Assembly: GCA_965220105.1 (NCBI GenBank)
Contig: OZ244811.1
Coordinates: forward strand, 1,987,136-2,051,135
Direction of reading: 5' to 3'
From: Dehalococcoidia bacterium
Lineage (GTDB): Bacteria > Chloroflexota > Dehalococcoidia > Lucifugimonadales > UBA3495
Length of the DNA stretch: 64,000 bases
The position numbers and the translations under genes were made by a program. This document shows, one piece after another, positions 1 through 64,000 of the stretch. The notes under the pieces are model-generated. The model had not been told where the DNA came from. It did not search any database and saw only the letters and a list, made by a program, of their open reading frames with translations. Numbering within the stretch: position 1 is the stretch's first letter; every line of letters begins with the position of its first letter.

Positions 1-940
1 CAGCCGCTCCGTGGTCGGTACCAGTGCCATTATCGCGGACGCGGCGCCCAAACTCGCTGAACAACATAATAACCACCTCGTTTGAGGCGTCGTGCTCACG
101 CAGGTCGGCGAAGAAGTCGCGTATGGCAACGGAAATTTCCGTCCAAAGTTTTTCATGTGGTCCCAGCTGGTCATAGTGGGTGTCGAAGGGCCCGTGGGAG
201 GTGTAAAAGACCTGGGTGCCCAGGCCGGCCAGATGCACTTGGGCCACGTCTCTGAGGCGCCTCGCGATGGGATTATTGGCGTACTCTACGTTTGAAGAAT
301 AGGTTTCGGGAGCAACCCGGATGATGTCGGCTCCTCGCAACGCATCCCGTCCTGCCTGTCCCAGATATTCCATGGTCGGTCCGGCGCCGATGGCGGGAGA
401 GTACATGCGGGCAAAGGTCTCCAACAACTGGATCCGATCTTGCTCGGAGGCGATTCCCGGATTTGATGAGAGTACACCGTATGAAGGAAGGTGGTTGACA
501 GAAGTAACAGGAACCCCCTTCATGGCCAGTGCCCGAGGCAGGCCCTGGCCCAAGTTAACTCCCTTCAGCACGTTCTCGCCGCCAGGATCCAAGTCCCGGA
601 TGACCTTGGCGAGCCAGCCGTTAATACCGATGGAATCCGGCTCGCAGGTATGCCAGATGTCCATGGCACGAAAGTGCGAACGGGGTGAATTTTCAAATCC
701 GATTCCGTGAATGATTGCCATGTTGCCCTGGTCGTAGATTTCTTTCAACGGCTCCGAATCGGCCCGGAATGCCAGTTGGTCATTTATGGGCAGTAATTGG
801 TCTTCAGGGATATGGACCTTGGGCCGGTTATCCCAATACAGGGGATTGCTATAAGGAACAATCGTATTGAGATAGTCGTTGGCCCCAGTTAGCTCCAGCA
901 CGACCAGCACGGGGTCTTTATGGGTTGATGCCATTTTCAT
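1..940 (-). CDS. DUF1501 family protein (sulfatase-fold); 3' end runs off the window
   Basis: Open minus-strand frame, absent from the ORF track because it has no stop in the window. ATG at 940 is preceded by GAAGGA. Translation MKMASTHKDPVLVVLELTGANDYLN...SEFGRRVRDNGTGTDHG shows DUF1501-type signatures. It lies directly downstream of a DUF1800 gene, the usual pairing. Confidence 0.75.
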   Translation of the reverse strand, partial: MKMASTHKDPVLVVLELTGANDYLNTIVPYSNPLYWDNRPKVHIPEDQLLPINDQLAFRADSEPLKEIYDQGNMAIIHGIGFENSPRSHFRAMDIWHTCEPDSIGINGWLAKVIRDLDPGGENVLKGVNLGQGLPRALAMKGVPVTSVNHLPSYGVLSSNPGIASEQDRIQLLETFARMYSPAIGAGPTMEYLGQAGRDALRGADIIRVAPETYSSNVEYANNPIARRLRDVAQVHLAGLGTQVFYTSHGPFDTHYDQLGPHEKLWTEISVAIRDFFADLREHDASNEVVIMLFSEFGRRVRDNGTGTDHGAA

Positions 941-969
941 ATCCTTCTACATCAGTTGTATGCGCTTGC

Positions 970-2385
970 CTAGGCAAACTGATATTCTCGCGAGGCGGCA
1001 ATCAAGGTCAAGATCTTGCTCACATTGTGCAACGTAGCCCTGAATTCTTCGTTGGTGCTCCAGGCTAGATCGCCACATTTTTCGGCATGGGCAATCAATT
1101 CAGAGTGGGTCGCCCTACTGACTTCCAACGGTCCCATCGCATCGAGACAAGCTGCCACTATCGCCTGGGGGGAATAATCCCCATGCACATTCACCAACAC
1201 CCGTTTGACGATAGCCTGCACGCCGGGTAGTGAGATGTCTCCAAATATCCTCGCGGCAAAGTTCACCCGGCGCATCAAAACGCCGGGGTCGATCCATTCT
1301 GAGCCTGTGTGCCAACCCTCCACGCTGGGAGGATTGAGCAGCTCCTGTCCCTGCCAACCGCACTCCAACGCCAGATCGTTGAATCCTGGCTTGAAGCCTT
1401 TATAGTTGCCCGCCGTACGCACAGTGCCAACGATCAATTCAGCCGGGCTTTTCACCCGGGCGAAGCGGGCATTCTTGAAGAACTCTGAGTTGAACAACGC
1501 TCGTAGAATATACCGGATGTCGCCACGGGATTCATTGTAGGCATCCGCCAACAACTCGATGGCTTCAGGGTCAACTGGCGGTGTAATGTTCCAACTGGCG
1601 ACATGGGGCTCGTCGGCGACGAAGAATCTGTAGAGGTGACGGGCCAGGAACCGGGCCGTAGCCGGTTGATCCGCAATAATGTCCACGATGTCTTCGCCAT
1701 TGAAGTTCCCGGTATACCCTAGGAAGGTCTTCTCCCGATCGTCGTGGTCCTCAGGTTTGTAGTCGAATAGCCAGTGGAAACGACCGTAAGGATTACGGGG
1801 AATCTTTGGGGCAATCGTCCATCCGGTAAAGGCCCTGGCTGCTTCCCTGATATCATCCTCTGAGTAGTTTCCGACTCCGAGGGAGAAAAGCTCCAACAGC
1901 TCCCGCCCCCAGTTTTCATTTATGGCACCGTCACGATTTCCGTGGTTGTCCAACCAGAAGATCATGGCTGGCGACTTTGCAACCTCTACCAGCAGGTCGC
2001 GGTAAGTACCCAATCCGTATTCACGGAAGATGGCAATCTGGCGAGTCAGCTCCAGTGGATTGTCCACCTTGGAGTTGCTGGTGGCGAACAACTGATGCCA
2101 GAAGAGGGCCATCTTCTCTTCCAGAGGCCGTTTGGTGTTGATCATCCGGAACACCCAATTGGCCTGATTTATTGGCGGCGCCCCGGCCCCCTCATAACCC
2201 GGGAAGAACCGGTACAGCAGTTCGTCGTCTATGGCCGGCTGCCGCTCTGGATACAGAAGCTCCTCGACCACGGCTTCGTAGCCTTTGGAGACACGCTCCT
2301 CCAGTTCCTCACGGGTATCACCGAAGCCTGCGCGTCTCATTAAATGGGCCATCAATCGAATGTCTTCTTGGTGGGGCATTACCAC
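970..2385 (-). CDS. DUF1800 family protein
   Basis: 471-aa ORF. The N-terminal HLMRRAGFG motif and overall layout are typical of DUF1800, and it is paired with DUF1501 30 nt downstream. Ends in TAG. Confidence 0.8.
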   Translation of the reverse strand: MVMPHQEDIRLMAHLMRRAGFGDTREELEERVSKGYEAVVEELLYPERQPAIDDELLYRFFPGYEGAGAPPINQANWVFRMINTKRPLEEKMALFWHQLFATSNSKVDNPLELTRQIAIFREYGLGTYRDLLVEVAKSPAMIFWLDNHGNRDGAINENWGRELLELFSLGVGNYSEDDIREAARAFTGWTIAPKIPRNPYGRFHWLFDYKPEDHDDREKTFLGYTGNFNGEDIVDIIADQPATARFLARHLYRFFVADEPHVASWNITPPVDPEAIELLADAYNESRGDIRYILRALFNSEFFKNARFARVKSPAELIVGTVRTAGNYKGFKPGFNDLALECGWQGQELLNPPSVEGWHTGSEWIDPGVLMRRVNFAARIFGDISLPGVQAIVKRVLVNVHGDYSPQAIVAACLDAMGPLEVSRATHSELIAHAEKCGDLAWSTNEEFRATLHNVSKILTLIAASREYQFA

Positions 2386-2469
2386 CTCTCCGTTTATCGA
2401 GCCCAGAACACTAAGCCAGGCGCCGATTCACAACATTTTAGGATTGGCCAAGTCGAATGTCAACAAAAA

Positions 2470-3930
2470 GCCGTAACAGGTAACTGTTCAGATTTGATGA
2501 GGCGAATTTGCCGGGTCCACGGTCCCGCTGAAAAACACTGGCGCCCAAGGCGTAGTTGTGGCATAAAAAGACAATGGAAACGGGACTGGACCTGACCAAG
2601 GCGAGCCGGGAAACCCTGCTGGCAGTCATAGCGGAGCTACAGGACACCAATGCCGGACTGCGGCAGCGGGTGGAGAGCCTGGAGGCCCGGCTGTCCGCCG
2701 CCGGTCCAAGGGGCAGGATGCCGGGCCACAAGCCGGCTGGCAAGGGGCGTCAGCCGCAGAGAAAAGAGCTCCGGAAAAGGCGTCCCCACGGCTTTGCCCG
2801 GCGGCGGACGGAACCCGCCCGCCGGATGGAGCACGCTGCGGAGTCCTGCCCGGAATGCCACACCACCCTGTCCGGGGGATGGGTGCAGCGGACCCGGGAA
2901 GTCATAGATATTCCGGTGGCCCCAGCGGAAGTCACAGAGCACGTCTTCATGGCCCGGCTGTGTCCGCTGTGCCGGAAACGGCGGCTGCCCCAGGCCCCCC
3001 TGCGGGGATTGGCTGTAGGTCGGCAACGCCTGGGGGTCAACCTGGTGAGCCTGATTGTCACCCTGCGGGAAGAGGGGCGGCTGCCCGTAAGGACAATTCA
3101 ATGGTATCTGCGAACGTTCCACCAGTTGAAACTGAGCGTTGGGGCCATCGTCCGGGCCGTCCATCAGGTTGCCCGGCATGGCGGAACGGCTGTCGCTGAA
3201 ACGCTGGAGCGCATCCGTAGCAGCCCGGTAGTGCACGCTGACGAGACTGGCTGGCGGGAGAATAGAGTCAACGGCTACGTTTGGACCTTCAGCACACCTG
3301 CGGAGCGGTACTTCCTGCGCCGGGGCCGGGGCGGGGAGGTGGTGGACGAGGCGTTGGGCGAGGAGTTTGGCGGGATTCTGGCGAGCGACTTCTACGCCGC
3401 CTACGACCACTACCCTGGATTGAAGCAACGGTGCTGGGCCCACCTGCTGCGGGACATCCACAAGCTGAAGGCGCTGTACCCGGAGGATGCAGTGCTGGCG
3501 AAGTGGGCCAACGGAGTGCGGTGGCTCTACGACCGGGCCCGGGCTTGGGCAGCGGCCGGAGGACGCCTCCCGGCACGGGGAGAGTTGGTCCTGGAAAGGC
3601 GATTGCTGAAGCTGTGCCGTCCCTTCCTGGAAGACCCGACGGCGCCGCAAGCCAAGCTATGCCGGCGGATAGAACGGCACATCAAGGAACTGTTTGTCTT
3701 CGTGACGCATCCAGACACCCCTTCCGACAACAATGCGGCGGAACGGAGCCTGCGCCATCTGGTGATCAGCCAGAAAATCAGTGGCGGCACCCGCTCGGAA
3801 GCGGGCAGCGGCAGCAAAATGACCCTGGCGTCCCTCTTCGGCACCTGGCGGGCCAGGGGCCTCAACCCCTTCCTGGAAACCCGCCGGTTGCTCATTTCCC
3901 CTCAACTCTGAACAGTTACAGCCTACAGGG
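2470..3930 (+). mobile_element. IS66-family insertion sequence, apparently intact
   Basis: Perfect 13-bp terminal inverted repeat GTAACTGTTCAGA at 2480-2492 and 3907-3919 brackets a single transposase ORF. The outer edge lies about 85-95 bp upstream of the DUF1800 start. Confidence 0.85.
2574..3911 (+). CDS. IS66 family transposase
   Basis: Leucine-zipper-like N-terminus, CxxC...CxxC zinc motif, DETGW, and DNNAAERSLR near the C-terminus. ATG at 2574; the track ORF starts at TTG 2556. Confidence 0.9.
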   Translation: METGLDLTKASRETLLAVIAELQDTNAGLRQRVESLEARLSAAGPRGRMPGHKPAGKGRQPQRKELRKRRPHGFARRRTEPARRMEHAAESCPECHTTLSGGWVQRTREVIDIPVAPAEVTEHVFMARLCPLCRKRRLPQAPLRGLAVGRQRLGVNLVSLIVTLREEGRLPVRTIQWYLRTFHQLKLSVGAIVRAVHQVARHGGTAVAETLERIRSSPVVHADETGWRENRVNGYVWTFSTPAERYFLRRGRGGEVVDEALGEEFGGILASDFYAAYDHYPGLKQRCWAHLLRDIHKLKALYPEDAVLAKWANGVRWLYDRARAWAAAGGRLPARGELVLERRLLKLCRPFLEDPTAPQAKLCRRIERHIKELFVFVTHPDTPSDNNAAERSLRHLVISQKISGGTRSEAGSGSKMTLASLFGTWRARGLNPFLETRRLLISPQL

Positions 3931-4009
3931 CAATCGCGTCTTAACAATCCGCCAATAATGTATATCTGAGCTTGTGATGAAAGGGCAGTTTCGCGTTGCT
4001 CGGTGGCTA

Positions 4010-5260
4010 GTACTCAATCAATGTTGGAATTGAAGGGATATAGGCGATGCAATTTGGATCGGGCGTCCTGGGTGTTGAACCGCCAGTTGATGGTGGCTCG
4101 TGCCGCATTGCGCTCGGCCGCATAGGCGTTGATGGCTCGCTGCAGGGCAGTCTCGTCGGGATTACGCCCCTGGAGACAGGCCCGGGTCAACACGCTGAAC
4201 TCGATCTCCGCCATGTTCAGCCAACTGGCGTGCTGGGGCGTGTGGTGAAATTCCAGCCGCCTGACGATGCGCCGGGCTTCGGCGGCGGGGAAGGTCTCAT
4301 AGAGGGAGGCCATACGATGGGTATTCAGATTGTCCAGCGCCACGCGGACCACCGGAGCATCTGGGTAGGCCTCATCCACCAGCCACCGCATCTGGTGGGC
4401 AAAGTCCTCCATAGTGCGGCGCTCGGTGATCGCCACGTGTCGCCAGCCCGCCAGGGGCTCGCAGGTCAGGAAGATGTTGCGCGTACCGCCGCGGCGATAC
4501 TCGTAATCCTGACGCCGCGGTTGTCTCGGCTGCACCGGAATGGGCGGCCTGGTGTCGGCCAGCAACTGAGTGGAAGTCTCGTCGAAGCAGACCACCGGCC
4601 GGTCAGGGATGCAGTGGCTGGTCGTAGGGCTCAGCATACAAGTCCAGCACGTCCTCCATCGCCGCCACGAATTCACCCCCTACCTTTTCACCCCCTACCT
4701 TGGGGATGCGCCACTGCTGCTTCCGCCACGGCTGGAGGTCGTTTTTTTGAGCCTCAACCGCACCGTCTCATGGGACAGGGACTCCACCAACCCCAACTCC
4801 ACCACTCGGTCGGCCAAAAGATGCAGGGTCCAGTGGTCGTGGCCAGCGGGCGCTGGGCTGCACGCCAGGGCGATCAAGTGGGCCTCCCCCTTGTCATCAA
4901 GCTTCCGGTATCGGTTGGCCTGGACCCGATCCTGCAACACGCCATCCAAACCTTCCTCAGCGTACCGTCGTTTGGCGCGGTACACCGTACCCTTGGAGAT
5001 GTCCAAAGCGGCCGCCACCTGTGGTGCGTTCCATCCCTCAGCTACTTTCAGCAGGGTGCGCGCTCGGGCGATGATGCGCGCCGAACTTTTGCCACTGCGA
5101 ATCAGCTGGCTCAGTCGCTCGCGTTCCTCCGGCGTCAACCGTACCGCGTATTGCTCCAGGGCCATGTTTGCCACACCTCCTCACAACTCGATCTTGCGGT
5201 CAGCGTAGCATTTGGAACCCTTTCACTAAAACTACCTACAATGCTGATTTGAACCAGTAC
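4010..5260 (-). mobile_element. IS630-family element, copy 1
   Basis: Ends GTACTCAATCAATG... and ...CAGTAC, flanked by TA at 4008-4009 and 5261-5262. Two overlapping transposase frames. Confidence 0.85.
4014..5174 (-). CDS. IS630 family transposase, two frames joined by programmed -1 frameshift
   Basis: ORF1 4695-5174 is the HTH part (AVRLTPEERERL...EAHLIALACS). ORF2 4014-4676 is the DDE part (CFDETS...DNLNTH...SWLNMAEIE). A7 slippery run at 4742-4748 gives LKKNDLQPW. Confidence 0.85.
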
Positions 5261-5503
5261 TAGATCATGCTCGCTCAGGGTTACAATGAGCCTCACGATA
5301 CCTTGTGATTCATGTATTGGGTGCCTTCTGAGAGGCTTGGAGTCTTGCCGATCATTTGGAAGCACACTCATTTTGTCGGTTACGAATTAAGACGCGATTG
5401 CCCTGGCCAACAGCGCCGTTGACGCTACCGATGCAGCTATCTATCATTTCTGCAACCGTATTGGGAGTTTGGAAACGGGAATTCCCCACGAGGATTAGAA
5501 TAG

Positions 5504-6031
5504 ATGATTACCGACCTGCCAACCCTGCTTCGCTACTTCGACCGCTTCCACCAGCGCACGGTGCGGGACATTCTGGCGCTGCCACCGGAGGCCGACGGTT
5601 GGCGGCCGCCCCGGGGAGAAGGCGAGAAGGCTTGGAACATCAACGAAATCGTGCATCACATCGCGGAATCCCGGCTCTACTTCGCCGGTGCCTACTGCGG
5701 TCAGGGCTGGCTGTACGACTGGCCCGTGCCCAGCACCGAGCGGCAGTCGGACTGGATTCCGGCCATCGAGAGCTCCTTCGAGGAGTTCCACCGGCGGCTG
5801 GACGACAGCCCGCCGGAGTGGCTGCAACGCCGTGTGAGGATGATAGACACCGACGGGATGCTCAGCGGCTGGCGCATCATGATGATGCTGTTCGAGCACG
5901 AAACACATCACCGCAGCCAGATAGACACCTACGCGGGACTGGAGGGTTGGGATGTGCCGCACATCTACGGCAGGTCGCGGGAGAGCATCGACGAGTTGCA
6001 GGAGGAGCAGCGCAGGCGGGCGGGGCTGTAG
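5504..6031 (+). CDS. DinB-family (DinB_2-like) four-helix-bundle protein
   Basis: 175 aa with His-containing motifs (EIVHHIAESRLYF, FEHETHHRSQI) typical of the DinB/YfiT superfamily. Ends in TAG. Confidence 0.75.
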   Translation: MITDLPTLLRYFDRFHQRTVRDILALPPEADGWRPPRGEGEKAWNINEIVHHIAESRLYFAGAYCGQGWLYDWPVPSTERQSDWIPAIESSFEEFHRRLDDSPPEWLQRRVRMIDTDGMLSGWRIMMMLFEHETHHRSQIDTYAGLEGWDVPHIYGRSRESIDELQEEQRRRAGL

Positions 6032-6059
6032 ATAGCAACCTGCCTTGAGGCGCGGACTA

Positions 6060-7285
6060 GTAGCCGGACATCGTTGAACTGATGGGTAGTGGTGTACCAT
6101 AAAGCCAGTGGCCAAGAAGGAACTTGAACGTGGGGTGTGGATGATGGTGAAGAGGCACAGGGTACGGCTGGCGGAGAGGAGCAACAGGGACTGAAGTCGC
6201 TGGTGTCCAAAGGGCGGGTGGCAGCCTATCGGCAGACTCATGCTCGCATCCTGCTGCTTTGCGACGAGAACCAGGTTGGCGGCGCCATGAAGGACGAGGA
6301 GATTGCCCGGGCCCTGAAGGTGGGCACTGCCAGGGTGGAGCGGGTGCGCCGCCGCGGCGTGGAGGAGGGCCTGGCAGCGGCTTTGGGGCGCCGGCAACAG
6401 CTCAATCGGCGTCAGAGGAAACTGGATGGTGCAGGGGAGGCTCACCTGATTGCCCTAGCCTGCTCCCTGCCGCCGGAGGGCCGGGCTGGTTGGACCCTGC
6501 AACTGTTGGCGGACCAACTGTTGAATGCGAGATAGTGGACAGCATCAGCGCCGCAACGGTGCGCCAGACACTGAAAAAAACGAACTCAAGCCCTGGCTGA
6601 AAGAGTGCTGGTGCATCCCGCCCCAAGGCAGTGCCGAATTTGTGTGCGCTATGGAGGACGTGCTGGAGGTCCACCAGTGCCAATACCGGGACGACGAGGT
6701 CCTGGTGTGCCTGGATGAGACCAGCAAGCAGCAGGTGAAGGAGACCCGGCTGGCCCGTCCGCCCCGCCCCGGAACGGTGGGTTCTTACGATTATGAATAC
6801 GAGCGCAACGGGGTGAGCAACCTTTTCATGCTGTTCGCACCCTTGCAAGGGTGGCGGCGGGTGGAGGTTACAGAGCGCCGCACCCGGACCGATTGGGCTG
6901 AGGTGGTGCGGAAGCTGGTGGACGAGGACTATGCTGACAAGGAACGGATCGTGCTGGTAATGGACAACCTGAACACGCATCATCCGGCCTCGCTGTACGA
7001 GGCCTTTGAGCCGTCGGAGGCGCGGCGCATCGCGGAGCGGCTGGAGCTACATTACACACCGAAGCACGGGAGTTGGCGCAACATGGCTGAGATCGAGATC
7101 GGCGTGATGGCCCGGCAATGCCTGGACCGCCGCATCCCGAACCGAAGCGTCCTGCGGAGGGAGGCAGCAGCGTGGCAGGCTCAGCGCAACCGGGACGGCA
7201 TACGAGTGGACTGGCGGTTCACCACCGCAGATGCACGCACCAAACTGAAGTCTCTTTACCCATCAATACGACACTGACGGACTAC
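6060..7285 (+). mobile_element. IS630-family element, copy 2
   Basis: IRs GTAGCCGGACATCGTTGAACTGATGGG (left) and the reverse complement of CCCATCAATACGACACTGACGGACTAC (right). TA at 6058-6059 and 7286-7287. It is inserted into an IS110 3' remnant. Confidence 0.85.
6137..7277 (+). CDS. IS630 family transposase (two frames; A7 slippery site at 6574-6580)
   Basis: LKKNELKPWLKECWCIP across the slippery run, and a DDE part with DNLNTHH...SWRNMAEIE. The extreme N-terminus (MVKRHRVRLAE in another frame) hints at an extra frameshift near 6170. Confidence 0.75.
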
Positions 7286-7287
7286 TA

Positions 7288-7452
7288 GCCCTCACCGCCT
7301 GTATGCGAAAGCTGCTAACCGTGCTCAACAGCATGGCGAAAACTGGGACGGCCGGAATCCCACCGTCGCGACCTCTTGACACACAAGACGGTTGCTTTTC
7401 GCTGAACTACAACAGCCCAGTGGTACGTTTTGCCGCCGCCCTTGACACCTAG
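7288..7452 (+). pseudogene. IS110-family transposase C-terminal remnant
   Basis: Translation ...LTACMRKLLTVLNSMAKTG... parallels the C-terminus [22 protein letters not shown] of the IS110 gene at 55403-56203. It is split from its first few codons (about 6045-6057) by IS630 copy 2. Confidence 0.5.
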
Positions 7453-7569
7453 CGCCGGTTCGGGATGTTAACAATGTCCGATTTCACATACAAGTCTGCC
7501 ATTTTCCTTGTCCTGAGGCGGATCCGGCCGCTGCGGTAAGCACGGCGCTGGGGCCGGACCGTCGTCAAA

Positions 7570-7806
7570 ATGGCAGAGTTGCTAATGAATTCGGCCATCG
7601 CTAGACTGACAACATAGCATCCCACCACGGCCAACTTCGCCGACAGAACCATCTGGACCGGGGACAACCCGGGCATTCTGTGGGGCCTCAACTCCGCGTC
7701 GGTTAACCTGTTCTGCCTAGACCCGCCCTTCAACTCCAACCGCGCGTCCAACATCTACCTGGCGCTGGCTTCGGACGCTTTGGGCGAAATCACTGAGGTC
7801 GCGTAG
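7570..7806 (+). pseudogene. N6/N4 DNA methyltransferase N-terminal fragment
   Basis: RTIWTGDNPGILWGLNSASVNLFCLDPPFNSNR carries the DPPF/Y motif IV context of amino-methyltransferases. Homology stops after about 50 residues. There is an in-frame TAG at 7615-7617 and no catalytic remainder. Confidence 0.5.
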
Positions 7807-7831
7807 GATACCGAAGCTTCGGCAATGAGTT

Positions 7832-8971
7832 ATGCAGTATCTAGGACTGGCCACACAAAAGCCGAACGGCTTTGCCTACGCCACCGAACACGACCACTCC
7901 CTGGATTCCACAGGGAACCGAATCGCTACACCGCCGAACCCTATGAGTACGCAACTACCCAACGTCTTCATTGACGCTAACGTATTGGCACAAGTCGGCC
8001 CACCACCTGGCAATGCCACTTTCCAACGGCTGGTGGATTTGGTGGACTACCGACTCATTAACGCGATTACAACCGACTTGAGTAAATCGGAACTCACCCG
8101 GCTTCACGTGGCTACCGCCAACAAGAAGCTGCAACCTATCGCAGATGGAGAATTCCAAAGGCTAATGCGCACGTTGTTCGCCGTTCAGATTCCTTCGACC
8201 AATTCGCAGGAGATTTTGGGAAAGATTAGAGCGAACATTGGTCACGGTGTGGAAGGAATGTTTTCTGCTCTCAAGGCTCGCGTAGTTTCCGTGGCCGATG
8301 TTAACCCCACTGTGATATTTGCCGACTATGACAGGGAAGAAGGCTTGTTCCACAGTAAAAATAAGCGAAATCAGTTTCCAGACGCGTTCATTTTCGAATG
8401 CCTGAAAACTGTGGCAAACGAGGGCCCACCCATGCTCGTGGTCACCAATGATGGGGATTTCGATCGTCCAGTCGGCGATCATCCCAACATGATCCTCATA
8501 AACTCAATCCCGAGTCTTTTTAATTGGTTAGGCCTCAAGATCGAAGAGCCCGAGGCTGACCTGATCGAATTCCTATACGAAAACTTAGACGTCAATGATG
8601 CCGTTTTGGAAAACGTGGAGCAGTACGGTTGGGAACTCGAAGAAGGACGCCACCTTGACCTGCGGCTTCGCTATATTGAGGACGTAGAGTATACAGCGTT
8701 CCAACAAATCAGGCCGGGAGCTCCATTCCTCGTCAGCGTCGAAGCGACGGCGTATCTGGACGGGATTGATCGTTACAGTAGTAGCGATGATAGCGTGGAG
8801 ACTACCGCGAGAGCCCAAATCGCGTTTCACGCCGCGGTTGAAGTTGATGGGCAAGGGATTCCGACCGATATGACTGACGTACGTTTCTTTAAATACACGA
8901 TGCACTTGGACAATGCCACGATTTGGTTCTTGTACGATTGGCCAACGTCCGTTGAGGTCGATAGGTTCTGA
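7832..8971 (+). CDS. PIN-like nuclease-domain protein (DUF4935-like), function unknown
   Basis: VFIDANVL..., FPDAFIFECLK and LVVTNDGDFDR form the acidic quartet pattern of PIN-like domains. Visibly lower G+C than its neighbours. A more likely start is the ATG at 7943 (MSTQLPNVFIDANV). Confidence 0.6.
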   Translation: MQYLGLATQKPNGFAYATEHDHSLDSTGNRIATPPNPMSTQLPNVFIDANVLAQVGPPPGNATFQRLVDLVDYRLINAITTDLSKSELTRLHVATANKKLQPIADGEFQRLMRTLFAVQIPSTNSQEILGKIRANIGHGVEGMFSALKARVVSVADVNPTVIFADYDREEGLFHSKNKRNQFPDAFIFECLKTVANEGPPMLVVTNDGDFDRPVGDHPNMILINSIPSLFNWLGLKIEEPEADLIEFLYENLDVNDAVLENVEQYGWELEEGRHLDLRLRYIEDVEYTAFQQIRPGAPFLVSVEATAYLDGIDRYSSSDDSVETTARAQIAFHAAVEVDGQGIPTDMTDVRFFKYTMHLDNATIWFLYDWPTSVEVDRF

Positions 8972-9193
8972 GGTCGGGTACGGTTCAGTTCAGGCAACGG
9001 CCGGTACGTTGATCGCGTGCGCTACGCCGTCTGCAGGGCCCCGTCTGCAACAAAATCCCCCAACATGCTACACCGGGGTCCATGGCGCTCTCTGCTTTGA
9101 GCATAAGGCGCGCCCGCAGGTTGAACCCAAAAGGCGCGTTCTGCAACAAGTACCCCGGGAGAAAGGTCGCAGCCTGCCCGATGGGAGAGAGCA

Positions 9194-10199
9194 TCAATCC
9201 TCGGACCTGATGGTCGACGTGTACCACTTTTTCCCAGGACACCTCGACCCATCGGGAAAGCGACTGTCCCCTGGTTGCCCGCCGCCCAGTGCTACATCAT
9301 CGCCAACCCGAGCCAGCACGCTGCCTCCGCCGTTAGTGATTACAACATCGCCCTCGACGGTCTTGACTTTGAAACCCGGAGGCCACACCGGCACGAATCC
9401 GTTAGGATCCGGAGGTGTCACCACACGAAGACAATTGCCCCGCAACACCAATCTGCCTTTCAGCAGTGCGTCCAAGCTCCCAGTCGGCCGGCGCTGTTGA
9501 TGTAGCTCCCTTGGGAAAAATATCTCAGATGCGGCGCCGGCTTCAGTTCGTTCGTTCCGCACCTCGGTTATCTCGTCGCCGACCAGCCAGTAAGGGCCCG
9601 CACAGTTTCCGGCAGACTCCCCACTCCAATTCCATTCCTGAGAACCTCCCTGCTTCCTCACTCAAATACTCACCGGAGATACGTACAGTCTCGCCGACGC
9701 TGGCCGCCAAGTACCCGTCCTGATCGATCACGCGCACGATGTTATCCCTGATGCGAACGTCGAAACCTGGCGGCCATATTACCAACAGCCCGTCCGGCGT
9801 TCGTTCCGGATAGGTCTGGTCTATGTACGGCACGTGTAGGCAAACGCCGATCAGCGAAAGCTCGCTGTACACATACCTGTTGCCGGGGTTGACCAACAGT
9901 GGTCCCTGATGGCGCGGAAGCGCCACGGCAATGGTCTCGGTTTGCGAGACCTGGTCCGAAGACTTCTCGCCTCGCTTGGGGATTGGGGCCTTCTCATCCG
10001 TGATTGGCGTGCCATCACCTTCCGATTCCAGCTCAGTTGCGACGGTCTGAGATTCGCCGGTGCCGCGGTTGGGGCTCCCTTGGTCATTTCGACATGCCAA
10101 GGACGACGCCAAGATCAGCGATAGGATGCACAACAGCGGTAAGCACATATCGGGCCTTGATCTAGCCTTATTCCGACCAAACGTAACGGCAACGGTCAT
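9194..10199 (-). pseudogene. Secreted/lipoprotein-like protein with two tandem WPPGF-type domains, frameshifted
   Basis: Signal-peptide-like N-terminus (RNKARSRPDMCLPLLCILSLILASSLAC). The domain pattern WPPGF(D/K)V...G(E/D)xV...CxGxxW occurs twice. The two ORFs (9543-10199, 9194-9661) overlap in different frames near 9640. Confidence 0.55.
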
Positions 10200-10410
10200 A
10201 CTCGGACATTCCGGCTTATCACGGTGCTCGGAGCAATTTTGGACGTGGCCGGATGGCCGTATTGATGTGTCAATTTAGTTCGCATGACGCCGGTTCCGGT
10301 GGCCACGGTGGCCAGGTCGGCTTGTGCTATGTCGTACTCATGTCGGGGAGCCTTTTTCGCAATGAATTTGCGAGCAATTTTCTGGATCCGCCAGTGGGAC
10401 TCAGGAATAA

Positions 10411-10485
10411 TGGAGCCGGGGGCGAGGATCGAACTCGCAACCTATCGCTTACAAAGCGATTGCACTACCGTTGTGCTACCCCGGC
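10411..10485 (-). tRNA. tRNA-Thr (anticodon UGU), CCA encoded
   Basis: Hand-folded cloverleaf: acceptor GCCGGGG/CCCCGGC, D stem GCAC/GTGC, anticodon stem ATCGC/GCGAT with loop TTTGTAA, T arm GCGAG-TTCGATC-CTCGC, then T-CCA. Confidence 0.9.
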
Positions 10486-10820
10486 CTGCGGACTCGGACA
10501 GCAGGGCGTGACGCTAAAGCAACACTATTATGATGTATACCAGCGGTAGCGCGAACAATCCAATTTCAGTGATGTCCCCTAAATCTAGCATGGCTACCGC
10601 ATCTCCCAATTAATACCCGGTTCGGTTCGCATACTATCGGTACGTCTGCCGGCCATAACGGTCATTGCGTACCCTGTTGATACTCTCGTTGATTCCCGCA
10701 AGGGTCATTACGTAAACCCGCTTGGTCGGGAGCTCACGCCGCCAGCCCGATTCCAATTTCCTTCGCCACCCGAGTAGTCTTTCTTGCGCGGCGCTACCGG
10801 CCCCTTGGCGAGCTAGCCAT

Positions 10821-10854
10821 TTATCGCGCGGCGAACGGACGTGCGCCAGCGGCC
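10821..10854. repeat. 34-bp direct-repeat copy A (partner at 30693-30726)
   Basis: TTATCGCGCGGCGAACGGACGTGCGCCAGCGGCC matches the partner at 31 of 34 positions in my manual alignment, in the same orientation. Confidence 0.7.
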
Positions 10855-10871
10855 GTTTTCGCCGCTATTTT

Positions 10872-11270
10872 TAGCCCGAATCCACCGAAGGGGGCGGTGG
10901 TGGTGGCGGAACAGGAGATGAGGTGCATGGACGCGCGGTCGCCGCCGTCCAGAGCCTGCCTGTCCCGCGAATGCGGCGGGCGGAGGCCACCAGGGTAATC
11001 ATTTTATCGCCAGGATTGGCTCGGTCCGGCGCGTCGCCCAAGTCCAGGTGCCGGTCAACCAGTTGAGGCAGGCCAAGATGCAGGGCCACCAGGCGGTGGT
11101 CGTCAAAGGTGATTTGGATCCGGTCCAGGTGGTTGCGTGGTAGCATCTATCGGGTGCTCTTGGTTTGGGATTGGTCTTCTGTTTCAAAACCGTTATCCCC
11201 GAAGCACAGGAGCACTTTCTTACCCCTTCAGCACGCCGCGACACTCATCTTTTCGGTGGATTGGTTCTTA
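10872..11270 (-). mobile_element. IS1380-family internal-deletion derivative (about 400 bp)
   Basis: Both IS1380 termini are present (TAGCCCGAATCCACCGAAG at 10872; TTCGGTGGATTGGTTCTTA ending at 11270). The 91-aa ORF keeps only MLPRNHLDRIQITFDDHRLV...PGDKMITLVAS of the transposase. Confidence 0.75.
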
Positions 11271-11549
11271 TTAGCAGAGATGAGAATAGCCGAGGCTCTT
11301 ATTATCGGTTTATTCTCCTTGCGACAATAAGCTTGGGGCGTAACCTGCTGACGACAGTATATCTGGCCATGGACCGGCCCAATCACCCGACCAACCATCG
11401 AATATCCAACGGCTCATGAGAATGGCCGGCTGCATGAGCTGGTTGACCGAACCGCTTGAAGAGGATCACCCCGGAGGTCCAGTGGTTACGAAGTCGGATT
11501 CCGCCGAGGATGTTGCCCCGGCTGCTCCAGACATGATCGTGAGGTGTCA

Positions 11550-12233
11550 ATGAATCCTTGGAAGTTGCTCGGCCGGGCACAACCCCCCGGCGGCGGAGCG
11601 GAGCTCGTTTTGTACCAACGTGACTCTGAGTTCTCGCTCCAAGCGGATAACCGGGAACTCATGAACAGCCGGGTTTACGGGTCAGAAGAAGAGATGGCCA
11701 GACTAGCCTGTCAGAACCTGGTGAAACAACCGAGGGCCCGCGTTCTGATTGGCGGTCTGGGCATGGGCTACTCGGTGAGAACGGCGCTGGACATCCTCGG
11801 CCACGATGCCCGGGTGGTGGTCGCAGAGCTGGTGCCAGCCGTGGTTGAGTGGAATCGGGGAGTGCTTGCCGATCTGGCTGGCCGGCCTCTTGACGACGGC
11901 CGGGCTGAACTCCATGGAACTGACGTTGTCCAGTTGATAAAGGCCGCCGGAGGTGACTACGACGCCATCATGCTTGATGTTGACAATGGCACCGAGGCGA
12001 TGGTCCGAAAAGGCAACAATTGGCTTTACAGCCTGCCAGGGCTGACCGCCACCTACGCGGCGTTGCGGCGCGGCGGTGTATTGGCGATGTGGTCTGCCGG
12101 TCCTCAACCGGCATTCGTCAGACGGTTGCGCCGTGCCGGTTTCCAGGTGGATGAAGTCAAGGTGCGGGCGCGTGGTGGGAGCAACCGCAAGGGAGGCGCA
12201 CATCACGTCGTTTGGATTGCAACGCGCGGTTGA
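11550..12233 (+). CDS. Spermidine-synthase-like (polyamine aminopropyltransferase family) protein
   Basis: VLIGGLGMGYSVR (SAM/dcSAM-binding glycine-rich loop), DAIMLDVDNG and the overall size are typical of short spermine/spermidine synthase-like proteins. GAGGTG lies 4 nt before the ATG. Confidence 0.65.
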   Translation: MNPWKLLGRAQPPGGGAELVLYQRDSEFSLQADNRELMNSRVYGSEEEMARLACQNLVKQPRARVLIGGLGMGYSVRTALDILGHDARVVVAELVPAVVEWNRGVLADLAGRPLDDGRAELHGTDVVQLIKAAGGDYDAIMLDVDNGTEAMVRKGNNWLYSLPGLTATYAALRRGGVLAMWSAGPQPAFVRRLRRAGFQVDEVKVRARGGSNRKGGAHHVVWIATRG

Positions 12234-12559
12234 TGGAGGACAACCTTGAATAGTGCTGGCACGGTGGTGATATGCCGGCCAGTCACCCCCCGGCCCCCAA
12301 CCCTTGAATTACAGAGCTGACTGCCAGCGGGAGTCTTCGACCTCTACGGTATTTATGTCTATGTTGTGATACTTGCGATGCTGCACCGACGACGCGTAAT
12401 GCCGCAGCAAACGGAACGAAAATTCCCGCTATTCGAGGCAATCCCTTGCGTTGGGTAACGGTTTTGTTGAGGCAATGCGCCTGCTGGACCACTACGGCCT
12501 CCGCTCCACCCGTATCAATCGCGGCCAGAGCCATGAAAACGGCGTCGCCGCGCAGGCTC

Positions 12560-13339
12560 ACTACCGCGTTCCAGAGCGAGCCCGACGCCGCACCGGTGCG
12601 GCTCATCGTCTCTGCATCACCATCCGCCGGCGGGTGAAGCCAACTCCCGGTTCCCAACTGGCCCGCTTCGCCAACTACAGATATCACGGCTGCATCACCG
12701 ACCGGGACGGGGGAACCCTGGAACTGGAGGCCGACCATCGCCGCCATGCCGAGATCGAGAACGCCATCCGAGACCTCAAGCACGGCGTAGGACTCAACCA
12801 CCTGTCGTCGTGGCGCTTCGCCGCCTGGCTGACCGTCCAGGTGATGGCGCATAACCTGGCCCGCTGGGCAGCGCGGCTCGGTCTGGGCGAGCAGGTGGTG
12901 ACCACCAAGACCCTCCGACGACGCTTCTTCTCTATGGCCGGACGGCTCACCCGCTCGGCGCGCCGCCTCACCCTCCATCTGCCCAAGGGCTGGCCCTGGG
13001 AAGCCCAGTTCAGGGCGCCCTGGCACGATTGCGCGCCCTGCCATTTCCGGCCTGACGGCGCCGCTGGTGTCAACGCCGACGGAGGTCTGACCCGCCCACC
13101 AGACTACCCAACCGCCTCGCAGACTTGCGCCAGATCGGTCCCCGAGCGTCTCTGGCTGCATGCTGCCCTGACCATCTCGCCCAGCGCCGCCACCGCGGGC
13201 CGCCAACATCCCCTTTGCGCAGCTGCCGCACCCTGCACTCAGCCAAATCTATTGGGTCAAGCCCTAACGTCTCTCTCCCTTGCCGCTCATCCCTGGTCTG
13301 ACCAACATGGCTACATCCTTTCGGTGGATTCGGGCTTAG
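12560..13339 (+). pseudogene. IS1380 transposase 3' portion plus right terminus (5'-truncated, frameshifted)
   Basis: FQSEPDAAPVRLIV then RRVKPTPGSQLARFANYRYHGCITDRDGGTLELEADHRRHAEIENAIRDLK... parallels residues of the intact copy at 17126-18451. An extra ~17 nt near 12610 shifts the frame. The right IR TTCGGTGGATTCGGGCTTA ends at about 13339. Confidence 0.75.
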
Positions 13340-13627
13340 GAACCAGAGCGTCCGGCCTAACCGCCGTCAGCATGGTGGCCTGTCGCGCTGCCTTGCCTCT
13401 CATCGGGGAACCTCTCTGCCGCAGATAGCAAATCCTGCCACCGGGCGTTCATCCCGCTCCGATTTTCAACACCCTGCTAGATAGGGCAATGGCCCTGCCT
13501 ACCGGCCGGCCTACGAACCTTATTTGATCTGCAGTGGGCTGTTCCCGCATGGGTGGCTCAAGCAGCAGGAGAGATCGTACGTCGATTGGCCGTCCTATTC
13601 GAACAACTGATGGGCATACCACTCTGT

Positions 13628-15340
13628 TCACGCGGTTTGCACGCTGGCGGCTGTTTGCAGGCCCAACTCTTCCACTGCCATCTCGCGCATGCGGAACTTC
13701 TGGATCTTGCCGGTTACGGTCATGGGGAACTCGTCGGTGAACTTGACGTAGCGGGGGACCTTGTAGTGAGCGATCCGGCCGCGGCAGAAGTCGCGGATGG
13801 ATTCTTCGGTCGCGTCCGCGTCGGGCTTGAGGCGGACCCAGGCCATGACCTCCTCGCCGAACCGCTGGTCGGGCACGCCGATGACCTGCACGTCGTCGAT
13901 CTGCGGGTGGGTGTACAGGAACTCCTCGATCTCGCGGGGGTAGATGTTCTCGCCGCCGCGGATGATCATGTCCTTGAGGCGGCCGGTGATTTTGTAGTAG
14001 CCGTCCTCGTCGACGGTGGCGAGGTCGCCGGTGTGGAGCCAGCCGTCGGCGTCGATGGCGTCGGCGGTAGCCTCGGGCATGTTGAAGTAGCCCTTCATCA
14101 CCATGGTGCTGCGGGTTTGAAGCTCGCCCTGCTGGCCCGGGCCGACCACGAGGCCGGTCTCCGGGTCGACCAGCCTGACCTCCACGCCGGGCAGAACCTT
14201 GCCCACAGTGGAGACGCGACGCTCGATACTGTCGTCGGCGAGGGTCTGGGTAACCACCGGCGAGGCCTCGGTTTGGCCGTAGGCGATGGTGATGCGCTCG
14301 GCGCCCATGCGGTCGATGACCTCGCGCATAACCTCGATGGGACAGGGGGAACCGGCCATGATGCCGGTGCGCAGGGAGGAGAGGTCAAGGTTGGCGAACT
14401 CGGGATGGCCGAGCTGGGCGATGAACATGGTGGGCACGCCGTGGACGGCGGTGCAGCGCTCAGCGGATATGGCGTGCAGGGTCTGGAGGGGATCAAAGTG
14501 CTGGGCGGGAATGACCATGGTGGAGCCGTGGACAACGCAGTTGAGGCTGCCCATGACGCAACCGAAGCAGTGGTAGAAGGGAACCGGGATGCACAGGCGG
14601 TCGTGTTCGTCCATCTCCATGGCGTCGCCGACGTGGAGGGCGTTGGCTACCAGGTTGTGGTGGGTGAGCATGGCGCCCTTGGGGTTGCCGGTGGTGCCAG
14701 AGGTGTACTGGATGTTAACCACGTCGTCGGGGCCGCACTGGGCCTGGCGGTTGCGGAGGACGTCCGGGTTCGTCTGCTCGGCGAGGGTCAGCAGGTCATC
14801 CCAGCGCCGCATGCCGGGGGGTGCGGGAGTGGAAGCGTCGTCGTGGGGCGGGATGAATATGACGTGGCGCAGGTGGGGGAAGCGAGTGGAGTTGAGCTCG
14901 CCGGGCGACGCGGACGCCAGTTCAGGGACCAGCTCGTTGACCATGCCCACGTAGTCGGAGGTGCGGCCTGTCAGGACCGGGGCGCGGAACCGGCCGATCA
15001 GGATGAGGGCGCCGATCTGCGCCTGCTCCAGCACGTAGGCGAGTTCGTGGGTACGGTAGGCCGGGTTGACGGTGACGAGGACGGCGCCAATCTTGGCGGT
15101 GGCGAACTGGGCGATCACCCACTCGGTGTAGTTGGTGGCCCAGATGCCGACATGCTGGCCCTTTTCGATACCGATGGACAGGAGGCCACGGGCCACGCGT
15201 TCCACCTCGGCATGAAACTCGCGGTAGTTGAAGCGGTCGCCGGTGGCCGCGTGGACAAGGGCTTCCCGTTCGGCGAAGCGTTGGGTCTGGATGTCCAGGA
15301 TGTCGCCGATGGTGCTGCGCGTGTTGATGTTGTGAGTCAC
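13628..15340 (-). CDS. AMP-forming acyl-CoA synthetase / fatty-acid-CoA ligase
   Basis: [18 protein letters not shown] (AMP-binding motif), [35 protein letters not shown] and KIQKF. Start taken as GTG 15340, 6 nt after AGGAGG; the track ORF begins at 15367. Confidence 0.9.
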
Positions 15341-15570
15341 GGTCAACCTCCTGCCGGTTTGGTCCAAGCGATTAGGCCGCGGCCAGGTCGTGCTCGATCG
15401 TAGACCAGGGCGTGACGTCCGTCCCGCGGGTTTCGACTTCCTGTTCCATTGTAGCGATGCGGGGGCGGTTCAGCGCAAGGGTGCGGCGTAGATCTGGCCG
15501 CCCTTGGCACCTGATTGGTAGGACTGCGTATATACATGATAACCAATCGACGCATTGGGCTCGTGCGGAT

Positions 15571-16926
15571 TCAGTATTTGTAGAAGTGATGCCGGATTTC
15601 AAAGTCAGCATCGTGCTGGGAGAACAGTTCCCAGTCGGCCCGGCGGATGGTGAGGTACGAGTCCGCGAGCAACGGCCCCATGGCATCGGTCAGGGTAGCA
15701 TCGGCCTCAAGTTCGCGGATGACTTCCAGCAGCGATCCCGGCAGAGGTCTGATGCCGCGTGTCGACAATTCTTCAGGCGTCAATCGGGCAGGGTCCACGT
15801 CGATGCGCAGCCCTTCGGCGGGGGTCAGGGCGCGCTCGATGCCGTCCAGGCCGGCGGCGATGAGGCCGCCCAAGGCGATGTACGGGTTGGAGCTGGAATC
15901 CGCGGGCCGGAACTCGAGGTTGGTTGAAGCCATCTCGGACCCCCAGAATCGCGAGGGTATTCGCACCGCCGCCTCCCGATTGTCCGGCCCGTAGCAGATA
16001 TAGGCGGTGCTCCAGGAACCGGGAGATATGCGCCGGTAGCTGTTCATACTGGGGGAGGTCAGGGCCATCAGGCCCGGCAGGTGTTGCATGATGCCAGCGA
16101 TGAAGTGGTACGCCGTGGCGCTCAGTTGCAGTTCGTCGTCAGGGTCGTAGAACAGGTTGCGCTCGCCGTTGGCATCCCACGCGCTGATGTGGGTGTGGCA
16201 ACCGTTGCCCGGTTGGTCGGGGAAGGGCTTGGGAGCGAATGACGCCAACCAGCCGTGCTTCCAGGCGACGTTGCGCACCGTCTCACGGTAGATTATGTGA
16301 TTGTCGGCGGCCCGCAGCGCGTCGGCATGGGTGATGCTCAACTCCTGCTGGCCGTGGCCCAACTCGGTGTGGTACTGTTCCAGCTGCAATCCTTGGGCTT
16401 CCAGCGCTTGCACCACTTCGTCCACCACCTCCTGCGAGAAGGTCGCGCCCAAGGTGGAGTTGTCCAGGCTCTCGTCCATGGGGACGAACGAATCCCCCTC
16501 CCGCCGCGCCAGGTACCACTCCGGCTCCATTGCGGCCTGGAACGTGAGGCCCATGGACTCGGCCTTCGCCAGCACCCGCTTCAAGAAACTGCGGGGGCAG
16601 GCCGCCCAGGGCTGGCGGTCCATGGTGATCATATCCGTCAGGATGAGCGCTCGCCTGGGCGCGTAGGGCAGGATGGTGAAAGTATCCAGGTCGGGCACCA
16701 TGCGAAACTCACCCACCGGTCCCATGCCGTCCACCACCTGCAGTTGGTCCATATCGCCCATGGCCTGCATTGCCGTCGTGACGCCGATGCCCGATTCGAG
16801 GCGCCGCTCCAGGCCGGAGACGTGGGTGGCCTTGCCCCGGATGATTCCGCCGTTGTCGCAGTAGGCGAACGTGACCAGTTGAACACCGGCGTCGCGGGCT
16901 TGCTGGACGATTTCGTGGTCTTCCAT
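15571..16926 (-). CDS. Glutamine synthetase family protein (type I-like; possibly a gamma-glutamyl-amine ligase)
   Basis: EPEWYL, HTELGHGQQEL, KPFPDQPGNGCHTHIS, NSYRR and EFRPADSSSNPY are GS catalytic-domain motifs. True start is ATG 16926 (MEDHEIV); the longer track ORF reads into the IS1380 terminus. Confidence 0.85.
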   Translation of the reverse strand: MEDHEIVQQARDAGVQLVTFAYCDNGGIIRGKATHVSGLERRLESGIGVTTAMQAMGDMDQLQVVDGMGPVGEFRMVPDLDTFTILPYAPRRALILTDMITMDRQPWAACPRSFLKRVLAKAESMGLTFQAAMEPEWYLARREGDSFVPMDESLDNSTLGATFSQEVVDEVVQALEAQGLQLEQYHTELGHGQQELSITHADALRAADNHIIYRETVRNVAWKHGWLASFAPKPFPDQPGNGCHTHISAWDANGERNLFYDPDDELQLSATAYHFIAGIMQHLPGLMALTSPSMNSYRRISPGSWSTAYICYGPDNREAAVRIPSRFWGSEMASTNLEFRPADSSSNPYIALGGLIAAGLDGIERALTPAEGLRIDVDPARLTPEELSTRGIRPLPGSLLEVIRELEADATLTDAMGPLLADSYLTIRRADWELFSQHDADFEIRHHFYKY

Positions 16927-17000
16927 ATTCTCTCCGTTAATTATGGGCTGCGAAATGGTTATATCTACACTGAAAGAGGAGCGGTAGCGATCCGCTCCCC

Positions 17001-18730
17001 TAATCCCCAATCCACCGAAAATATGAGTGTCGCGGTGTGCTGAAGGGGTAAGAAAGTGCTCCTGTGCTTCGGGGATAATGGTTTGCGAGACAGCAAACCG
17101 ACCCGAAACAAGGAGCACCCAACAGATGCTACCACTTGACCATCCCGACCGCATCCAAATCACCTTCGACGACCGCCGCCTGGTGGCCAATGCTGGGCTG
17201 CTCCTTCCGGTCACGTTGGCCCAGCACCTGGGTCTGCGTGAACTGGTTGACCATCACCTGGACCTGGGCAATGCGCCGGGGCGGGCGAACCCGGGCGACA
17301 AGATGCTGACCCTGGTGGCGTCGGCGCTGGCTGGCGGCGACTGCATTGACGACGCCGACGTGTTGCGCACCGGGGGAACCGCCCAGACCCTGGGCTGCGT
17401 AGTCAAGGCGCCGTCCACCCTGGGGACGTTCCTGCGCAGCTTCCGGTGGGGCCACGTCCGCCAATTGGATCGGGTCAGCCGCGAGCTGCTGGCACGGGCC
17501 TGGTCGGCTGGGGCCGGACCCGGCGACGCGCCATTCACCATCGACCTGGATTCGACGATCTGCGAGACATACGGTCTGGCCAAGGAGGGGGCGCGCGACC
17601 ACGGCTACACGGGCAAGAGGGGCTATCACCCGCTGTTGGCCGTGGCCGCTGGCACCGGCGACGTGCTGATGGCCCGGCTGCGCGAGGGCCGGGCCAACAC
17701 CGCTCGGGGTGCCGCCCACTTCCTGCGTGAGACGGTGGGGCGGGTGCGCTACGCCGGGGCCAGGGGACAACTCACGGTGCGGGCCGACAGCGGCTTCTAT
17801 GCCCACGCCATCGTCGCCGCCTGCCGCCGGATGGATGTCCGCTTCTCCATCACCATCCGCCAGCACGCCAGTGTGCGCAACATCATCGAGGCCATACCCG
17901 AGCAGGACTGGACGCCCATCCCCTACTGGATGGAGGGCGCCGCCGACGTGGCCGAAACCAGCTACACTCCCTTCCAGAGCAAGCCCGACGCCGCGCCGGT
18001 GCGGCTCATCGTCCGGCGCGTGAAGCCCACGCCCGGTTCCCAGTTGGCCCTCTTCGCCACCTACAGCTATCACGGCTTCATCACCGACCGGGACGGGGCA
18101 ACCCTGGAACTGGAGGCCGACCATCGGCGCCACGCCGAGATCGAGAACGCCATCCGAGACCTCAAGTACGGCGTGGGGTTGAACCATCTCCCCTCGGGCC
18201 GCTTCCCCGCCAACGGCGCCTGGCTGGCGGTGCAGGTGCTCGCCCACAACCTGGCACGCTGGACGGCGCGCATCGGTCTGGGCGAGCAGATCGTGACCAC
18301 CAAGACCCTGCGACGCCGCTTCTTTTCCATGGCCGGAAGGCTCACCCGCTCGGCGCGCCGCCTCACTTTGCATCTGCCCCAGCGTTGGCCCTGGGAAGCC
18401 CAGTTCAGTGGCGCCCTCGCTAGATTCCGAGCGCTGCCTCTCCCCTCCTGACGGCGCACGACCGCCACTGACCCGCCATCCGGCCAACTGAACGTCCCCG
18501 CAAACTCGCACCAGCTCGGTCCGCGAGCATCTCTTGCTGCGTCTTATCCCGCCATCTCGCTCGCAACAACCACTGTAGGCCGACATCGTCGCCCCCCAAA
18601 ACGCCTGCAGACCGCCGCCAACCCCCCGTCTACCCGAATTCGAGCCCGGGCCATCGCGTTTGTAATTTCCTCACACCCCCTTCCTGTGTTCTCACTCCCT
18701 CAGTCCGTGTCCATCGGTGGATTCGGGCTA
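17001..18730 (+). mobile_element. IS1380-family element, intact copy
   Basis: Termini TAATCCCCAATCCACCGAA (17001) and TCGGTGGATTCGGGCTA (ends 18730). One full-length transposase. It sits 74 bp upstream of the GS-family start codon. Confidence 0.85.
17126..18451 (+). CDS. IS1380 family transposase
   Basis: GGDCIDDADVLR, DLDSTICETYG, YTGKRGYHPLLA, HAEIENAIRDLKYGVGLNHLPSGRF and LAHNLARW. AAGGAG lies 10 nt before ATG 17126. Confidence 0.9.
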   Translation: MLPLDHPDRIQITFDDRRLVANAGLLLPVTLAQHLGLRELVDHHLDLGNAPGRANPGDKMLTLVASALAGGDCIDDADVLRTGGTAQTLGCVVKAPSTLGTFLRSFRWGHVRQLDRVSRELLARAWSAGAGPGDAPFTIDLDSTICETYGLAKEGARDHGYTGKRGYHPLLAVAAGTGDVLMARLREGRANTARGAAHFLRETVGRVRYAGARGQLTVRADSGFYAHAIVAACRRMDVRFSITIRQHASVRNIIEAIPEQDWTPIPYWMEGAADVAETSYTPFQSKPDAAPVRLIVRRVKPTPGSQLALFATYSYHGFITDRDGATLELEADHRRHAEIENAIRDLKYGVGLNHLPSGRFPANGAWLAVQVLAHNLARWTARIGLGEQIVTTKTLRRRFFSMAGRLTRSARRLTLHLPQRWPWEAQFSGALARFRALPLPS

Positions 18731-18764
18731 ATGTTATACGGGGCTTTCAATAGGGCATAACCTA

Positions 18765-19480
18765 AACCGAAGCCAAAGTGAAAGTGAAACCCGCATCAGG
18801 GTTGAGTAGAATTGAGGGCAATTGAGTTAGTGGGTCTGAAAACCGGAGTGGGGGTTGCTGTTGGGCATGAAGAAGATGAAGGCGCAGCTGGAGCGTTGGC
18901 AATTGGGCGAAGCTGAGGTACGGCGGCGGATTTACCGAGGGCCAACGCCCCGAGAGCGGGAGCGGTGGCACGCATTGTGGTTATTGACGCAGGGCTGGAC
19001 CGCAGGGGCGGTAGCCGAGGCGTTGGGGAGGGATGCCCATACCATCGGCCGGTGGGCGGTAGCTTTCACAGAAGGCGGTCCGTCGGCGCTTGTTTTTGAG
19101 CAGACTGGGGGTTCCCCCACCCTGGACGGAGAATCGACCTGTCCAACTGAACTGGAAGGTGATGCGCCGATTTGTGCAAGACCGCTTCGGTTGGGCGCTG
19201 AGCCGGAGCAGTTGCCTGAATTACCCCCGTCGACGCGGGGGCAGGCCCTGCATCGCCTGGGGTTTGTGCTGAAACGGCCCAAGAAGCGTCTACTCAAAGC
19301 CGACGCAGCCAAGCGGGAAGCCTTCGTGGCGGAGCATGACGCCCTGGTGGCAGAGGCGCAGCAGGTGGGAGCCAAGGTTTTCTTCGTCGACGAGGCCCAC
19401 TTCCGGGCGACCCACTTCCGGGCGGATGCTGACCCGAGGGGCAAATGGGTACTCAAGGGTGAGCCAGTGTCAAGGGCGGG
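18765..19480 (+). pseudogene. ISx (second IS630-like type) 5' portion with decayed transposase
   Basis: Left terminus AACCGAAGCCAAAGTGAAAGTGAAACCCGCAT follows a TA. HTH part WHALWLLTQGWTAGAVAEALG; frameshifts around 19100-19270 (NWKVMRRFVQDRFGWALSRSSCLNY in another frame). FFVDEAHF carries a 15-bp tandem duplication at 19396-19425. Homology is lost after about 19480. Confidence 0.7.
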
Positions 19481-19649
19481 GGCAAAACGTACCACTGGGG
19501 CTGTCGACGATCAAGCCGCCCACGTGGTCCACCTTACCGCCGCCGTTTACATATGCATGAGTCGGCGCATGGCTTGCAGAATGTCCGCAAAGTTTCGATA
19601 TCGAACATCGACCAGGATCGGCAACAGCATGGCTCCTTGGCCGGCGCAA

Positions 19650-20120
19650 TCATCGCTCCGATGGAGAGCACGGCATCAGGGCGTCGTCAGTACGAAATTC
19701 GCGCATCAGCTGGGCCAGCAGGAAGAAAATGTTCTCCACGGCGTTGGTGGCCTCGACGATAAGACGGCGGCGCTCAGGGTCATCGTCCGGTTCGGCGGAC
19801 AGGTACCTGGATCGGACTTCCTGCATCACAACCCGGCGGTCTCCCATCAGCTCAACGACAAACTCCCAGGATTCGGGATCGTCGTCTTCCAGGTTGACCT
19901 ACAGGTACCGGCGGGTGACCGTTTCGCCGCGGCTGCCCTCTTCCCTCATGCTGGCGTAATTGAAAATCAACGCCAGCGCCAGCCCAATGAGCATCAGCAT
20001 GTACCAGACGCTCAGCACGTCGAAAGAACCGGCGAGGAAATTGTTGATGATGAAGTACACCGCCACGACCACGGCGACCCCAACCAGGTAAACTCCGGCC
20101 AGTTTCTTCAGTCCGTCCAT
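19650..20120 (-). pseudogene. Two-TM membrane protein gene with in-frame TAG
   Basis: GGAGG lies 4 nt before ATG 20120 (MDGLKKLAGVYLVGVAVVVAVYFIINN...). ORFs 19899-20120 and 19650-19847 are in the same frame, separated only by TAG at 19899-19901 (..RRYL*VNLEDDDPESWEF..). Confidence 0.5.
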
Positions 20121-20346
20121 AAGACCTCCGTTGGCCCTCATAGCCCTGCCCCACTCCGTCTTGGGAACCGGGGAGAAGGCTTTTGAGCGCGAGGTGGATG
20201 TTGCCCTCGGTATGATTCCAGCGTAGCACGCAGTTGCTAGTGGAATAAGGCTGCTCTTCCATTCCGGCGGCTCGATTCCGCGGGCTGGTACAATTACCCC
20301 GGAGAGGGCACGGGCACGCAATTTTGACCAAAGGGGAGGCTCAGTT

Positions 20347-20841
20347 TTGACATTCTGGCGCAAAATATTGTCGGTCATCGGCGGTATTACCGCCGCCGTA
20401 ACCCTGGCCAACGAACTCTACTGGCCCTACAACAAGGAGGTGGGCCAGTTTATCTGGGACTACATTGCTGACCCGGCGATAATCATCGTCATCGCCCTCA
20501 ACGTGCTGGTCAACGTGCGTGATTCCCTGCGAACCCGCAGCCAGGCCGGCGATCACCTGGCCCAATGGCCCCGGGACGTGGTAACCGCCTTGGTGGCCAT
20601 CGTGGGGGTCCGCTTTCTGATGCAGTATGCCGACAAGATTGCCCCCGGCCACGAAGCCACATCCGGGTTGTGGGGGCACCTGACTGCCCTGGCCATCGTC
20701 ATGCTCGTCTTTGAAGCCATCTCCCTGTGGCGGTCTGCCGGCCGAGCGAGCCAGGGCAGTCCGGGGTGGCCAGATTGCTCCGCCGGTGCGGGGAAAGAGA
20801 CAGTAATAGCCGACAATGACCAAGACCATCTACCTGGCTAA
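20347..20841 (+). CDS. Integral membrane protein (3-4 predicted TM segments), unknown function
   Basis: TTG start 6 nt after GGGGAGG. Hydrophobic stretches ILSVIGGITAAVTLA, AIIIVIALNVLVNV, VVTALVAIVGVRFL and LTALAIVMLVFEAISL. Overlaps the next gene by 26 nt. Confidence 0.6.
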   Translation: MTFWRKILSVIGGITAAVTLANELYWPYNKEVGQFIWDYIADPAIIIVIALNVLVNVRDSLRTRSQAGDHLAQWPRDVVTALVAIVGVRFLMQYADKIAPGHEATSGLWGHLTALAIVMLVFEAISLWRSAGRASQGSPGWPDCSAGAGKETVIADNDQDHLPG

Positions 20842-21280
20842 CCCTTACGGGTTTTCAGCCCAGCAGAAGGCAACCCTGCTGCCCCCCATCGTGACGGCGC
20901 TGGAGGAACTTGGGCTGGAAGTTTGGGAACCCTTCGTTCGGAACAACCAGGTGGACTTTCTGGAGCCGGGGTGGGCCTACCTGGTTGGCCAGAAAGACTT
21001 CCGCGACGTGGTGGATTCCGACGCAACCTTCGCCGTCGTCAACGGCGTTCCCCCTGACGAGGGCGTGATGGTGGAGCTGGGCATGGCCATTGCCCTGGGA
21101 AAGCCCACCTTCCTATTTCGGGACGATTTCCGCCGCGTTACCGACAGCGAGCAGTATCCCCTGAATCTCATGCTGTTCACCGGGCTGCCCGAAGAAGGTT
21201 GGCGGGACTTCTACTACACCTCCGTTGAGGAGATGACGTCCCCGGAGAAAGCCCTGGCCCGGTGGGCCAGCCGTCCCTAA
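20816..21280 (+). CDS. Nucleoside 2-deoxyribosyltransferase family protein
   Basis: IYLANPYGFS..., DEGVMVELGMAIALGKPTFLF and NLML match the Nuc_deoxyrib_tr fold pattern, including the catalytic Glu context. The stop codon TAA (21278-21280) is created at the MITE junction. Confidence 0.75.
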   Translation: MTKTIYLANPYGFSAQQKATLLPPIVTALEELGLEVWEPFVRNNQVDFLEPGWAYLVGQKDFRDVVDSDATFAVVNGVPPDEGVMVELGMAIALGKPTFLFRDDFRRVTDSEQYPLNLMLFTGLPEEGWRDFYYTSVEEMTSPEKALARWASRP

Positions 21281-21425
21281 ACTAAAGCCAATGTGGAATC
21301 TACATTTGCGGGGCGATGAAGATTGGCTCAGGCGCCACAGGTGAAGCTCTTCCACCTGTACCCGGAGGGTGGTCCGGCGCCGCCGATGACTTCCTCCATA
21401 TGCGTATTTCACCTTGGTATTATTT
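21280..21425. mobile_element. MITE copy 1 (ISx-derived, ~146 bp), TA-flanked
   Basis: About 90% identical by eye to 48122-48268. Its ends match the two ISx termini (AACTAAAGCCAA(T/G)GTGG.. and ..TTTCACCTTGG..). TA at 21278-21279 and 21426-21427. Internal hairpin ACAGGTG..CACCTGT. Confidence 0.8.
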
Positions 21426-21510
21426 TATGATTCCATAATCGGCGCGGAGATCAAGAACACCCGTTGACCGCTCGAGCCTCGGAAGAGCATCTTCGCCAAG
21501 CCTGTCGCTA

Positions 21511-22972
21511 GTATTACAACGACGGTTCATGGAGGGAGGCCGGAGGTGTTACGGCCGAGGGCAGCGCGGCGTTTCTGGTGAGAGCATCTGGCCCGTTCGT
21601 TGCGCTCCTGGACATCTGTCAGCCATCGCAGCAGTTCTTCCGGGCCGAACCGCTCTTTGGGCAGGAGCTCACGCACCACTCGGTACACCTGGGGCCTGGT
21701 GATCAAGGGTATCTTTTTCCCCCCAATCCTGTTGCAGGGTCAACAGGAACGCCCCAGCCAGCAGGCACATGGCGATGTGGTGATGCCAACCCGCCCAGGT
21801 GCGGGTCTCGTATTCGTCCAGGCCCACGTCGCTCTGCTCGGTCTCGAACTCGGTTTCAATGCGCCAGCGGGAGCCGCCCACATCGGCCAAGGTCTCCAGA
21901 GACGCATCTGGGGGTGCGTTGGACAGGTAGTAGCGGGGCTCGCTGCCGTCCCGGTTCTGGCGATAAACCGCCCACCGGACCTCACCAGGCTGCCGCCTCC
22001 TGGTCACCGGCGCCCGTTGGGCGCTGAACCGATAGACACGCGGCCCCTGGCTTCCCTGGGCTATCGTGATCTCCCGCCATGCCGCCGCCGGCAACGCCTG
22101 ACTGCGCTCTGCCATGGTCTGCCGCTCCTCACGCCGCGGTCTGGGTTTGCGGGGACGCCCGTTACCCTGGTAAGGCGGATCGGTCCAGGTCGGTTCCAAG
22201 GGCCAGACCGTCATATCCGGCCGCACGTCCAAGACGTACAGCATTCCCGTTGCCGCCAGTCCCTCCCGCAACGCGGGAGACATCCCGAAGGCTGAATCTC
22301 CGGCCACCCACTGGGCCTTGAGGTATCCTCTGGCCTGGGCTTCCTCCACCATCTCCAAGGCCCACTCCGTCTTGCTTCGGTACCCCCGTCGGTGCGCTGG
22401 CACCCCCGCCGCCACGCAGCGCTCCCCGTCCCCAGTCCACTCCTGGGGCAGCTACAGCCGCTTGTCCACCAGCGCTCTGCCCTGGGGTCCCACGTGCGCC
22501 AGAAACACCCCAGCCTGGCAGCTGGCGATCTTGCCCAACGCCCCGCAGTACTGCCTGGCCACTCCCACCGACTTCACCCCCTGCTGGGGAAAATCGCTGC
22601 CGTCCAGCACCCACACCCCCGGCAGGTCATCCAATCGCGAACCCAGCTACTCCGGCAACCGGTCTATGACTGCGTCGTCGTCCCAAGGCGACTCGGCGAG
22701 AAACCGCTGTAACGCCCGTGGCGACGCCGGAACCGTTTCCGACAAATTCGCGGCGTTGCGCCGCTCTTCCGATTGCACCAGCAAGGCCTGTAGATAATGG
22801 CGGCTGTGCTCCCGGGCCTCCCTACGACCAAAGTCTGGCGCAAAGTAGTCGTGAAAATCCTGGAAGGCTTCGGACACCCGTTCCAACGCCACCGCATCCA
22901 TCACCCTGCCCCACCTCCCGATGCCTTCGCTATCTTGCCGATTATCCTACCATGCCAACCGTCGTTGTAATA
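21511..22972 (-). mobile_element. IS701-family element, copy A
   Basis: Terminal IR TATTACAACGACGGTT at both ends, flanked by CTAG (21507-21510) and CTAA (22973-22976). Confidence 0.85.
21669..22904 (-). pseudogene. IS701 family transposase, single continuous frame broken only by two TAG codons
   Basis: Three track ORFs (22647-22904, 22452-22634, 21669-22415) share one frame. The stops at 22647-22649 and 22452-22454 align with Tyr codons (QEYLGS, KRLYLPE) of the intact paralogue at 40154-41398. Confidence 0.85.
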
Positions 22973-23037
22973 CTAAGAACCTGTCTACGATCTCTGAAAT
23001 AGGTTAAGTTGAGACTATTATCAGGGGAGGGGTAATC

Positions 23038-23299
23038 ATGTCTAATTTCTATCCCAGCGACATCAGCCGGGAGCAACTCGCCCGTATTCTGCCGACGTTG
23101 GGGTCGGCTCGCCGCCGGACCAAGCCCCGCACCGTGGACTTGTACGACGTTTTCTGCGGAGTACTGTACCTCTTGAAAAGCGGGCGCCAGTGGCGAATGC
23201 TGCCCGCGGACTTCCCCGATTGGCGCACTTGCTACCAGTATTTCCGGCAATGGAGCGAGCGGCCTGACCCGGGTCAGGATTCCATTCTGGAGCAAGTCC
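23038..23299 (+). pseudogene. IS5 family transposase, N-terminal (DUF4096-like) part
   Basis: DISREQLARILPTL...VFCGVLYLLKSGRQWRMLPADFPDWRTCYQYFRQW. Interrupted after ..ILEQVL. Confidence 0.8.
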
Positions 23300-23423
23300 T
23301 AAGCCCCAATCCACCGAAGAGATGAGAGTGGCGGCGTACTGAAGGGGTAAGAAAGTGCTCCCGGCTTCGGGGATAATGGTTTCGGGAAGACGAAACCGAC
23401 CCCAGACCAAGAGCACCCAACGG

Positions 23424-24753
23424 ATGCTGCCACCTGAGCCGCCCGACCGCATCCAAATCGCCTTTGACGATCACCGCCTGGTGGCCAATGCTGGGCTGCT
23501 CTTGCCGGTCACCCTGGCCCAGCGCCTGGGTCTGTCCCAACTGGTTGACCGCCACGTTGACCTGGGCCGTGCTCCTGGCCGAGCCAACACCGGCGACAAG
23601 ATGATGACCCTGGTGGCGTCGGCGCTGGCTGGTGGCGACTGCATTGACGACGCCGACGCGCTGCGCACCGGCGGAACGGCCGGCGCCATCGGCTGCGCGG
23701 TGAAGGCGCCGTCCACCCTGGGGACCTTCCTGCGCAGCTTCCGGTGGGGCCACGTCCGCCAGCTGGATCGGGTGAGCCGGGAGCTGCTGGCTCGAGCCTG
23801 GGCCGCTGGGGCCGGTCCGGGTGACGGGCCGTTGACCATTGATCTTGATTCCACCATCTGCGAGACCTATGGTCTGGTCAAGGAAGGGGCGCGCCGCCAC
23901 GGCTACACCGGTCAGCGGGGCTATCACCCCCTGCTGGCCATCGCCGCTGGCACCGGCGACGTGCTGATGGCACGGCTGCGCAAGGGTCGAGCCAGCACCG
24001 CTCGGGGCGCTGCCCACTTCCTGCCGGAGACGGTGGGTAGGGTCCGCTACGCTGGGGCCACCGGACCACTCACCGTGCGGGCCGACAGCGGCTTCTACGC
24101 CCACGCCATCGTGGCCGTCTGCCGCAAGACGAAGGTTCGCTTCTCCATCACCGTCCGCCAGCACGCCCGACTGCGGGACCTGACCGAGGCCATACCTGAG
24201 GACGACTGGACGCCCATCCCCTGCTGGATGGAAGGCGCCGCCGATGTGGCCGAGACCACCTACACGCCCTTCGACAGTCAGCCCGACGCCGCGCCGGTGC
24301 GGCTCATCGTCCGCCGGGTGAAACCCACGCCCGGTTCCCAACTGGCGCTCTTCGCCAACTACAGCTATCACGCCTTCATCCATCACCGACCGGGACGGAG
24401 ATACCCTGGATCTCGAGGCGGACCATCGCCGCCACGCTGAGATCGAAAATGCCATCCGGGACCTGAAGTACGGCGTGGGGCTTAACCATCTCCCCACAGG
24501 CCGCTTCCCCGCCAACGCCGCCTGGCTGGCCGTCCAGGTCATCGCCCACAACCTGGCCCGCTGGACCGCCCGCATCGGGCTGGGCGAACCGGTGGTGACC
24601 ACCAAGACCCTCCGACGGCGTTTCTTCTCCCCGGCCGGACGGCTCACCCGCTCGGCCCGCCGCCTGACCCTGCATCTTCCCCAGGGCTGGCCCTGGGAAA
24701 ACCAGTTCGGCAGAGCCCTGGCGAGACTGCGCGCCCTGCCACTCCCTGCCTAA
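23424..24753 (+). pseudogene. IS1380 family transposase inactivated by a 4-bp tandem duplication
   Basis: Collinear with 17126-18451 until CATCCATC at 24377-24384 (the intact copy has a single CATC), which shifts the frame. The remainder resumes in ORF 24475-24753. Confidence 0.85.
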
Positions 24754-24811
24754 CGGCAGCGACAGCGCCTGACCCGTCCGCCAGACTACCCAACCGCCTG
24801 GCAGCCTCGCG

Positions 24812-26710
24812 CTAGAAAGCTGGCCGGAAACCGACCGGATTATGGCGAGGGGTTATACTCCGGGCAATCAAGGCTAGCGGAGCAGGGCAATGCTGGGAAA
24901 GCGTTCGGACCAGAAGGGCCTGTGGGAAGCGGACCGGTTGTATCTGGACTACGTGGGCCAGGACACCTTCTACGGTTTGCTGGCCGCACTGCGGGGCCAG
25001 CTGTTCAGCGATGACGATTTCGCCGAGATCTACTGTCCGGACAATGGACGGGACAGCGTGCCGCCCAGCCTGCTGGCCACGGCGCTGCTGTTGCAGACCT
25101 ACGACCAGGTGAGCGACGCCGAGGCCAAGGCGAGGGCTGACTTCGACATCCGGTGGAAAGTCGCCCTGGAGATTGAGATTGAGGATAGACCCTTTGCCAA
25201 GAGTACGCTGCAGCTGTTCCGGGCCCAGCTGATACTGCACGAGAAGGTGCGGGAGGTATTCGAGGGCAGCCTGCGCTTGGCTCGGCAGTCGGGCTACCTG
25301 AAAAAGCGTGGGATGCGGGTGGCGCTGGGCACGCCCTACATCCTGGGTCGGGGCGCGGTGCAGGACACCTACAATCTGCTGGCGGACGGCATCGTCAAAC
25401 TGTTGCGTGTCCTGGCGGCCGTGGCGAACGCCACCTTGCCGGCATGGGCCGAAGCCCAAGGGTACCAGAGGTACTTCGGGTCCAGCATCAAGGGCGAGGC
25501 GGTGATCGACTGGTCGGACCGCAAAGCGCGGGCGGCGTTGCTGGCTGAGCTAGTGGCTGACGCGGACCGGCTGCTGGAATTGGCGCGGCAGGCGTGGGTG
25601 GAATTGCCGGAGGACAGCGCCCAGCGGCAGAGCATAGTGGATGGGGCGGAGTTGCTGGGACAGTTGCTGCTCCAGGACATCGAGCGCAAGAGTGGCGATG
25701 GCGATGCTGATGATGCTGATGATGATGACGGGGTGAGCATCAGGGATGGGGTGAGCAAGGACCGGATGCCGTCGGTGCATGACCCGGAGCTGCGCCACGG
25801 GCACAAGAGCAGCCGGCGGCGCTTCAACGGGCACAAGGCGGCGATTGTGGTGGACACCGACTCCCAGCTGATCACCGCCGTGGACGTGTTGCCCGGCAAC
25901 GCTCCCGACAATTTGGGGGCATTGGAACTGGTGGAGCGGAGCGAAGCGAGTACCGGCTCGGTGGTGGAGGAAGCCATGGGCGACGCCGCCTATGAGGACG
26001 GCGGGACCCGTCAGGCCTTCGCCGAGGCGGGACGCCGGTTGGTGGCCAAAGCGCCGGGCCGGCCCAACCGGAAACACTTTCCCAAAAATGACTTTCACCT
26101 TGACCTGGCCGCGGGCAGTTGCACCTGTCCGGCGGGACAGGTTACCAGCGCCATCGTGCCGGCGGGAAAGCGGACGGATCGCGCCGGTCGTGTCTACCGA
26201 TTGCAGGCTTTCCAGTTCGATGGGGTGGTATGTTGGGTATGTCCACTGCGGTCCCAGTGCATCGCGGCCCAAGGCCGGCAGGGACGGCGGGTGCTGATCC
26301 ATCCCCAGGAAGGCATGTTGCAACAGGCCCGGGCCTTGCAGCAGAGCGCCTACTACGACGAGTATCGAGCGCGACGGGTGGTAGTGGAGCACAGGTTGGC
26401 CCGGCTGGTCCAGTTGGGCATCCGGCAGGCCCGCTACTTCGGTAGGGTCAAGACGAAATTCCAGCTGTACCTGGCGGCCACGGTGGCCAATCTCACCCTG
26501 GTGGCGGGCAAAATCGGGCTGTCGGGCAGTACCGATGGCGGTGCAGCAGGCCACCGCGTCGTCCGCAATGTTGTCCGCGCTGTGGTCGCCAATGCGGCGG
26601 CCAATTTCAGCGCCGTCCGGCTCGGACAACTATGGTCCCTGATTTTGTTCGTCTCGGCTTTACTGCCGCAACCCCACTTCCAAATCAGGGTTTTCCGGCC
26701 CGGTTTCTAG
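24812..26710 (+). mobile_element. IS1182/IS5-superfamily element nested inside IS1380 copy d
   Basis: IRs CTAGAAAGCTGGCCGGAAA (24812) and the reverse complement of TTCCGGCCCGGTTTCTAG (ends 26710). The IS1380 3' tail continues on the far side. Confidence 0.8.
24890..26710 (+). CDS. IS1182 family transposase
   Basis: N-terminal DUF772-like block (NGRDSVPPSLLATALLLQTYDQVSDAEA...FDIRWKVAL), a Cys-rich CTCPAG...CWVCPLRSQC motif and a DDE C-terminal part (VVEHRLARL...ARYFG). The stop lies inside the terminal IR. Confidence 0.85.
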   Translation: MLGKRSDQKGLWEADRLYLDYVGQDTFYGLLAALRGQLFSDDDFAEIYCPDNGRDSVPPSLLATALLLQTYDQVSDAEAKARADFDIRWKVALEIEIEDRPFAKSTLQLFRAQLILHEKVREVFEGSLRLARQSGYLKKRGMRVALGTPYILGRGAVQDTYNLLADGIVKLLRVLAAVANATLPAWAEAQGYQRYFGSSIKGEAVIDWSDRKARAALLAELVADADRLLELARQAWVELPEDSAQRQSIVDGAELLGQLLLQDIERKSGDGDADDADDDDGVSIRDGVSKDRMPSVHDPELRHGHKSSRRRFNGHKAAIVVDTDSQLITAVDVLPGNAPDNLGALELVERSEASTGSVVEEAMGDAAYEDGGTRQAFAEAGRRLVAKAPGRPNRKHFPKNDFHLDLAAGSCTCPAGQVTSAIVPAGKRTDRAGRVYRLQAFQFDGVVCWVCPLRSQCIAAQGRQGRRVLIHPQEGMLQQARALQQSAYYDEYRARRVVVEHRLARLVQLGIRQARYFGRVKTKFQLYLAATVANLTLVAGKIGLSGSTDGGAAGHRVVRNVVRAVVANAAANFSAVRLGQLWSLILFVSALLPQPHFQIRVFRPGF

Positions 26711-26915
26711 GCCGCTCTTCGAGCGTCTCTTACCGCAAACTGCCCCGCCAATCTCGCCCAGCCCTGCCGCCGCGAGCAATTGATATCCCTTTTTTGTGGA
26801 TACCGCACCCTGCACACAGCCCATTCCATTGGGATCAAGCCCTGACCATCGCTCTCGCTTGCCCCCTATCCCAGATTTATTGCCAGGGACACATCCCTTC
26901 GGTGGATTTGGGCTA

Positions 26916-27442
26916 AAAAATCGGTTGGCGAGGTCCGACAAAGCAACGGTCGGAAAGAGCAGACCAGCTTCTGCATCGTGGACTCCCAGAGCGTCAAAAA
27001 CACGGACACCGCCGGGCACCAGGGCTATGACGCGGGCCAGAAGGTGTCGGGAATCAAGCGTCACATCGCGGTGGACACGCCAGGATTGCCCCATGGGATA
27101 CACGTGACTACCGCCGACGTTACCGACCGGGCTGGGGCTTTGGCGATGTTTGACCGGCGCCGAGACGGCCTCAGTCAAGTGCAGAACGTGCTGGTGGACG
27201 GGGGTTACACCGGGAAGCCCTTTGCCACTGCGGTGCAAGGCCTGTTGGGAGCCGCGGTGGAAGTGGTGAAACGCAACGAACTGCACACCTTCGTGGCGCT
27301 GCCGAAGCGATGGGTGGTGGAGCGGTCTTTCGCCTGGCTGGAAAAGTGCCGCCGACTCTGGAAGAACTGTGAAAGGAAGCTCAATACCAGCCTGCAAATG
27401 CTGGTGCTTGCCTTCATGGTGCTAATCCTAAAAAGATCGTAA
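26916..27442 (+). pseudogene. IS5 family transposase, C-terminal DDE part
   Basis: IVDSQSVKNTDTAG..GYDAGQKVSGIKRHIAVDT...VDGGYTG...LPKRWVVERSFAWLEKCRRLWKNCE. It continues the frame broken at 23299. Confidence 0.8.
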
Positions 27443-27713
27443 ACAGGCTCTTACACGATGCGGGCTTGGCTAACCCAGGCAACTGTTCGGGCTCCGGTGG
27501 GAAACAGCGCGGCGACCCTCGCTTTCCAACGGCCTCCTCTGACCAAGACCCTGCCGGTCTGCCGACCTGCAAACCTCCACGACATACGGCCTGTTCCACA
27601 TACAGGCGAAGATACAAGGCCTTGACTATGCTCTGGGTTGGTTTGACACAGACAACATTGCGTTTCAGAATATTCCAGTTCCGCTAACACGTCCCGAGCC
27701 CTGGAGGTTTGCA

Positions 27714-29258
27714 GTGGCTGCCTATGACTATGACTTGATCGTCATCGGTTCGGGACCGGCTGGCCAGAGGGCTGCAATCCAGGCAGCAAAACTGGACAAA
27801 AGCGTGGCCGTACTGGAACGGTTGCCCATGCTCGGCGGCGTTGACGTCAACACCGGAACTGCCAGCAAGACTTTGCGGGAGGCGGTGCTGCACCTCACCG
27901 GCTTTCGGGAACGCAACATATATGGTGATTCCTACTCCGTAAAACAGAACATTACGATGGGCGACCTTATGGTGCGTACCGGGTACGTTATGCAGCAACA
28001 GGTCGACATGCTGCGTGTCCACTTCCTCACCAACCAGGTTGAGATGATAAACGCGGAAGGCTCGTTCGTTGATCACCACACCATAAATCTCTCGTTACCC
28101 GATAGCAGGCTGAACCGCACTATCACATCCGACAAAGTGATCATCGCAGTCGGATCGTTGTCCACCACCCCGCCTATCGTTCACGTGGACGGCCGCCTGA
28201 TATTTATCAGTGACGATGTTCTGAACTCGCCCAACATCCCACGCTCTTTGACCGTCGTCGACGGTGGGGCGATCGGGCTGGAATATTGCAGCACATTCGC
28301 CGCGTTGGGGGTAAGGGTCACTCTGGTGGATCGAAATCCGCGTCTCCTCCAGTTCGCAGACGATGAAATCGTGGATACCCTGGTCTATCACCTGCGGCAG
28401 AACGGAGTCACCCTGCGCCTCAACGAAAACGTCAACGATATCGAATACGTGCGAGACCACCGAGGCGACCGGGTCCGCGTGATGCTGGAAAGCGGTAAAC
28501 AGATCATCAGCGACTCGGTCATGTATTGCGTGGGGCGCACCGGAAACACCGCAAACCTCAACCTGGAAGCGGCCGGAATCCAGGTCGATGGGCGAGGCCG
28601 CATCAGTGTGGACGACAACTACCAGACCTGTGTGGAGGGCATATATGCGGTCGGCGGGGTGATTGGCTTTCCCGACCTCACCTCCACCTCCCGTATGCAA
28701 GGCCGCCTCGCTGCTTGCCATGCCTTTGAAGAGCCGATCAAACGATTCCCGGACCTGTTCCCTTACACCGTCCGAACCATCCCTGAACTGGCAATGATCG
28801 GCAAAACGGAATCGCAGCTGACCGACGCGGGCGTATCGTATGAGATCAGCAAGGCTAACTACCAGGAGACCATCAGCAGCGTCATGCAGGGCGACAACGC
28901 AGGAATGCTGAAGTTGCTTTTCGACACTGAATCCCGAAAAATTCTGGGCGTACACATCCTGGGAGAGGACGCCGCGGAGTTGATTCACATCGGCCAGGCG
29001 GTCATGGCCCACGGCGGCACGGTTGACTATTTCACAGAGGCGGTGACCAGTTATCCATCTCTCGCCGAGTGTTACGCGACCGCCGCCCTGAACGGCATCA
29101 ACCGCCTGGATCCGCGAACTCGCCCCGACCCTGCCCCAACGTCTCTGCGGCCAAAACCGTCACCACGGCCGGCCTCGACAGAACCAGCAAAACGACTTGT
29201 GCCGATGAGTTGCTGCCCAACGGAACCAACTGTCCCAACTTCGTTAACGCCGACCTGA
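27714..29258 (+). CDS. sthA: Soluble pyridine nucleotide transhydrogenase-like flavoprotein (SthA-like) with atypical motif and replaced 3' end
   Basis: YDLIVIGSGPAGQRAAIQAAKL (FAD fold) plus NAD fold and dimerisation domain. The expected GGVC.NTGTIPSKTL is GGVDVNTGTASKTL. After ..AALNGINRL the ORF continues for about 50 Pro/Thr-rich codons into decayed DNA. GTG start 6 nt after GGAGG. Confidence 0.75.
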   Translation: MAAYDYDLIVIGSGPAGQRAAIQAAKLDKSVAVLERLPMLGGVDVNTGTASKTLREAVLHLTGFRERNIYGDSYSVKQNITMGDLMVRTGYVMQQQVDMLRVHFLTNQVEMINAEGSFVDHHTINLSLPDSRLNRTITSDKVIIAVGSLSTTPPIVHVDGRLIFISDDVLNSPNIPRSLTVVDGGAIGLEYCSTFAALGVRVTLVDRNPRLLQFADDEIVDTLVYHLRQNGVTLRLNENVNDIEYVRDHRGDRVRVMLESGKQIISDSVMYCVGRTGNTANLNLEAAGIQVDGRGRISVDDNYQTCVEGIYAVGGVIGFPDLTSTSRMQGRLAACHAFEEPIKRFPDLFPYTVRTIPELAMIGKTESQLTDAGVSYEISKANYQETISSVMQGDNAGMLKLLFDTESRKILGVHILGEDAAELIHIGQAVMAHGGTVDYFTEAVTSYPSLAECYATAALNGINRLDPRTRPDPAPTSLRPKPSPRPASTEPAKRLVPMSCCPTEPTVPTSLTPT

Positions 29259-29361
29259 TCGCGGTCCGATCGAACCCGCTGAACCCAGAGCGAGCCGCTA
29301 TCGCCGCCGGCCGCATCATGATCAGCATGATCGACGATCACGTCATTCGTGGCAGCAGATT
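29140..29361 (+). pseudogene. Zeta-toxin-like P-loop kinase (COG4185-type) N-terminal fragment, decayed
   Basis: ..TTAGLDRTSKTTCADELLPNGTNCPNFVNADLIAVRSNPLNPERAAIAAGRIM.. parallels the fragment at 49419-49565 ([33 protein letters not shown]). The P-loop is degenerate. It is cut by an IS66 terminus. Confidence 0.5.
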
Positions 29362-29558
29362 GTAACAGTTCAGAGTAGAGGGGAAACGAGCAGCTGACGG
29401 CAGGCGACGAGAGGATTTAGAACTTGGGCGCGCCAGGTGCCGAAGATGGATGCCAGCGTCATCTTGCGCTCGGTGCCCTACTCCGAGCAGGTGCCGCCGC
29501 TGACCTTGCGGCTGACGACCAGATGTCGCAGGCTGCGTTCGGCGGCGTTGTTGTCTGA
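29362..29558 (-). pseudogene. IS66 right-end fragment with transposase C-terminus
   Basis: The reverse strand reads SDNNAAERSLRHLVVSRKVSGGTCSE*GTERKMTLASIFGTWRAQ..., collinear with the end of 2574-3911. Terminal GTAACAGTTCAGAG. In-frame TAG at 29478-29480. Confidence 0.8.
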
Positions 29559-29660
29559 CATTAATCGCAAGTCCTGCCGGCGGTGTAAACGGTAGCGGTA
29601 AAGTGAATGGTGTGGGCGACTCGGTCGTCGTTGCGCCGCAGAGTGAAGTATATCTTTGTC

Positions 29661-30627
29661 TTATAAGTACCTGAGTGCTGACCCGGCGGACTCGCCGCGG
29701 GTGTAGTGGCCGACCATGCCGCCGCCCTGCTTCCAGCGGCCCTGGCGCTCGATCTCGTGGGTGGGCGCGCCGTTCTGGGCCATGCGCCTCGCCATGCCGA
29801 CGCGCCCGCTGTGGCCGCTGAAGTACTCCCAGTCCGCCAGGCCGGCGGCCCTGGCGATCGCCTTGACCCGCCGGGCGATCTGGGACTCCGACAGCCCGAA
29901 CACCTTCTCATCGCTGCCAACGCCCGCCGGCCGGATGGTGTCCAGCGCCTGCATGGCGGCGGGGGTGATGGCGACGGTGGCGCCCTGGGCTTCCACGTCG
30001 GTCTTGGAGCGGATGACGGTGATGCGGCCGCTGCCGTCGTCCCAGCGCTGGATATCGCCCCAAGTCAACGCCGCCGCCTCGCTGCGACGCAAACCTCCAT
30101 CCGACAGCGCCGCCACCAGGGCCAGGTCGAAACCGGAGCGCTCGGTGGCCTGCTCGGGCGTTTCGATGTCTCGGCCGCGCTTGCGGGGCTGCACGGCGGT
30201 GAGGCGGATGACGGCGAGCACGTCGGCAGTTAGGGCGCCGGACTGGCGCTGGGGCTTCGAGAGGCGTCGCCCCCCATCCCTTTAAAGAGGCGCGCACGCC
30301 CGGGTCCCGGCAGGGCGATTCCAGCTTCGCCCACTCATGGCCTTTCGCGATGGCGCTGGTGGCCAGGCGCAGGGTGGCGATGCTGGCGCCGGAGCCGGCG
30401 CGGGCGGCCAGGTAGCGGGCCACGGTGAGGGGCTCAGCGGGGAGAGACTGCAGGCCAACCTCGTCGCACCAGCCGGTGAAGATGCGCCACTGGGCACCGT
30501 AGACGCGCTGGGTGTTGTCGGAGAGGACGGACTCCAGGGCGGCGGCCACGCCCTGGTCGGCGGCGCGTATCGCCGGCAAAGACGAGGGCTCAACAGGGAC
30601 TATCTGGGTTCCGGCGATGGTGGTCAT
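29661..30627 (-). pseudogene. Tyrosine recombinase / phage-type integrase, frameshifted in a C6 run
   Basis: N-terminal SAM-like core-binding part (TQRVYGAQWRIFTGWC...LTVARYL, frame of ORF 29908-30720). Catalytic part (LRRSE..., GHSGRVGMA, GHYTRG, ORF 29661-30221). Removing one C from the run at 30270-30275 joins them (..LKGWGRRLSKPQRQSGALTADVLAVIRL..). Confidence 0.8.
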
Positions 30628-30692
30628 GGGCGAGTCTCCGGCGGCGGGGTTTCGGGGGCGATCTGGGCGGGTAAAAGATGCGCGATAAACAA

Positions 30693-30726
30693 TTATCGCG
30701 CAGCGAATGGACGTGCGCAAGCGGCC
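30693..30726. repeat. 34-bp direct-repeat copy B (partner at 10821-10854)
   Basis: TTATCGCGCAGCGAATGGACGTGCGCAAGCGGCC, 66 bp upstream of the integrase ATG. It overlaps a 9-bp-arm palindrome GCGCGATAA/TTATCGCGC (30680-30701). Confidence 0.7.
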
Positions 30727-30853
30727 TATTCACCGTCGTTTGCCGGCCTCCGGCGGGCGGAAAGGGCCCACGATGATGGGTTGCCCTCCCGCCGACCCAA
30801 TGGGAGCGTCGGTCGTGCTGCGTGCTCACGTCCACAGCCACGTCGAAGACGAC

Positions 30854-30963
30854 GAATGGATTGGTATCCATTCCAATGGAGTCCATACCTATCCATTGGA
30901 ATGGACGTGGCCATGAAAAGGATTGATATCCAATGCATAGGAGTCCATTGGATACCGATGCAT
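30854..30963. repeat. Dense array of AATGGA/TCCATT hexamers with nested dyad symmetries
   Basis: Perfect hexamers at 30855, 30867, 30875, 30892, 30900 and 30944. The 14-mer TCCATTCCAATGGA (30867-30880) recurs as its exact reverse complement at 30892-30905. 9-bp IR TATCCAATG/CATTGGATA (30927-30935 / 30946-30954). Two ATGCAT sites. Lower local G+C. Confidence 0.7.
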
Positions 30964-31578
30964 GGCGAACCGCCGCGAGGAGCGGAAGGCGACGGGCCCG
31001 GGGGGAACGGCAAGCCCGTCCCGCCTCTCTCACTACAATGAGGACAAAGCCACCCAGTATCACCCAGAGGTGAGAGCCATACCCAGCTGTATTGCCTGCG
31101 GCGCCGAACTGGAAGACGCCTTTGGCGGGGGCGGCTACACTACACTGCCCTGCAACGCGCGGCGCTCCTGCAGCTTGCCTGGGACCAAGTCTCCTCCGGT
31201 TTGGACGGATGGGAGGCGGTTTTCGAGCTCCATGCCAGTGGTGGGCTGGAGGCATGGCGTGGTCGGTTACGGGCCTGGTTTGAAAGCTACGATGAGCTGG
31301 CCAACGGCGTATCGGAGTTTATCGACGTGGACATTCCGCACCTGGATCTGACCAGTTTGCAAGAAGTACAGAACCCGCCGCGCCGAATGCCTCGATCAAC
31401 GCCGGCAAGCTGATTAGAGGTCCATCAACAACTCGAAAGTTCGGCTTATGGGCTCCTGAGGTGCGAAAGTTAGACTTTGTCTGACAAGGATGAATCAATT
31501 GACAGCGGCGGATTGTTTGACCGTGGTGTCCGGTTTGGCCACCTCCTCGGTTGATTGTCAGTATTTGAGCCGGGACTA

Positions 31579-32345
31579 AACCAAAGCCAAGGTGGGATGT
31601 GCATTTGCCGGGTGCTGGGAATCGGGGCGGGAGTCTCGCGGGAGTGTTTCGGCCCTTGATTGCAGGACCGTCCGGCAGCGCCGTCTCACCTCGTCTTTCC
31701 GGCTGGACAGCCCGGCCAGGAATTTGCCGACCCTCTCCTGCACCGCCGCCCTGCTCCTCAGGCACAGATTGCCAGTGGCCTCCTCTCTCGCCCAGCCCCA
31801 GACAGCCTCAGCGGCGTTGCAGTCCGGGCTGTAGCCCGGCAGAGCCTGCCCCCGTGCTTGACACGGGGTTCACCAGACTCAGCTCCAGCTCAGGCGTCCT
31901 GAGGTACTCCCGCACCGCTTCCCCACGGTGGGCCGGCGCATTGTCCCAGCTGACCCGCAGCGGCCCGGGATGCTTTTCCTTCAGTTGCGTCAGGCAGTTG
32001 CGTCGGGAAGGCAACCGAGGTCCCGCTGTTGCTGTTGCCCTCAAGTTCCATCCATTCCACCTCGCCCGTCTCCAGGCACACCGCTGAATAGTAGCTGGCC
32101 TTCTCCCCATACCGCGGGCTATTGGAGTCCACCAACGCAGGCTTACCCTTCAGCACCCACTTGCCCCGCAATTCCGCGTCCGCCCGGAAGTGGGCCTCAT
32201 CAGCGAAGAATATGCTGGCTTCAGTCCGTTGGGCCTCCTCCCACAGGGCGGCGCACTCCGCCACGAAGGCCTCCCGCTTGGACTCATTCGCCTTGAGCAG
32301 ACGCTTCTTGGGGCGCTGGCAGGCAAACCCCAGCCGGTAAACCTG
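31579..32345 (-). pseudogene. ISx 3' portion with decayed transposase
   Basis: Terminus AACCAAAGCCAAGGTGGGATGTGCATTT follows a TA (31577-31578). The minus strand encodes FFADEAHFRADAELRGKWVLKGKP... and ..SWDNAPAHRGEAVREYL.. in two frames. The N-terminal HTH part is missing. Confidence 0.7.
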
Positions 32346-32375
32346 TAGAAATTGTCCGGGAGGCCTGCGTTCGGG

Positions 32376-32906
32376 CTAGACGAACCAGCCCATGCCTTCC
32401 AAGTGGCCGCGCAGGAAGGCTATCTGGCCTCCGTGGACGATGTTGTCAAAGACCAGGACACCCATGATGGTCTCTTTCGCCTCGGGGTCCGAACCGGGCC
32501 TCAGGCTCATGGTGGCGCTCAACTCCTCGTCGGTCACGGAGGACATATAGTCCCGGCAGCAGGCCTTCATGGCCTCGTAGTACCCTACCAGGACGTCTTT
32601 GGAGGGAAGCGGCCACGCGGCCACGCGCGCCGTGTCCCAGCCTTGGCCGGTCGTCTCCGGGTCGTCGCTCAGGCCGAATTTCTCGCACCAACCGTCCGCT
32701 ATCCATATCTGAGGCTTGCCTTGGAACCTGGCATTCATGAAAACGTCCACCACCCGGCTCATGTGGAAGAGGAGCCAACCGATGGAATTGTCGCTGTCGG
32801 ATATCTGGCGCGCCAGTGTCTCATCACTCAGCCCGTCTATGGCGCGGTCTACCATACCCCAGTTACGTTCCAGCGCATTTGAAATCCCGGCGGACACAGC
32901 CATCAT
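32376..32906 (-). CDS. DinB-family (DinB_2-like) protein
   Basis: 176 aa. IGWLLFHMSRVVD and VFDNIVHGGQIAFLRGHL are typical DinB-superfamily His motifs. Confidence 0.75.
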   Translation of the reverse strand: MMAVSAGISNALERNWGMVDRAIDGLSDETLARQISDSDNSIGWLLFHMSRVVDVFMNARFQGKPQIWIADGWCEKFGLSDDPETTGQGWDTARVAAWPLPSKDVLVGYYEAMKACCRDYMSSVTDEELSATMSLRPGSDPEAKETIMGVLVFDNIVHGGQIAFLRGHLEGMGWFV

Positions 32907-33060
32907 TACTCTCCAAAAGTTTCGTTAGTTTGGGGTTGCGGGGCTAATTGTAACAGCCCCAAAACTGGAATGGTAAGGTAGCGCCGACGATCAAGAAGAG
33001 GCCTGCTACTGATCTGCGGTTGTAGTATTAAGGTCCTTTCGGTAGTCTTCAAGACCCTCG

Positions 33061-33088
33061 AAATGCACATCCCACCTTGGTATTGGTT
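33061..33088. repeat. Solo ISx/MITE terminus (inverted relative to 31579)
   Basis: AAATGCACATCCCACCTTGGTATTGGTT is the reverse complement of the GTGGGATGTGCATTT-type terminus. It is followed by TA (33089-33090) and then directly by IS630 copy 3. Confidence 0.7.
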
Positions 33089-33090
33089 TA

Positions 33091-34310
33091 GTACTCAATC
33101 AAATTTGCATAGGCAGATGAAGGATGAAACGGGCTATGGTTGCTACGCTGGTGGTGAAACAGCGGTGCGGGAGGTGTGGCATCCATGGTTGCAGAGAAAT
33201 ACGCGGTACGGTTGTCGTCGGAAGATCGGGACCAACTGGAGCGGTTGATCCGTAGCGGCCAGCGCTCCGCTCGGGTCATCAATCGGGCGCGCGTCCTGCT
33301 CAAGACGATGAGGGCTGGAGCGCTTCTCAAGTGGCGGCGGCCCTGGATACGTCGCCGCGCACGGTGTTCCGCACCAAGCGGCGGTACGCCGAGGAAGGAC
33401 TGGGCGGCGTGCTGCACGACCACCCCCAGGCCAAGCGGTATCGCAAGCTGGATGATCGGGGCGAAGCTCACCTGATTGCCCTGGCGTGCAGCGACGCCCC
33501 CGAGGGCCATGAGCACTGGACCCTGCGTTTGTTAGCCGACCAGGTGGTGGAGTTGGGGTTGGCGCCATCGCTGTCCTACGAGACGGTCAGGCTCAGGCTC
33601 AAAAAACACCCTCCAGCCCTGGCGGATGCAGCAGTGGTGCATCTCCCGGATGAACGGGGAGTTTGTGGCGGCCATGGAGGACGTGCTGGACCTGTATGCC
33701 GAACCCTACGATCCCCACCGGCCGGTGGTGTGCTTTGACGAGACCTCCACCCAGTTGCTGGCCGACGTGCGGGAGCCGTTGCCCGCCCAGCCGGGACGAC
33801 CACGTCGGCAGGACTATGAGTATCGACGCGGCGGCACCCGCAACATCTTCCTGGCCTGTGAACCCTTGGCTGGCTGGCGCCACGTAGCCATCACGGAACG
33901 ACGCACCATGCCGGACTTCGCCCACCAGATGCGGTGGCTGGTGGACGTGGCCTACCCTGATGCTCCAGTAGTGCGGGTCGTCCTGGACAACCTAAACACC
34001 CACCGCATGGCCTCCCTTTACGAGACCTTCCCAGCAGCCGAAGCGCGACGCATCGCCAAACGCCTCGAGTTTCACCACACGCCCAAACACGCCAGCTGGT
34101 TGAACATGGCGGAGATCGAATTCAGCGCGTTGAGCCGCTCCTGCCTCAAGAGGAGAAATCCTGACGCCGACGTCCTGCAACGCCAGATCACCGCCTACGA
34201 AACCCAACGCAACTCAGCGGGCGTCACCATCAACTGGCGATTCAGCACCCACGATGCCAGAACTAAACTCCAGCGCTTTTACCCCTGCCTTTCCAACGTT
34301 GACTGAGTAC
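33091..34310 (+). mobile_element. IS630-family element, copy 3
   Basis: Ends GTACTCAATCAAATTTGC... and ...GTTGACTGAGTAC. TA at 33089-33090 and 34311-34312. Close relative of copy 1. Confidence 0.85.
33176..34306 (+). pseudogene. IS630 family transposase with an extra frameshift in the HTH region
   Basis: Three track ORFs. The 33176 and 33331 frames need a 1-nt correction near 33305 (..LLKTDEGWSASQVAAALDTS..). The A6C slippery site at 33601-33607 joins to the DDE frame (33626-34306). Confidence 0.75.
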
Positions 34311-34687
34311 TAGAAACCCACGGCGTAGGCCTCGCAGCGTGGGTCTGCGCCCCCCCTGTAGCACCTTGGTCTCCGGGTTGCGCGTGATGACACAGTATAA
34401 GAATGAAAACGCCAGGCCGGTGCCCGGAATTATTGGCCCGCCGTTTTTGGTGCCCTCGCTGGGGGTGCAGGAGAAGGATGTTGCCATCCCGGTCGATTAC
34501 GGCGAAGTACGGAGTCCCACCGCCGCTGACTCCGGCGGTGCCAACTGGGACCGGCGCCTTCCTGGGGGACTGCGGGGCACTGTCGATGGTCGCCCTCCCG
34601 TTTCGCGGGTCTCCCGCCGGAGGCGTGCCCATATCAATCTACAGGGGCTTCAGGCCGGTAAATTGAGAAGAACAGTATGAGGCATTC

Positions 34688-34852
34688 GTGATCGCCCAGC
34701 CTTCCAGTCGTTTCCAAGAGCCCCCCATCGACCTGGTCAAAAACAACTTTGGCGACCGGGTGGAGATACGGGATGGGCTGAGCGGCACGGCCAGCGTGAT
34801 CAGTACGGAAAAGGCGCAGCGACTGCTGGACTGGAATCCTCGCCACGACTGG
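34688..34852 (+). pseudogene. Possible NAD-dependent epimerase/dehydratase C-terminal remnant
   Basis: ..VEIRDGLSGTASVISTEKAQRLLDWNPRHDW resembles the conserved tail of SDR-type epimerases. Only about 50 residues, with no N-terminus. Confidence 0.3.
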
Positions 34853-34917
34853 CTGATGTCCAGCCTGCTGGCGGTTCGGTTCTCGCCGCGCAGCGAGCGG
34901 CAATTCTGCCACGGGAA

Positions 34918-35110
34918 GGCTTGGTGGTGGACGTCGGGCTCACTCCAGGCGATGACACCCGGGAACGGGACGCCGCGTTGGAGACGCTGGCGTCGCCGGG
35001 CGCCAGGCGCATAATGGTGGTCGCCGGCCGGTGCTACGCCACCAGGAGGTTCGTCAAGGAATGTCAAAACCTGAATCACCGCATGCCCCTGACTCGTCTG
35101 GGCCACTTTC
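34918..35110 (+). pseudogene. IS5/IS4-superfamily DDE transposase internal fragment
   Basis: GLVVDVGLTPGDDTRERDAALETLASPGARRIMVVAGRCYATRRFVKEC resembles the first DDE block of such transposases. No termini were found. Confidence 0.4.
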
Positions 35111-35330
35111 TTGGGGGCAGATCACCGTTACCGTCAGGCCACCAACGGACGAAGCTGGAGCCGGAGATGGTGCCGGCTGGGAAAACGCCGTAACATGCCA
35201 TCAGCAGGTGACCGTTTGCGCGCAGGGTATAATGCCAATCGCGCAGGACTGGTACGAATGATTCGATGCCTTGACCTACTGGCCTGTGCATCTTTGGGGC
35301 GATAGACTACTGGACTGAGAAGGGGCCGCC

Positions 35331-37757
35331 ATGGCACAAGTTTTTGATGGAATCACCGTCCTCGACTTTACCAGCGGCCGGGCCGGTGGCGTCGCCACGA
35401 TGGTGATGTCCGACTTCGGCGCTGAGGTCATCAAAGTTGAGCCGCCGGGTGGAGAAAAATTCAGGAGGTCGCCGGGGTCGATCCAATGGAATCGCGGCAA
35501 GAAAAGCGTCGTCCTCGACCTGAATACCCAGGACGGCCGGGATAATGCTCGGAAGTTGGCGCAACTCTCTGACGTCATCGTCGAAAGCTTCCGGCCAGGG
35601 GTCACCCGACGGCTGGGCATTGACTACGACACCCTTCGCGCGGGTCATCCCGAACTGGTATATGCCACGCTGACCAGCTTCGGACCCCAGGGACCCTACG
35701 CCAACTACAAGGGTTACGACGCCGTGGTGGCCGCCAAGAGCGGACGGATGATGATGTTCGCCGGGCAGAATCCCAGGGAGGGCCCCAACTACGTCGTGGT
35801 ACAGGGCGTTTGCCACGCCGCCGCCACGGCGCTGATTCGTGGCATCACATCCGCCCTTTACGTGCGGGAAAAGACCGGCCTGGGCCAGCGGGTGGAAACC
35901 AGCATGCTGAAGGCTGTGGCCACCTACGATCACGTCTCCTGGATCCATGGCCAGATGGTTGAGAAGCAACCGGACAACTACCCGTCAGGCGCATCGGTGG
36001 GGACCGGGCGTCCCAACCCCACGGGCTATCTGCCCGCCCGTACCAAAGACGGCCACTGGATCCAACTGGGGAACGTGGTGGAGAGGTTGTTTCGGTCCAT
36101 GATGCACTGGCTGGACATGGACTTCATCTACGAGGACCCCCGATTCAAGACCGCGCCTTCCCTGGACCCGGAAGCCGTTGCGGCCCTGGAACGTATCATG
36201 CTGGAAAAAGTCCAGGAGAAGACTCTCGATGAGTGGATGGCCATATTCCTTGGCGAGGCCGGCGACGTGGCTGCTGAGCCCTACTTCACCTCAGAGCAGG
36301 CTTTGGACCATCCCCAGATCGTACACAACGGCAACGTCCAGGACGTGCATGTTCCGGGAGTGGGCGACACGCGGCAGCTTGGACCCATGGTGAACATGAA
36401 GGGGACCCCGGCCCGCACGCAGGGGCCGGCCCCGGCACTGGGCCAGCACACCGCAGAAATACTCGCACGCCGGAGGGATGACGTCAAGACGCGTTCCAAC
36501 GGCGCCAAAGACCAGATGCCCCAGCATCCTTTGGACGGAATTACACTCCTGGACCTGGGGACGGTAATCAACGGTCCTCTGGGTTGCGCGCTGGTGGCCG
36601 AACTTGGCGCCAGGGTAATCCGCATCGAAGCCCCCGGCGGCGATTGGGGCAGGCAGGGGATGGCCATGACGGCACACCGTACCATGGCAGGATCCGAGGG
36701 CATTTGTCTGGACCTCAAGACTCCGGAGGGTCAGGAGATCATGGGCAAGCTGGCAGCCAGGGCCGACTTGCTGCTACACAGCATGCGCCCAGGCGCCCCC
36801 GAGCGCACGGGCATCGGCTACGAGCAGCTATCCAGGATCAACCCCAACCTGGTTTACCTCTACGCTGGCGGCTATGGCTCCACGGGGCCCTACTCTCACC
36901 GGCCGTCCATGGCCCCGATCGCCGGCGCCGTGTCCGGCGGTGCCGTGGCTCAGATGGGGAGGGACGCTTTCCCACCGCCCGATCAGTCCATGTCCATTGA
37001 TGACATTGCCGCCGTAGCCACGCAGCTCAAGCGGGCGAACGACGGCACCGCCGATCACAACACCGCCATGGTAAATGCCGTTGGACTGGTACTGGGCCTC
37101 TATGCCCGTGAGCGCACCGGCAGGGCGCAATATGTCGAGTCCACCATGATCGCTGCCAACGCCTATGCCAATGTCGACGATTTCTACTGGCACGAGGGGA
37201 AGCGACCCCGACCGCTGCCCGACGGGGACGGACACGGGCTCCACGCCCTCTACCGCCTGTACCGCGCAAAAACCGGGTGGATGTTCCTCGCTTGTCCCTT
37301 CGAGGACGAGTGGGAGGCCCTGTGCCGGACCATCGACCGGACCGACCTTCTGTATGATCCCCGGTTTGCCACTCCCGAGATGCGAGAGGAGCACGATGAT
37401 GCGCTCGCCGACGAATTGGCCCGGGTGTTCGCTGGCGAAGATCCACTGTATTGGGAGCAGCTGCTCACCGCCGCCGACGTGGCATGCGTCAAGGCCGAGG
37501 ATCGGGGAATGTATTTCTTTTTCAACGAAGACCCCCACGTGCGCGAGAACGGACTCCTTACCCAGGCAGAGGCGCCACGCTATGGTGAATTCTGGCGTTA
37601 CTCCCCCGTGGTCGACTTCTCGGATTCCTCGGGGCGGGCCGGCCCGGGACCGCTTAGGGGTCAGCACACCCGCCCCATCCTCAGGGAATTGGGGTACACC
37701 GACGAACAGATCCACGACTTGAAACAACGGAAGGTAGTGGACTGGGAGGAGGACTAG
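35331..37757 (+). CDS. Tandem-fused family III CoA-transferase (two CaiB/BaiF-like modules)
   Basis: Module 1 is GITVLDFTSGRAGGVATMVMSDFGAEVIKVEPPGG. Module 2, from about residue 400, is GITLLDLGTVINGPLGCALVAELGARVIRIEAPGG. 808 aa. Confidence 0.85.
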   Translation: MAQVFDGITVLDFTSGRAGGVATMVMSDFGAEVIKVEPPGGEKFRRSPGSIQWNRGKKSVVLDLNTQDGRDNARKLAQLSDVIVESFRPGVTRRLGIDYDTLRAGHPELVYATLTSFGPQGPYANYKGYDAVVAAKSGRMMMFAGQNPREGPNYVVVQGVCHAAATALIRGITSALYVREKTGLGQRVETSMLKAVATYDHVSWIHGQMVEKQPDNYPSGASVGTGRPNPTGYLPARTKDGHWIQLGNVVERLFRSMMHWLDMDFIYEDPRFKTAPSLDPEAVAALERIMLEKVQEKTLDEWMAIFLGEAGDVAAEPYFTSEQALDHPQIVHNGNVQDVHVPGVGDTRQLGPMVNMKGTPARTQGPAPALGQHTAEILARRRDDVKTRSNGAKDQMPQHPLDGITLLDLGTVINGPLGCALVAELGARVIRIEAPGGDWGRQGMAMTAHRTMAGSEGICLDLKTPEGQEIMGKLAARADLLLHSMRPGAPERTGIGYEQLSRINPNLVYLYAGGYGSTGPYSHRPSMAPIAGAVSGGAVAQMGRDAFPPPDQSMSIDDIAAVATQLKRANDGTADHNTAMVNAVGLVLGLYARERTGRAQYVESTMIAANAYANVDDFYWHEGKRPRPLPDGDGHGLHALYRLYRAKTGWMFLACPFEDEWEALCRTIDRTDLLYDPRFATPEMREEHDDALADELARVFAGEDPLYWEQLLTAADVACVKAEDRGMYFFFNEDPHVRENGLLTQAEAPRYGEFWRYSPVVDFSDSSGRAGPGPLRGQHTRPILRELGYTDEQIHDLKQRKVVDWEED

Positions 37758-37763
37758 CCGGCA

Positions 37764-38954
37764 ATGGCGCAAACCATCGTCCCCGCCGATACCAACGGCA
37801 TAAGGGACAAGGCCGCGATAGTCGGCATAGGCGAAACGGAGTTTTCCTGGAACTCGGGCCGTAGCGAGTTGCAGCTGGCCTCCGAGGCGATCAAGGCCGC
37901 CTGCGACGATGCCGGTATCGCCCCGCAGGACATCGACGGCCTGGTGCGCTACGACATGGAGTCCAACCACGAAACTTTGCTAGTACAGTCGTTGGGCATC
38001 AAGAACCTGCGTCACTGGGAATCCGTCTCCTACGGAGGGGGCGCGGGCAACGCGGTGATCGGCCATGCCGCCGCCGCGATCGCTGCCGGGTTCTGTAACT
38101 ACGTGGTGTGCTTCCGCGCCGCCAACCTCCGTTCCGGGTTACGCTTGGGCCTGGCCAGAGGCCCGGAGCGAATCGCCGGCGGAGCGCAGAGCTTTGCCGC
38201 CCCCTGGGGCAACATGGCGCCGGCGCATCATTTCGGCATGTTCGTCCGGCGTTACATGCACCAGTTCGGAGCTACGAGCCGCCACTTCGGTTGGGTCGCG
38301 GTTACCCTGCGCGAGCACGCCTCCCGGAACCCCCGCGCTCTCCGGAGGGACCCCATCACCATCGACGACCACCAGAATTCCCGCATGGTTGTGGACCCGT
38401 TGCACGTCCTGGACTTCTGCCAGGAAAACGACGGCGCCGCCGCCATTGTAATGACCACCCCGGAGCGCGCCAGGGAACTGCGCCATTCAGGGACCCTGAC
38501 ACTGGTTGAGGCGGCAGCCCAAGGCTCCGGCGCTCGGAACGATGGCATAATCTACCGTCACGACCTGGCCGCGTCAGAGTCAGAGCACACCGCCCGGGAT
38601 CTGTGGGCCCGGGCCCGCCTGCAAGCATCGGACATGGACGCGCTGATGTTCTACGACCACTTCACCCCGTTCTGCCTGCTGAACCTGGAAGCCTACGGAT
38701 TTGTGCCTCGAGGCGAGGCAAAGGACTTCGTGGAAGGTGGAGGCAACCTTCGGTTTGATGGCATGCTGCCCACCAACACCCACGGCGGCAATCACTCCGA
38801 GGCGTATATCCATGGCCTGACCCATCCCCAGGAGGCGGTCCGGCTTATCCGAGGCGCCTCCACCGCTCAGCCGCCCCACAAGACCATCAACCGGGTCCTT
38901 TCCTGCAGCAGCACGGCCCAGCTGAGCGCCGCCGTGATAATTCGCCGGGGATAG
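37764..38954 (+). CDS. Thiolase-like protein (SCP-x / lipid-transfer-type)
   Basis: AAIVGIGETEF..., NTHGG and the overall thiolase-fold length. The start is 7 nt after the preceding stop, and a DUF35 partner follows. Confidence 0.8.
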   Translation: MAQTIVPADTNGIRDKAAIVGIGETEFSWNSGRSELQLASEAIKAACDDAGIAPQDIDGLVRYDMESNHETLLVQSLGIKNLRHWESVSYGGGAGNAVIGHAAAAIAAGFCNYVVCFRAANLRSGLRLGLARGPERIAGGAQSFAAPWGNMAPAHHFGMFVRRYMHQFGATSRHFGWVAVTLREHASRNPRALRRDPITIDDHQNSRMVVDPLHVLDFCQENDGAAAIVMTTPERARELRHSGTLTLVEAAAQGSGARNDGIIYRHDLAASESEHTARDLWARARLQASDMDALMFYDHFTPFCLLNLEAYGFVPRGEAKDFVEGGGNLRFDGMLPTNTHGGNHSEAYIHGLTHPQEAVRLIRGASTAQPPHKTINRVLSCSSTAQLSAAVIIRRG

Positions 38955-38988
38955 CGCAGGGACGGCCCAAGGATAGCGAGGATTTCCG

Positions 38989-39477
38989 ATGACTCAGGAA
39001 AGAGAACAGGCCGTCAAGACCCGGCCGATGACCGCGCCGCTGGAAGGCGTACCGCTACCCGATCTGGAGCGGTTGCCGGACTATGAACGGAGATTCTGGG
39101 AGGGGCCCCGGCACGGCGAGCTTCGCATCCAACGGTGCTCGGATTGCGGCGTGTTCCGGCACCTGCCATCCCCCATGTGCCCTGAATGCTCGTCTCTTGA
39201 CTACAACTGGACAAAGGTCAGTGGCCGGGGTTTCGTTTACTCCTACGTGATAGTCCGCCACCCGGTGCACCCGGCAATCCAGGAGAAGAAACAGACTCCC
39301 TACAACCTTTGCATGATCGAACTGAAGGAGCAGGAGGGTCTTCGGATTTGCAGCAACGTCCTCCGAGTGCCCCCCGAGGACATCAGCATTAATATGCCGG
39401 TACAGGTTACTTTCATTCCTGCGGTCGACGATCCCGAGGTGGTGCTGCCGGTGTTCCTACCCGCCCCGGACCAATAG
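38989..39477 (+). CDS. Zn-ribbon/OB-fold protein (DUF35 family), thiolase partner
   Basis: FWEG...GELRIQRCSDCGVFRHLPSPMCPECSS...W..VSGRGFVYSY is the DUF35 rubredoxin-like plus OB pattern. Confidence 0.85.
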   Translation: MTQEREQAVKTRPMTAPLEGVPLPDLERLPDYERRFWEGPRHGELRIQRCSDCGVFRHLPSPMCPECSSLDYNWTKVSGRGFVYSYVIVRHPVHPAIQEKKQTPYNLCMIELKEQEGLRICSNVLRVPPEDISINMPVQVTFIPAVDDPEVVLPVFLPAPDQ

Positions 39478-39548
39478 ACGACCTGCCCACGTCGCAACGA
39501 TTAGCCGCTTGGGGGCCGCCGTCCCTTGACTCCCCTTCGTGACAGCGT

Positions 39549-40064
39549 TTAAGCGTCTCCAGGAGACCAAATCCAGTACCGGGAAACGGCGCCGGCATCC
39601 ACGCGCAGGTCGAATCCGGTAATCATTTCAGCGTCGTCGGATGCCAGGAAGACCGCGGCTTTTCCATAGTGTGTCGGGCTGGGGAGCTTGAGCAAAGGCG
39701 CGCCTCTGCTGGCGTCTGGTATTAGCCCCGCTGCACGCTGTCCCACGCGGGGCGCCGGCCAATCCACGCCCCATCTGGCGGCCCGGTCCCGTCCTTCCGA
39801 TGGGTTGGTGGCGGTGGGCGTCAGGCTGTTGACCCTGATGCCGTACTCGGCCAGTTCCATGGCCACCGACCTGGTGAAGTTGATCAGTCCCGCCTTGGCG
39901 GTTCCGTAGCCCACGTTACCGGGCTCGCCCTGATGTCCCGCGGTGGAGATGATGTTGATGATGTTGCCCTTTCGATTCTGCTGGATCATCGAATGAGCCA
40001 GGTGCTTAGTGAACAAAAACGCGCCGGTGAGAATAATATCGGTCTGGCGGCGCCACTCTACCAC
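39549..40064 (-). pseudogene. Short-chain dehydrogenase/reductase, 5'-truncated (Rossmann N-terminus missing)
   Basis: NLTGAF-like block (DIILTGAFLFTKH), catalytic YGTAKAG, and C-terminal ITGFDLRVDAG. About 100 N-terminal residues are absent, and a stop lies immediately upstream next to IS701 copy B. Confidence 0.75.
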
Positions 40065-40084
40065 CCAATTTCAACATCCTGCTA

Positions 40085-41518
40085 GTATTACAACGACGGT
40101 TGGCATGATAGGATGATCAGGGAGATAGTGAAGACCTCGGGAGGTGGGGACGGGTGATGGATGCGGCGGCTTTCGAGCAGGTGGACGGGGCCTTTCAGGA
40201 TTTTCACGCTTACTTCGCTCCGCTGTTTGGCCGCCGGGAGGCGCGGGATCACAGTCGTCATTATCTGCAGGCCCTGCTGGTGCAGTCCGGGGAGCGGCGC
40301 AACGCCGAGAATCTGTCGGAGACGGTTCCGGCGTCAGCCCGGGTGATGCAGCGGTTTCTCGCTGAATCCCCTTGGGATGATGACGTGGTCATAGGACGCC
40401 TCCAGGAGTACCTGGGATCCCGGCTGGGGCACCCGGAGGCGGTGTGGGTGCTGGACGGCAGCGACTTCCCCAAGCAGGGCAGGAAGTCCGTGGGAGTGGC
40501 CCGGCAGTACTGCGGCCGGCTGGGCAAGGTGGCCAACTGCCAGGCTGGAATGTTCCTGGCTTATGTTAGCCCGCTGGGACGGGCCCTGGTGGACAAACGG
40601 CTCTATCTGCCGGAGAGCTGGACCTCGGACACCGACCGCTGTGCGGCGGCGGGGGTGCCGGAGGAGAGTTGGAACTACCGGTCGAAAACCAAGTTGGCGT
40701 TGGAGATGCTGGAGCGGGCCTTGGAGCGGGGGCATCTGAAAGCCGGCTGGGTTGCCGGGGACGACGCCTTCAGGGTGTCGCCGTCCTTCCGGGAGGGACT
40801 GGCGGCGCTGGGGATGCGCTACGTGCTGGACGTTCCCGGCGGCACCACGGTCTGGCCGCTGGAGCCAGCCTGGACCAGTCCGGAGTATCAGGGGATCGGG
40901 CGTCCCCGCCAGCCCAGGCTGGTGGAGCGCAGTGCTGAATTGCCGGAGGAGGCCTGGCGGGAGATTACGGTGGCGGAGGGAAGCCAGGGTCCCCGCAGCT
41001 ACCAGTTCAGCGCCCAGCGGGTGCGGTCGACCAGTAAGCGGAAGCCTGGCGGAATCCACTGGGCCGTCTACCGCCAGAACCGGGACGGCAGCGAGCCCCG
41101 CTACTACCTGTCCAACGCTCCAGAGGACACCCCATTGGAGACTCTGGCCTACGTGGGAGGGTCGCGGTGGCGCATTGAAACCGAGTTCGAGACTGAAAAA
41201 AGCGATGTGGGGCTGGACGAGTACGAGACCCGCACCTGGGCGGGCTGGCATCATCACGTGACCCTGTGCCTGCTGGGCGGAGCGTTTCTCCTGAGTCTGC
41301 AACAGGCTTGGGGGGAGAAAGATGCCCCGGATCACGAGACCGCAGGTCTACCGGGTGGTCAGGGAGCTGCTGCCCCGGGAACGGTTCGGGCCGGATGAGT
41401 TGCTGCGGTGGCTGGAGCAGACCCAAGAATGCAACGAACGGGCCAGACGCTCCCACGCCAAGCGGCGCGCCGCCCTTCGCGCATCCCCGAACATCCCTCC
41501 TTGAACCGTCGTTGTAAT
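40085..41518 (+). mobile_element. IS701-family element, copy B, intact, with 4-bp CTAG target duplication
   Basis: IR TATTACAACGACGGTT at both ends. CTAG at 40081-40084 and 41519-41522. Confidence 0.9.
40154..41398 (+). CDS. IS701 family transposase
   Basis: [69 protein letters not shown] and SRWRIETEFETEKSDVGLDEYETRTWAGWHHH. Confidence 0.9.
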   Translation: MMDAAAFEQVDGAFQDFHAYFAPLFGRREARDHSRHYLQALLVQSGERRNAENLSETVPASARVMQRFLAESPWDDDVVIGRLQEYLGSRLGHPEAVWVLDGSDFPKQGRKSVGVARQYCGRLGKVANCQAGMFLAYVSPLGRALVDKRLYLPESWTSDTDRCAAAGVPEESWNYRSKTKLALEMLERALERGHLKAGWVAGDDAFRVSPSFREGLAALGMRYVLDVPGGTTVWPLEPAWTSPEYQGIGRPRQPRLVERSAELPEEAWREITVAEGSQGPRSYQFSAQRVRSTSKRKPGGIHWAVYRQNRDGSEPRYYLSNAPEDTPLETLAYVGGSRWRIETEFETEKSDVGLDEYETRTWAGWHHHVTLCLLGGAFLLSLQQAWGEKDAPDHETAGLPGGQGAAAPGTVRAG

Positions 41519-41786
41519 ACTAGTGTCCTGTATTCGTAGTTCGTCGTCTTATTCCGAGGCTTTCCAAAAGGACAGGAAAACGGATTCTTGCTTGAAGCAG
41601 AGTAACAGATCGGCGTAGGTCGTCCCTGTATTTCCCAATGAACTACGGATACACCACACTAGAGGTCTGGCCGGAAAGCCATTGGCCGGGTTTTGCACTA
41701 CTCCAAGTAGACGTATTACAGTCGTATACGGCGTGATAGTGTACGCAATACGTTTCAAGAACCCATCATTACATCGGTATTCGACG

Positions 41787-41921
41787 TCATGAAAATAACG
41801 GCTTGTGGAGAATCGGGGTTCCCGGCCAGATTTCTAGGAGGAGGAGGCAGACTATTTCGGCACGTAAGGGCATTTCCCATTTGTTGATGATTTCCCCGGC
41901 CGTGTGTTTTCTCTCGGGCAT
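41787..41921 (-). pseudogene. Possible IS3-family orfA N-terminal scrap
   Basis: GGAGGACAAGGT-ATG, then MPERKHTAGEIINKWEMPLRAE.., reminiscent of IS3 OrfA starts (MP.RK.T.EEII.KLRE.E). 44 codons only, in an AT-richer patch. Confidence 0.25.
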
Positions 41922-42226
41922 ACCTTGTCCTCCATGTTGTCCAGAATACCAATTCTGATCACGGATCGATTCTCGGAGGTCAGGTCATCTCAGGTTGATT
42001 TGCTTTGTCAGCCCTTCGGAGACACCGATGATCCAATAGACGCAAAGCGTATGAACCATGGCGATACTCGCCGCAAACAACCCTGAACGTCGGTCCTTAG
42101 AAAGGCCGTCTGCATCTTCCGTGTCCGCCACCAGCTACTTGACACTGCTCCAAAAAGGCATACATTCGCGTCACGACTAGGCGCATGATACGGAAGCGGC
42201 ATGCCACAACCGCCAAGAGGTAATCC

Positions 42227-43594
42227 ATGAACATTACCAAGCGTATTGCTGAATACGTCACCGCTACCGACATTGAGGACTTCCCACCCGATGCCATCGA
42301 AGCGGCCAAGGGAGCGATCATGGACTGTCTGGCGTGCACGCTCGCCGGCTCCCGGGAATCCCTGTCGGACATTCTTTGCCGCTACGTTGCAGCCGAGGGC
42401 TCCGCTCTCATCGCCAGCGTTGTGGGCCGGGGATTCAGGACCTCGGCGGCCAACGCTGCCCTCCTCAACGGGGCCATGGCCCACGCCCTGGACTACGATG
42501 ACATCACCCAGATTACCAAGACCCATCCCACCGCAGTTTTACTGCCCGCATCCCTTGCAGTGGCCGAGGAGTTCGGCGCTTCAGGGAAGGACATGCTGCT
42601 GGGATATATGTCAGGGTTTGAGGTCGCATGCGCGGTGGGCGAGTCCTTGAGCGAAGCCTATTACGATGACCTGGGGTGGCACCCGACCGGCCCCCTGGGG
42701 GCGGTCGGGTCGGCGGCGGCGGCCAGTAGGATCATGGCCCTGGATCCGGAACAGACGGCCATGGCCGTCTCCCTGGCGGCTTCCCAGGCATCGGGGTTGC
42801 GACAGAACTTTGGCACCATGACTAAACCATTCCACGCCGGAGACGCCGCCCGCGCCGGGGTCGTATCGGCCAAGCTGGTACGGGAAGGTTTCACCGCCAG
42901 CGAGGACGCCCTGGAAGGACGGTTCGGGTTCATTCGGGCCTTCTCTGGCGGCCAGGGTTTCGACAGCGAGCGGGTAGCACAGAACCTGGGAAACAAATGC
43001 TACCTGGTGGAGTCGGGCATCGAAATCAAGAAGTACCCATGCTGCGGCAGCGCCCACCTGGCGCTGGATGCCATCTTCGACCTGCTGTCCCAGGCCGCCA
43101 TCGACCCGGAGGCGGTGGACCGGATCGACGTGATGGTGGACTTTGATCCGCCTCGCTCATTGATCCACCCCCGTCCGGTGTCGTCGTTGGAGGGAAAGTT
43201 CAGTATGCAGTATTGCCTGGCGGCCGCCCTGCTGGACCGCCGCGTGGGGCTGCTGTCCTTCACCGACGAGCAGGTGTTGCGTCCCGAAGCACAGGTGCTG
43301 ATCCCCCGCATTGACATGCGCCGCATCCCGGGCAACGAGGGCAAGCCAAGCTGGACCGAGGGCTACCACCAGGTTGACGTACAGATGAAGAACGGAAGCG
43401 TACTCCGGCAGCAGGCGCACCGCGCCAATAGCGGAGCCCTGCGTGGCGTGACGATGGAGGATATCCGCGAGAAATTCCGGGACTGCGCCTCGCAGTTACT
43501 GTCCGAAGCGACGACGGCGGAGGTCCTGTCCCGCCTGGAGATGCTGGAAGAGGGAGAACCGGTCAGCGGCTTGGCGGACCTGCTTCGAGGCTGA
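42227..43594 (+). CDS. MmgE/PrpD family protein (2-methylcitrate dehydratase-like)
   Basis: 455 aa. AKGAIMDCLACTLAG, NGAMAHALDYDD, HPT and FHAGDAARAG are family-typical blocks. Confidence 0.85.
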   Translation: MNITKRIAEYVTATDIEDFPPDAIEAAKGAIMDCLACTLAGSRESLSDILCRYVAAEGSALIASVVGRGFRTSAANAALLNGAMAHALDYDDITQITKTHPTAVLLPASLAVAEEFGASGKDMLLGYMSGFEVACAVGESLSEAYYDDLGWHPTGPLGAVGSAAAASRIMALDPEQTAMAVSLAASQASGLRQNFGTMTKPFHAGDAARAGVVSAKLVREGFTASEDALEGRFGFIRAFSGGQGFDSERVAQNLGNKCYLVESGIEIKKYPCCGSAHLALDAIFDLLSQAAIDPEAVDRIDVMVDFDPPRSLIHPRPVSSLEGKFSMQYCLAAALLDRRVGLLSFTDEQVLRPEAQVLIPRIDMRRIPGNEGKPSWTEGYHQVDVQMKNGSVLRQQAHRANSGALRGVTMEDIREKFRDCASQLLSEATTAEVLSRLEMLEEGEPVSGLADLLRG

Positions 43595-43717
43595 AAGTGT
43601 CGAGCGGTCTGACGACATAGCCGAGTTCAGTGGTCAAGTCGGTTACACCGGAACGGGACTGATGTAATCGCGTGGATTGGCAGCGGTTACCGATACGCGC
43701 ATGGGAGTGGATCAAAC

Positions 43718-44296
43718 ATGGCTGAAGACCTTTCCGCAATCGTTGAGTCCGGAGACCCCGTCCTGATCGCTGCCGGAGGTCCCACCGAGGGCCTTCTTTG
43801 GCATACGGGCAATTACTTAACCTACGTGCGACACCGGGGAAGCATGTTGATGCGCGGGGACGGCAGCGGGGAACCCGTCGTTATTCGCACCAATACCCGA
43901 GAAGGCAGCGGTTGTACCCTGGACCGCCAGGGCCGACTCCTGTTGTGCGAAGGAGCCAACCGGCAGATTACTCGGATGGACGTCGCCGGGACCGTGACGA
44001 CGGTGGCCGACCGGTGGCAGGGAAAACGGCTCAACCGTCCCAACGACATAGTCTGCCGCTCCGACGGCAGTGTCTATTTCACCGACCCGGAACGGGGCAT
44101 ACCGGTGGAACAGCGGGAACTGGGGTTCGCCGGCGTTTTTCGAATCGCGCCAGACGACACGTTGCACGTGGCGACCGACGAGTGCGAATACCCCAACGGG
44201 CTGGCGTTATCCCCGGGCGAGTCGGTGCTTTACGTTGCGATCAGCCGCCTGGATGACCGCTGCGTCAAGGAAGCGGAACGGGGCGAAGATGGGTGA
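43718..44296 (+). pseudogene. SMP-30/gluconolactonase/LRE-like protein, 3'-truncated
   Basis: NRPNDIVCRSDGSVYFTDP, YPNGLALSPGESVLYVA. About 190 of an expected ~290 residues remain, and homology ends where a transposase fragment begins. Confidence 0.6.
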
Positions 44297-45293
44297 GCCT
44301 GATGTTGCTGACGCGTATCGGATGGGCGGGTCTACACTGGGCGCTGCCGTTTTTGACCGCGCTGGTGGTGTCGGCCCGCTACGACCGGCGCAAAGGCCGA
44401 CGACACCAGACGGTCACCGACTACCTCCAGCAGATGCTGGTCTGCCTGCGCCGGTGGCTGCCGGACCGGGACCTGGTGGTGGTGGCCGATGGCGGCTACG
44501 CCAAGCGCGAGTTCCTCCGGCATTGCCAGAGTATGTCGAAGCCCGTTGTCGTCGTCACCAAACTGCGCAAGGACGCATCCCTGTACCAGCCGCCGCCACC
44601 GCGGCGGCCCGGCCAGATCGGGCGGCCCCGGGTGGTCGGCGCGCGACTGCCCAGCCCCACTGCGGTGCGGGACGATCCCGCTACACAATGGACCCCCTAC
44701 CGCATGGACCCCCTACCGCGCCACCGGTTCCGACGGCAGTACCACCATGGTCGAGCTGACTTCGAGCGTGGCGCTGTGGTACCACGGCGGGCCCGCCGCG
44801 CCTTCCCATACGTTGGGTCGTCGTCAGATACCTGGCGGAGCGCCGCGGGCCCTATGCCTTGCTATGCACCGACACTGAGGCGGAACCGCTGCGGATATTG
44901 CAGTGGTATCTGCTGCGGTGGCAGGTCGAGGTGACCCCGTATCAAGTACGGGGCAGGCTCTTTGAGGAGCTGCGGGCTCACCTGGGCATGGAAACCCAGC
45001 GCCAGTGGTCGGAACGCGCCATCGCGCGGACCACCCCCGCGCTCTTTGGCTTGTTCAGCGTGGTGACGCTGGCGGCGGATATCCTGATCGGTCAGCAGGG
45101 TGGCATGGCGCCGCGTGCCACGGCGTGGTATGACAAGACCAGCCCTTCCTTCGCCGACGCCATCGCCCTGGTCAGACGATACCTCTGGGTGCAACCGGGA
45201 ACTTTTATGCCGTCCGAGCGCGAGCACGAATCGATAAAAGTCCCGCGCCTCTTGTACCACAGGATGCTCGACTCCCTCTCCTATGCCGCTTGA
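44293..45293 (+). pseudogene. DDE transposase (IS4/IS701-like) fragment, frameshifted
   Basis: VVVADGGYAKREF, and LRWQVEVT...ELRAHLGMETQRQWSERAIARTTPALFGLFS. A perfect 16-bp tandem duplication at 44688-44719 shifts the frame. No N-terminus or IRs were seen. Confidence 0.6.
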
Positions 45294-45299
45294 TTGTAC

Positions 45300-45531
45300 A
45301 AAGCCGAGACCTCGCGTCACGGTGATTAACACCAAAGGGAAGGTCCTGGCCAGGGTCGGGCGCGAGAGCTACGGCGACCAATCGGGGCGGTTCTATTCGC
45401 CCCACGGGATAGCCATCGACTCCCCGGGAGACCTGTACGTGGCGGAGGTATCCTGGACCGACTACGGCCGGCACATGGACCCACCCCGCGAGCTCCGCTC
45501 GATGCAAAAACTGGTTAGAGTTCCGGACTGA
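45300..45531 (+). pseudogene. NHL-repeat / beta-propeller C-terminal fragment
   Basis: GRFYSPHGIAIDSPGDLYVAEV resembles an NHL blade. About 75 residues only. Confidence 0.35.
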
Positions 45532-45559
45532 CCGGAGACTCGCAAGAGCAAATCCAACC

Positions 45560-46700
45560 TTACTCGGGTATCCCCAGGGCCCTTCGCACCGCTGCGCCGA
45601 TGGGTGTCAGCGGGCTTTCTTCGGGCAGCCCGTGAGGCACCATGCGGTTGTGGTGGATGGCGACCGCCAAACCATGCTGAGGATCAGCCCAGCCCACGGA
45701 TCCGCCGGCCCCGTTGTGGCCGAACGCGAGAGGATTGCCGCCCATGGCGCCCATGCCGGGACTGCCGGCGAAGTGGAAACCTCCGATGGTCCCGTGGTGG
45801 GGTCTCCCGTGCACCGGGTCGTAATCGCTGGGCGGACGGGGTATATGAAACGTACGAACCCGGTCCTCGGAGAGAAGCCGCACGCCGTCCAGTTCACCGC
45901 CATTGGCCAGCATGGCGTAGAACCGGGCTTGGCTCCGCGCATTCATGATCCCTTGTGCCCCTGGGATACACGCCTGGCGCACGTCGGAGCGGCCGAACAC
46001 CTCCTGGGTGTGGTCCCCACCTCAGGCGGAGTGGCCCTGAACCGCAGAGAGTCCGGGGGCAGTCCCGGAGCGCCGGGGGGGAGCAGAGGCATATTGGTGA
46101 GCTTGGCCACCCGGGATTCGACCTCAGGCGGAATGCCCGCCCACAGATCGGTGATGCCTAGGGGTTCACAGATTTCTTCCTGGATGAACTTGCCGAAGGG
46201 CCGTTGCTTTGGGTCAGTGTGGCGCACGACCTCGCCCACCACCCAGCCGAAGGTGTAGGCCATGTACCCGCTGCGGGTGCCCGGCTCAAAGAGGGGATGC
46301 ATTTCCGCGATCTGCCCTACCATCCAGTCCCAGTCGCACATCAACTCAGGGGTGACTCCCACGGGCATCAGAGGTACGCCGATGCGGTGGGTCAAGGTGT
46401 CGAAAACCGTGCCTTTGTCCTTTCCGTACTTTCCGAATTCGGGCCAGTATTTCACCACCGGTTGGTAGTAGTCCACCAGTCCCCGTTCAGCCTGAATGTG
46501 GAGGGCGGTCGCCGTCACCGCCTTGATGTTGGAAAACACCGGGAAGAGGGTGTCTCCATCGACCTGTTGATCGGTGGTCTCGTCTGCCCGCCCGCCCCAC
46601 TGGTCGATCACCAATTCGCTGTCAAGGTAGGCCGCGACCTGGTAACAGTTCAGACTTGGTGAGGTGAATTGGCCGAAGGCGGGTTGCCGAACGCTGGCAC
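45560..46700 (-). pseudogene. Serine hydrolase / beta-lactamase-family protein, frameshifted and 5'-truncated
   Basis: LFPVFSNIKAVTA (S-x-x-K) and HNGAGGSVGWADP. ORFs 45943-46614 and 45560-46000 are in different frames. The N-terminus is cut near 46720 by IS debris. Confidence 0.7.
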
Positions 46701-46730
46701 GGGTGGCGGTGGTTATGTCATATACAGGGC

Positions 46731-46915
46731 ATGGATACTGAAGTGGACCTCACCACCGTCCACCGCGATGTTCTGATTGCCATCAACGCCGAGTTACAGG
46801 CGGTGATTGAGCGGTTGCAGCGGCGGATTGCCGAACTGGAAGGCCAGGCGAAACTGGGCGGCCCGCTGCGAATGCCCGGCCACCAGCCCAGTTCGGGCCG
46901 CCAGCCGCCAGTCCA
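46731..46915 (+). pseudogene. IS66 transposase N-terminal fragment
   Basis: VLIAINAELQAVIERLQRRIAELEGQAKLGGPLRMPGHQPSSGRQP parallels residues 20-65 of 2574-3911. Confidence 0.6.
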
Positions 46916-47030
46916 CACTGTGGTCGCCAATGCGGCGGCCAATTTCAGCGCTGTCCGGCTCGGACAATATGGTCCCTGATTTTGCTCACGTCGGCTTTAC
47001 TGCCGAAATCCCTCTACCCAACCAGGGCTT
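46916..47030 (+). mobile_element. IS1182-type element 3'-end fragment
   Basis: GTGGTCGCCAATGCGGCGGCCAATTTCAGCGC(T/C)GTCCGGCTCGGACAA... matches 26578-26690 of the nested element. It is truncated by IS701 copy C. Confidence 0.7.
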
Positions 47031-48118
47031 ATTACAACGACGGTTCAAGGAGGGATGTTCGGGGATGCGCGAAGGGCGGCGCGCCGCTTGGCGTGGGAGC
47101 GTCTGGCCCGTTCGTTGCATTCTTGGGTCTGCTCCAGCCACCGCAGCAACTCATCCGGCCCGAACCGTTCCCGGGGCAGCAGCTCCCTGACCACCCGGTA
47201 GACCTGCGGTCTCGTGATCCGGGGCATCTTTCTCCCCCCAAGCCTGTTGCAGACTCAGGAGAAACGCTCCGCCCAGCAGGCACAGGGTCACGTGATGATG
47301 CCAGCCCGCCCAGGTGCGGGTCTCGTACTCGTCCAGCCCCACATCGCTTTTTTCAGTCTCGAACTCGGTTTCAATGCGCCACCGCGACCCTCCCACGTAG
47401 GCCAGAGTCTCCAATGGGGTGTCCTCTGGAGCGTTGGACAGGTAGTAGCGGGGCTCGCTGCCGTCCCGGTTCTGGCGGTAGACGGCCCAGTGGATTTCGC
47501 CAGGCTTTCGCTTACTGGTCGACCGCACCCGCTGGGCGCTGAACTGGTAGCTGCGGGGACCCTGGCTTCCCTCCGCCACCGTAATCTCCCGCCAGGCCTC
47601 CTCCGGCAATTCAGCACTGCACTCCACCAGGGTGCGCCGCTGCCCGCCCTTGAGCCTGGGTTTGCGGGGACGCCCGATCCCCTGATACTCCGGACTGGTC
47701 CAAGCTGGCTCCAGCGGCCAGACCGTAGTGCCGCCGGGAACGTCCAGCACGTAGCGCATCCCCAGAGCCGCCAGTCCCTCCCGGAAGGACGGCGACATCC
47801 CGAAGGCGTCCTATGACCACGTCATCATCCCAAGGGGATTCAGCGAGAAACCGCTGCATCACCCGGGCTGACGCCGGAACCGTCTCCGACAGATTCTCGG
47901 CGTTGCGCCGCTCCCCGGACTGCACCAGCAGGGCCTGCAGATAATGACGACTGTGACCCCGCGCCTCCCGGCGGCCAAACAGCGGAGCGAAGTAAGCGTG
48001 AAAATCCTGAAAGGCCCCGTCCACCTGCTCGAAAGCCGCCGCATCCATTCCCCTGCCTCACCTGCTCAAGTCTTCCCCAGTACCCCACCATCCTACCATG
48101 CCAACCGTCGTTGTAATA
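47031..48118 (-). mobile_element. IS701-family element, copy C, internal-deletion derivative
   Basis: Both IRs are present. The transposase N-terminus (47611-48048) jumps from ..VVIGRL to the SPSFREGLAALG region (47151-47798). About 350 bp are missing relative to copy B. Confidence 0.85.
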
Positions 48119-48121
48119 CTA

Positions 48122-48268
48122 AACTAAAGCCAAGGTGGGATGTGCATTTGCGGGGCGATGAAGATTGGCTCAGGCGCCACAGGTGGAGCTCTCCCACCTG
48201 TACTTGGAGGGCGGTCCGGCGCCGCCAATTGACTTCCTCCATATGCGGGTTTCACCTTGGCTTTAGTT
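48122..48268. mobile_element. MITE copy 2 (ISx-derived), TA-flanked
   Basis: Near-identical to 21280-21425. TA at 48120-48121 and 48269-48270. Wedged between IS701 copy C and IS630 copy 4. Confidence 0.8.
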
Positions 48269-48270
48269 TA

Positions 48271-49420
48271 GTACCGTTCCCAGATAGATTTGTAAGAATA
48301 TAAGAAAGCAGCCATACTTGGGTATGATCTTGCTGCGAGGAAGTGCCCAGCCAGGGCTGCCATCAAGTATAAAGTCAAACTGACCGAGTCCGAACGGACC
48401 GGTCTCAATGAGGTTTCCCACCGGGGCAAGCCGTCAGTCCGCACCGTCAAGCGGGCGCTCGCGCTGCTCAAAGCTGACGAAGGGCTTGGGGATCGTGAGA
48501 TAGCCGATGTGCTTTTGATCAGCGCCGCTACCGTTGCCAGAGCGCGGAAGCGGTACGTGCAGGAAGCGCACCTGATTGCCTTAGCGTGCAGCGCAGCGCC
48601 CGCAGGGCACACGCACTGGACACTCCAGTTGTTGGCCGACCAGGTGGTGGAGTTGGAGTTTGCCGATAGCAGCTCCCTGGAGACGGTGCGCCAGATGCTC
48701 AAAAAAACGAACTCAAGCCCTGGAAGAAGCAAGAGTGGTGTATCCCCAAGGTGAGCGGGGAGTTCGTGGCGCGGATGGAGGATGTGCTGGACCTGTACCA
48801 ACCGGCGTACAACCCGGAGCGTCCGGTAGTGTGTTTCGACGAGACCTCCCGGCAATTGACCGGGGAGGTGCGTCCGCCCCTGGAGGCTGCCCCGGGACGG
48901 GTGGCACGCTATGACACCGAGTACCAGCGTAACGGGACACGGAACCTGTTCATGATCTGTGAGCCGAGGGGTGGCTGGAGACCTGTGGAGGTGACCGAGC
49001 GCCGCACTGCCGTGGACTTCGCGCACCAGATGCGGTGGCTGGTGGACGAGGCATACCCTGATGCCGCGGTGGTCAGGCTGGTGATGGACAACCTCAACAC
49101 CCACCAGCCCGGCTCGCTCTACGCAGCATTTGAGCCATCCGAAGCCCGGCGCATCGCGAAACGGCTGGAGTTTCATGACACCCCCACTCATGACACCCCC
49201 ACGCACGGCAGCTGGCTGAATATGGCTGAGATCGAGTTGAGCGTCTTCAGCAGAGCGTGTCTGAACCGCCGTATCAGCGCTGAGCCGGAGCTGCGGCGAG
49301 AGGTTGCGGCGCTCGAAAGCGCGCGCAACGCAGCAAGATTAGTCATAGACTGGCGGTTTTCCACCCAAGATGCTCGTAGTAAGCTCCAACATATCTACCC
49401 TACAAAACCAGATTGAAACG
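48271..49420 (+). mobile_element. IS630-family element, copy 4
   Basis: Left end GTACCGTTCCCAGATAGATTTGTAAG directly after TA 48269-48270. The right end (..CTACAAAACCAGATTGAAACGG) is partly complementary. Confidence 0.7.
48509..49416 (+). pseudogene. IS630 family transposase with internal deletion and 15-bp duplication
   Basis: The HTH region jumps from ..ARKRYVQE straight to AHLIALACS. A7 slippery run at 48701-48707. The DDE frame 48751-49416 carries a perfect 15-bp tandem duplication at 49174-49203 (FHDTPTHDTPTHGSWLNMAEIE). Confidence 0.65.
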
Positions 49421-49565
49421 GATTCAGACCGGCGGCGAGGAGATCGGCGTTTATGAAGGTGGGGCATTCCGCCTCGTTGGGCAGAAGCTCCATAGCGAGG
49501 GTGGTTTTGCCGGCCCCATTGGGCCCGGCAATTGTGATGATTCTCTTCGCGGGGTTGTTTGTCAT
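49419..49565 (-). pseudogene. Zeta-toxin-like P-loop kinase (COG4185-type), N-terminal 49 codons only
   Basis: [49 protein letters not shown] with an intact Walker A motif. It starts 9 nt after the CoA-transferase stop and is cut by IS630 copy 4. Confidence 0.6.
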
Positions 49566-49573
49566 ACTATCCC

Positions 49574-50776
49574 TTAAACCGCTCCCGCTTCGCGCAGCGC
49601 CGCCACTTCCGCGCCGCTATATCCCAGTAGCCCGGTCAGGACGGCTTCGGTATCCTGGCCCAGGGTTGGCGGCGGCGCGAAGTTATCGGGGCTGCCGGTC
49701 TTGATGGGGTTGCCGGCGGTGCGGTAGGCGCCGGCGACTGGATGGTCGATTTCCACCACCATGTCGCGTAGCTGCACCTGCGGGTCGGCCAGGGCCTCGC
49801 CAATGTTGTTGACCGGGCCGCCGGGCACATCGTACTTCAGCAGCAGTTGCTCCCACTCGGGGCGCGGCTTTGTCATAAAGCCTGCGGTCAGGGCTTCTTC
49901 GAGCGCATCGCGGTTCTCGATGCGGGAGGGGGCGGTGGTGAAGCGTAGGTCTTCATCCATGCCCCGCAGCGCTTCGATTTCGCCGGCCATCATGCGCAGG
50001 GTCTTCATGGCGAATTCCTGGCTGGCGCAGTGAACCTGCACGTATTTGCCGTCGGAGCATTGGTAGGCGCCCACGGGCAGGTTGGACGGATGGCCGGAGC
50101 CGATGGGCTGCGGCACCTCGCCGGACACGAGGTAGAACTGCCCCAGGTGGGCTTGCAGGGAAATCTGAACGTCCAGCAGGGAGATGTCCAGGCGGCGCCC
50201 CTCGCCGGTGAACCGCCGCCCGTACAACGCGGAGGTGATGCTGAGGGCGGCCACGTAGCCGCCTACCATGTCGCCCACCGGAAAGCCCATGAACACCGGC
50301 GGCTGGCCGGGGTTGCCGGTGACGCTCATCCCGCCGCCCATGGCCTGCACGATGCCGTCGAAGCCGGGCCGCTCACGGTACGGCCCCTCTTGCCCGAAGG
50401 CCGACAGCGAGCAGGCGATGATGGACGGGTTGATTGCCTTCAACGATTCGTAGTCCAGTCCCAAGCGCTCCAGCACCGAAGGCCGGAATGCGTCGAACAC
50501 CACGTCGGACACGGCTACGAGCCGGCGGCAGACTTCCCGGCCCTCCGGCGTTCGCAGGTCTATGGTTACGCTCTTCTTGTTGCGGTTGAAGTTCAGGTAA
50601 TAGGCGCTCTCGCCGCCGAGGAAGTGGGGGCCGATGCGCCGCGACATATCCCCCACGCCGGGCTGCTCGATCTTGATTATCTCAGCACCCAGGTCGCCCA
50701 GCGTCCGCGCCGCCACCGGCCCGGCGATAGCCTGCGACATTTCGAGGATGCGGACACCCTGCAACGGAGGAGTCAT
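49574..50776 (-). CDS. Family III CoA-transferase (CaiB/BaiF-like)
   Basis: [39 protein letters not shown] plus the conserved Asp region. 400 aa. Confidence 0.9.
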
Positions 50777-50807
50777 ACTCTCTTGCCCATCTTCACTGCT
50801 TGGTGGC

Positions 50808-52205
50808 CTATTCCGTGGACAGGAGGGCTGCCAGCTCTCGCACGTCCTCCATTTCGTCCAGCGATTCTATGGCGGCGATGATTTGTTGCTGGCGTTCCGG
50901 GCTGATGACCGTTGCGGTAAGGACGGCGAACTTCTCTTTCATTTCGGCCCACGACAGGGCATTCTCCGGGTCGCCCTTGGGGTATCGGATGTCGCTGCGC
51001 AGGCGGCGTCCGTCGGCGGTGGATACCTCAGCCCAGGCGCGAAACTCGCGGGGGAAGTGGGCGTCCAACTCCGGGTCGGTCACACACTTCACCCGCGGCA
51101 GGATGCGGCTTATCTCCGGGCGGTCAGGCACCCCGTCGGCGTATTCCTCCAGCGACGCGCGGCCATAGGCCAAGGCCACCGCCGCGCCGAAGGGCATGGA
51201 GAACTGCATATCCACGACTGTCTTGGGGTTGGCCTTGTCCTCTTCTGGAGACGCTACCACCTTGAAACCGCCGCTGAGTACTCCGACGGTCACTTCCTCG
51301 ACGTCATCGGCCTCCAGACCATGGGTGTTGCGGATGTCTATCAGGCAGTCTATGGGTCCCTGCTTGTAACGGCAGCAAGCATGGGGCTTGATTCCCGTGC
51401 GGGTAATCAGATATTCGTCCCCCAGGTCTTGCAGCACCAGCGACATGTCGGGGTTGCCGGAATAGGCTTGCAGGAAGCCGTCGCGCCCCTCGAGGATGGT
51501 GGTGGGGCCGGTGTAGCCGGAGCGGGCCAGCAGGGCTGCCCAGGAACCGCTGTGCGACGCCCAGCCGGGATGGAATCGCTTGGTCCAGGCTCCCTGCGCC
51601 AGGTATTCCATGCTGCCGGCGGTCTGGCTGCCCGCGATGCCCAGGGCGTGGATGAAGTCGTCGCCCTGCAGCCCCAGCAGCCGCCCGGCCACCACCGCAG
51701 CGCCGAAAGCCCCGCAGGTGCCGGTGGGATGGAAGCCTCGCCCGTAATGCTCGGCAGGCTGCAATGCGCGGCCCAGCCGCACGATGACGTCGTACCCCGC
51801 AACCACTGCGGCGATGAAGTCCTTGCCCGACACATGGGCCAGGTCGGCCATCGAAAGGGCGGTGGGAAAGGCCACCACGCCCGGATGCAGCGACGCCTCG
51901 TTGTTCACGTCGTCCATCTCTATGCTGTGAAAGGCGATGCCGTTGGCCATCGAAGCGTACTCCGGCAGCACTCGATAGGGCGTACCGACGACCACCGACG
52001 GCCCGGAGCGGTCCAGCCGCTGCAGCGCATCAACGACAGCGTGCGCCGAGCCGGTGGTGGAGCCGTTGAGCGTAACTGCGGCGAAGTCCAGGCACAGGTA
52101 CTTGGCCCAGTCGATCACCTCCGGCGACAGATCCTCGTACTCGAGCGCCTGCGCGAAGCTGCCTAGGGCGCGGGTCATGCCGGTTTCGTTGTTGTTCTGA
52201 ACCAT
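50808..52205 (-). CDS. MmgE/PrpD family protein
   Basis: 465 aa. KYLCLDFAAVTLNG, NGIAFHSIEMDD, FHPT and WASHSGSWAALLA. GGAGG lies 9 nt before the ATG. Confidence 0.9.
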   Translation of the reverse strand: MVQNNNETGMTRALGSFAQALEYEDLSPEVIDWAKYLCLDFAAVTLNGSTTGSAHAVVDALQRLDRSGPSVVVGTPYRVLPEYASMANGIAFHSIEMDDVNNEASLHPGVVAFPTALSMADLAHVSGKDFIAAVVAGYDVIVRLGRALQPAEHYGRGFHPTGTCGAFGAAVVAGRLLGLQGDDFIHALGIAGSQTAGSMEYLAQGAWTKRFHPGWASHSGSWAALLARSGYTGPTTILEGRDGFLQAYSGNPDMSLVLQDLGDEYLITRTGIKPHACCRYKQGPIDCLIDIRNTHGLEADDVEEVTVGVLSGGFKVVASPEEDKANPKTVVDMQFSMPFGAAVALAYGRASLEEYADGVPDRPEISRILPRVKCVTDPELDAHFPREFRAWAEVSTADGRRLRSDIRYPKGDPENALSWAEMKEKFAVLTATVISPERQQQIIAAIESLDEMEDVRELAALLSTE

Positions 52206-52223
52206 GGCTGAGGACCTCCATCA

Positions 52224-52242
52224 AGTATTACAACGACGGTTC
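52224..52242. repeat. Solo 19-bp IS701 terminus
   Basis: AGTATTACAACGACGGTTC matches the IS701 IR. No further IS701 sequence lies on either side. It sits 19 nt upstream of the MmgE/PrpD start codon. Confidence 0.5.
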
Positions 52243-52309
52243 TCAAAATACTATTCGTCGTGCCCGACCAGTTCGAAATAAGGTAACATACTCGCCAAAT
52301 CCAGCCCGC

Positions 52310-53488
52310 CTACAACCCCGACTCGTACAGGAAGTCGCCGGTGGGGTAGTTGTTGAGCAGATGGCGGGAGATGACCAGGCGCTGAATCTCGTTGGTTCCC
52401 TCGCCGATCATCATCAGCGGGGCGTCGCGGAAGTGGCGCTCCACCGTCAGGTCCTGGGTGTAGCCGTAGCCGCCGTGGATGCGCATGGCGTCGATGGCGA
52501 CCTGCATACACATCTCGCTGGCGAACAGCTTGGCCATTCCTGCCTCCATGTCGGCGCGCTCGCCCCGGTCCTTCTTCTCGGCGGCGTGGAGCACCATCAG
52601 GTGGGCCGCCTGTATCTGGGTCGCCATGTTGGCCAGCATTATCTGCACGCTCTGGTGTTCTCCGATGGGCTTGCCGAAGGTTTGGCGCTGCTTGGCGTAT
52701 CGCGTGGATTCTTCTAGCGCGGCCCGCGCCACACCGAGGCAGCGGGCGGCAACATTGATGCGGCCCAGCTCCAGCCCGCTCATTATCTGGTAGAACCCCT
52801 TGCCCTCCTCGCCGCTGACCAGATTCCCGCCGGATACGCGGTAGTCCTCGAAGGACAGCTCGCAGGTATCCACGCCCTTGTAGCCCAGTTTCGGTATGTC
52901 CCGCACCACGTTGAAGCCCGGCCCCTTCTCGGCGATGAAGATGCTGATGCCGCGCCGGGGCGGGTCGGCGTTCGGGTCGGTCTTGGCGACCAGGGCGAAG
53001 GTGTTGCCGTGGCGCCCGTTGGTAATCAGGCTCTTGGCCCCGTTTACCACGTATTCGTCGCCTTCGCGGACGGCGCGAGTCTCGATGGCCTGGACGTCGC
53101 TGCCCGCGTTGGGCTCGGTGATGCAGATGCCGCCTCGCTTCTCGCCGGTCGCCATCAGGGGCAGGAATCGCTCCTTCTGCTCCAGTGTTCCGTGGGTCGT
53201 GATCATGTAGGCCATGATGAGGTGGGAGTTCAGTATCCCGCTCAGGCTCATCCATCCCCGGCAGATTTCCTCGATGACCAGGGCGTAGGACGTGACATCC
53301 AGCTCAAGCCCACCGTACTCTTCGGGGATCACCGCGCCGAACAGGCCCAGCTCCTTCATCCGCTCCACCAGCTCGAAGGGGTACTCGTCGGCGTGTTCCA
53401 TTTTCTGGGCGACAGGTTGGACTTCCCTGCGGACAAACTCTCTGATTGTGGCGACCATGCCGCGCTGCGCTTCAGTCAATTGAGGCAA
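52310..53488 (-). CDS. Acyl-CoA dehydrogenase
   Basis: LTEAQRGMVATIREF..., ITEPNAGSD and GGYGYTQDLTVERHFRDAPLMMIGEGTNEIQR. Start taken as TTG 53488, 5 nt after AGGAG; the track ORF extends to 53575. Confidence 0.9.
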   Translation of the reverse strand: MPQLTEAQRGMVATIREFVRREVQPVAQKMEHADEYPFELVERMKELGLFGAVIPEEYGGLELDVTSYALVIEEICRGWMSLSGILNSHLIMAYMITTHGTLEQKERFLPLMATGEKRGGICITEPNAGSDVQAIETRAVREGDEYVVNGAKSLITNGRHGNTFALVAKTDPNADPPRRGISIFIAEKGPGFNVVRDIPKLGYKGVDTCELSFEDYRVSGGNLVSGEEGKGFYQIMSGLELGRINVAARCLGVARAALEESTRYAKQRQTFGKPIGEHQSVQIMLANMATQIQAAHLMVLHAAEKKDRGERADMEAGMAKLFASEMCMQVAIDAMRIHGGYGYTQDLTVERHFRDAPLMMIGEGTNEIQRLVISRHLLNNYPTGDFLYESGL

Positions 53489-53689
53489 AACCGCTCCTGA
53501 AACCGGGCTGATTTCCTGGCGGCATTTTATCACGCGCCGGGCGCAGCCAAGTTTGACACCCCAAGGGCGGCGCACTAAACTCGCCTGTAACCGCGTTGCC
53601 TGACAATCATCGGCGAGTGTTTTATTATGAAATGATGGCAGCCGCGTCCGCTTTCGCTTCCCAAATGCTCAATATAGTGAGGTATCGCA

Positions 53690-54148
53690 ATGCCGGACAA
53701 GCCAGAATACATAGACCTGCTCAACGACATTCGCCTGCAGGAGCACCGGGCTGGAGTCTTCCTCAAGGCGTGGGCCGATAAGACCGAGCATCCGGGGCTG
53801 AAGGGCTGCCTTTCTCTGGTAGCCGAGCGCGAGACCAGCCACGGGGACATCTTCGACCGGCGCATTCGTGAGTTGGGCGGCGCCCCCGAGGACAAGGACG
53901 ACGCCATGTTCGCCGAGCGGCTGCGCGTGGCCGGTTCGGAAATGACCGACAAGGAAAAGATCGTCTGGATGCGCGAAGCCCAAACTCGTGTAACCCTGCC
54001 CACTGTGCGCCAGCGCTATGAGGCTGCCTCAGTTGATGAGTCTGTCGACCAGCTGACACGTTCTCTGATCAAGTGGTTCACCGAGGTGGAGGACGACTCC
54101 GGCGCCTCCATGCGGGCGGTGTACGCCGAGATCGAGCGGGAGGACTAA
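53690..54148 (+). CDS. Hypothetical helical protein, possibly ferritin-like
   Basis: 152 aa, with GTGAGG 7 nt before the ATG and good codon bias. Helix-rich, with an ExxH-like element (ERETSHGD). The family assignment is a guess. Confidence 0.45.
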   Translation: MPDKPEYIDLLNDIRLQEHRAGVFLKAWADKTEHPGLKGCLSLVAERETSHGDIFDRRIRELGGAPEDKDDAMFAERLRVAGSEMTDKEKIVWMREAQTRVTLPTVRQRYEAASVDESVDQLTRSLIKWFTEVEDDSGASMRAVYAEIERED

Positions 54149-54152
54149 CCGG

Positions 54153-55265
54153 ATGAAATTCGGGGCCTTCTTCGTGGGCCAGCGCCCCCTGCTGCACGAG
54201 CAATACGCCGACGAGAGCAAGATCAATCCCAACCCGGTCAGCCGCACCGACGTCGAGGTCTACGAGGACATTCTGCGCGGCGCGGAATTGGCGGAGGAAC
54301 TGGGCTTCGACTCGGTGTGGATTGCCGAGCACGCTTTCAGCGAACACAGCATCATCAGCTCGCCCCACAGCCTGCTGGCCGCCATCGCCGCCAAGACCAA
54401 GCGGGTCAAGGTGGGCGTGGCCTGCACCATAGTGCCGTGGCACGCTCCACTGCGGCTGGCGCAGGACCTGGCCACACTGGACATTATCAGCCAGGGACGC
54501 CTGATTGTCGGGGCCGGCCGCGGCTACCAGAAGCGGGAGTTCGACATCTATGGCCTGGACATCGCCGAATCCCGCGACCGTTTCATCGAGGGCATGGACA
54601 TCGCTGTCAGGTCGTGGACGGAGGACACCTTCTCCTACGACGGCGACTATTTCAGCTTCCCGGAAGTGCGGGTTATTCCCAAGCCGGTGCAGCAGCCGCA
54701 TCCGCCCATATTTATGGCGGTCACTCACAGCCCGGAATCGGTAGAGATTGCCGTCCGCAACCGTTGGGGGTTGTTCACCGTGGGCAGCAGTTTCTTCCCT
54801 GCTTCGCCGGACTCTGACCAGAACCTGATTAACCTCTACCGCCGGCGGATGCTGGAAGAGGGGACGGCGCCCGATGACATCGAGGTCGCCGCCGTCCGCA
54901 ACGTTTATGTGGCTCCCACCGACGAGGAAGCCATCGAACTGCTCGTGCCGCGCCTGCAATGGGCTGGCGACATGGGGGACTTCCTGCGCCGCCCGCTCTC
55001 CGACGTTGTGCGGGCCTCAGGGGTGCGTGGCTATGAGCACTACATCCAAGACCCCTTTATCGAGCCGGATCTGGTGGCGGAGCGGGGCAAGGAAGGCATG
55101 GCAGCCATCGGCAGCCCCGAGAAGGTCACGGCAGCCATCAAGGAACTGGAAGAGAACCACGTCACCCACTTCATCAGCTACCTGGACGCCGGGGGCCTGT
55201 CCTACGACCAGGTGTCCAGCTCGCTGCAACTGTTCGCAGAAAAAGTGATGCCCAACTTCCGCTAA
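54153..55265 (+). CDS. LLM-class flavin-dependent oxidoreductase (luciferase-like monooxygenase)
   Basis: FDSVWIAEHAFSEHSIISSP, LDIISQGRLIVGAGRGY. 370 aa. The stop codon TAA (55263-55265) coincides with the first three bases of an IS1380 terminus. Confidence 0.9.
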   Translation: MKFGAFFVGQRPLLHEQYADESKINPNPVSRTDVEVYEDILRGAELAEELGFDSVWIAEHAFSEHSIISSPHSLLAAIAAKTKRVKVGVACTIVPWHAPLRLAQDLATLDIISQGRLIVGAGRGYQKREFDIYGLDIAESRDRFIEGMDIAVRSWTEDTFSYDGDYFSFPEVRVIPKPVQQPHPPIFMAVTHSPESVEIAVRNRWGLFTVGSSFFPASPDSDQNLINLYRRRMLEEGTAPDDIEVAAVRNVYVAPTDEEAIELLVPRLQWAGDMGDFLRRPLSDVVRASGVRGYEHYIQDPFIEPDLVAERGKEGMAAIGSPEKVTAAIKELEENHVTHFISYLDAGGLSYDQVSSSLQLFAEKVMPNFR

Positions 55266-55385
55266 GCCCCAATCCACCGAAGAGATGAGTGTCGCGGCGT
55301 GCTGAAGGGGTAAGAAAGTGCTCCTGTGCTTTTGGGATAATGGTTTTTGGAACAGGAAACCGACCCGAAACCAGGAGTACCCAAT
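55263..55385 (+). mobile_element. IS1380 left-end fragment (about 120 bp)
   Basis: TAAGCCCCAATCCACCGAAGAGATGAGTGTCGCGGCGTGCTGAAGGGGTAAGAAAGTGCTCC... matches the left ends at 17001 and 23300 up to just before the transposase ATG. It is then replaced by IS110 sequence. Confidence 0.8.
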
Positions 55386-56430
<1,045 letters not shown>

Positions 56431-56561
56431 CGGTTACGTAATGCGGCCCAGCTAGTCCGCATCGACCCTTCGCTCGGTATGGCGGAGTTCATATACGAGG
56501 TCTGCCATCGGTACAATCTGACGGAAAGAGAGCTCAAGGCACAGAAAGGAGAAACCAAGAA

Positions 56562-57209
56562 ATGGATACGCTCGTCAGCAGCATCGAAAAGTTTATCTTG
56601 AAACACGAGGATGCGGTGTCCGCCGCTTTGGAATACATGCTGTCGCACCACAAGTCGGCGTCTAGAGGCTTGCACTCGCTGGTGCGGAAGGGATGCGCCG
56701 ACTTCGTGCAAGTCGAAAGGTTTTTGTGCCAACATCAGGACGAGAATGGGGCTCGCCCCGACCTGGTGGGGCGCGACGGCGATGGACCCGTACGGCTGGT
56801 CATTGAAGCGAAATTTTTCGCCGGTCTCGCTGAGCAGCAGCCCAACGGATACATCGCCCTCCTACCGGAAAAGGGGCCATCGGTGCTTTTGTTCCTGGTG
56901 CTTCAGCAGAAGTTGGATACCCTTTGGCAGGTAATCTGCTCCAAAGCCCGCGAATCGCATGAGTTGTTGGAGAACGCCGGCGGCCCCGACTGACGGTGCG
57001 CGACTATCGCCGAAACGGAACGCTACCTGATGATGGCGACGTGGGGTGAACTGACAAGCTGCATGAACCTAGAAGTGGAGAATGACATTATCGCATGGGG
57101 TGGGGCAACAGATGGGCCGGAGCGCAGCAACAAAGCGGTTGCGTTCGCATTGTTCGATTACGACCTTAGGCAATTAACAAGGCTGATTGAACTGAACAGC
57201 CGCCCTTGA
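56562..57209 (+). pseudogene. PD-(D/E)XK nuclease-like protein, probably frameshifted
   Basis: GARPDLVGRDGDGPVRLVIEAKF fits a D...(D/E)xK core. After the stop at 56991-56993, plausible coding continues in another frame (..IAETERYLMMATWGELTSCM..) to 57209. Confidence 0.4.
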
Positions 57210-57544
57210 ACCTGAAATTCAATGATTGCCTTACTTAGGGGAATGGCAGACACTTTGCGGCGCTTTTGTCCCGGCGGGAGGAAGGCATCCTTGACTGGGC
57301 AAGCCTGACAATCCTCCTGCAGGGCCACATACTGGTAGGAGTGATTCCGCCGGTGGAAGGAGCCACGGCGCAGGGTCCTGCCTTGCGGGCAGACCAGGTG
57401 GCCGCCGTCAAAGGAGGCGCCCCAGCGGCTCCGCCGGAGCAGTTGCGCCGCGAATTCTGGGTTGCTGCGGAGCGGCTGTTGGCCAAACCTGATGTGTTGC
57501 GCTCGTGCATCAGGAAAGTGGGTCGTATTCAGTCGATCGTTCAT
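57158..57544 (-). pseudogene. IS1182/IS5-superfamily transposase internal fragment
   Basis: ..HLVCPQGRTL.....YQYVALQEDCQACPVKDA.. is the Cys-rich block seen in such transposases (compare CTCPAG...CWVCPLRSQC at 24890-26710). No termini. Confidence 0.45.
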
Positions 57545-57590
57545 GCGTCAGTAATAGGACAGAACCCTGGACAACAACGTTGATTACGTC

Positions 57591-58355
57591 TCAGCCGCCG
57601 AGCAGCATGGCGGCTACGGCGATGAGGGCCGCGCTGGACAGCGTTCCGATCACCACCCAGTTGCGGATGCTGAGCGGCGCCTTGCCGTCTTCCGATGCGA
57701 CCGCTGTCGCCTGCCCTGCATGGCCTGCTGAGGAGGAACTCGAGGCAGTGGCCGTTGCCCTGGATCCAGCGGAAGCTCCGGCCGTACCGCTTCTTTGTTG
57801 GTTTCCCCGTGGTGGGCTGGTGCGGCCTGGTCCGCCGGGCCGTGTGTATGTCCGGTGGCTCTGCTGCTGGTTGTCCCGGGGCTGGCGCGGGCCTGGTGCA
57901 CGGCGTCGGGTTACCGGGCGTCCGGCCTCGGCGTTCCGCAAGTCTTCTTCGAGTGCCTTGAGCCCGTGAGTATAAGCCCTAGTGGTGAGTGCCCAGTCGA
58001 GGAAGTCGCCCTTGTAGCTGTGGTCGGCGTCGGGGTGTTGGTCGGCGTACCTTATCCAGATCTCGTCCAGGTGAGCCACCTTGATCTGCTGGTGGAACAC
58101 GGTTTCCCGTCGCTGCCATTCGTTCTTTTCCCGCTCTCTGGCCCCTGCGTTTCTGCGCTGGCTCCTGCGGTCCATTTCCGCTTCGGCACGTCGGCGTTTC
58201 TCTTCGCACTCGTCGATGCGGTTGACATAGTCCCGCGCCAGCGCCGACAGTCGGCAGGCGTCGGGCCGCTGACCTTTGGATGGCGTCGGCGGCGGATGGT
58301 TTGGGCGGCGTCCCACGTGGTGGTAGGCGGCTCCGAAACTCTTTCTCTGGTTCAT
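57591..58355 (-). CDS. Tail-anchored protein with charged coiled-coil region and low-complexity linker; last gene of the triad operon
   Basis: ATG 58355 (MNQRKSFG..). ECEEKRRRAEAEMDRRSQRRNAGAREREKNEWQRRE, a Pro/Gly/Ser/Arg-rich linker, and a single C-terminal TM (NWVVIGTLSSAALIAVAAMLLGG). Strong GC3 bias. Confidence 0.6.
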   Translation of the reverse strand: MNQRKSFGAAYHHVGRRPNHPPPTPSKGQRPDACRLSALARDYVNRIDECEEKRRRAEAEMDRRSQRRNAGAREREKNEWQRRETVFHQQIKVAHLDEIWIRYADQHPDADHSYKGDFLDWALTTRAYTHGLKALEEDLRNAEAGRPVTRRRAPGPRQPRDNQQQSHRTYTRPGGPGRTSPPRGNQQRSGTAGASAGSRATATASSSSSAGHAGQATAVASEDGKAPLSIRNWVVIGTLSSAALIAVAAMLLGG

Positions 58356-58612
58356 CGTATCGCTTCCGATGCTGTCGCATTCAATACTGGTATGCCTCGA
58401 TGGCATTCTGATCGTGACCCGCATCGCGTATAGCGTTCGGGCTTTTTGGGACGTCTCACCCGCTACCTGTACTCGAATGTTTTCTGGAAGTATTCCTGCA
58501 GCTCAGGCGTGAGTGCCCCCCACTCCAGCTGCTGTGCCCGGGAAGGCTGGATGTACTGCTCGCCGTGGCTGTGGAACGGGAAGTATCCCAGCCGGATCCG
58601 GTCAGGAGACTT

Positions 58613-59410
58613 CTACGCCGGTTGGGCGCTTGAGGTGAGTCGGCCGGAGTACGGATGCTGTCCATCGCAGAGGGCCTGGTACGCGAGGACGCCCAGTGAG
58701 AAGCGGTCGTGTTCCGGCTTCCGATCGAAGCATCCGTGTCTGGCCTGGTGGCCGGGTGGCCCCTCGAGACAACCGCTGGTCCGACAGGGCGCGGACATCG
58801 TTTTGATGATCTCGGGCGGCTGGTACTCGGGTCTGCCGACCCGGCATCGGAACACGCCACCGCCCGGTTTCGGCACCTGGAATGAGTCGGCGTCCAGCAC
58901 CATGATTCGCCCGTCGGGCCAGGCCAGCAGGTTCTTGTCGTTGACGTCGCCGACGGCGTAGCCGGCGTCGTGCAGTTCTTGCATTGTGTCGGCGTACCTG
59001 ATGACTATTTGTGCCATCAGTTCCTGCATTTCGCGCCGGCTCTTCAGGCTGATTCCCCGATGTTTCTTTCGCAGTTTGCGGGAGGCGAACGAGGCGGCGG
59101 GGATGTAGCCGACCTCAGCCCGTTTCATGAGATAGCCGTGGGTCTCGCCGTCCAGGTCGGCGATCAGCCGGGCTAGCGGCCAGGCGACCGTGCTGGGCGC
59201 TCTGCCGCCTGGAGGACGGCTCACCATCTGCCTGAGTTTCTTTTCGATGTGCGGTGGACGCATTCCCCTGCGGTACACCTTGGCGACGATGTCTGGGTTG
59301 CCCGTGACCTCGTAGACCACGCCCTCGCCGCCCTCGCCAATTTGGGCGCCGAGCAGCACCCGCTGGCCGTCCGGAAGCCGGTAGGCTTCATGCTGTTGAC
59401 TCTGCTGCAT
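58613..59410 (-). CDS. Ser/Thr protein kinase (TerY-P-triad type, YegI-like), ends at an in-frame TAG
   Basis: IGEGGEGVVYEV (Gly loop), VAKVY (Lys), HDAGYAVGDVNDKNLL (catalytic loop), VLDADSF (DFG-like) and PEYQPPE. AAAGGAGG lies 6 nt before the ATG. 49 further sense codons follow the TAG in the same frame (58463-58612). Confidence 0.8.
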   Translation of the reverse strand: MQQSQQHEAYRLPDGQRVLLGAQIGEGGEGVVYEVTGNPDIVAKVYRRGMRPPHIEKKLRQMVSRPPGGRAPSTVAWPLARLIADLDGETHGYLMKRAEVGYIPAASFASRKLRKKHRGISLKSRREMQELMAQIVIRYADTMQELHDAGYAVGDVNDKNLLAWPDGRIMVLDADSFQVPKPGGGVFRCRVGRPEYQPPEIIKTMSAPCRTSGCLEGPPGHQARHGCFDRKPEHDRFSLGVLAYQALCDGQHPYSGRLTSSAQPA

Positions 59411-60248
59411 CTTCGGCCTCCTTTCCGTCGTCTGAACGGACGTTTTGCCGGTGGTGTTCCGTCTCCGGTGTCCGGTGCAGGAGGGTCGCCTGGAACATGG
59501 TGAGGTCGTCGTCGGTGCGCCGTCTCACCATGTCGCTGAGTAGCAGCCCTTGCATCTGCCGGAACGCCTTCTCCTGGCTGGGGTTGCTCTCCAGCCAGGA
59601 GAAGGTTCCGTCGAAGTACGGCGCGTGGGGCACGTTCCCGGGTTGTTGCAGCGTCAGGCTCATCATGCCGTCGGTGCAGAGCATGACGCGCTGTACCCCC
59701 GTGATCTCGTCGCTTACCGACATTCGGCAGACGGCGCCTTCCTCGGTGATGAACGATGTCTCGTTGGCGTACTCGCCGTGCTGTGGCTCACTGGTCAGGA
59801 TCCAGCCTTGATCGATGCCGACCACGCAGGCTCCGTCGCCAACCTGCGCGGACGCCGAGCGTCCGTCTACTTGGACAAACGCGGTGAGCGTGGCGGCGTA
59901 TTCCCGCAGCGGGATCCCAGACGTTTCGACCTCGCGGACCACTGCGTCGCGCGCGGCGGCGAACGTCCGGCGGAGCAGTTGGTTCAGGTCCTGATCCGGC
60001 CTCTTCGTGATCCCCGCCCAGGCGTATCCCAGAGCGGCGGCGCCGGCGGCGTGCGCGCCTGCTCTGCTCTGCTGGGCGCTGCTCGCGCCGTCGCAGACCA
60101 CGACCACGAGTCGGTCGGTTCCGGGCAGGGTTCGGTACCAGAGGGCGTCTTGGTTGGGGGCATCCCTCTTGACGTGCTTGGTTCCCGCCACACTGGCGGC
60201 AGCGACGAACCACCGGTTGACCTGGTCTAGATTTCGACTTCCAGCCAT
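59388..60248 (-). CDS. PP2C-family protein phosphatase (PP2C_2 type, YegK-like)
   Basis: ASVAGTKHVKRDAPNQDA, VVVVCDGASSAQQSRAGA, AQVGDGACVV and VMLCTDGM. The start overlaps the vWA stop by 22 nt. Confidence 0.85.
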   Translation of the reverse strand: MAGSRNLDQVNRWFVAAASVAGTKHVKRDAPNQDALWYRTLPGTDRLVVVVCDGASSAQQSRAGAHAAGAAALGYAWAGITKRPDQDLNQLLRRTFAAARDAVVREVETSGIPLREYAATLTAFVQVDGRSASAQVGDGACVVGIDQGWILTSEPQHGEYANETSFITEEGAVCRMSVSDEITGVQRVMLCTDGMMSLTLQQPGNVPHAPYFDGTFSWLESNPSQEKAFRQMQGLLLSDMVRRRTDDDLTMFQATLLHRTPETEHHRQNVRSDDGKEAEDAAESTA

Positions 60249-60958
60249 GCGCTTGGATCCTCCAGTTTAATCTTGTCGCCGACGCCGGAGTTGGGCACCG
60301 CCACCATGGAGTTGGCCAGCCATTCGAGCAGTTCGTCGTAGGCCGCCGTCTTCATGGGCTGGGTGCGGTCGGTGATCTGCCGCAGTTGCGCCTTGGTACC
60401 GTCGTACTTGGCCGCGCCGTTGAGGATTACGAAGGTGTTCACGCCTTTGGCTTTCTCGGTCTCCCGCACTCTGCGGGCAGTGGCCGGCACCTCGTGGGCG
60501 TCGCCCATCATGCCATCGGTGAAGATGAGCATCCAGGGACGGAAGTAACCCACGCCGTTGGCCCGGTAGGTGGCTTTGCGGTTCTCGATCATGTCGAGGG
60601 CGCGGTTCACGGCTTCGCACATTTTAGTGCCGCCCCCCGCGAACAGCGGGCCTGGGTTCAACTCGTCAATGGAGCTGAACTCCTGCCGCACCTCCGTCTG
60701 GTGGTTGAAGGCGACCAGCGCTACCTCCACCCGCCTGGTGGCGACCGGGTCAGCGAGCACCGTACAGCGGAACTTCTCGATGGCAGCGTTGAGCATCCCG
60801 ATGTCTTCTTGCATGGAGCCAGACACGTCAACGACAAGCGCGACGGGGCAGCGGTCATCGTTGTTTTCGGCGAAGTTGCTCATCTGCTCGAAGGCGATAT
60901 CATAGCCGTCGTTTGGTCCGAGGTAGTTTCTCTCAGGGTTCGATAGGTTCAGGGTCAT
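60227..60958 (-). CDS. vWA-domain protein (TerY / YegL-like)
   Basis: MIDAS VALVVDVSGSM, ..GGGTKM.., LIFTDG. 243 aa. AGGAGGTG lies 7 nt before the ATG. Ends in TAG. Confidence 0.85.
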   Translation of the reverse strand: MTLNLSNPERNYLGPNDGYDIAFEQMSNFAENNDDRCPVALVVDVSGSMQEDIGMLNAAIEKFRCTVLADPVATRRVEVALVAFNHQTEVRQEFSSIDELNPGPLFAGGGTKMCEAVNRALDMIENRKATYRANGVGYFRPWMLIFTDGMMGDAHEVPATARRVRETEKAKGVNTFVILNGAAKYDGTKAQLRQITDRTQPMKTAAYDELLEWLANSMVAVPNSGVGDKIKLEDPSAWLEVEI

Positions 60959-61017
60959 TTCAATTCACCTCCTGGTGACTGGCGGGTTTGGGCCTTGCTG
61001 AACGTATGTTTCATATT

Positions 61018-61524
61018 TCAGGGTTGTGGAGCGTTTCCGGATGACCGGCCCAGCTGGACGTTTATCCGGTTGTAGATGTTCTTGGTGATGGATTGGATGC
61101 GGCCGCGCGGTTCCGGTTTTCGGTGGACCCAGTCGACGAACATGAGGGACGGAATAAGCGCGGACAGCAGCAGGGTGGTGAGGTATCCCAGCCAGACTTT
61201 CTCCAAAGAGACGCTGGCTATGACCGGATACAGGGCCACCAAGGCAAACAGGGTGATCGCGGTCTTGGTGCCTTGCGTTCCGCGCCACCTGAGCCACAGG
61301 TATGCGGCGCCCGCGACCATTATTCCGCCCGTCATGAGGAAGCCCATGACGTCTCCGAATCTCTGTAGATCGGAGCCGTTAGTGAGGTGCATTCCGAACA
61401 CGGACACGGTGTTTCCGTAGTCCTCGGGGTACACCCAGGGCAGGCCGAAGGACATGATGATCAGGAAGGCGTGGACGACTCCGGCCCACCTTTTCTGCAT
61501 CAGGTTCTCAACGTCAAGTTTCAA
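61018..61524 (-). CDS. Four-TM integral membrane protein, unknown family
   Basis: TTG start 8 nt after AAGGAG. Hydrophobic segments VVHAFLIIMSFGLPWV, VMGFLMTGGIMVAGAAYLWL, AITLFALVALYPVIASV and LGYLTTLLLSALIPSLMFV. Confidence 0.65.
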   Translation of the reverse strand: MKLDVENLMQKRWAGVVHAFLIIMSFGLPWVYPEDYGNTVSVFGMHLTNGSDLQRFGDVMGFLMTGGIMVAGAAYLWLRWRGTQGTKTAITLFALVALYPVIASVSLEKVWLGYLTTLLLSALIPSLMFVDWVHRKPEPRGRIQSITKNIYNRINVQLGRSSGNAPQP

Positions 61525-61608
61525 TTCATAGACTCCTTGTTTCGGGGCTTGGCCCCGTCGGGGCCGTGCCGGTCTTTTCGGGTTGGCGTTGTTGCCCTGA
61601 CGCTACGT

Positions 61609-62637
61609 TCAGCTGCTCTTCATGGCCTCGGCGAGGCCGGCGGTCTCCGCCTCAAAGGCGTACAGGCTTTCCAGGAGCAGTCCCACCTGCAGGGGAACGT
61701 CCAGGTCGTCGTACTCGGTTATCGCCTTGAAGTCGGACTGGTTCTTGTAGAATAGGATGAACGTGTTCATGTCCTCGATTTTCGACAGCGCTTCCGCCGA
61801 CCGCATTTCCACATCCGAGGCCTGCTGGCGCCACTGGTCGTAGGCGTTGGTGTCGTTAACCAGCGACAGCCACATTACCTCGCGCAGCCTGGGGTTGCCC
61901 TGTCTGTCGATGAGGGCAATCTGCTCCTCCCAGTACTCGGGCCACAGCTCGCGGGTGGCGTCGATTCGCTCCACCAGTTCTTGGTGTTCGCGCTTGGCGG
62001 CTTTATACTGCGGCCTCCAGTTATCGACTATCCGGTCCATGGCTTCCCGGTGCTGGGTCAGCGCCCTGTCGCCCTGGATCTCGCGGGCCTTCTGGTTGAA
62101 CGTCAGTGTGGGCGGAACCGCCCTTTCCGCGTCGTTGCCCTCGTCTTGGTCGTCCTTTTCGTCGATCGACTCAGGCGCGTGCGACGCCCCGCCGTTGGTC
62201 GGATTAACCCCGTATGTAGGGCCGGAGACGGAGCCGGTGTTATTCGAACTGGCGTGCTCCGGCATGGGGATCCTGCCCGGGGTGGTCGGCGAGGTATAGT
62301 CCAGCTGCGAGTTAGCGCCGCTGGTTGGCTCGTCGGCGTAGGCGTCGGGCGGCACCGCCTCAAGGCGTTCCACCTCGGGAATCAGCCCCTTGATGTCCGT
62401 GAAAGCGGCTCGCGTGTCGTCGACTTGACGGTTGACCCGGCTGGCGGCCTCGGCGACCTGCGCGCCGGCGTTTCCCTCGTGGTTGAAGACGGCGGCCGCA
62501 GCGGCCGACATGAGGAATACGGCGACCACCACGGCGAGCGCGATGGGCCGTTCGTCGTTCTTTCGTTTGCGGAACTTTCCGATCATTTTGTCGACCTCCT
62601 TCCACTCGATAATTGTCGTCGCCTTCGGCTTGCTCAT
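61609..62637 (-). CDS. Single-pass membrane protein with disordered linker and ~180-aa helical C-terminal domain, unknown family
   Basis: TM segment PIALAVVVAVFLMSAAAAAVF, an acidic/Gly-rich linker, then a helical part (..REHQELVERIDATRELWPEYWEEQIALIDRQ..). Alternative start at ATG 62586, 8 nt after AAGGAGG. Confidence 0.65.
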   Translation of the reverse strand: MSKPKATTIIEWKEVDKMIGKFRKRKNDERPIALAVVVAVFLMSAAAAAVFNHEGNAGAQVAEAASRVNRQVDDTRAAFTDIKGLIPEVERLEAVPPDAYADEPTSGANSQLDYTSPTTPGRIPMPEHASSNNTGSVSGPTYGVNPTNGGASHAPESIDEKDDQDEGNDAERAVPPTLTFNQKAREIQGDRALTQHREAMDRIVDNWRPQYKAAKREHQELVERIDATRELWPEYWEEQIALIDRQGNPRLREVMWLSLVNDTNAYDQWRQQASDVEMRSAEALSKIEDMNTFILFYKNQSDFKAITEYDDLDVPLQVGLLLESLYAFEAETAGLAEAMKSS

Positions 62638-62931
62638 TTGATCGCCTCGCAACAGGGGCTCAATCTCCTCCTGGGCAAAACAGACCTCAGAAACGCAGCC
62701 CCCAGAGTACGTCTCCGTCTGAGGCTGTGTTGTCGTTAAATCCGCTGCTCGCCAGCAGCCTTAGCCTCCCGAACGATGTACCGGATCGCGTTCTTCGTTT
62801 CCTGGCGGCGGGCTATTGGCGAGGTATCTCCCGGCATCATGCCACCAGCGTCCGCGGCGCCACCCGGAAGCAGCCGCTGGTGGTCTCCAGGACGAGGAGC
62901 GCCATACCCCGCTCCCCCGGGACGGCGTGTC

Positions 62932-63267
62932 CTACGACATCGCCCACTCGCGCACCCTCACGGTGCATGGGATCATCACATCCAGTGCCTGGAGTCGCTG
63001 TACTCGGTGCCGACCCACCTCTGCCCGCCAAGACGAGAGGTGGCGGTAGTCATCGATTTCAACCTCTCCCACCGCCGCGCGGGCTGGCGCCACATGAGTG
63101 AAGCTGTCCCCCAGGTCGTTGGCTTTGCGCACAGTAGAGCTGGTCGCTGCGGTCAGGTCATTGGCCTCGTCGCGGCCTTCGCTCCACCGGTCGGCCACGA
63201 CCGGCAGCGCCACGGATTCGATCACCACGGCTGATGCGGCGATGGCTCCGATGGTTAGTAAGCCCAT
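62932..63267 (-). CDS. Small single-TM protein, unknown family
   Basis: GGAGGTGAAGAT-ATG at 63267. MGLLTIGAIAASAVVIESVALPVV, then a polar domain. High GC3. Confidence 0.5.
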   Translation of the reverse strand: MGLLTIGAIAASAVVIESVALPVVADRWSEGRDEANDLTAATSSTVRKANDLGDSFTHVAPARAAVGEVEIDDYRHLSSWRAEVGRHRVQRLQALDVMIPCTVRVREWAMS

Positions 63268-63309
63268 ATCTTCACCTCCTGCGGCTTTCATTCGACGGAT
63301 CCCTGGTAT

Positions 63310-63621
63310 TCATGAACTCCGTCTTCGCTCCGTTGCACGCGGCCTCTCCGAAGGCAATGTTGCGCCCGCTGAACTTGTCCGGTTCCACCCCTGGCCATCA
63401 TCTTGGTCCTTGTCTCCACCATTGGACACGTCTCCGAACGGCCCTTCGTTGCCTGGATGGTAGCCATCGGTCTGCTGGTCGAAACTGCTTTTGGCGAAAG
63501 CGCGGGACCGGCCTGTCCTCGACCGTTGATGGTGTCGAGCAGCGGCGCCCGACCCGTTGGACTCGCAGGCGATGACATTCCCATTAGCTGGGGTAACGCG
63601 GATTGGCTTCCAAACAGTCAT
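63310..63621 (-). CDS. Small hypothetical ORF at the head of the operon (weak call)
   Basis: AGGAGG lies 11 nt before ATG 63621 (MTVWKPIRVTPANGNVIACESNG..). Composition is low-complexity and GC3 only moderate, and a competing frame (63288-63584) exists. Confidence 0.3.
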   Translation of the reverse strand: MTVWKPIRVTPANGNVIACESNGSGAAARHHQRSRTGRSRAFAKSSFDQQTDGYHPGNEGPFGDVSNGGDKDQDDGQGWNRTSSAGATLPSERPRATERRRSS

Positions 63622-63696
63622 GCTCGTATCAGCCTCCTGATATGGATGCAATGTTACTTCAATATGGCATGGTATCGTGCCAGAATCAACATATCC

Positions 63697-63727
63697 ATTA
63701 TATCAGCGACACATAAAAGTACGGCAA
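63697..63727 (-). promoter_or_regulatory. Candidate sigma70-type promoter with extended -10 for the triad operon
   Basis: The minus strand reads TTGCCG (63722-63727), 19 nt, then TGATATAAT with TATAAT at 63697-63702. It lies about 75 nt upstream of ATG 63621 in an AT-rich patch. The spacer is longer than optimal. Confidence 0.3.
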
Positions 63728-63761
63728 AAGGACACAGGTAATATACTTCATTCAGTACTAA

Positions 63762-63827
63762 TACTTTTCCCTGCTGCTACTTTTAGAAGGACGGTACTTT
63801 GTCCTGCTGCTACTATTAGAAGGAGGG
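63762..63827. repeat. Two tandem 33-bp direct repeats upstream of the operon
   Basis: TACTTTTCCCTGCTGCTACTTTTAGAAGGACGG (63762-63794) and TACTTTGTCCTGCTGCTACTATTAGAAGGAGGG (63795-63827), 29 of 33 identical. Followed by the palindrome GGCGCGTCCGCGCC. Confidence 0.7.
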
Positions 63828-63912
63828 CGCGTCCGCGCCGGATCATTTGCCCTACCCTGATCGGCAGGACCGATTGTCATCAATCAGTAATCGTCGGCTC
63901 GACGGCATACCA

Positions 63913-64000
63913 AACCGAAGCCAAGGTGAAACCCGCATCAGCATTGCGTAGAATCGAGGCAGTTGAGTTGGTGGGTCAGGAGATCCGGGTGGGGGTTGCT
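63913..64000 (+). mobile_element. ISx left end (runs off the window)
   Basis: AACCGAAGCCAAGGTGAAACCCGCATCAGCATTGCGTAGAATCGAGGCAGTTGAGTTGGTGGGTCAGG... parallels 18765-18855. Confidence 0.75.

Follow-up and report, generated by a model that had tools for sequence, protein, structure and literature searches.

An accessory six-gene cassette of uncultured Dehalococcoidia-like bacteria combines a YegL/PphC/YegI-type triad with three membrane proteins of uncharacterised families

Near one end of a 64,000-nucleotide stretch of Dehalococcoidia DNA (the window, meaning the whole stretch analysed), genes for a vWA protein, a PP2C phosphatase and a Ser/Thr kinase lie among small ORFs encoding mostly membrane-associated proteins. 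Which of these genes form a unit, and in what process such a unit may act, are the questions raised by this locus. The initial annotation described an eight-gene operon in accessory DNA, in which a TerY-P-type triad was combined with five unassignable flanking proteins. All eight minus-strand ORFs were found at the coordinates it gave, and the ribosome-binding sites, MIDAS motif and membrane segments are as it described. The features of the locus are the following.

55403..56203, minus strand: fragment of an IS110-family transposase in the downstream flank (Pfam Transposase_20 1.2e-17; DEDD_Tnp_IS110 1.9e-14)
57591..58355, minus strand: g8, a 254-aa tail-anchored protein (dN/dS 0.33-0.5; no fold match)
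58463..58612, minus strand: 3' part of the kinase gene beyond the TAG, still in frame, 49 codons and the ancestral TAG stop (matching a segment in the 315-aa orthologues and in YegI)
58613..59410, minus strand: YegI-like Ser/Thr kinase, 265 aa, shortened by a TAG at 58613-58615 (orthologue comparison)
59388..60248, minus strand: PphC(YegK)-like PP2C phosphatase (PP2C_2 9.4e-36; 32% identity to PphC, E 2e-32)
60227..60958, minus strand: YegL/TerY-like vWA protein, cytoplasmic, with a complete MIDAS (DVSGS...T...D) (Pfam VWA 5e-7; 41% identity to YegL; phrog_28389 1.3e-44)
61018..61524, minus strand: g4, 168 aa, four TM segments, predicted N-in/C-in (dN/dS 0.22-0.31)
61609..62586, minus strand: g3, a 325-aa type-II membrane protein (dN/dS 0.18-0.25; orthologues; topology prediction)
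62932..63267, minus strand: g2, stump of a paralogue from the g3 superfamily, outside the conserved cassette (similarity to P0264)
63310..63621, minus strand: g1, unsupported ORF, low-complexity, no TM segment
63907..64000, no strand assigned: repeat shared with sequence beside IS630-type (HTH_23/DDE_3) genes at other loci (repeat comparison)

Comparison with independent copies, at both DNA and protein level, showed sharp homology edges at ~62601 and 57587. The block is therefore not an eight-gene unit but a cassette of six genes, window positions 57591-62586 on the minus strand, in the order g3, g4, YegL-like vWA, PphC-like PP2C, YegI-like Ser/Thr kinase and g8. This gene order is repeated on other contigs at 39-94% amino-acid identity; three of these (L012, L013 and L014) carry intact orthologous cassettes with identical order and overlaps. 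Across all six genes dN/dS is 0.14-0.5 in the orthologue comparison. The association of the flanking proteins with the triad thus holds for g3, g4 and g8, which are syntenic in independent loci and under purifying selection, and fails for g1 and g2. No homologue of g1 was found beyond near-identical contigs, in which it is frameshifted. Only the first ~64 codons of g2, covering a TM segment and a juxtamembrane helix, are recognisable: they match residues 1-63 of P0264, a 267-aa g3 paralogue, with 48% identity (E 1e-10), and g2 is frameshifted in L011 and L012. AGGAGG or GGAGG motifs precede g1, g2, g3 (at ATG 62586), g4 and the vWA, PP2C and kinase genes. The ORF of g3 is open to 62637/62652, but its start is likely the ATG at 62586 rather than 62637, because the orthologues and the GGAGG motif agree there.

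The accessory nature of this DNA is supported. The cassette is restricted to a narrow set of uncultured MAGs labelled Dehalococcoidia or SAR202 and was absent from scans of JGI metagenomes and IMG/VR. Several copies occur per MAG, most of them frameshifted. In the window the neighbouring genes are metabolic or IS-related. Its placement between IS debris is borne out by the IS110 fragment and by IS630-type transposase genes, which the identical contig L001 carries just past the end of the window; the ORF at 57158-57544, also taken for IS debris, has only a weak DDE_Tnp_1_6 match (E 0.012). The segment 57591-62586 is one copy of an accessory cassette, in which a known type of triad is joined by three membrane proteins of uncharacterised families.

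Judged by sequence, the triad is a genuine YegL/PphC(YegK)/YegI-type, TerY-P-like set, as had been proposed; its members share 41, 32 and 28% identity with E. coli YegL, PphC and YegI. The vWA protein aligns with YegL over 217 residues (E 1e-42), including the DxSxS, T and D positions, and its database relatives carry the name YegL. The window kinase itself gives a weak Pkinase match in Pfam (2.8e-5, under the gathering score); the 28% identity was found for orthologous kinases against YegI residues 1-280 (E 2e-32). The intact orthologues keep the Lys, GDVNxxN and DxDSFQ motifs, and a C-x4-C-x7-H-x5-C insert is specific to this clade of kinases. The start of the PP2C gene overlaps the vWA stop by 22 nt, an overlap kept in L012, L013 and L014, and the PP2C and kinase genes share 23 nt in the same way, both overlaps being as first reported. 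These conserved overlaps show an arrangement predicted to couple translation of the three genes. With a MIDAS-containing vWA protein, a PP2C and a Hanks-type Ser/Thr kinase, the triad has the predicted make-up of a cytoplasmic phosphorylation switch, and hydropathy analysis found no TM segment in any of the three.

The E. coli yegL-pphC(yegK)-yegI genes are homologous to the triad over its whole length and have the same order. [quoted passage not shown] The cassette adds g3, g4 and g8, and yegJ and yegD have no counterpart in it. Outside the clade the nearest relatives of the vWA protein (~40% identity) belong to cyanobacterial vWA-PP2C-kinase(WD40) triads with the same gene order, in which the PP2C and kinase are 37 and 33% identical to their cassette counterparts. 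In these triads WD40 is fused to the kinase, and g3, g4 and g8 are not among the neighbours.

The biological role of such triads was initially called unresolved, overlooking two lines of work. According to Gao et al. 2020, whose results PMC11090510 and PMC7699616 summarise, TerY-P-like modules work as anti-phage systems on their own, and in E. coli the kinase YegI and the phosphatase PphC form a characterised pair, PphC dephosphorylating YegI (10.1101/303594, 10.1101/819920). TerY-P-like modules combine with varied partner modules (PMC11090510, PMC7699616, PMC4978471). The vWA/PP2C/STK logic is common to the cassette, to the TerY-P triad (Anantharaman, Iyer and Aravind 2012) and to the TerY-P anti-phage system of Gao et al. 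2020. All also reside in mobile or accessory DNA with variable partners and are often disrupted (PMC11090510, PMC4978471, PMC7699616). The published anti-phage TerY-P has a kinase-OB-fold fusion and the CoCoNuT-linked form a zinc ribbon (PMC11090510), while the intact orthologous cassette kinases reach no further than the kinase domain (315 aa) and have neither. Known TerY-P partners are DNA/RNA-processing or WXG100/FtsK modules; the cassette has three membrane proteins instead, none of them recognisable as an enzyme. In PADLOC neither the vWA protein nor the PP2C had a match, intact orthologues included, and the kinase had only weak mad6 and PD-T4-6 matches. The TerY models are narrow, because E. 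coli YegL itself, used as a control, reaches just E 0.032 on the 'TerY' model, and the lack of a match between the cassette and the PADLOC TerY-P models is to be read in that light.

Four of the flanking proteins had been described as membrane-associated, and hydropathy agrees: one TM segment was found in each of g2, g3 and g8 and four in g4. The g3 protein starts in the cytoplasm with a short, basic N-terminus and continues with one TM segment and a conserved juxtamembrane helix, followed by a variable low-complexity linker and a conserved three-helix domain of ~160 aa. This C-terminal domain is predicted to lie outside the cell, as indicated by basic residues ahead of the TM segment and by lipoprotein or signal sequences in paralogues. 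Its structure model is poor (mean pLDDT 52). In g4 the most conserved part is the first outside loop (LPWxYPEDYG...GSDLQxFGD). At another locus, L022, on a 5.9-Mb contig, a g4 homologue adjoins a g3 paralogue (hhalign probability 90%, E 1.8e-6) without the triad; therefore g3 and g4 form a separable, putative envelope module. Its neighbours there are a 628-aa membrane-anchored protein and a collagen-repeat surface protein, in a setting of transporter, protease and regulator genes. Such a surrounding of ordinary-looking chromosomal genes would suit defence no better than a general envelope role. In g8 a helical cytoplasmic domain (residues ~33-150; AF2 pLDDT 85-96) is conserved and contains the motifs IDECE, ADHxH and FLGWAH; a polar, disordered linker and, at the C-terminus, a TM segment follow. 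The predicted structure of g8 gave no fold match, and no sequence similarity with the YegI C-terminus was found.

Searches of Pfam, NCBIfam, PADLOC, PHROGs and PDB gave no match for g3, g4 or g8. No Pfam or NCBIfam domain was found in g1, g2, g3, g4 or g8, marginal NCBIfam hits being far below cut-off (g4 E 0.026, g8 E 0.012). A scan of 21 g3-superfamily members at E <= 1 yielded no consistent family. TelA/TerB/TerC/TerD-type identities for g3, g4 and g8 were rejected for want of a domain match, and in the libraries tried the flanking proteins are thus not ordinary TelA/TerB/TerC-type proteins. An assignment of g3 as a type IV secretion component (VirB5/TrbJ-like etc.) was likewise rejected, with no match in Pfam or PDB, a best Foldseek E of 0.3 and no relative in 72,556 sequenced plasmids (PLSDB).

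The reading put forward here, with roughly even confidence, is that the cassette is a lineage-restricted, envelope-coupled TerY-P-like variant, probably a conflict system, of which the window copy probably has a dead switch. A role in inter-genomic conflict (anti-phage or anti-mobile-element defence) seems likely because of the accessory location, the copy-number turnover and the defence-gene neighbours. On some contigs (L013, L014) the cassette lies beside restriction, NERD-helicase and STAND-like genes; among the neighbours are genes matching a type IIG restriction enzyme (1e-274), a fragment of a CBASS-type 2TM effector (4e-18) and a NERD-helicase (1.5e-23), and one ORF weakly resembles STAND/NACHT proteins. 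This defence-island argument is drawn from two or three loci, and in genomes so rich in IS elements chance neighbours are common.

From gene order and topology we infer physical links of g3, g4 and g8 with the triad. The g3 protein would display its helical domain outside the cell and pair with g4 via the conserved outer loop of the latter. Envelope perturbation, such as phage adsorption or DNA entry, might be relayed through g3/g4 to the kinase, with the PP2C resetting the switch and the vWA protein binding a phosphorylation-dependent partner. The g8 protein may fill the place held in other triads by a domain fused to the kinase C-terminus: two TM segments in YegI, WD40 in cyanobacteria, and an OB-fold or zinc ribbon in published TerY-P systems. 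It would probably anchor either the soluble kinase of 315 aa or the vWA protein at the membrane, or be their substrate. No recognisable effector (nuclease, pore-former, NADase) was found.

In the Pseudomonas H1 T6SS (TagQRST-PpkA-PppA-Fha1), envelope sensors feed a Hanks kinase/PP2C pair and PpkA has a vWA domain. By analogy, this threonine-phosphorylation pathway may serve as an earlier example of a phosphorylation switch set off by damage to the envelope. The vWA of the cassette is a separate cytoplasmic protein, whereas PpkA carries the domain itself. The g3 and g4 proteins have no known sequence relationship with the Tag proteins. Membership of the pathway, which involves an FHA protein and T6SS genes, was rejected: no FHA domain was detected in the six proteins, and the neighbourhood lacks T6SS genes.

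Some bacterial Hanks kinases monitor the cell wall, and g3, g4 and g8 could instead act at the cell surface or in membrane homeostasis, with the kinase/phosphatase pair reporting or regulating their state; copy number and decay would then reflect IS-driven genome erosion only. Such a non-defence signalling module appears rather unlikely. It would suit the g3-g4 pair at L022, near surface-protein, transporter, protease and regulator genes, the lipoprotein or signal-anchored g3 paralogues and the absence of a matching defence model in PADLOC; E. coli yegLKI is likewise without an assigned function (10.1101/819920). However, the cassette is confined to few MAGs and missing from the JGI and IMG/VR scans, is bounded by IS elements, occurs in several mostly pseudogenised copies per genome and lies beside defence genes in L013 and L014. 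Loss and duplication are so free that they would be unexpected for a housekeeping module.

Within the conflict-system reading, the state of the window copy is a separate matter. Codon 266 of its kinase is TAG, where L009 and the intact orthologues have CAG or GAG (Gln/Glu), and the CAG-to-TAG change costs it 50 conserved residues. Every intact orthologous kinase (L012, L013, L014) has 315 aa. The missing residues can be aligned with YegI and a cyanobacterial kinase; this conservation from E. coli to cyanobacteria implies that they are part of the kinase fold, and the switch in this copy is probably dead. A dead remnant is thus partly in evidence: the kinase is nonsense-mutated and frameshifts have reduced most of the other copies found to remnants, but the other five cassette genes of the window are intact. 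This copy could still function through an active 265-aa kinase, partial readthrough or a kinase-independent action of the five genes, which is considered unlikely. Catalytic or MIDAS residues are kept, window-specific substitutions at conserved sites are not in excess compared to intact L012 (34 vs 31 in total), and the identical sequence was assembled in the second contig, L001. The 49 codons past the TAG are undamaged and in frame, but this is equally expected with a recent mutation, and g8 of the window departs at four sites from residues that all the other orthologues share (FLGWAH to FLDWAL etc.).

Very unlikely is a conjugative plasmid or ICE cargo or function (surface or entry exclusion, mating-pair control) with g3 as an extracellular helical component: one copy does lie on a 121-kb circular contig carrying a resolvase, a PF18895 T4SS_pilin gene is found ~1.6 kb upstream of the L014 cassette, and the window stump g2 is closest to P0264, which neighbours a VirB4/TraG-like ATPase operon on a circular contig of 528 kb, but no T4SS genes adjoin the cassette in the window, L012 or L013, g3 matches no Pfam family, those of T4SS included, and has no plasmid relatives, and P0264 is convergent with the ATPase operon and outside it.

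All eight minus-strand ORFs that the initial annotation had joined into one operon around a vWA, a PP2C and a kinase gene were present at the coordinates it gave, and the DVSGS MIDAS motif as well as the 22-nt and 23-nt start/stop overlaps were seen in the sequence. Ribosome-binding motifs of the GGAGG type were found 7-12 nt 5' of most starts. The operon itself was over-counted. The limits of homology, and the lack of support for the first two ORFs (g1 and g2), define a unit of six genes. The observation is largely accurate, and the interpretation is partly supported. The features are as follows.

63310-63621 (-): g1, ORF upstream of the cassette
62932-63267 (-): g2, ORF upstream of the cassette
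57591-62586 (-): six-gene cassette, in the order g3, g4, vWA, PP2C, kinase, g8
60227-60958 (-): vWA gene, YegL-like (Pfam VWA 5e-7, VWA_2 1.4e-6)
59388-60248 (-): PP2C gene, PphC-like (Pfam PP2C_2 9.4e-36)
58613-59410 (-): kinase gene, YegI-like (Pfam Pkinase 2.8e-5, sub-threshold)

DNA homology between the window and L013, a contig locus with an intact cassette, spans 62601 to 57587, which is from the ribosome-binding site of g3 to the stop codon of g8. Orthologues of g3 begin at the residue matching the window ATG at 62586, with GGAGG 8 nt upstream. Values of dN/dS were 0.14-0.5 for all six genes (Nei-Gojobori, deeper pairs), which marks g3, g4 and g8 as genuine genes subject to purifying selection. 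Matches to g1 and g2 were found only in the near-identical loci L011 and L012, and are frameshifted there. ORF g1 is unsupported. The first 64 residues of g2 share 48% identity with the N-terminus of P0264, a 267-aa g3 paralogue, and since the similarity is confined to that N-terminus g2 is regarded as a stump. On the minus strand, scanning for promoters and terminators yielded no useful information. The five proteins g1, g2, g3, g4 and g8 had no Pfam match, and nothing usable was obtained from NCBIfam, PADLOC or PHROGs. A hydropathy scan predicted one TM segment each in g2 (residues 3-21), g3 (32-50) and g8 (234-252) and four hydrophobic segments in g4, with none in g1 or the three enzymes.

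The vWA protein shares 41% identity with E. coli YegL (E 1e-42), the PP2C protein 32% with E. coli PphC (E 2e-32), and the intact kinase of L012 28% with residues 1-280 of E. coli YegI (E 2e-32). Judged by these alignments, the triad is of the YegL/PphC/YegI type. The nearest vWA proteins outside the clade (~40% identity) are annotated 'YegL'; in cyanobacteria these relatives occur in vWA-PP2C-kinase(WD40) triads which, unlike the cassette, have no g3, g4 or g8 neighbours. All three enzymes match PHROGs families of unknown function. PADLOC models gave no match, also with the intact orthologues. In a control, E. coli YegL scored only E 0.032 against the PADLOC 'TerY' model, and the negative result therefore reflects distance from the validated system rather than a lack of kinship. 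In the kinase the catalytic Lys (VAK) and the GDVNxxN and DxDSFQ motifs are preserved. Around residues ~205-232 (window 58700-58800), in the activation-segment region, the kinase carries a clade-specific insert of ~17 residues with a conserved C-x4-C-x7-H-x5-C pattern, a possible zinc knuckle that is absent from E. coli YegI and the cyanobacterial kinase.

Searches with g3 returned only 57 relatives, all unnamed and many truncated or frameshifted, with a single set of ENA metagenome assemblies as the source of almost all of them; the MAGs that carry them are labelled 'Dehalococcoidia bacterium' and 'SAR202 cluster'. Profile scans for g3 found no relatives in JGI metagenomes or IMG/VR, g3 protein searches of PLSDB plasmids and GenBank phages gave no match, and neither did a DNA search against plasmids. 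The contigs around the g3 relatives were compared by tblastn with all window proteins, and intact cassettes including g8 were found at three loci.

Intact cassettes and their amino-acid identity to the window genes
L012: 85-94%
L013: 56-80%
L014: 39-73%; a 1399-aa HEAT-repeat ORF (L014:11143-15342) is inserted between g3 and g4

Both overlaps, of 22 and 23 nt, are kept in L012 and L013; in L014 the 22-nt overlap is kept and the PP2C/kinase junction is 14 nt. Loci L004, L008 and L009 keep the g3-g4-vWA-PP2C-kinase order, but these copies are heavily frameshifted, and at L006 only g3, g4 and a kinase fragment remain.

The window copy is itself damaged. Its kinase ORF stops at a TAG (58613-58615), behind which the frame stays open for 49 codons to a second TAG (58463-58465). 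The corresponding codon is CAG in L009, and the kinases of L012, L013 and L014 (315 aa) have Q or E at this position, followed by the segment that lies behind the window stop. The TAG as an ancestral feature is ruled out by CAG or GAG in the orthologues. Both E. coli YegI and the cyanobacterial kinase align across this segment, which is therefore part of the kinase domain. From these comparisons we conclude that the TAG is probably a recent inactivating nonsense change, which would make the window copy of the cassette partly dead. A second contig (L001) has the identical sequence, TAG included. The five remaining genes are intact in the window, and a relative-rate count of changes at conserved sites, 34 specific to the window versus 31 specific to L012 overall, showed no clear asymmetry that would indicate excess decay of the window copy. 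Window g8 lacks four residues that all the other orthologues share. The L011 cassette is intact except for one homopolymer change, G7 to G6, in the P-loop region of the kinase (L011:13290-13300), for which strand slippage or an assembly error could be responsible. That kinase lesions arise first is a weak idea, as the L011 change could stem from assembly.

The three membrane proteins define new protein families in a narrow, uncultured lineage. A g3 profile run against 1.84 billion representative proteins gave 106 hits, many of them fragments and some full-length (260-350 aa), and on this profile similarity g3 belongs to a wider, uncharacterised superfamily. In its members an N-terminal anchor, either a TM segment, a lipobox or a signal peptide, precedes a short conserved helix, from which a variable linker leads to a helical domain of ~160 aa with a W-x-P-R-Y motif; the anchors and the positive-inside rule place this domain outside the cell. 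Pfam gave no match for g3, profiles of its family and superfamily found nothing among PDB sequences, and no PDB fold matched. For g3 the AF2 model is weak (pLDDT 52) and shows three long helices. Its best Foldseek matches were ClyA/AhlB-type pore-forming toxins (E 0.3-1), an assignment rejected because these are generic long-helix matches. Protein g4 is predicted to be N-in/C-in, and its conservation is highest within the first outer loop. A g4 homologue of 168 aa (hhalign probability 90%, E 1.8e-6) follows P0191, a distant paralogue of g3 (31% identity).

This g3'-g4' pair, which has no triad beside it, lies at L022:10001-14387 and also at L023 and L024, and the two genes would thus form a separable envelope module. 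Behind the pair at L022 come a TM-anchored two-domain protein of 628 aa and a signal-peptide, collagen-repeat protein of 272 aa with a C-terminal TM segment; the contig is 5.9 Mb long at 152x coverage, and the arrangement occurs in 23 contigs. L013 encodes, 9 kb upstream of its intact cassette, a second g3-superfamily paralogue (L013:443-1213; 256 aa, lipobox present), which shares 35-37% identity with the relatives P0257, P0264 and P0265. P0264, the closest relative of the stump g2, is encoded on a 528-kb circular contig (L018:10001-10804), with HEPN_Swt1 and DUF2201 (VWA-like) genes on one side; the other side has an operon in convergent orientation, which includes a VirB4/TraG-like ATPase and an ORF of 1373 aa.

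The third membrane protein, g8, has only six database relatives. Its cytoplasmic helical domain (residues 33-150) was confidently modelled (AF2 pLDDT 85-96) and is followed by a disordered, Ser/Thr-rich linker and the C-terminal TM segment; the model had no PDB or viral fold match. An 'HPD' in the window copy, together with the Hsp70-like yegD beside E. coli yegI, prompted a reading of g8 as a J-domain protein. This was rejected, as HPD is not conserved (QDPN and EHGG in orthologues) and Pfam DnaJ gave no match. A detached YegI-like kinase C-terminus was also dismissed, there being no sequence similarity and only a positional analogy.

In the window the cassette is preceded by metabolic genes (CoA-transferase, PrpD, luciferase-like oxygenase), an IS110 fragment and a split PD-(D/E)XK-like ORF. 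Of the IS debris claimed at 57158-57544 only a minus-strand ORF with a weak DDE match (E 0.012) was recovered; the IS110 fragment at 55403-56203 (-) and IS630-type genes just past the window end do bear out the claim of nearby IS elements. Together with a DDE_5 fragment at 47151-47798 (-), the IS110 fragment lies among the metabolic genes, consistent with an IS-rich, eroding genome. The PD-(D/E)XK-like ORF at 56562-57209 (+) (PDDEXK_4, E 1e-3) is broken in two, with parts of 143 aa and 59 aa; its counterpart in L012 (15420-16070) is a single 216-aa ORF, and it converges on the cassette in both. One MAG contig has two cassette copies, and another copy lies on a 121-kb circular contig. Neighbours of the cassette include a type IIG restriction enzyme (1e-274) and a T4SS_pilin gene, both upstream, in L014, and a NERD-helicase (1.5e-23) and a CBASS-type 2TM effector fragment (4e-18) in L013. 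A large ORF 3' of g8 in L014 (L014:19829-20999) has weak AAA_16/nSTAND3/NACHT and HEAT_2 matches.

Triads of vWA, PP2C and kinase genes are widespread, with one in E. coli, and phage protection has been reported. TerY-P triads are mobile, frequently disrupted and combined with a range of partner modules (PMC4978471, PMC11090510), and TerY-P-like modules are stand-alone anti-phage systems according to the passages of PMC11090510 and PMC7699616 that cite Gao et al. 2020. The cassette differs from the triads in this literature: no accessory domain is fused to its kinase, and it has three membrane proteins of its own. The loss of this domain in favour of membrane partners, one of which exposes a conserved domain on the cell exterior, suggests that at least this branch of triads receives or delivers its signal at the envelope. 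We favour a mechanism, based on gene order, topology and analogy, in which g3 and g4 would be an envelope sensor or membrane module, g8 a membrane tether or substrate, kinase and PP2C a switch, and the vWA protein a phospho-dependent binder.

A defence or conflict role is favoured for the cassette, on the basis of its accessory, high-turnover, IS-flanked context and its defence-gene neighbours. General envelope signalling stays alive as a rival, as the g3-g4 pair occurs in an ordinary chromosomal setting. A conjugation-linked role is a less likely alternative. A more specific form of the defence role, which we consider rather unlikely, is that the YegL-type triad, together with g3, g4 and g8, makes up an immune system that has not been described before and is triggered at the envelope: extracellular g3 and 4-TM g4 would detect entry of phage or foreign DNA at the cell surface and activate a membrane-tethered kinase, a costly growth-arresting effector. 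If such a kinase is toxic, this would account for the fact that two otherwise intact copies, those of the window and L011, have no damage but kinase-inactivating lesions. A system of this kind would give a first mechanistic clue to the signal that YegL/PphC/YegI-type triads sense. The narrow, uncultured host range and the broken kinase of the window copy limit the practical value; the intact versions (L012 10001-15038 and L013 10001-15083), of ~5 kb, are short enough to synthesise.

Two further observations concern decayed copies. In L004 a segment of ~0.9 kb with the 5' half of the kinase gene is present in three tandem copies (L004:13233-15531, at 13233, 14133 and 15028), whose internal marks recur at 900/895-nt spacing. 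Truncated vWA proteins related to that of the window (P0072, P0074 and P0075; 134-136 aa, with a poly-Asp insert) nearly all stop at one shared point (...RKDTY or ...RKDTC). The P0072 and P0075 clusters have 53 and 56 member sequences, and these proteins appear to stem from a single decayed copy that was amplified many times.
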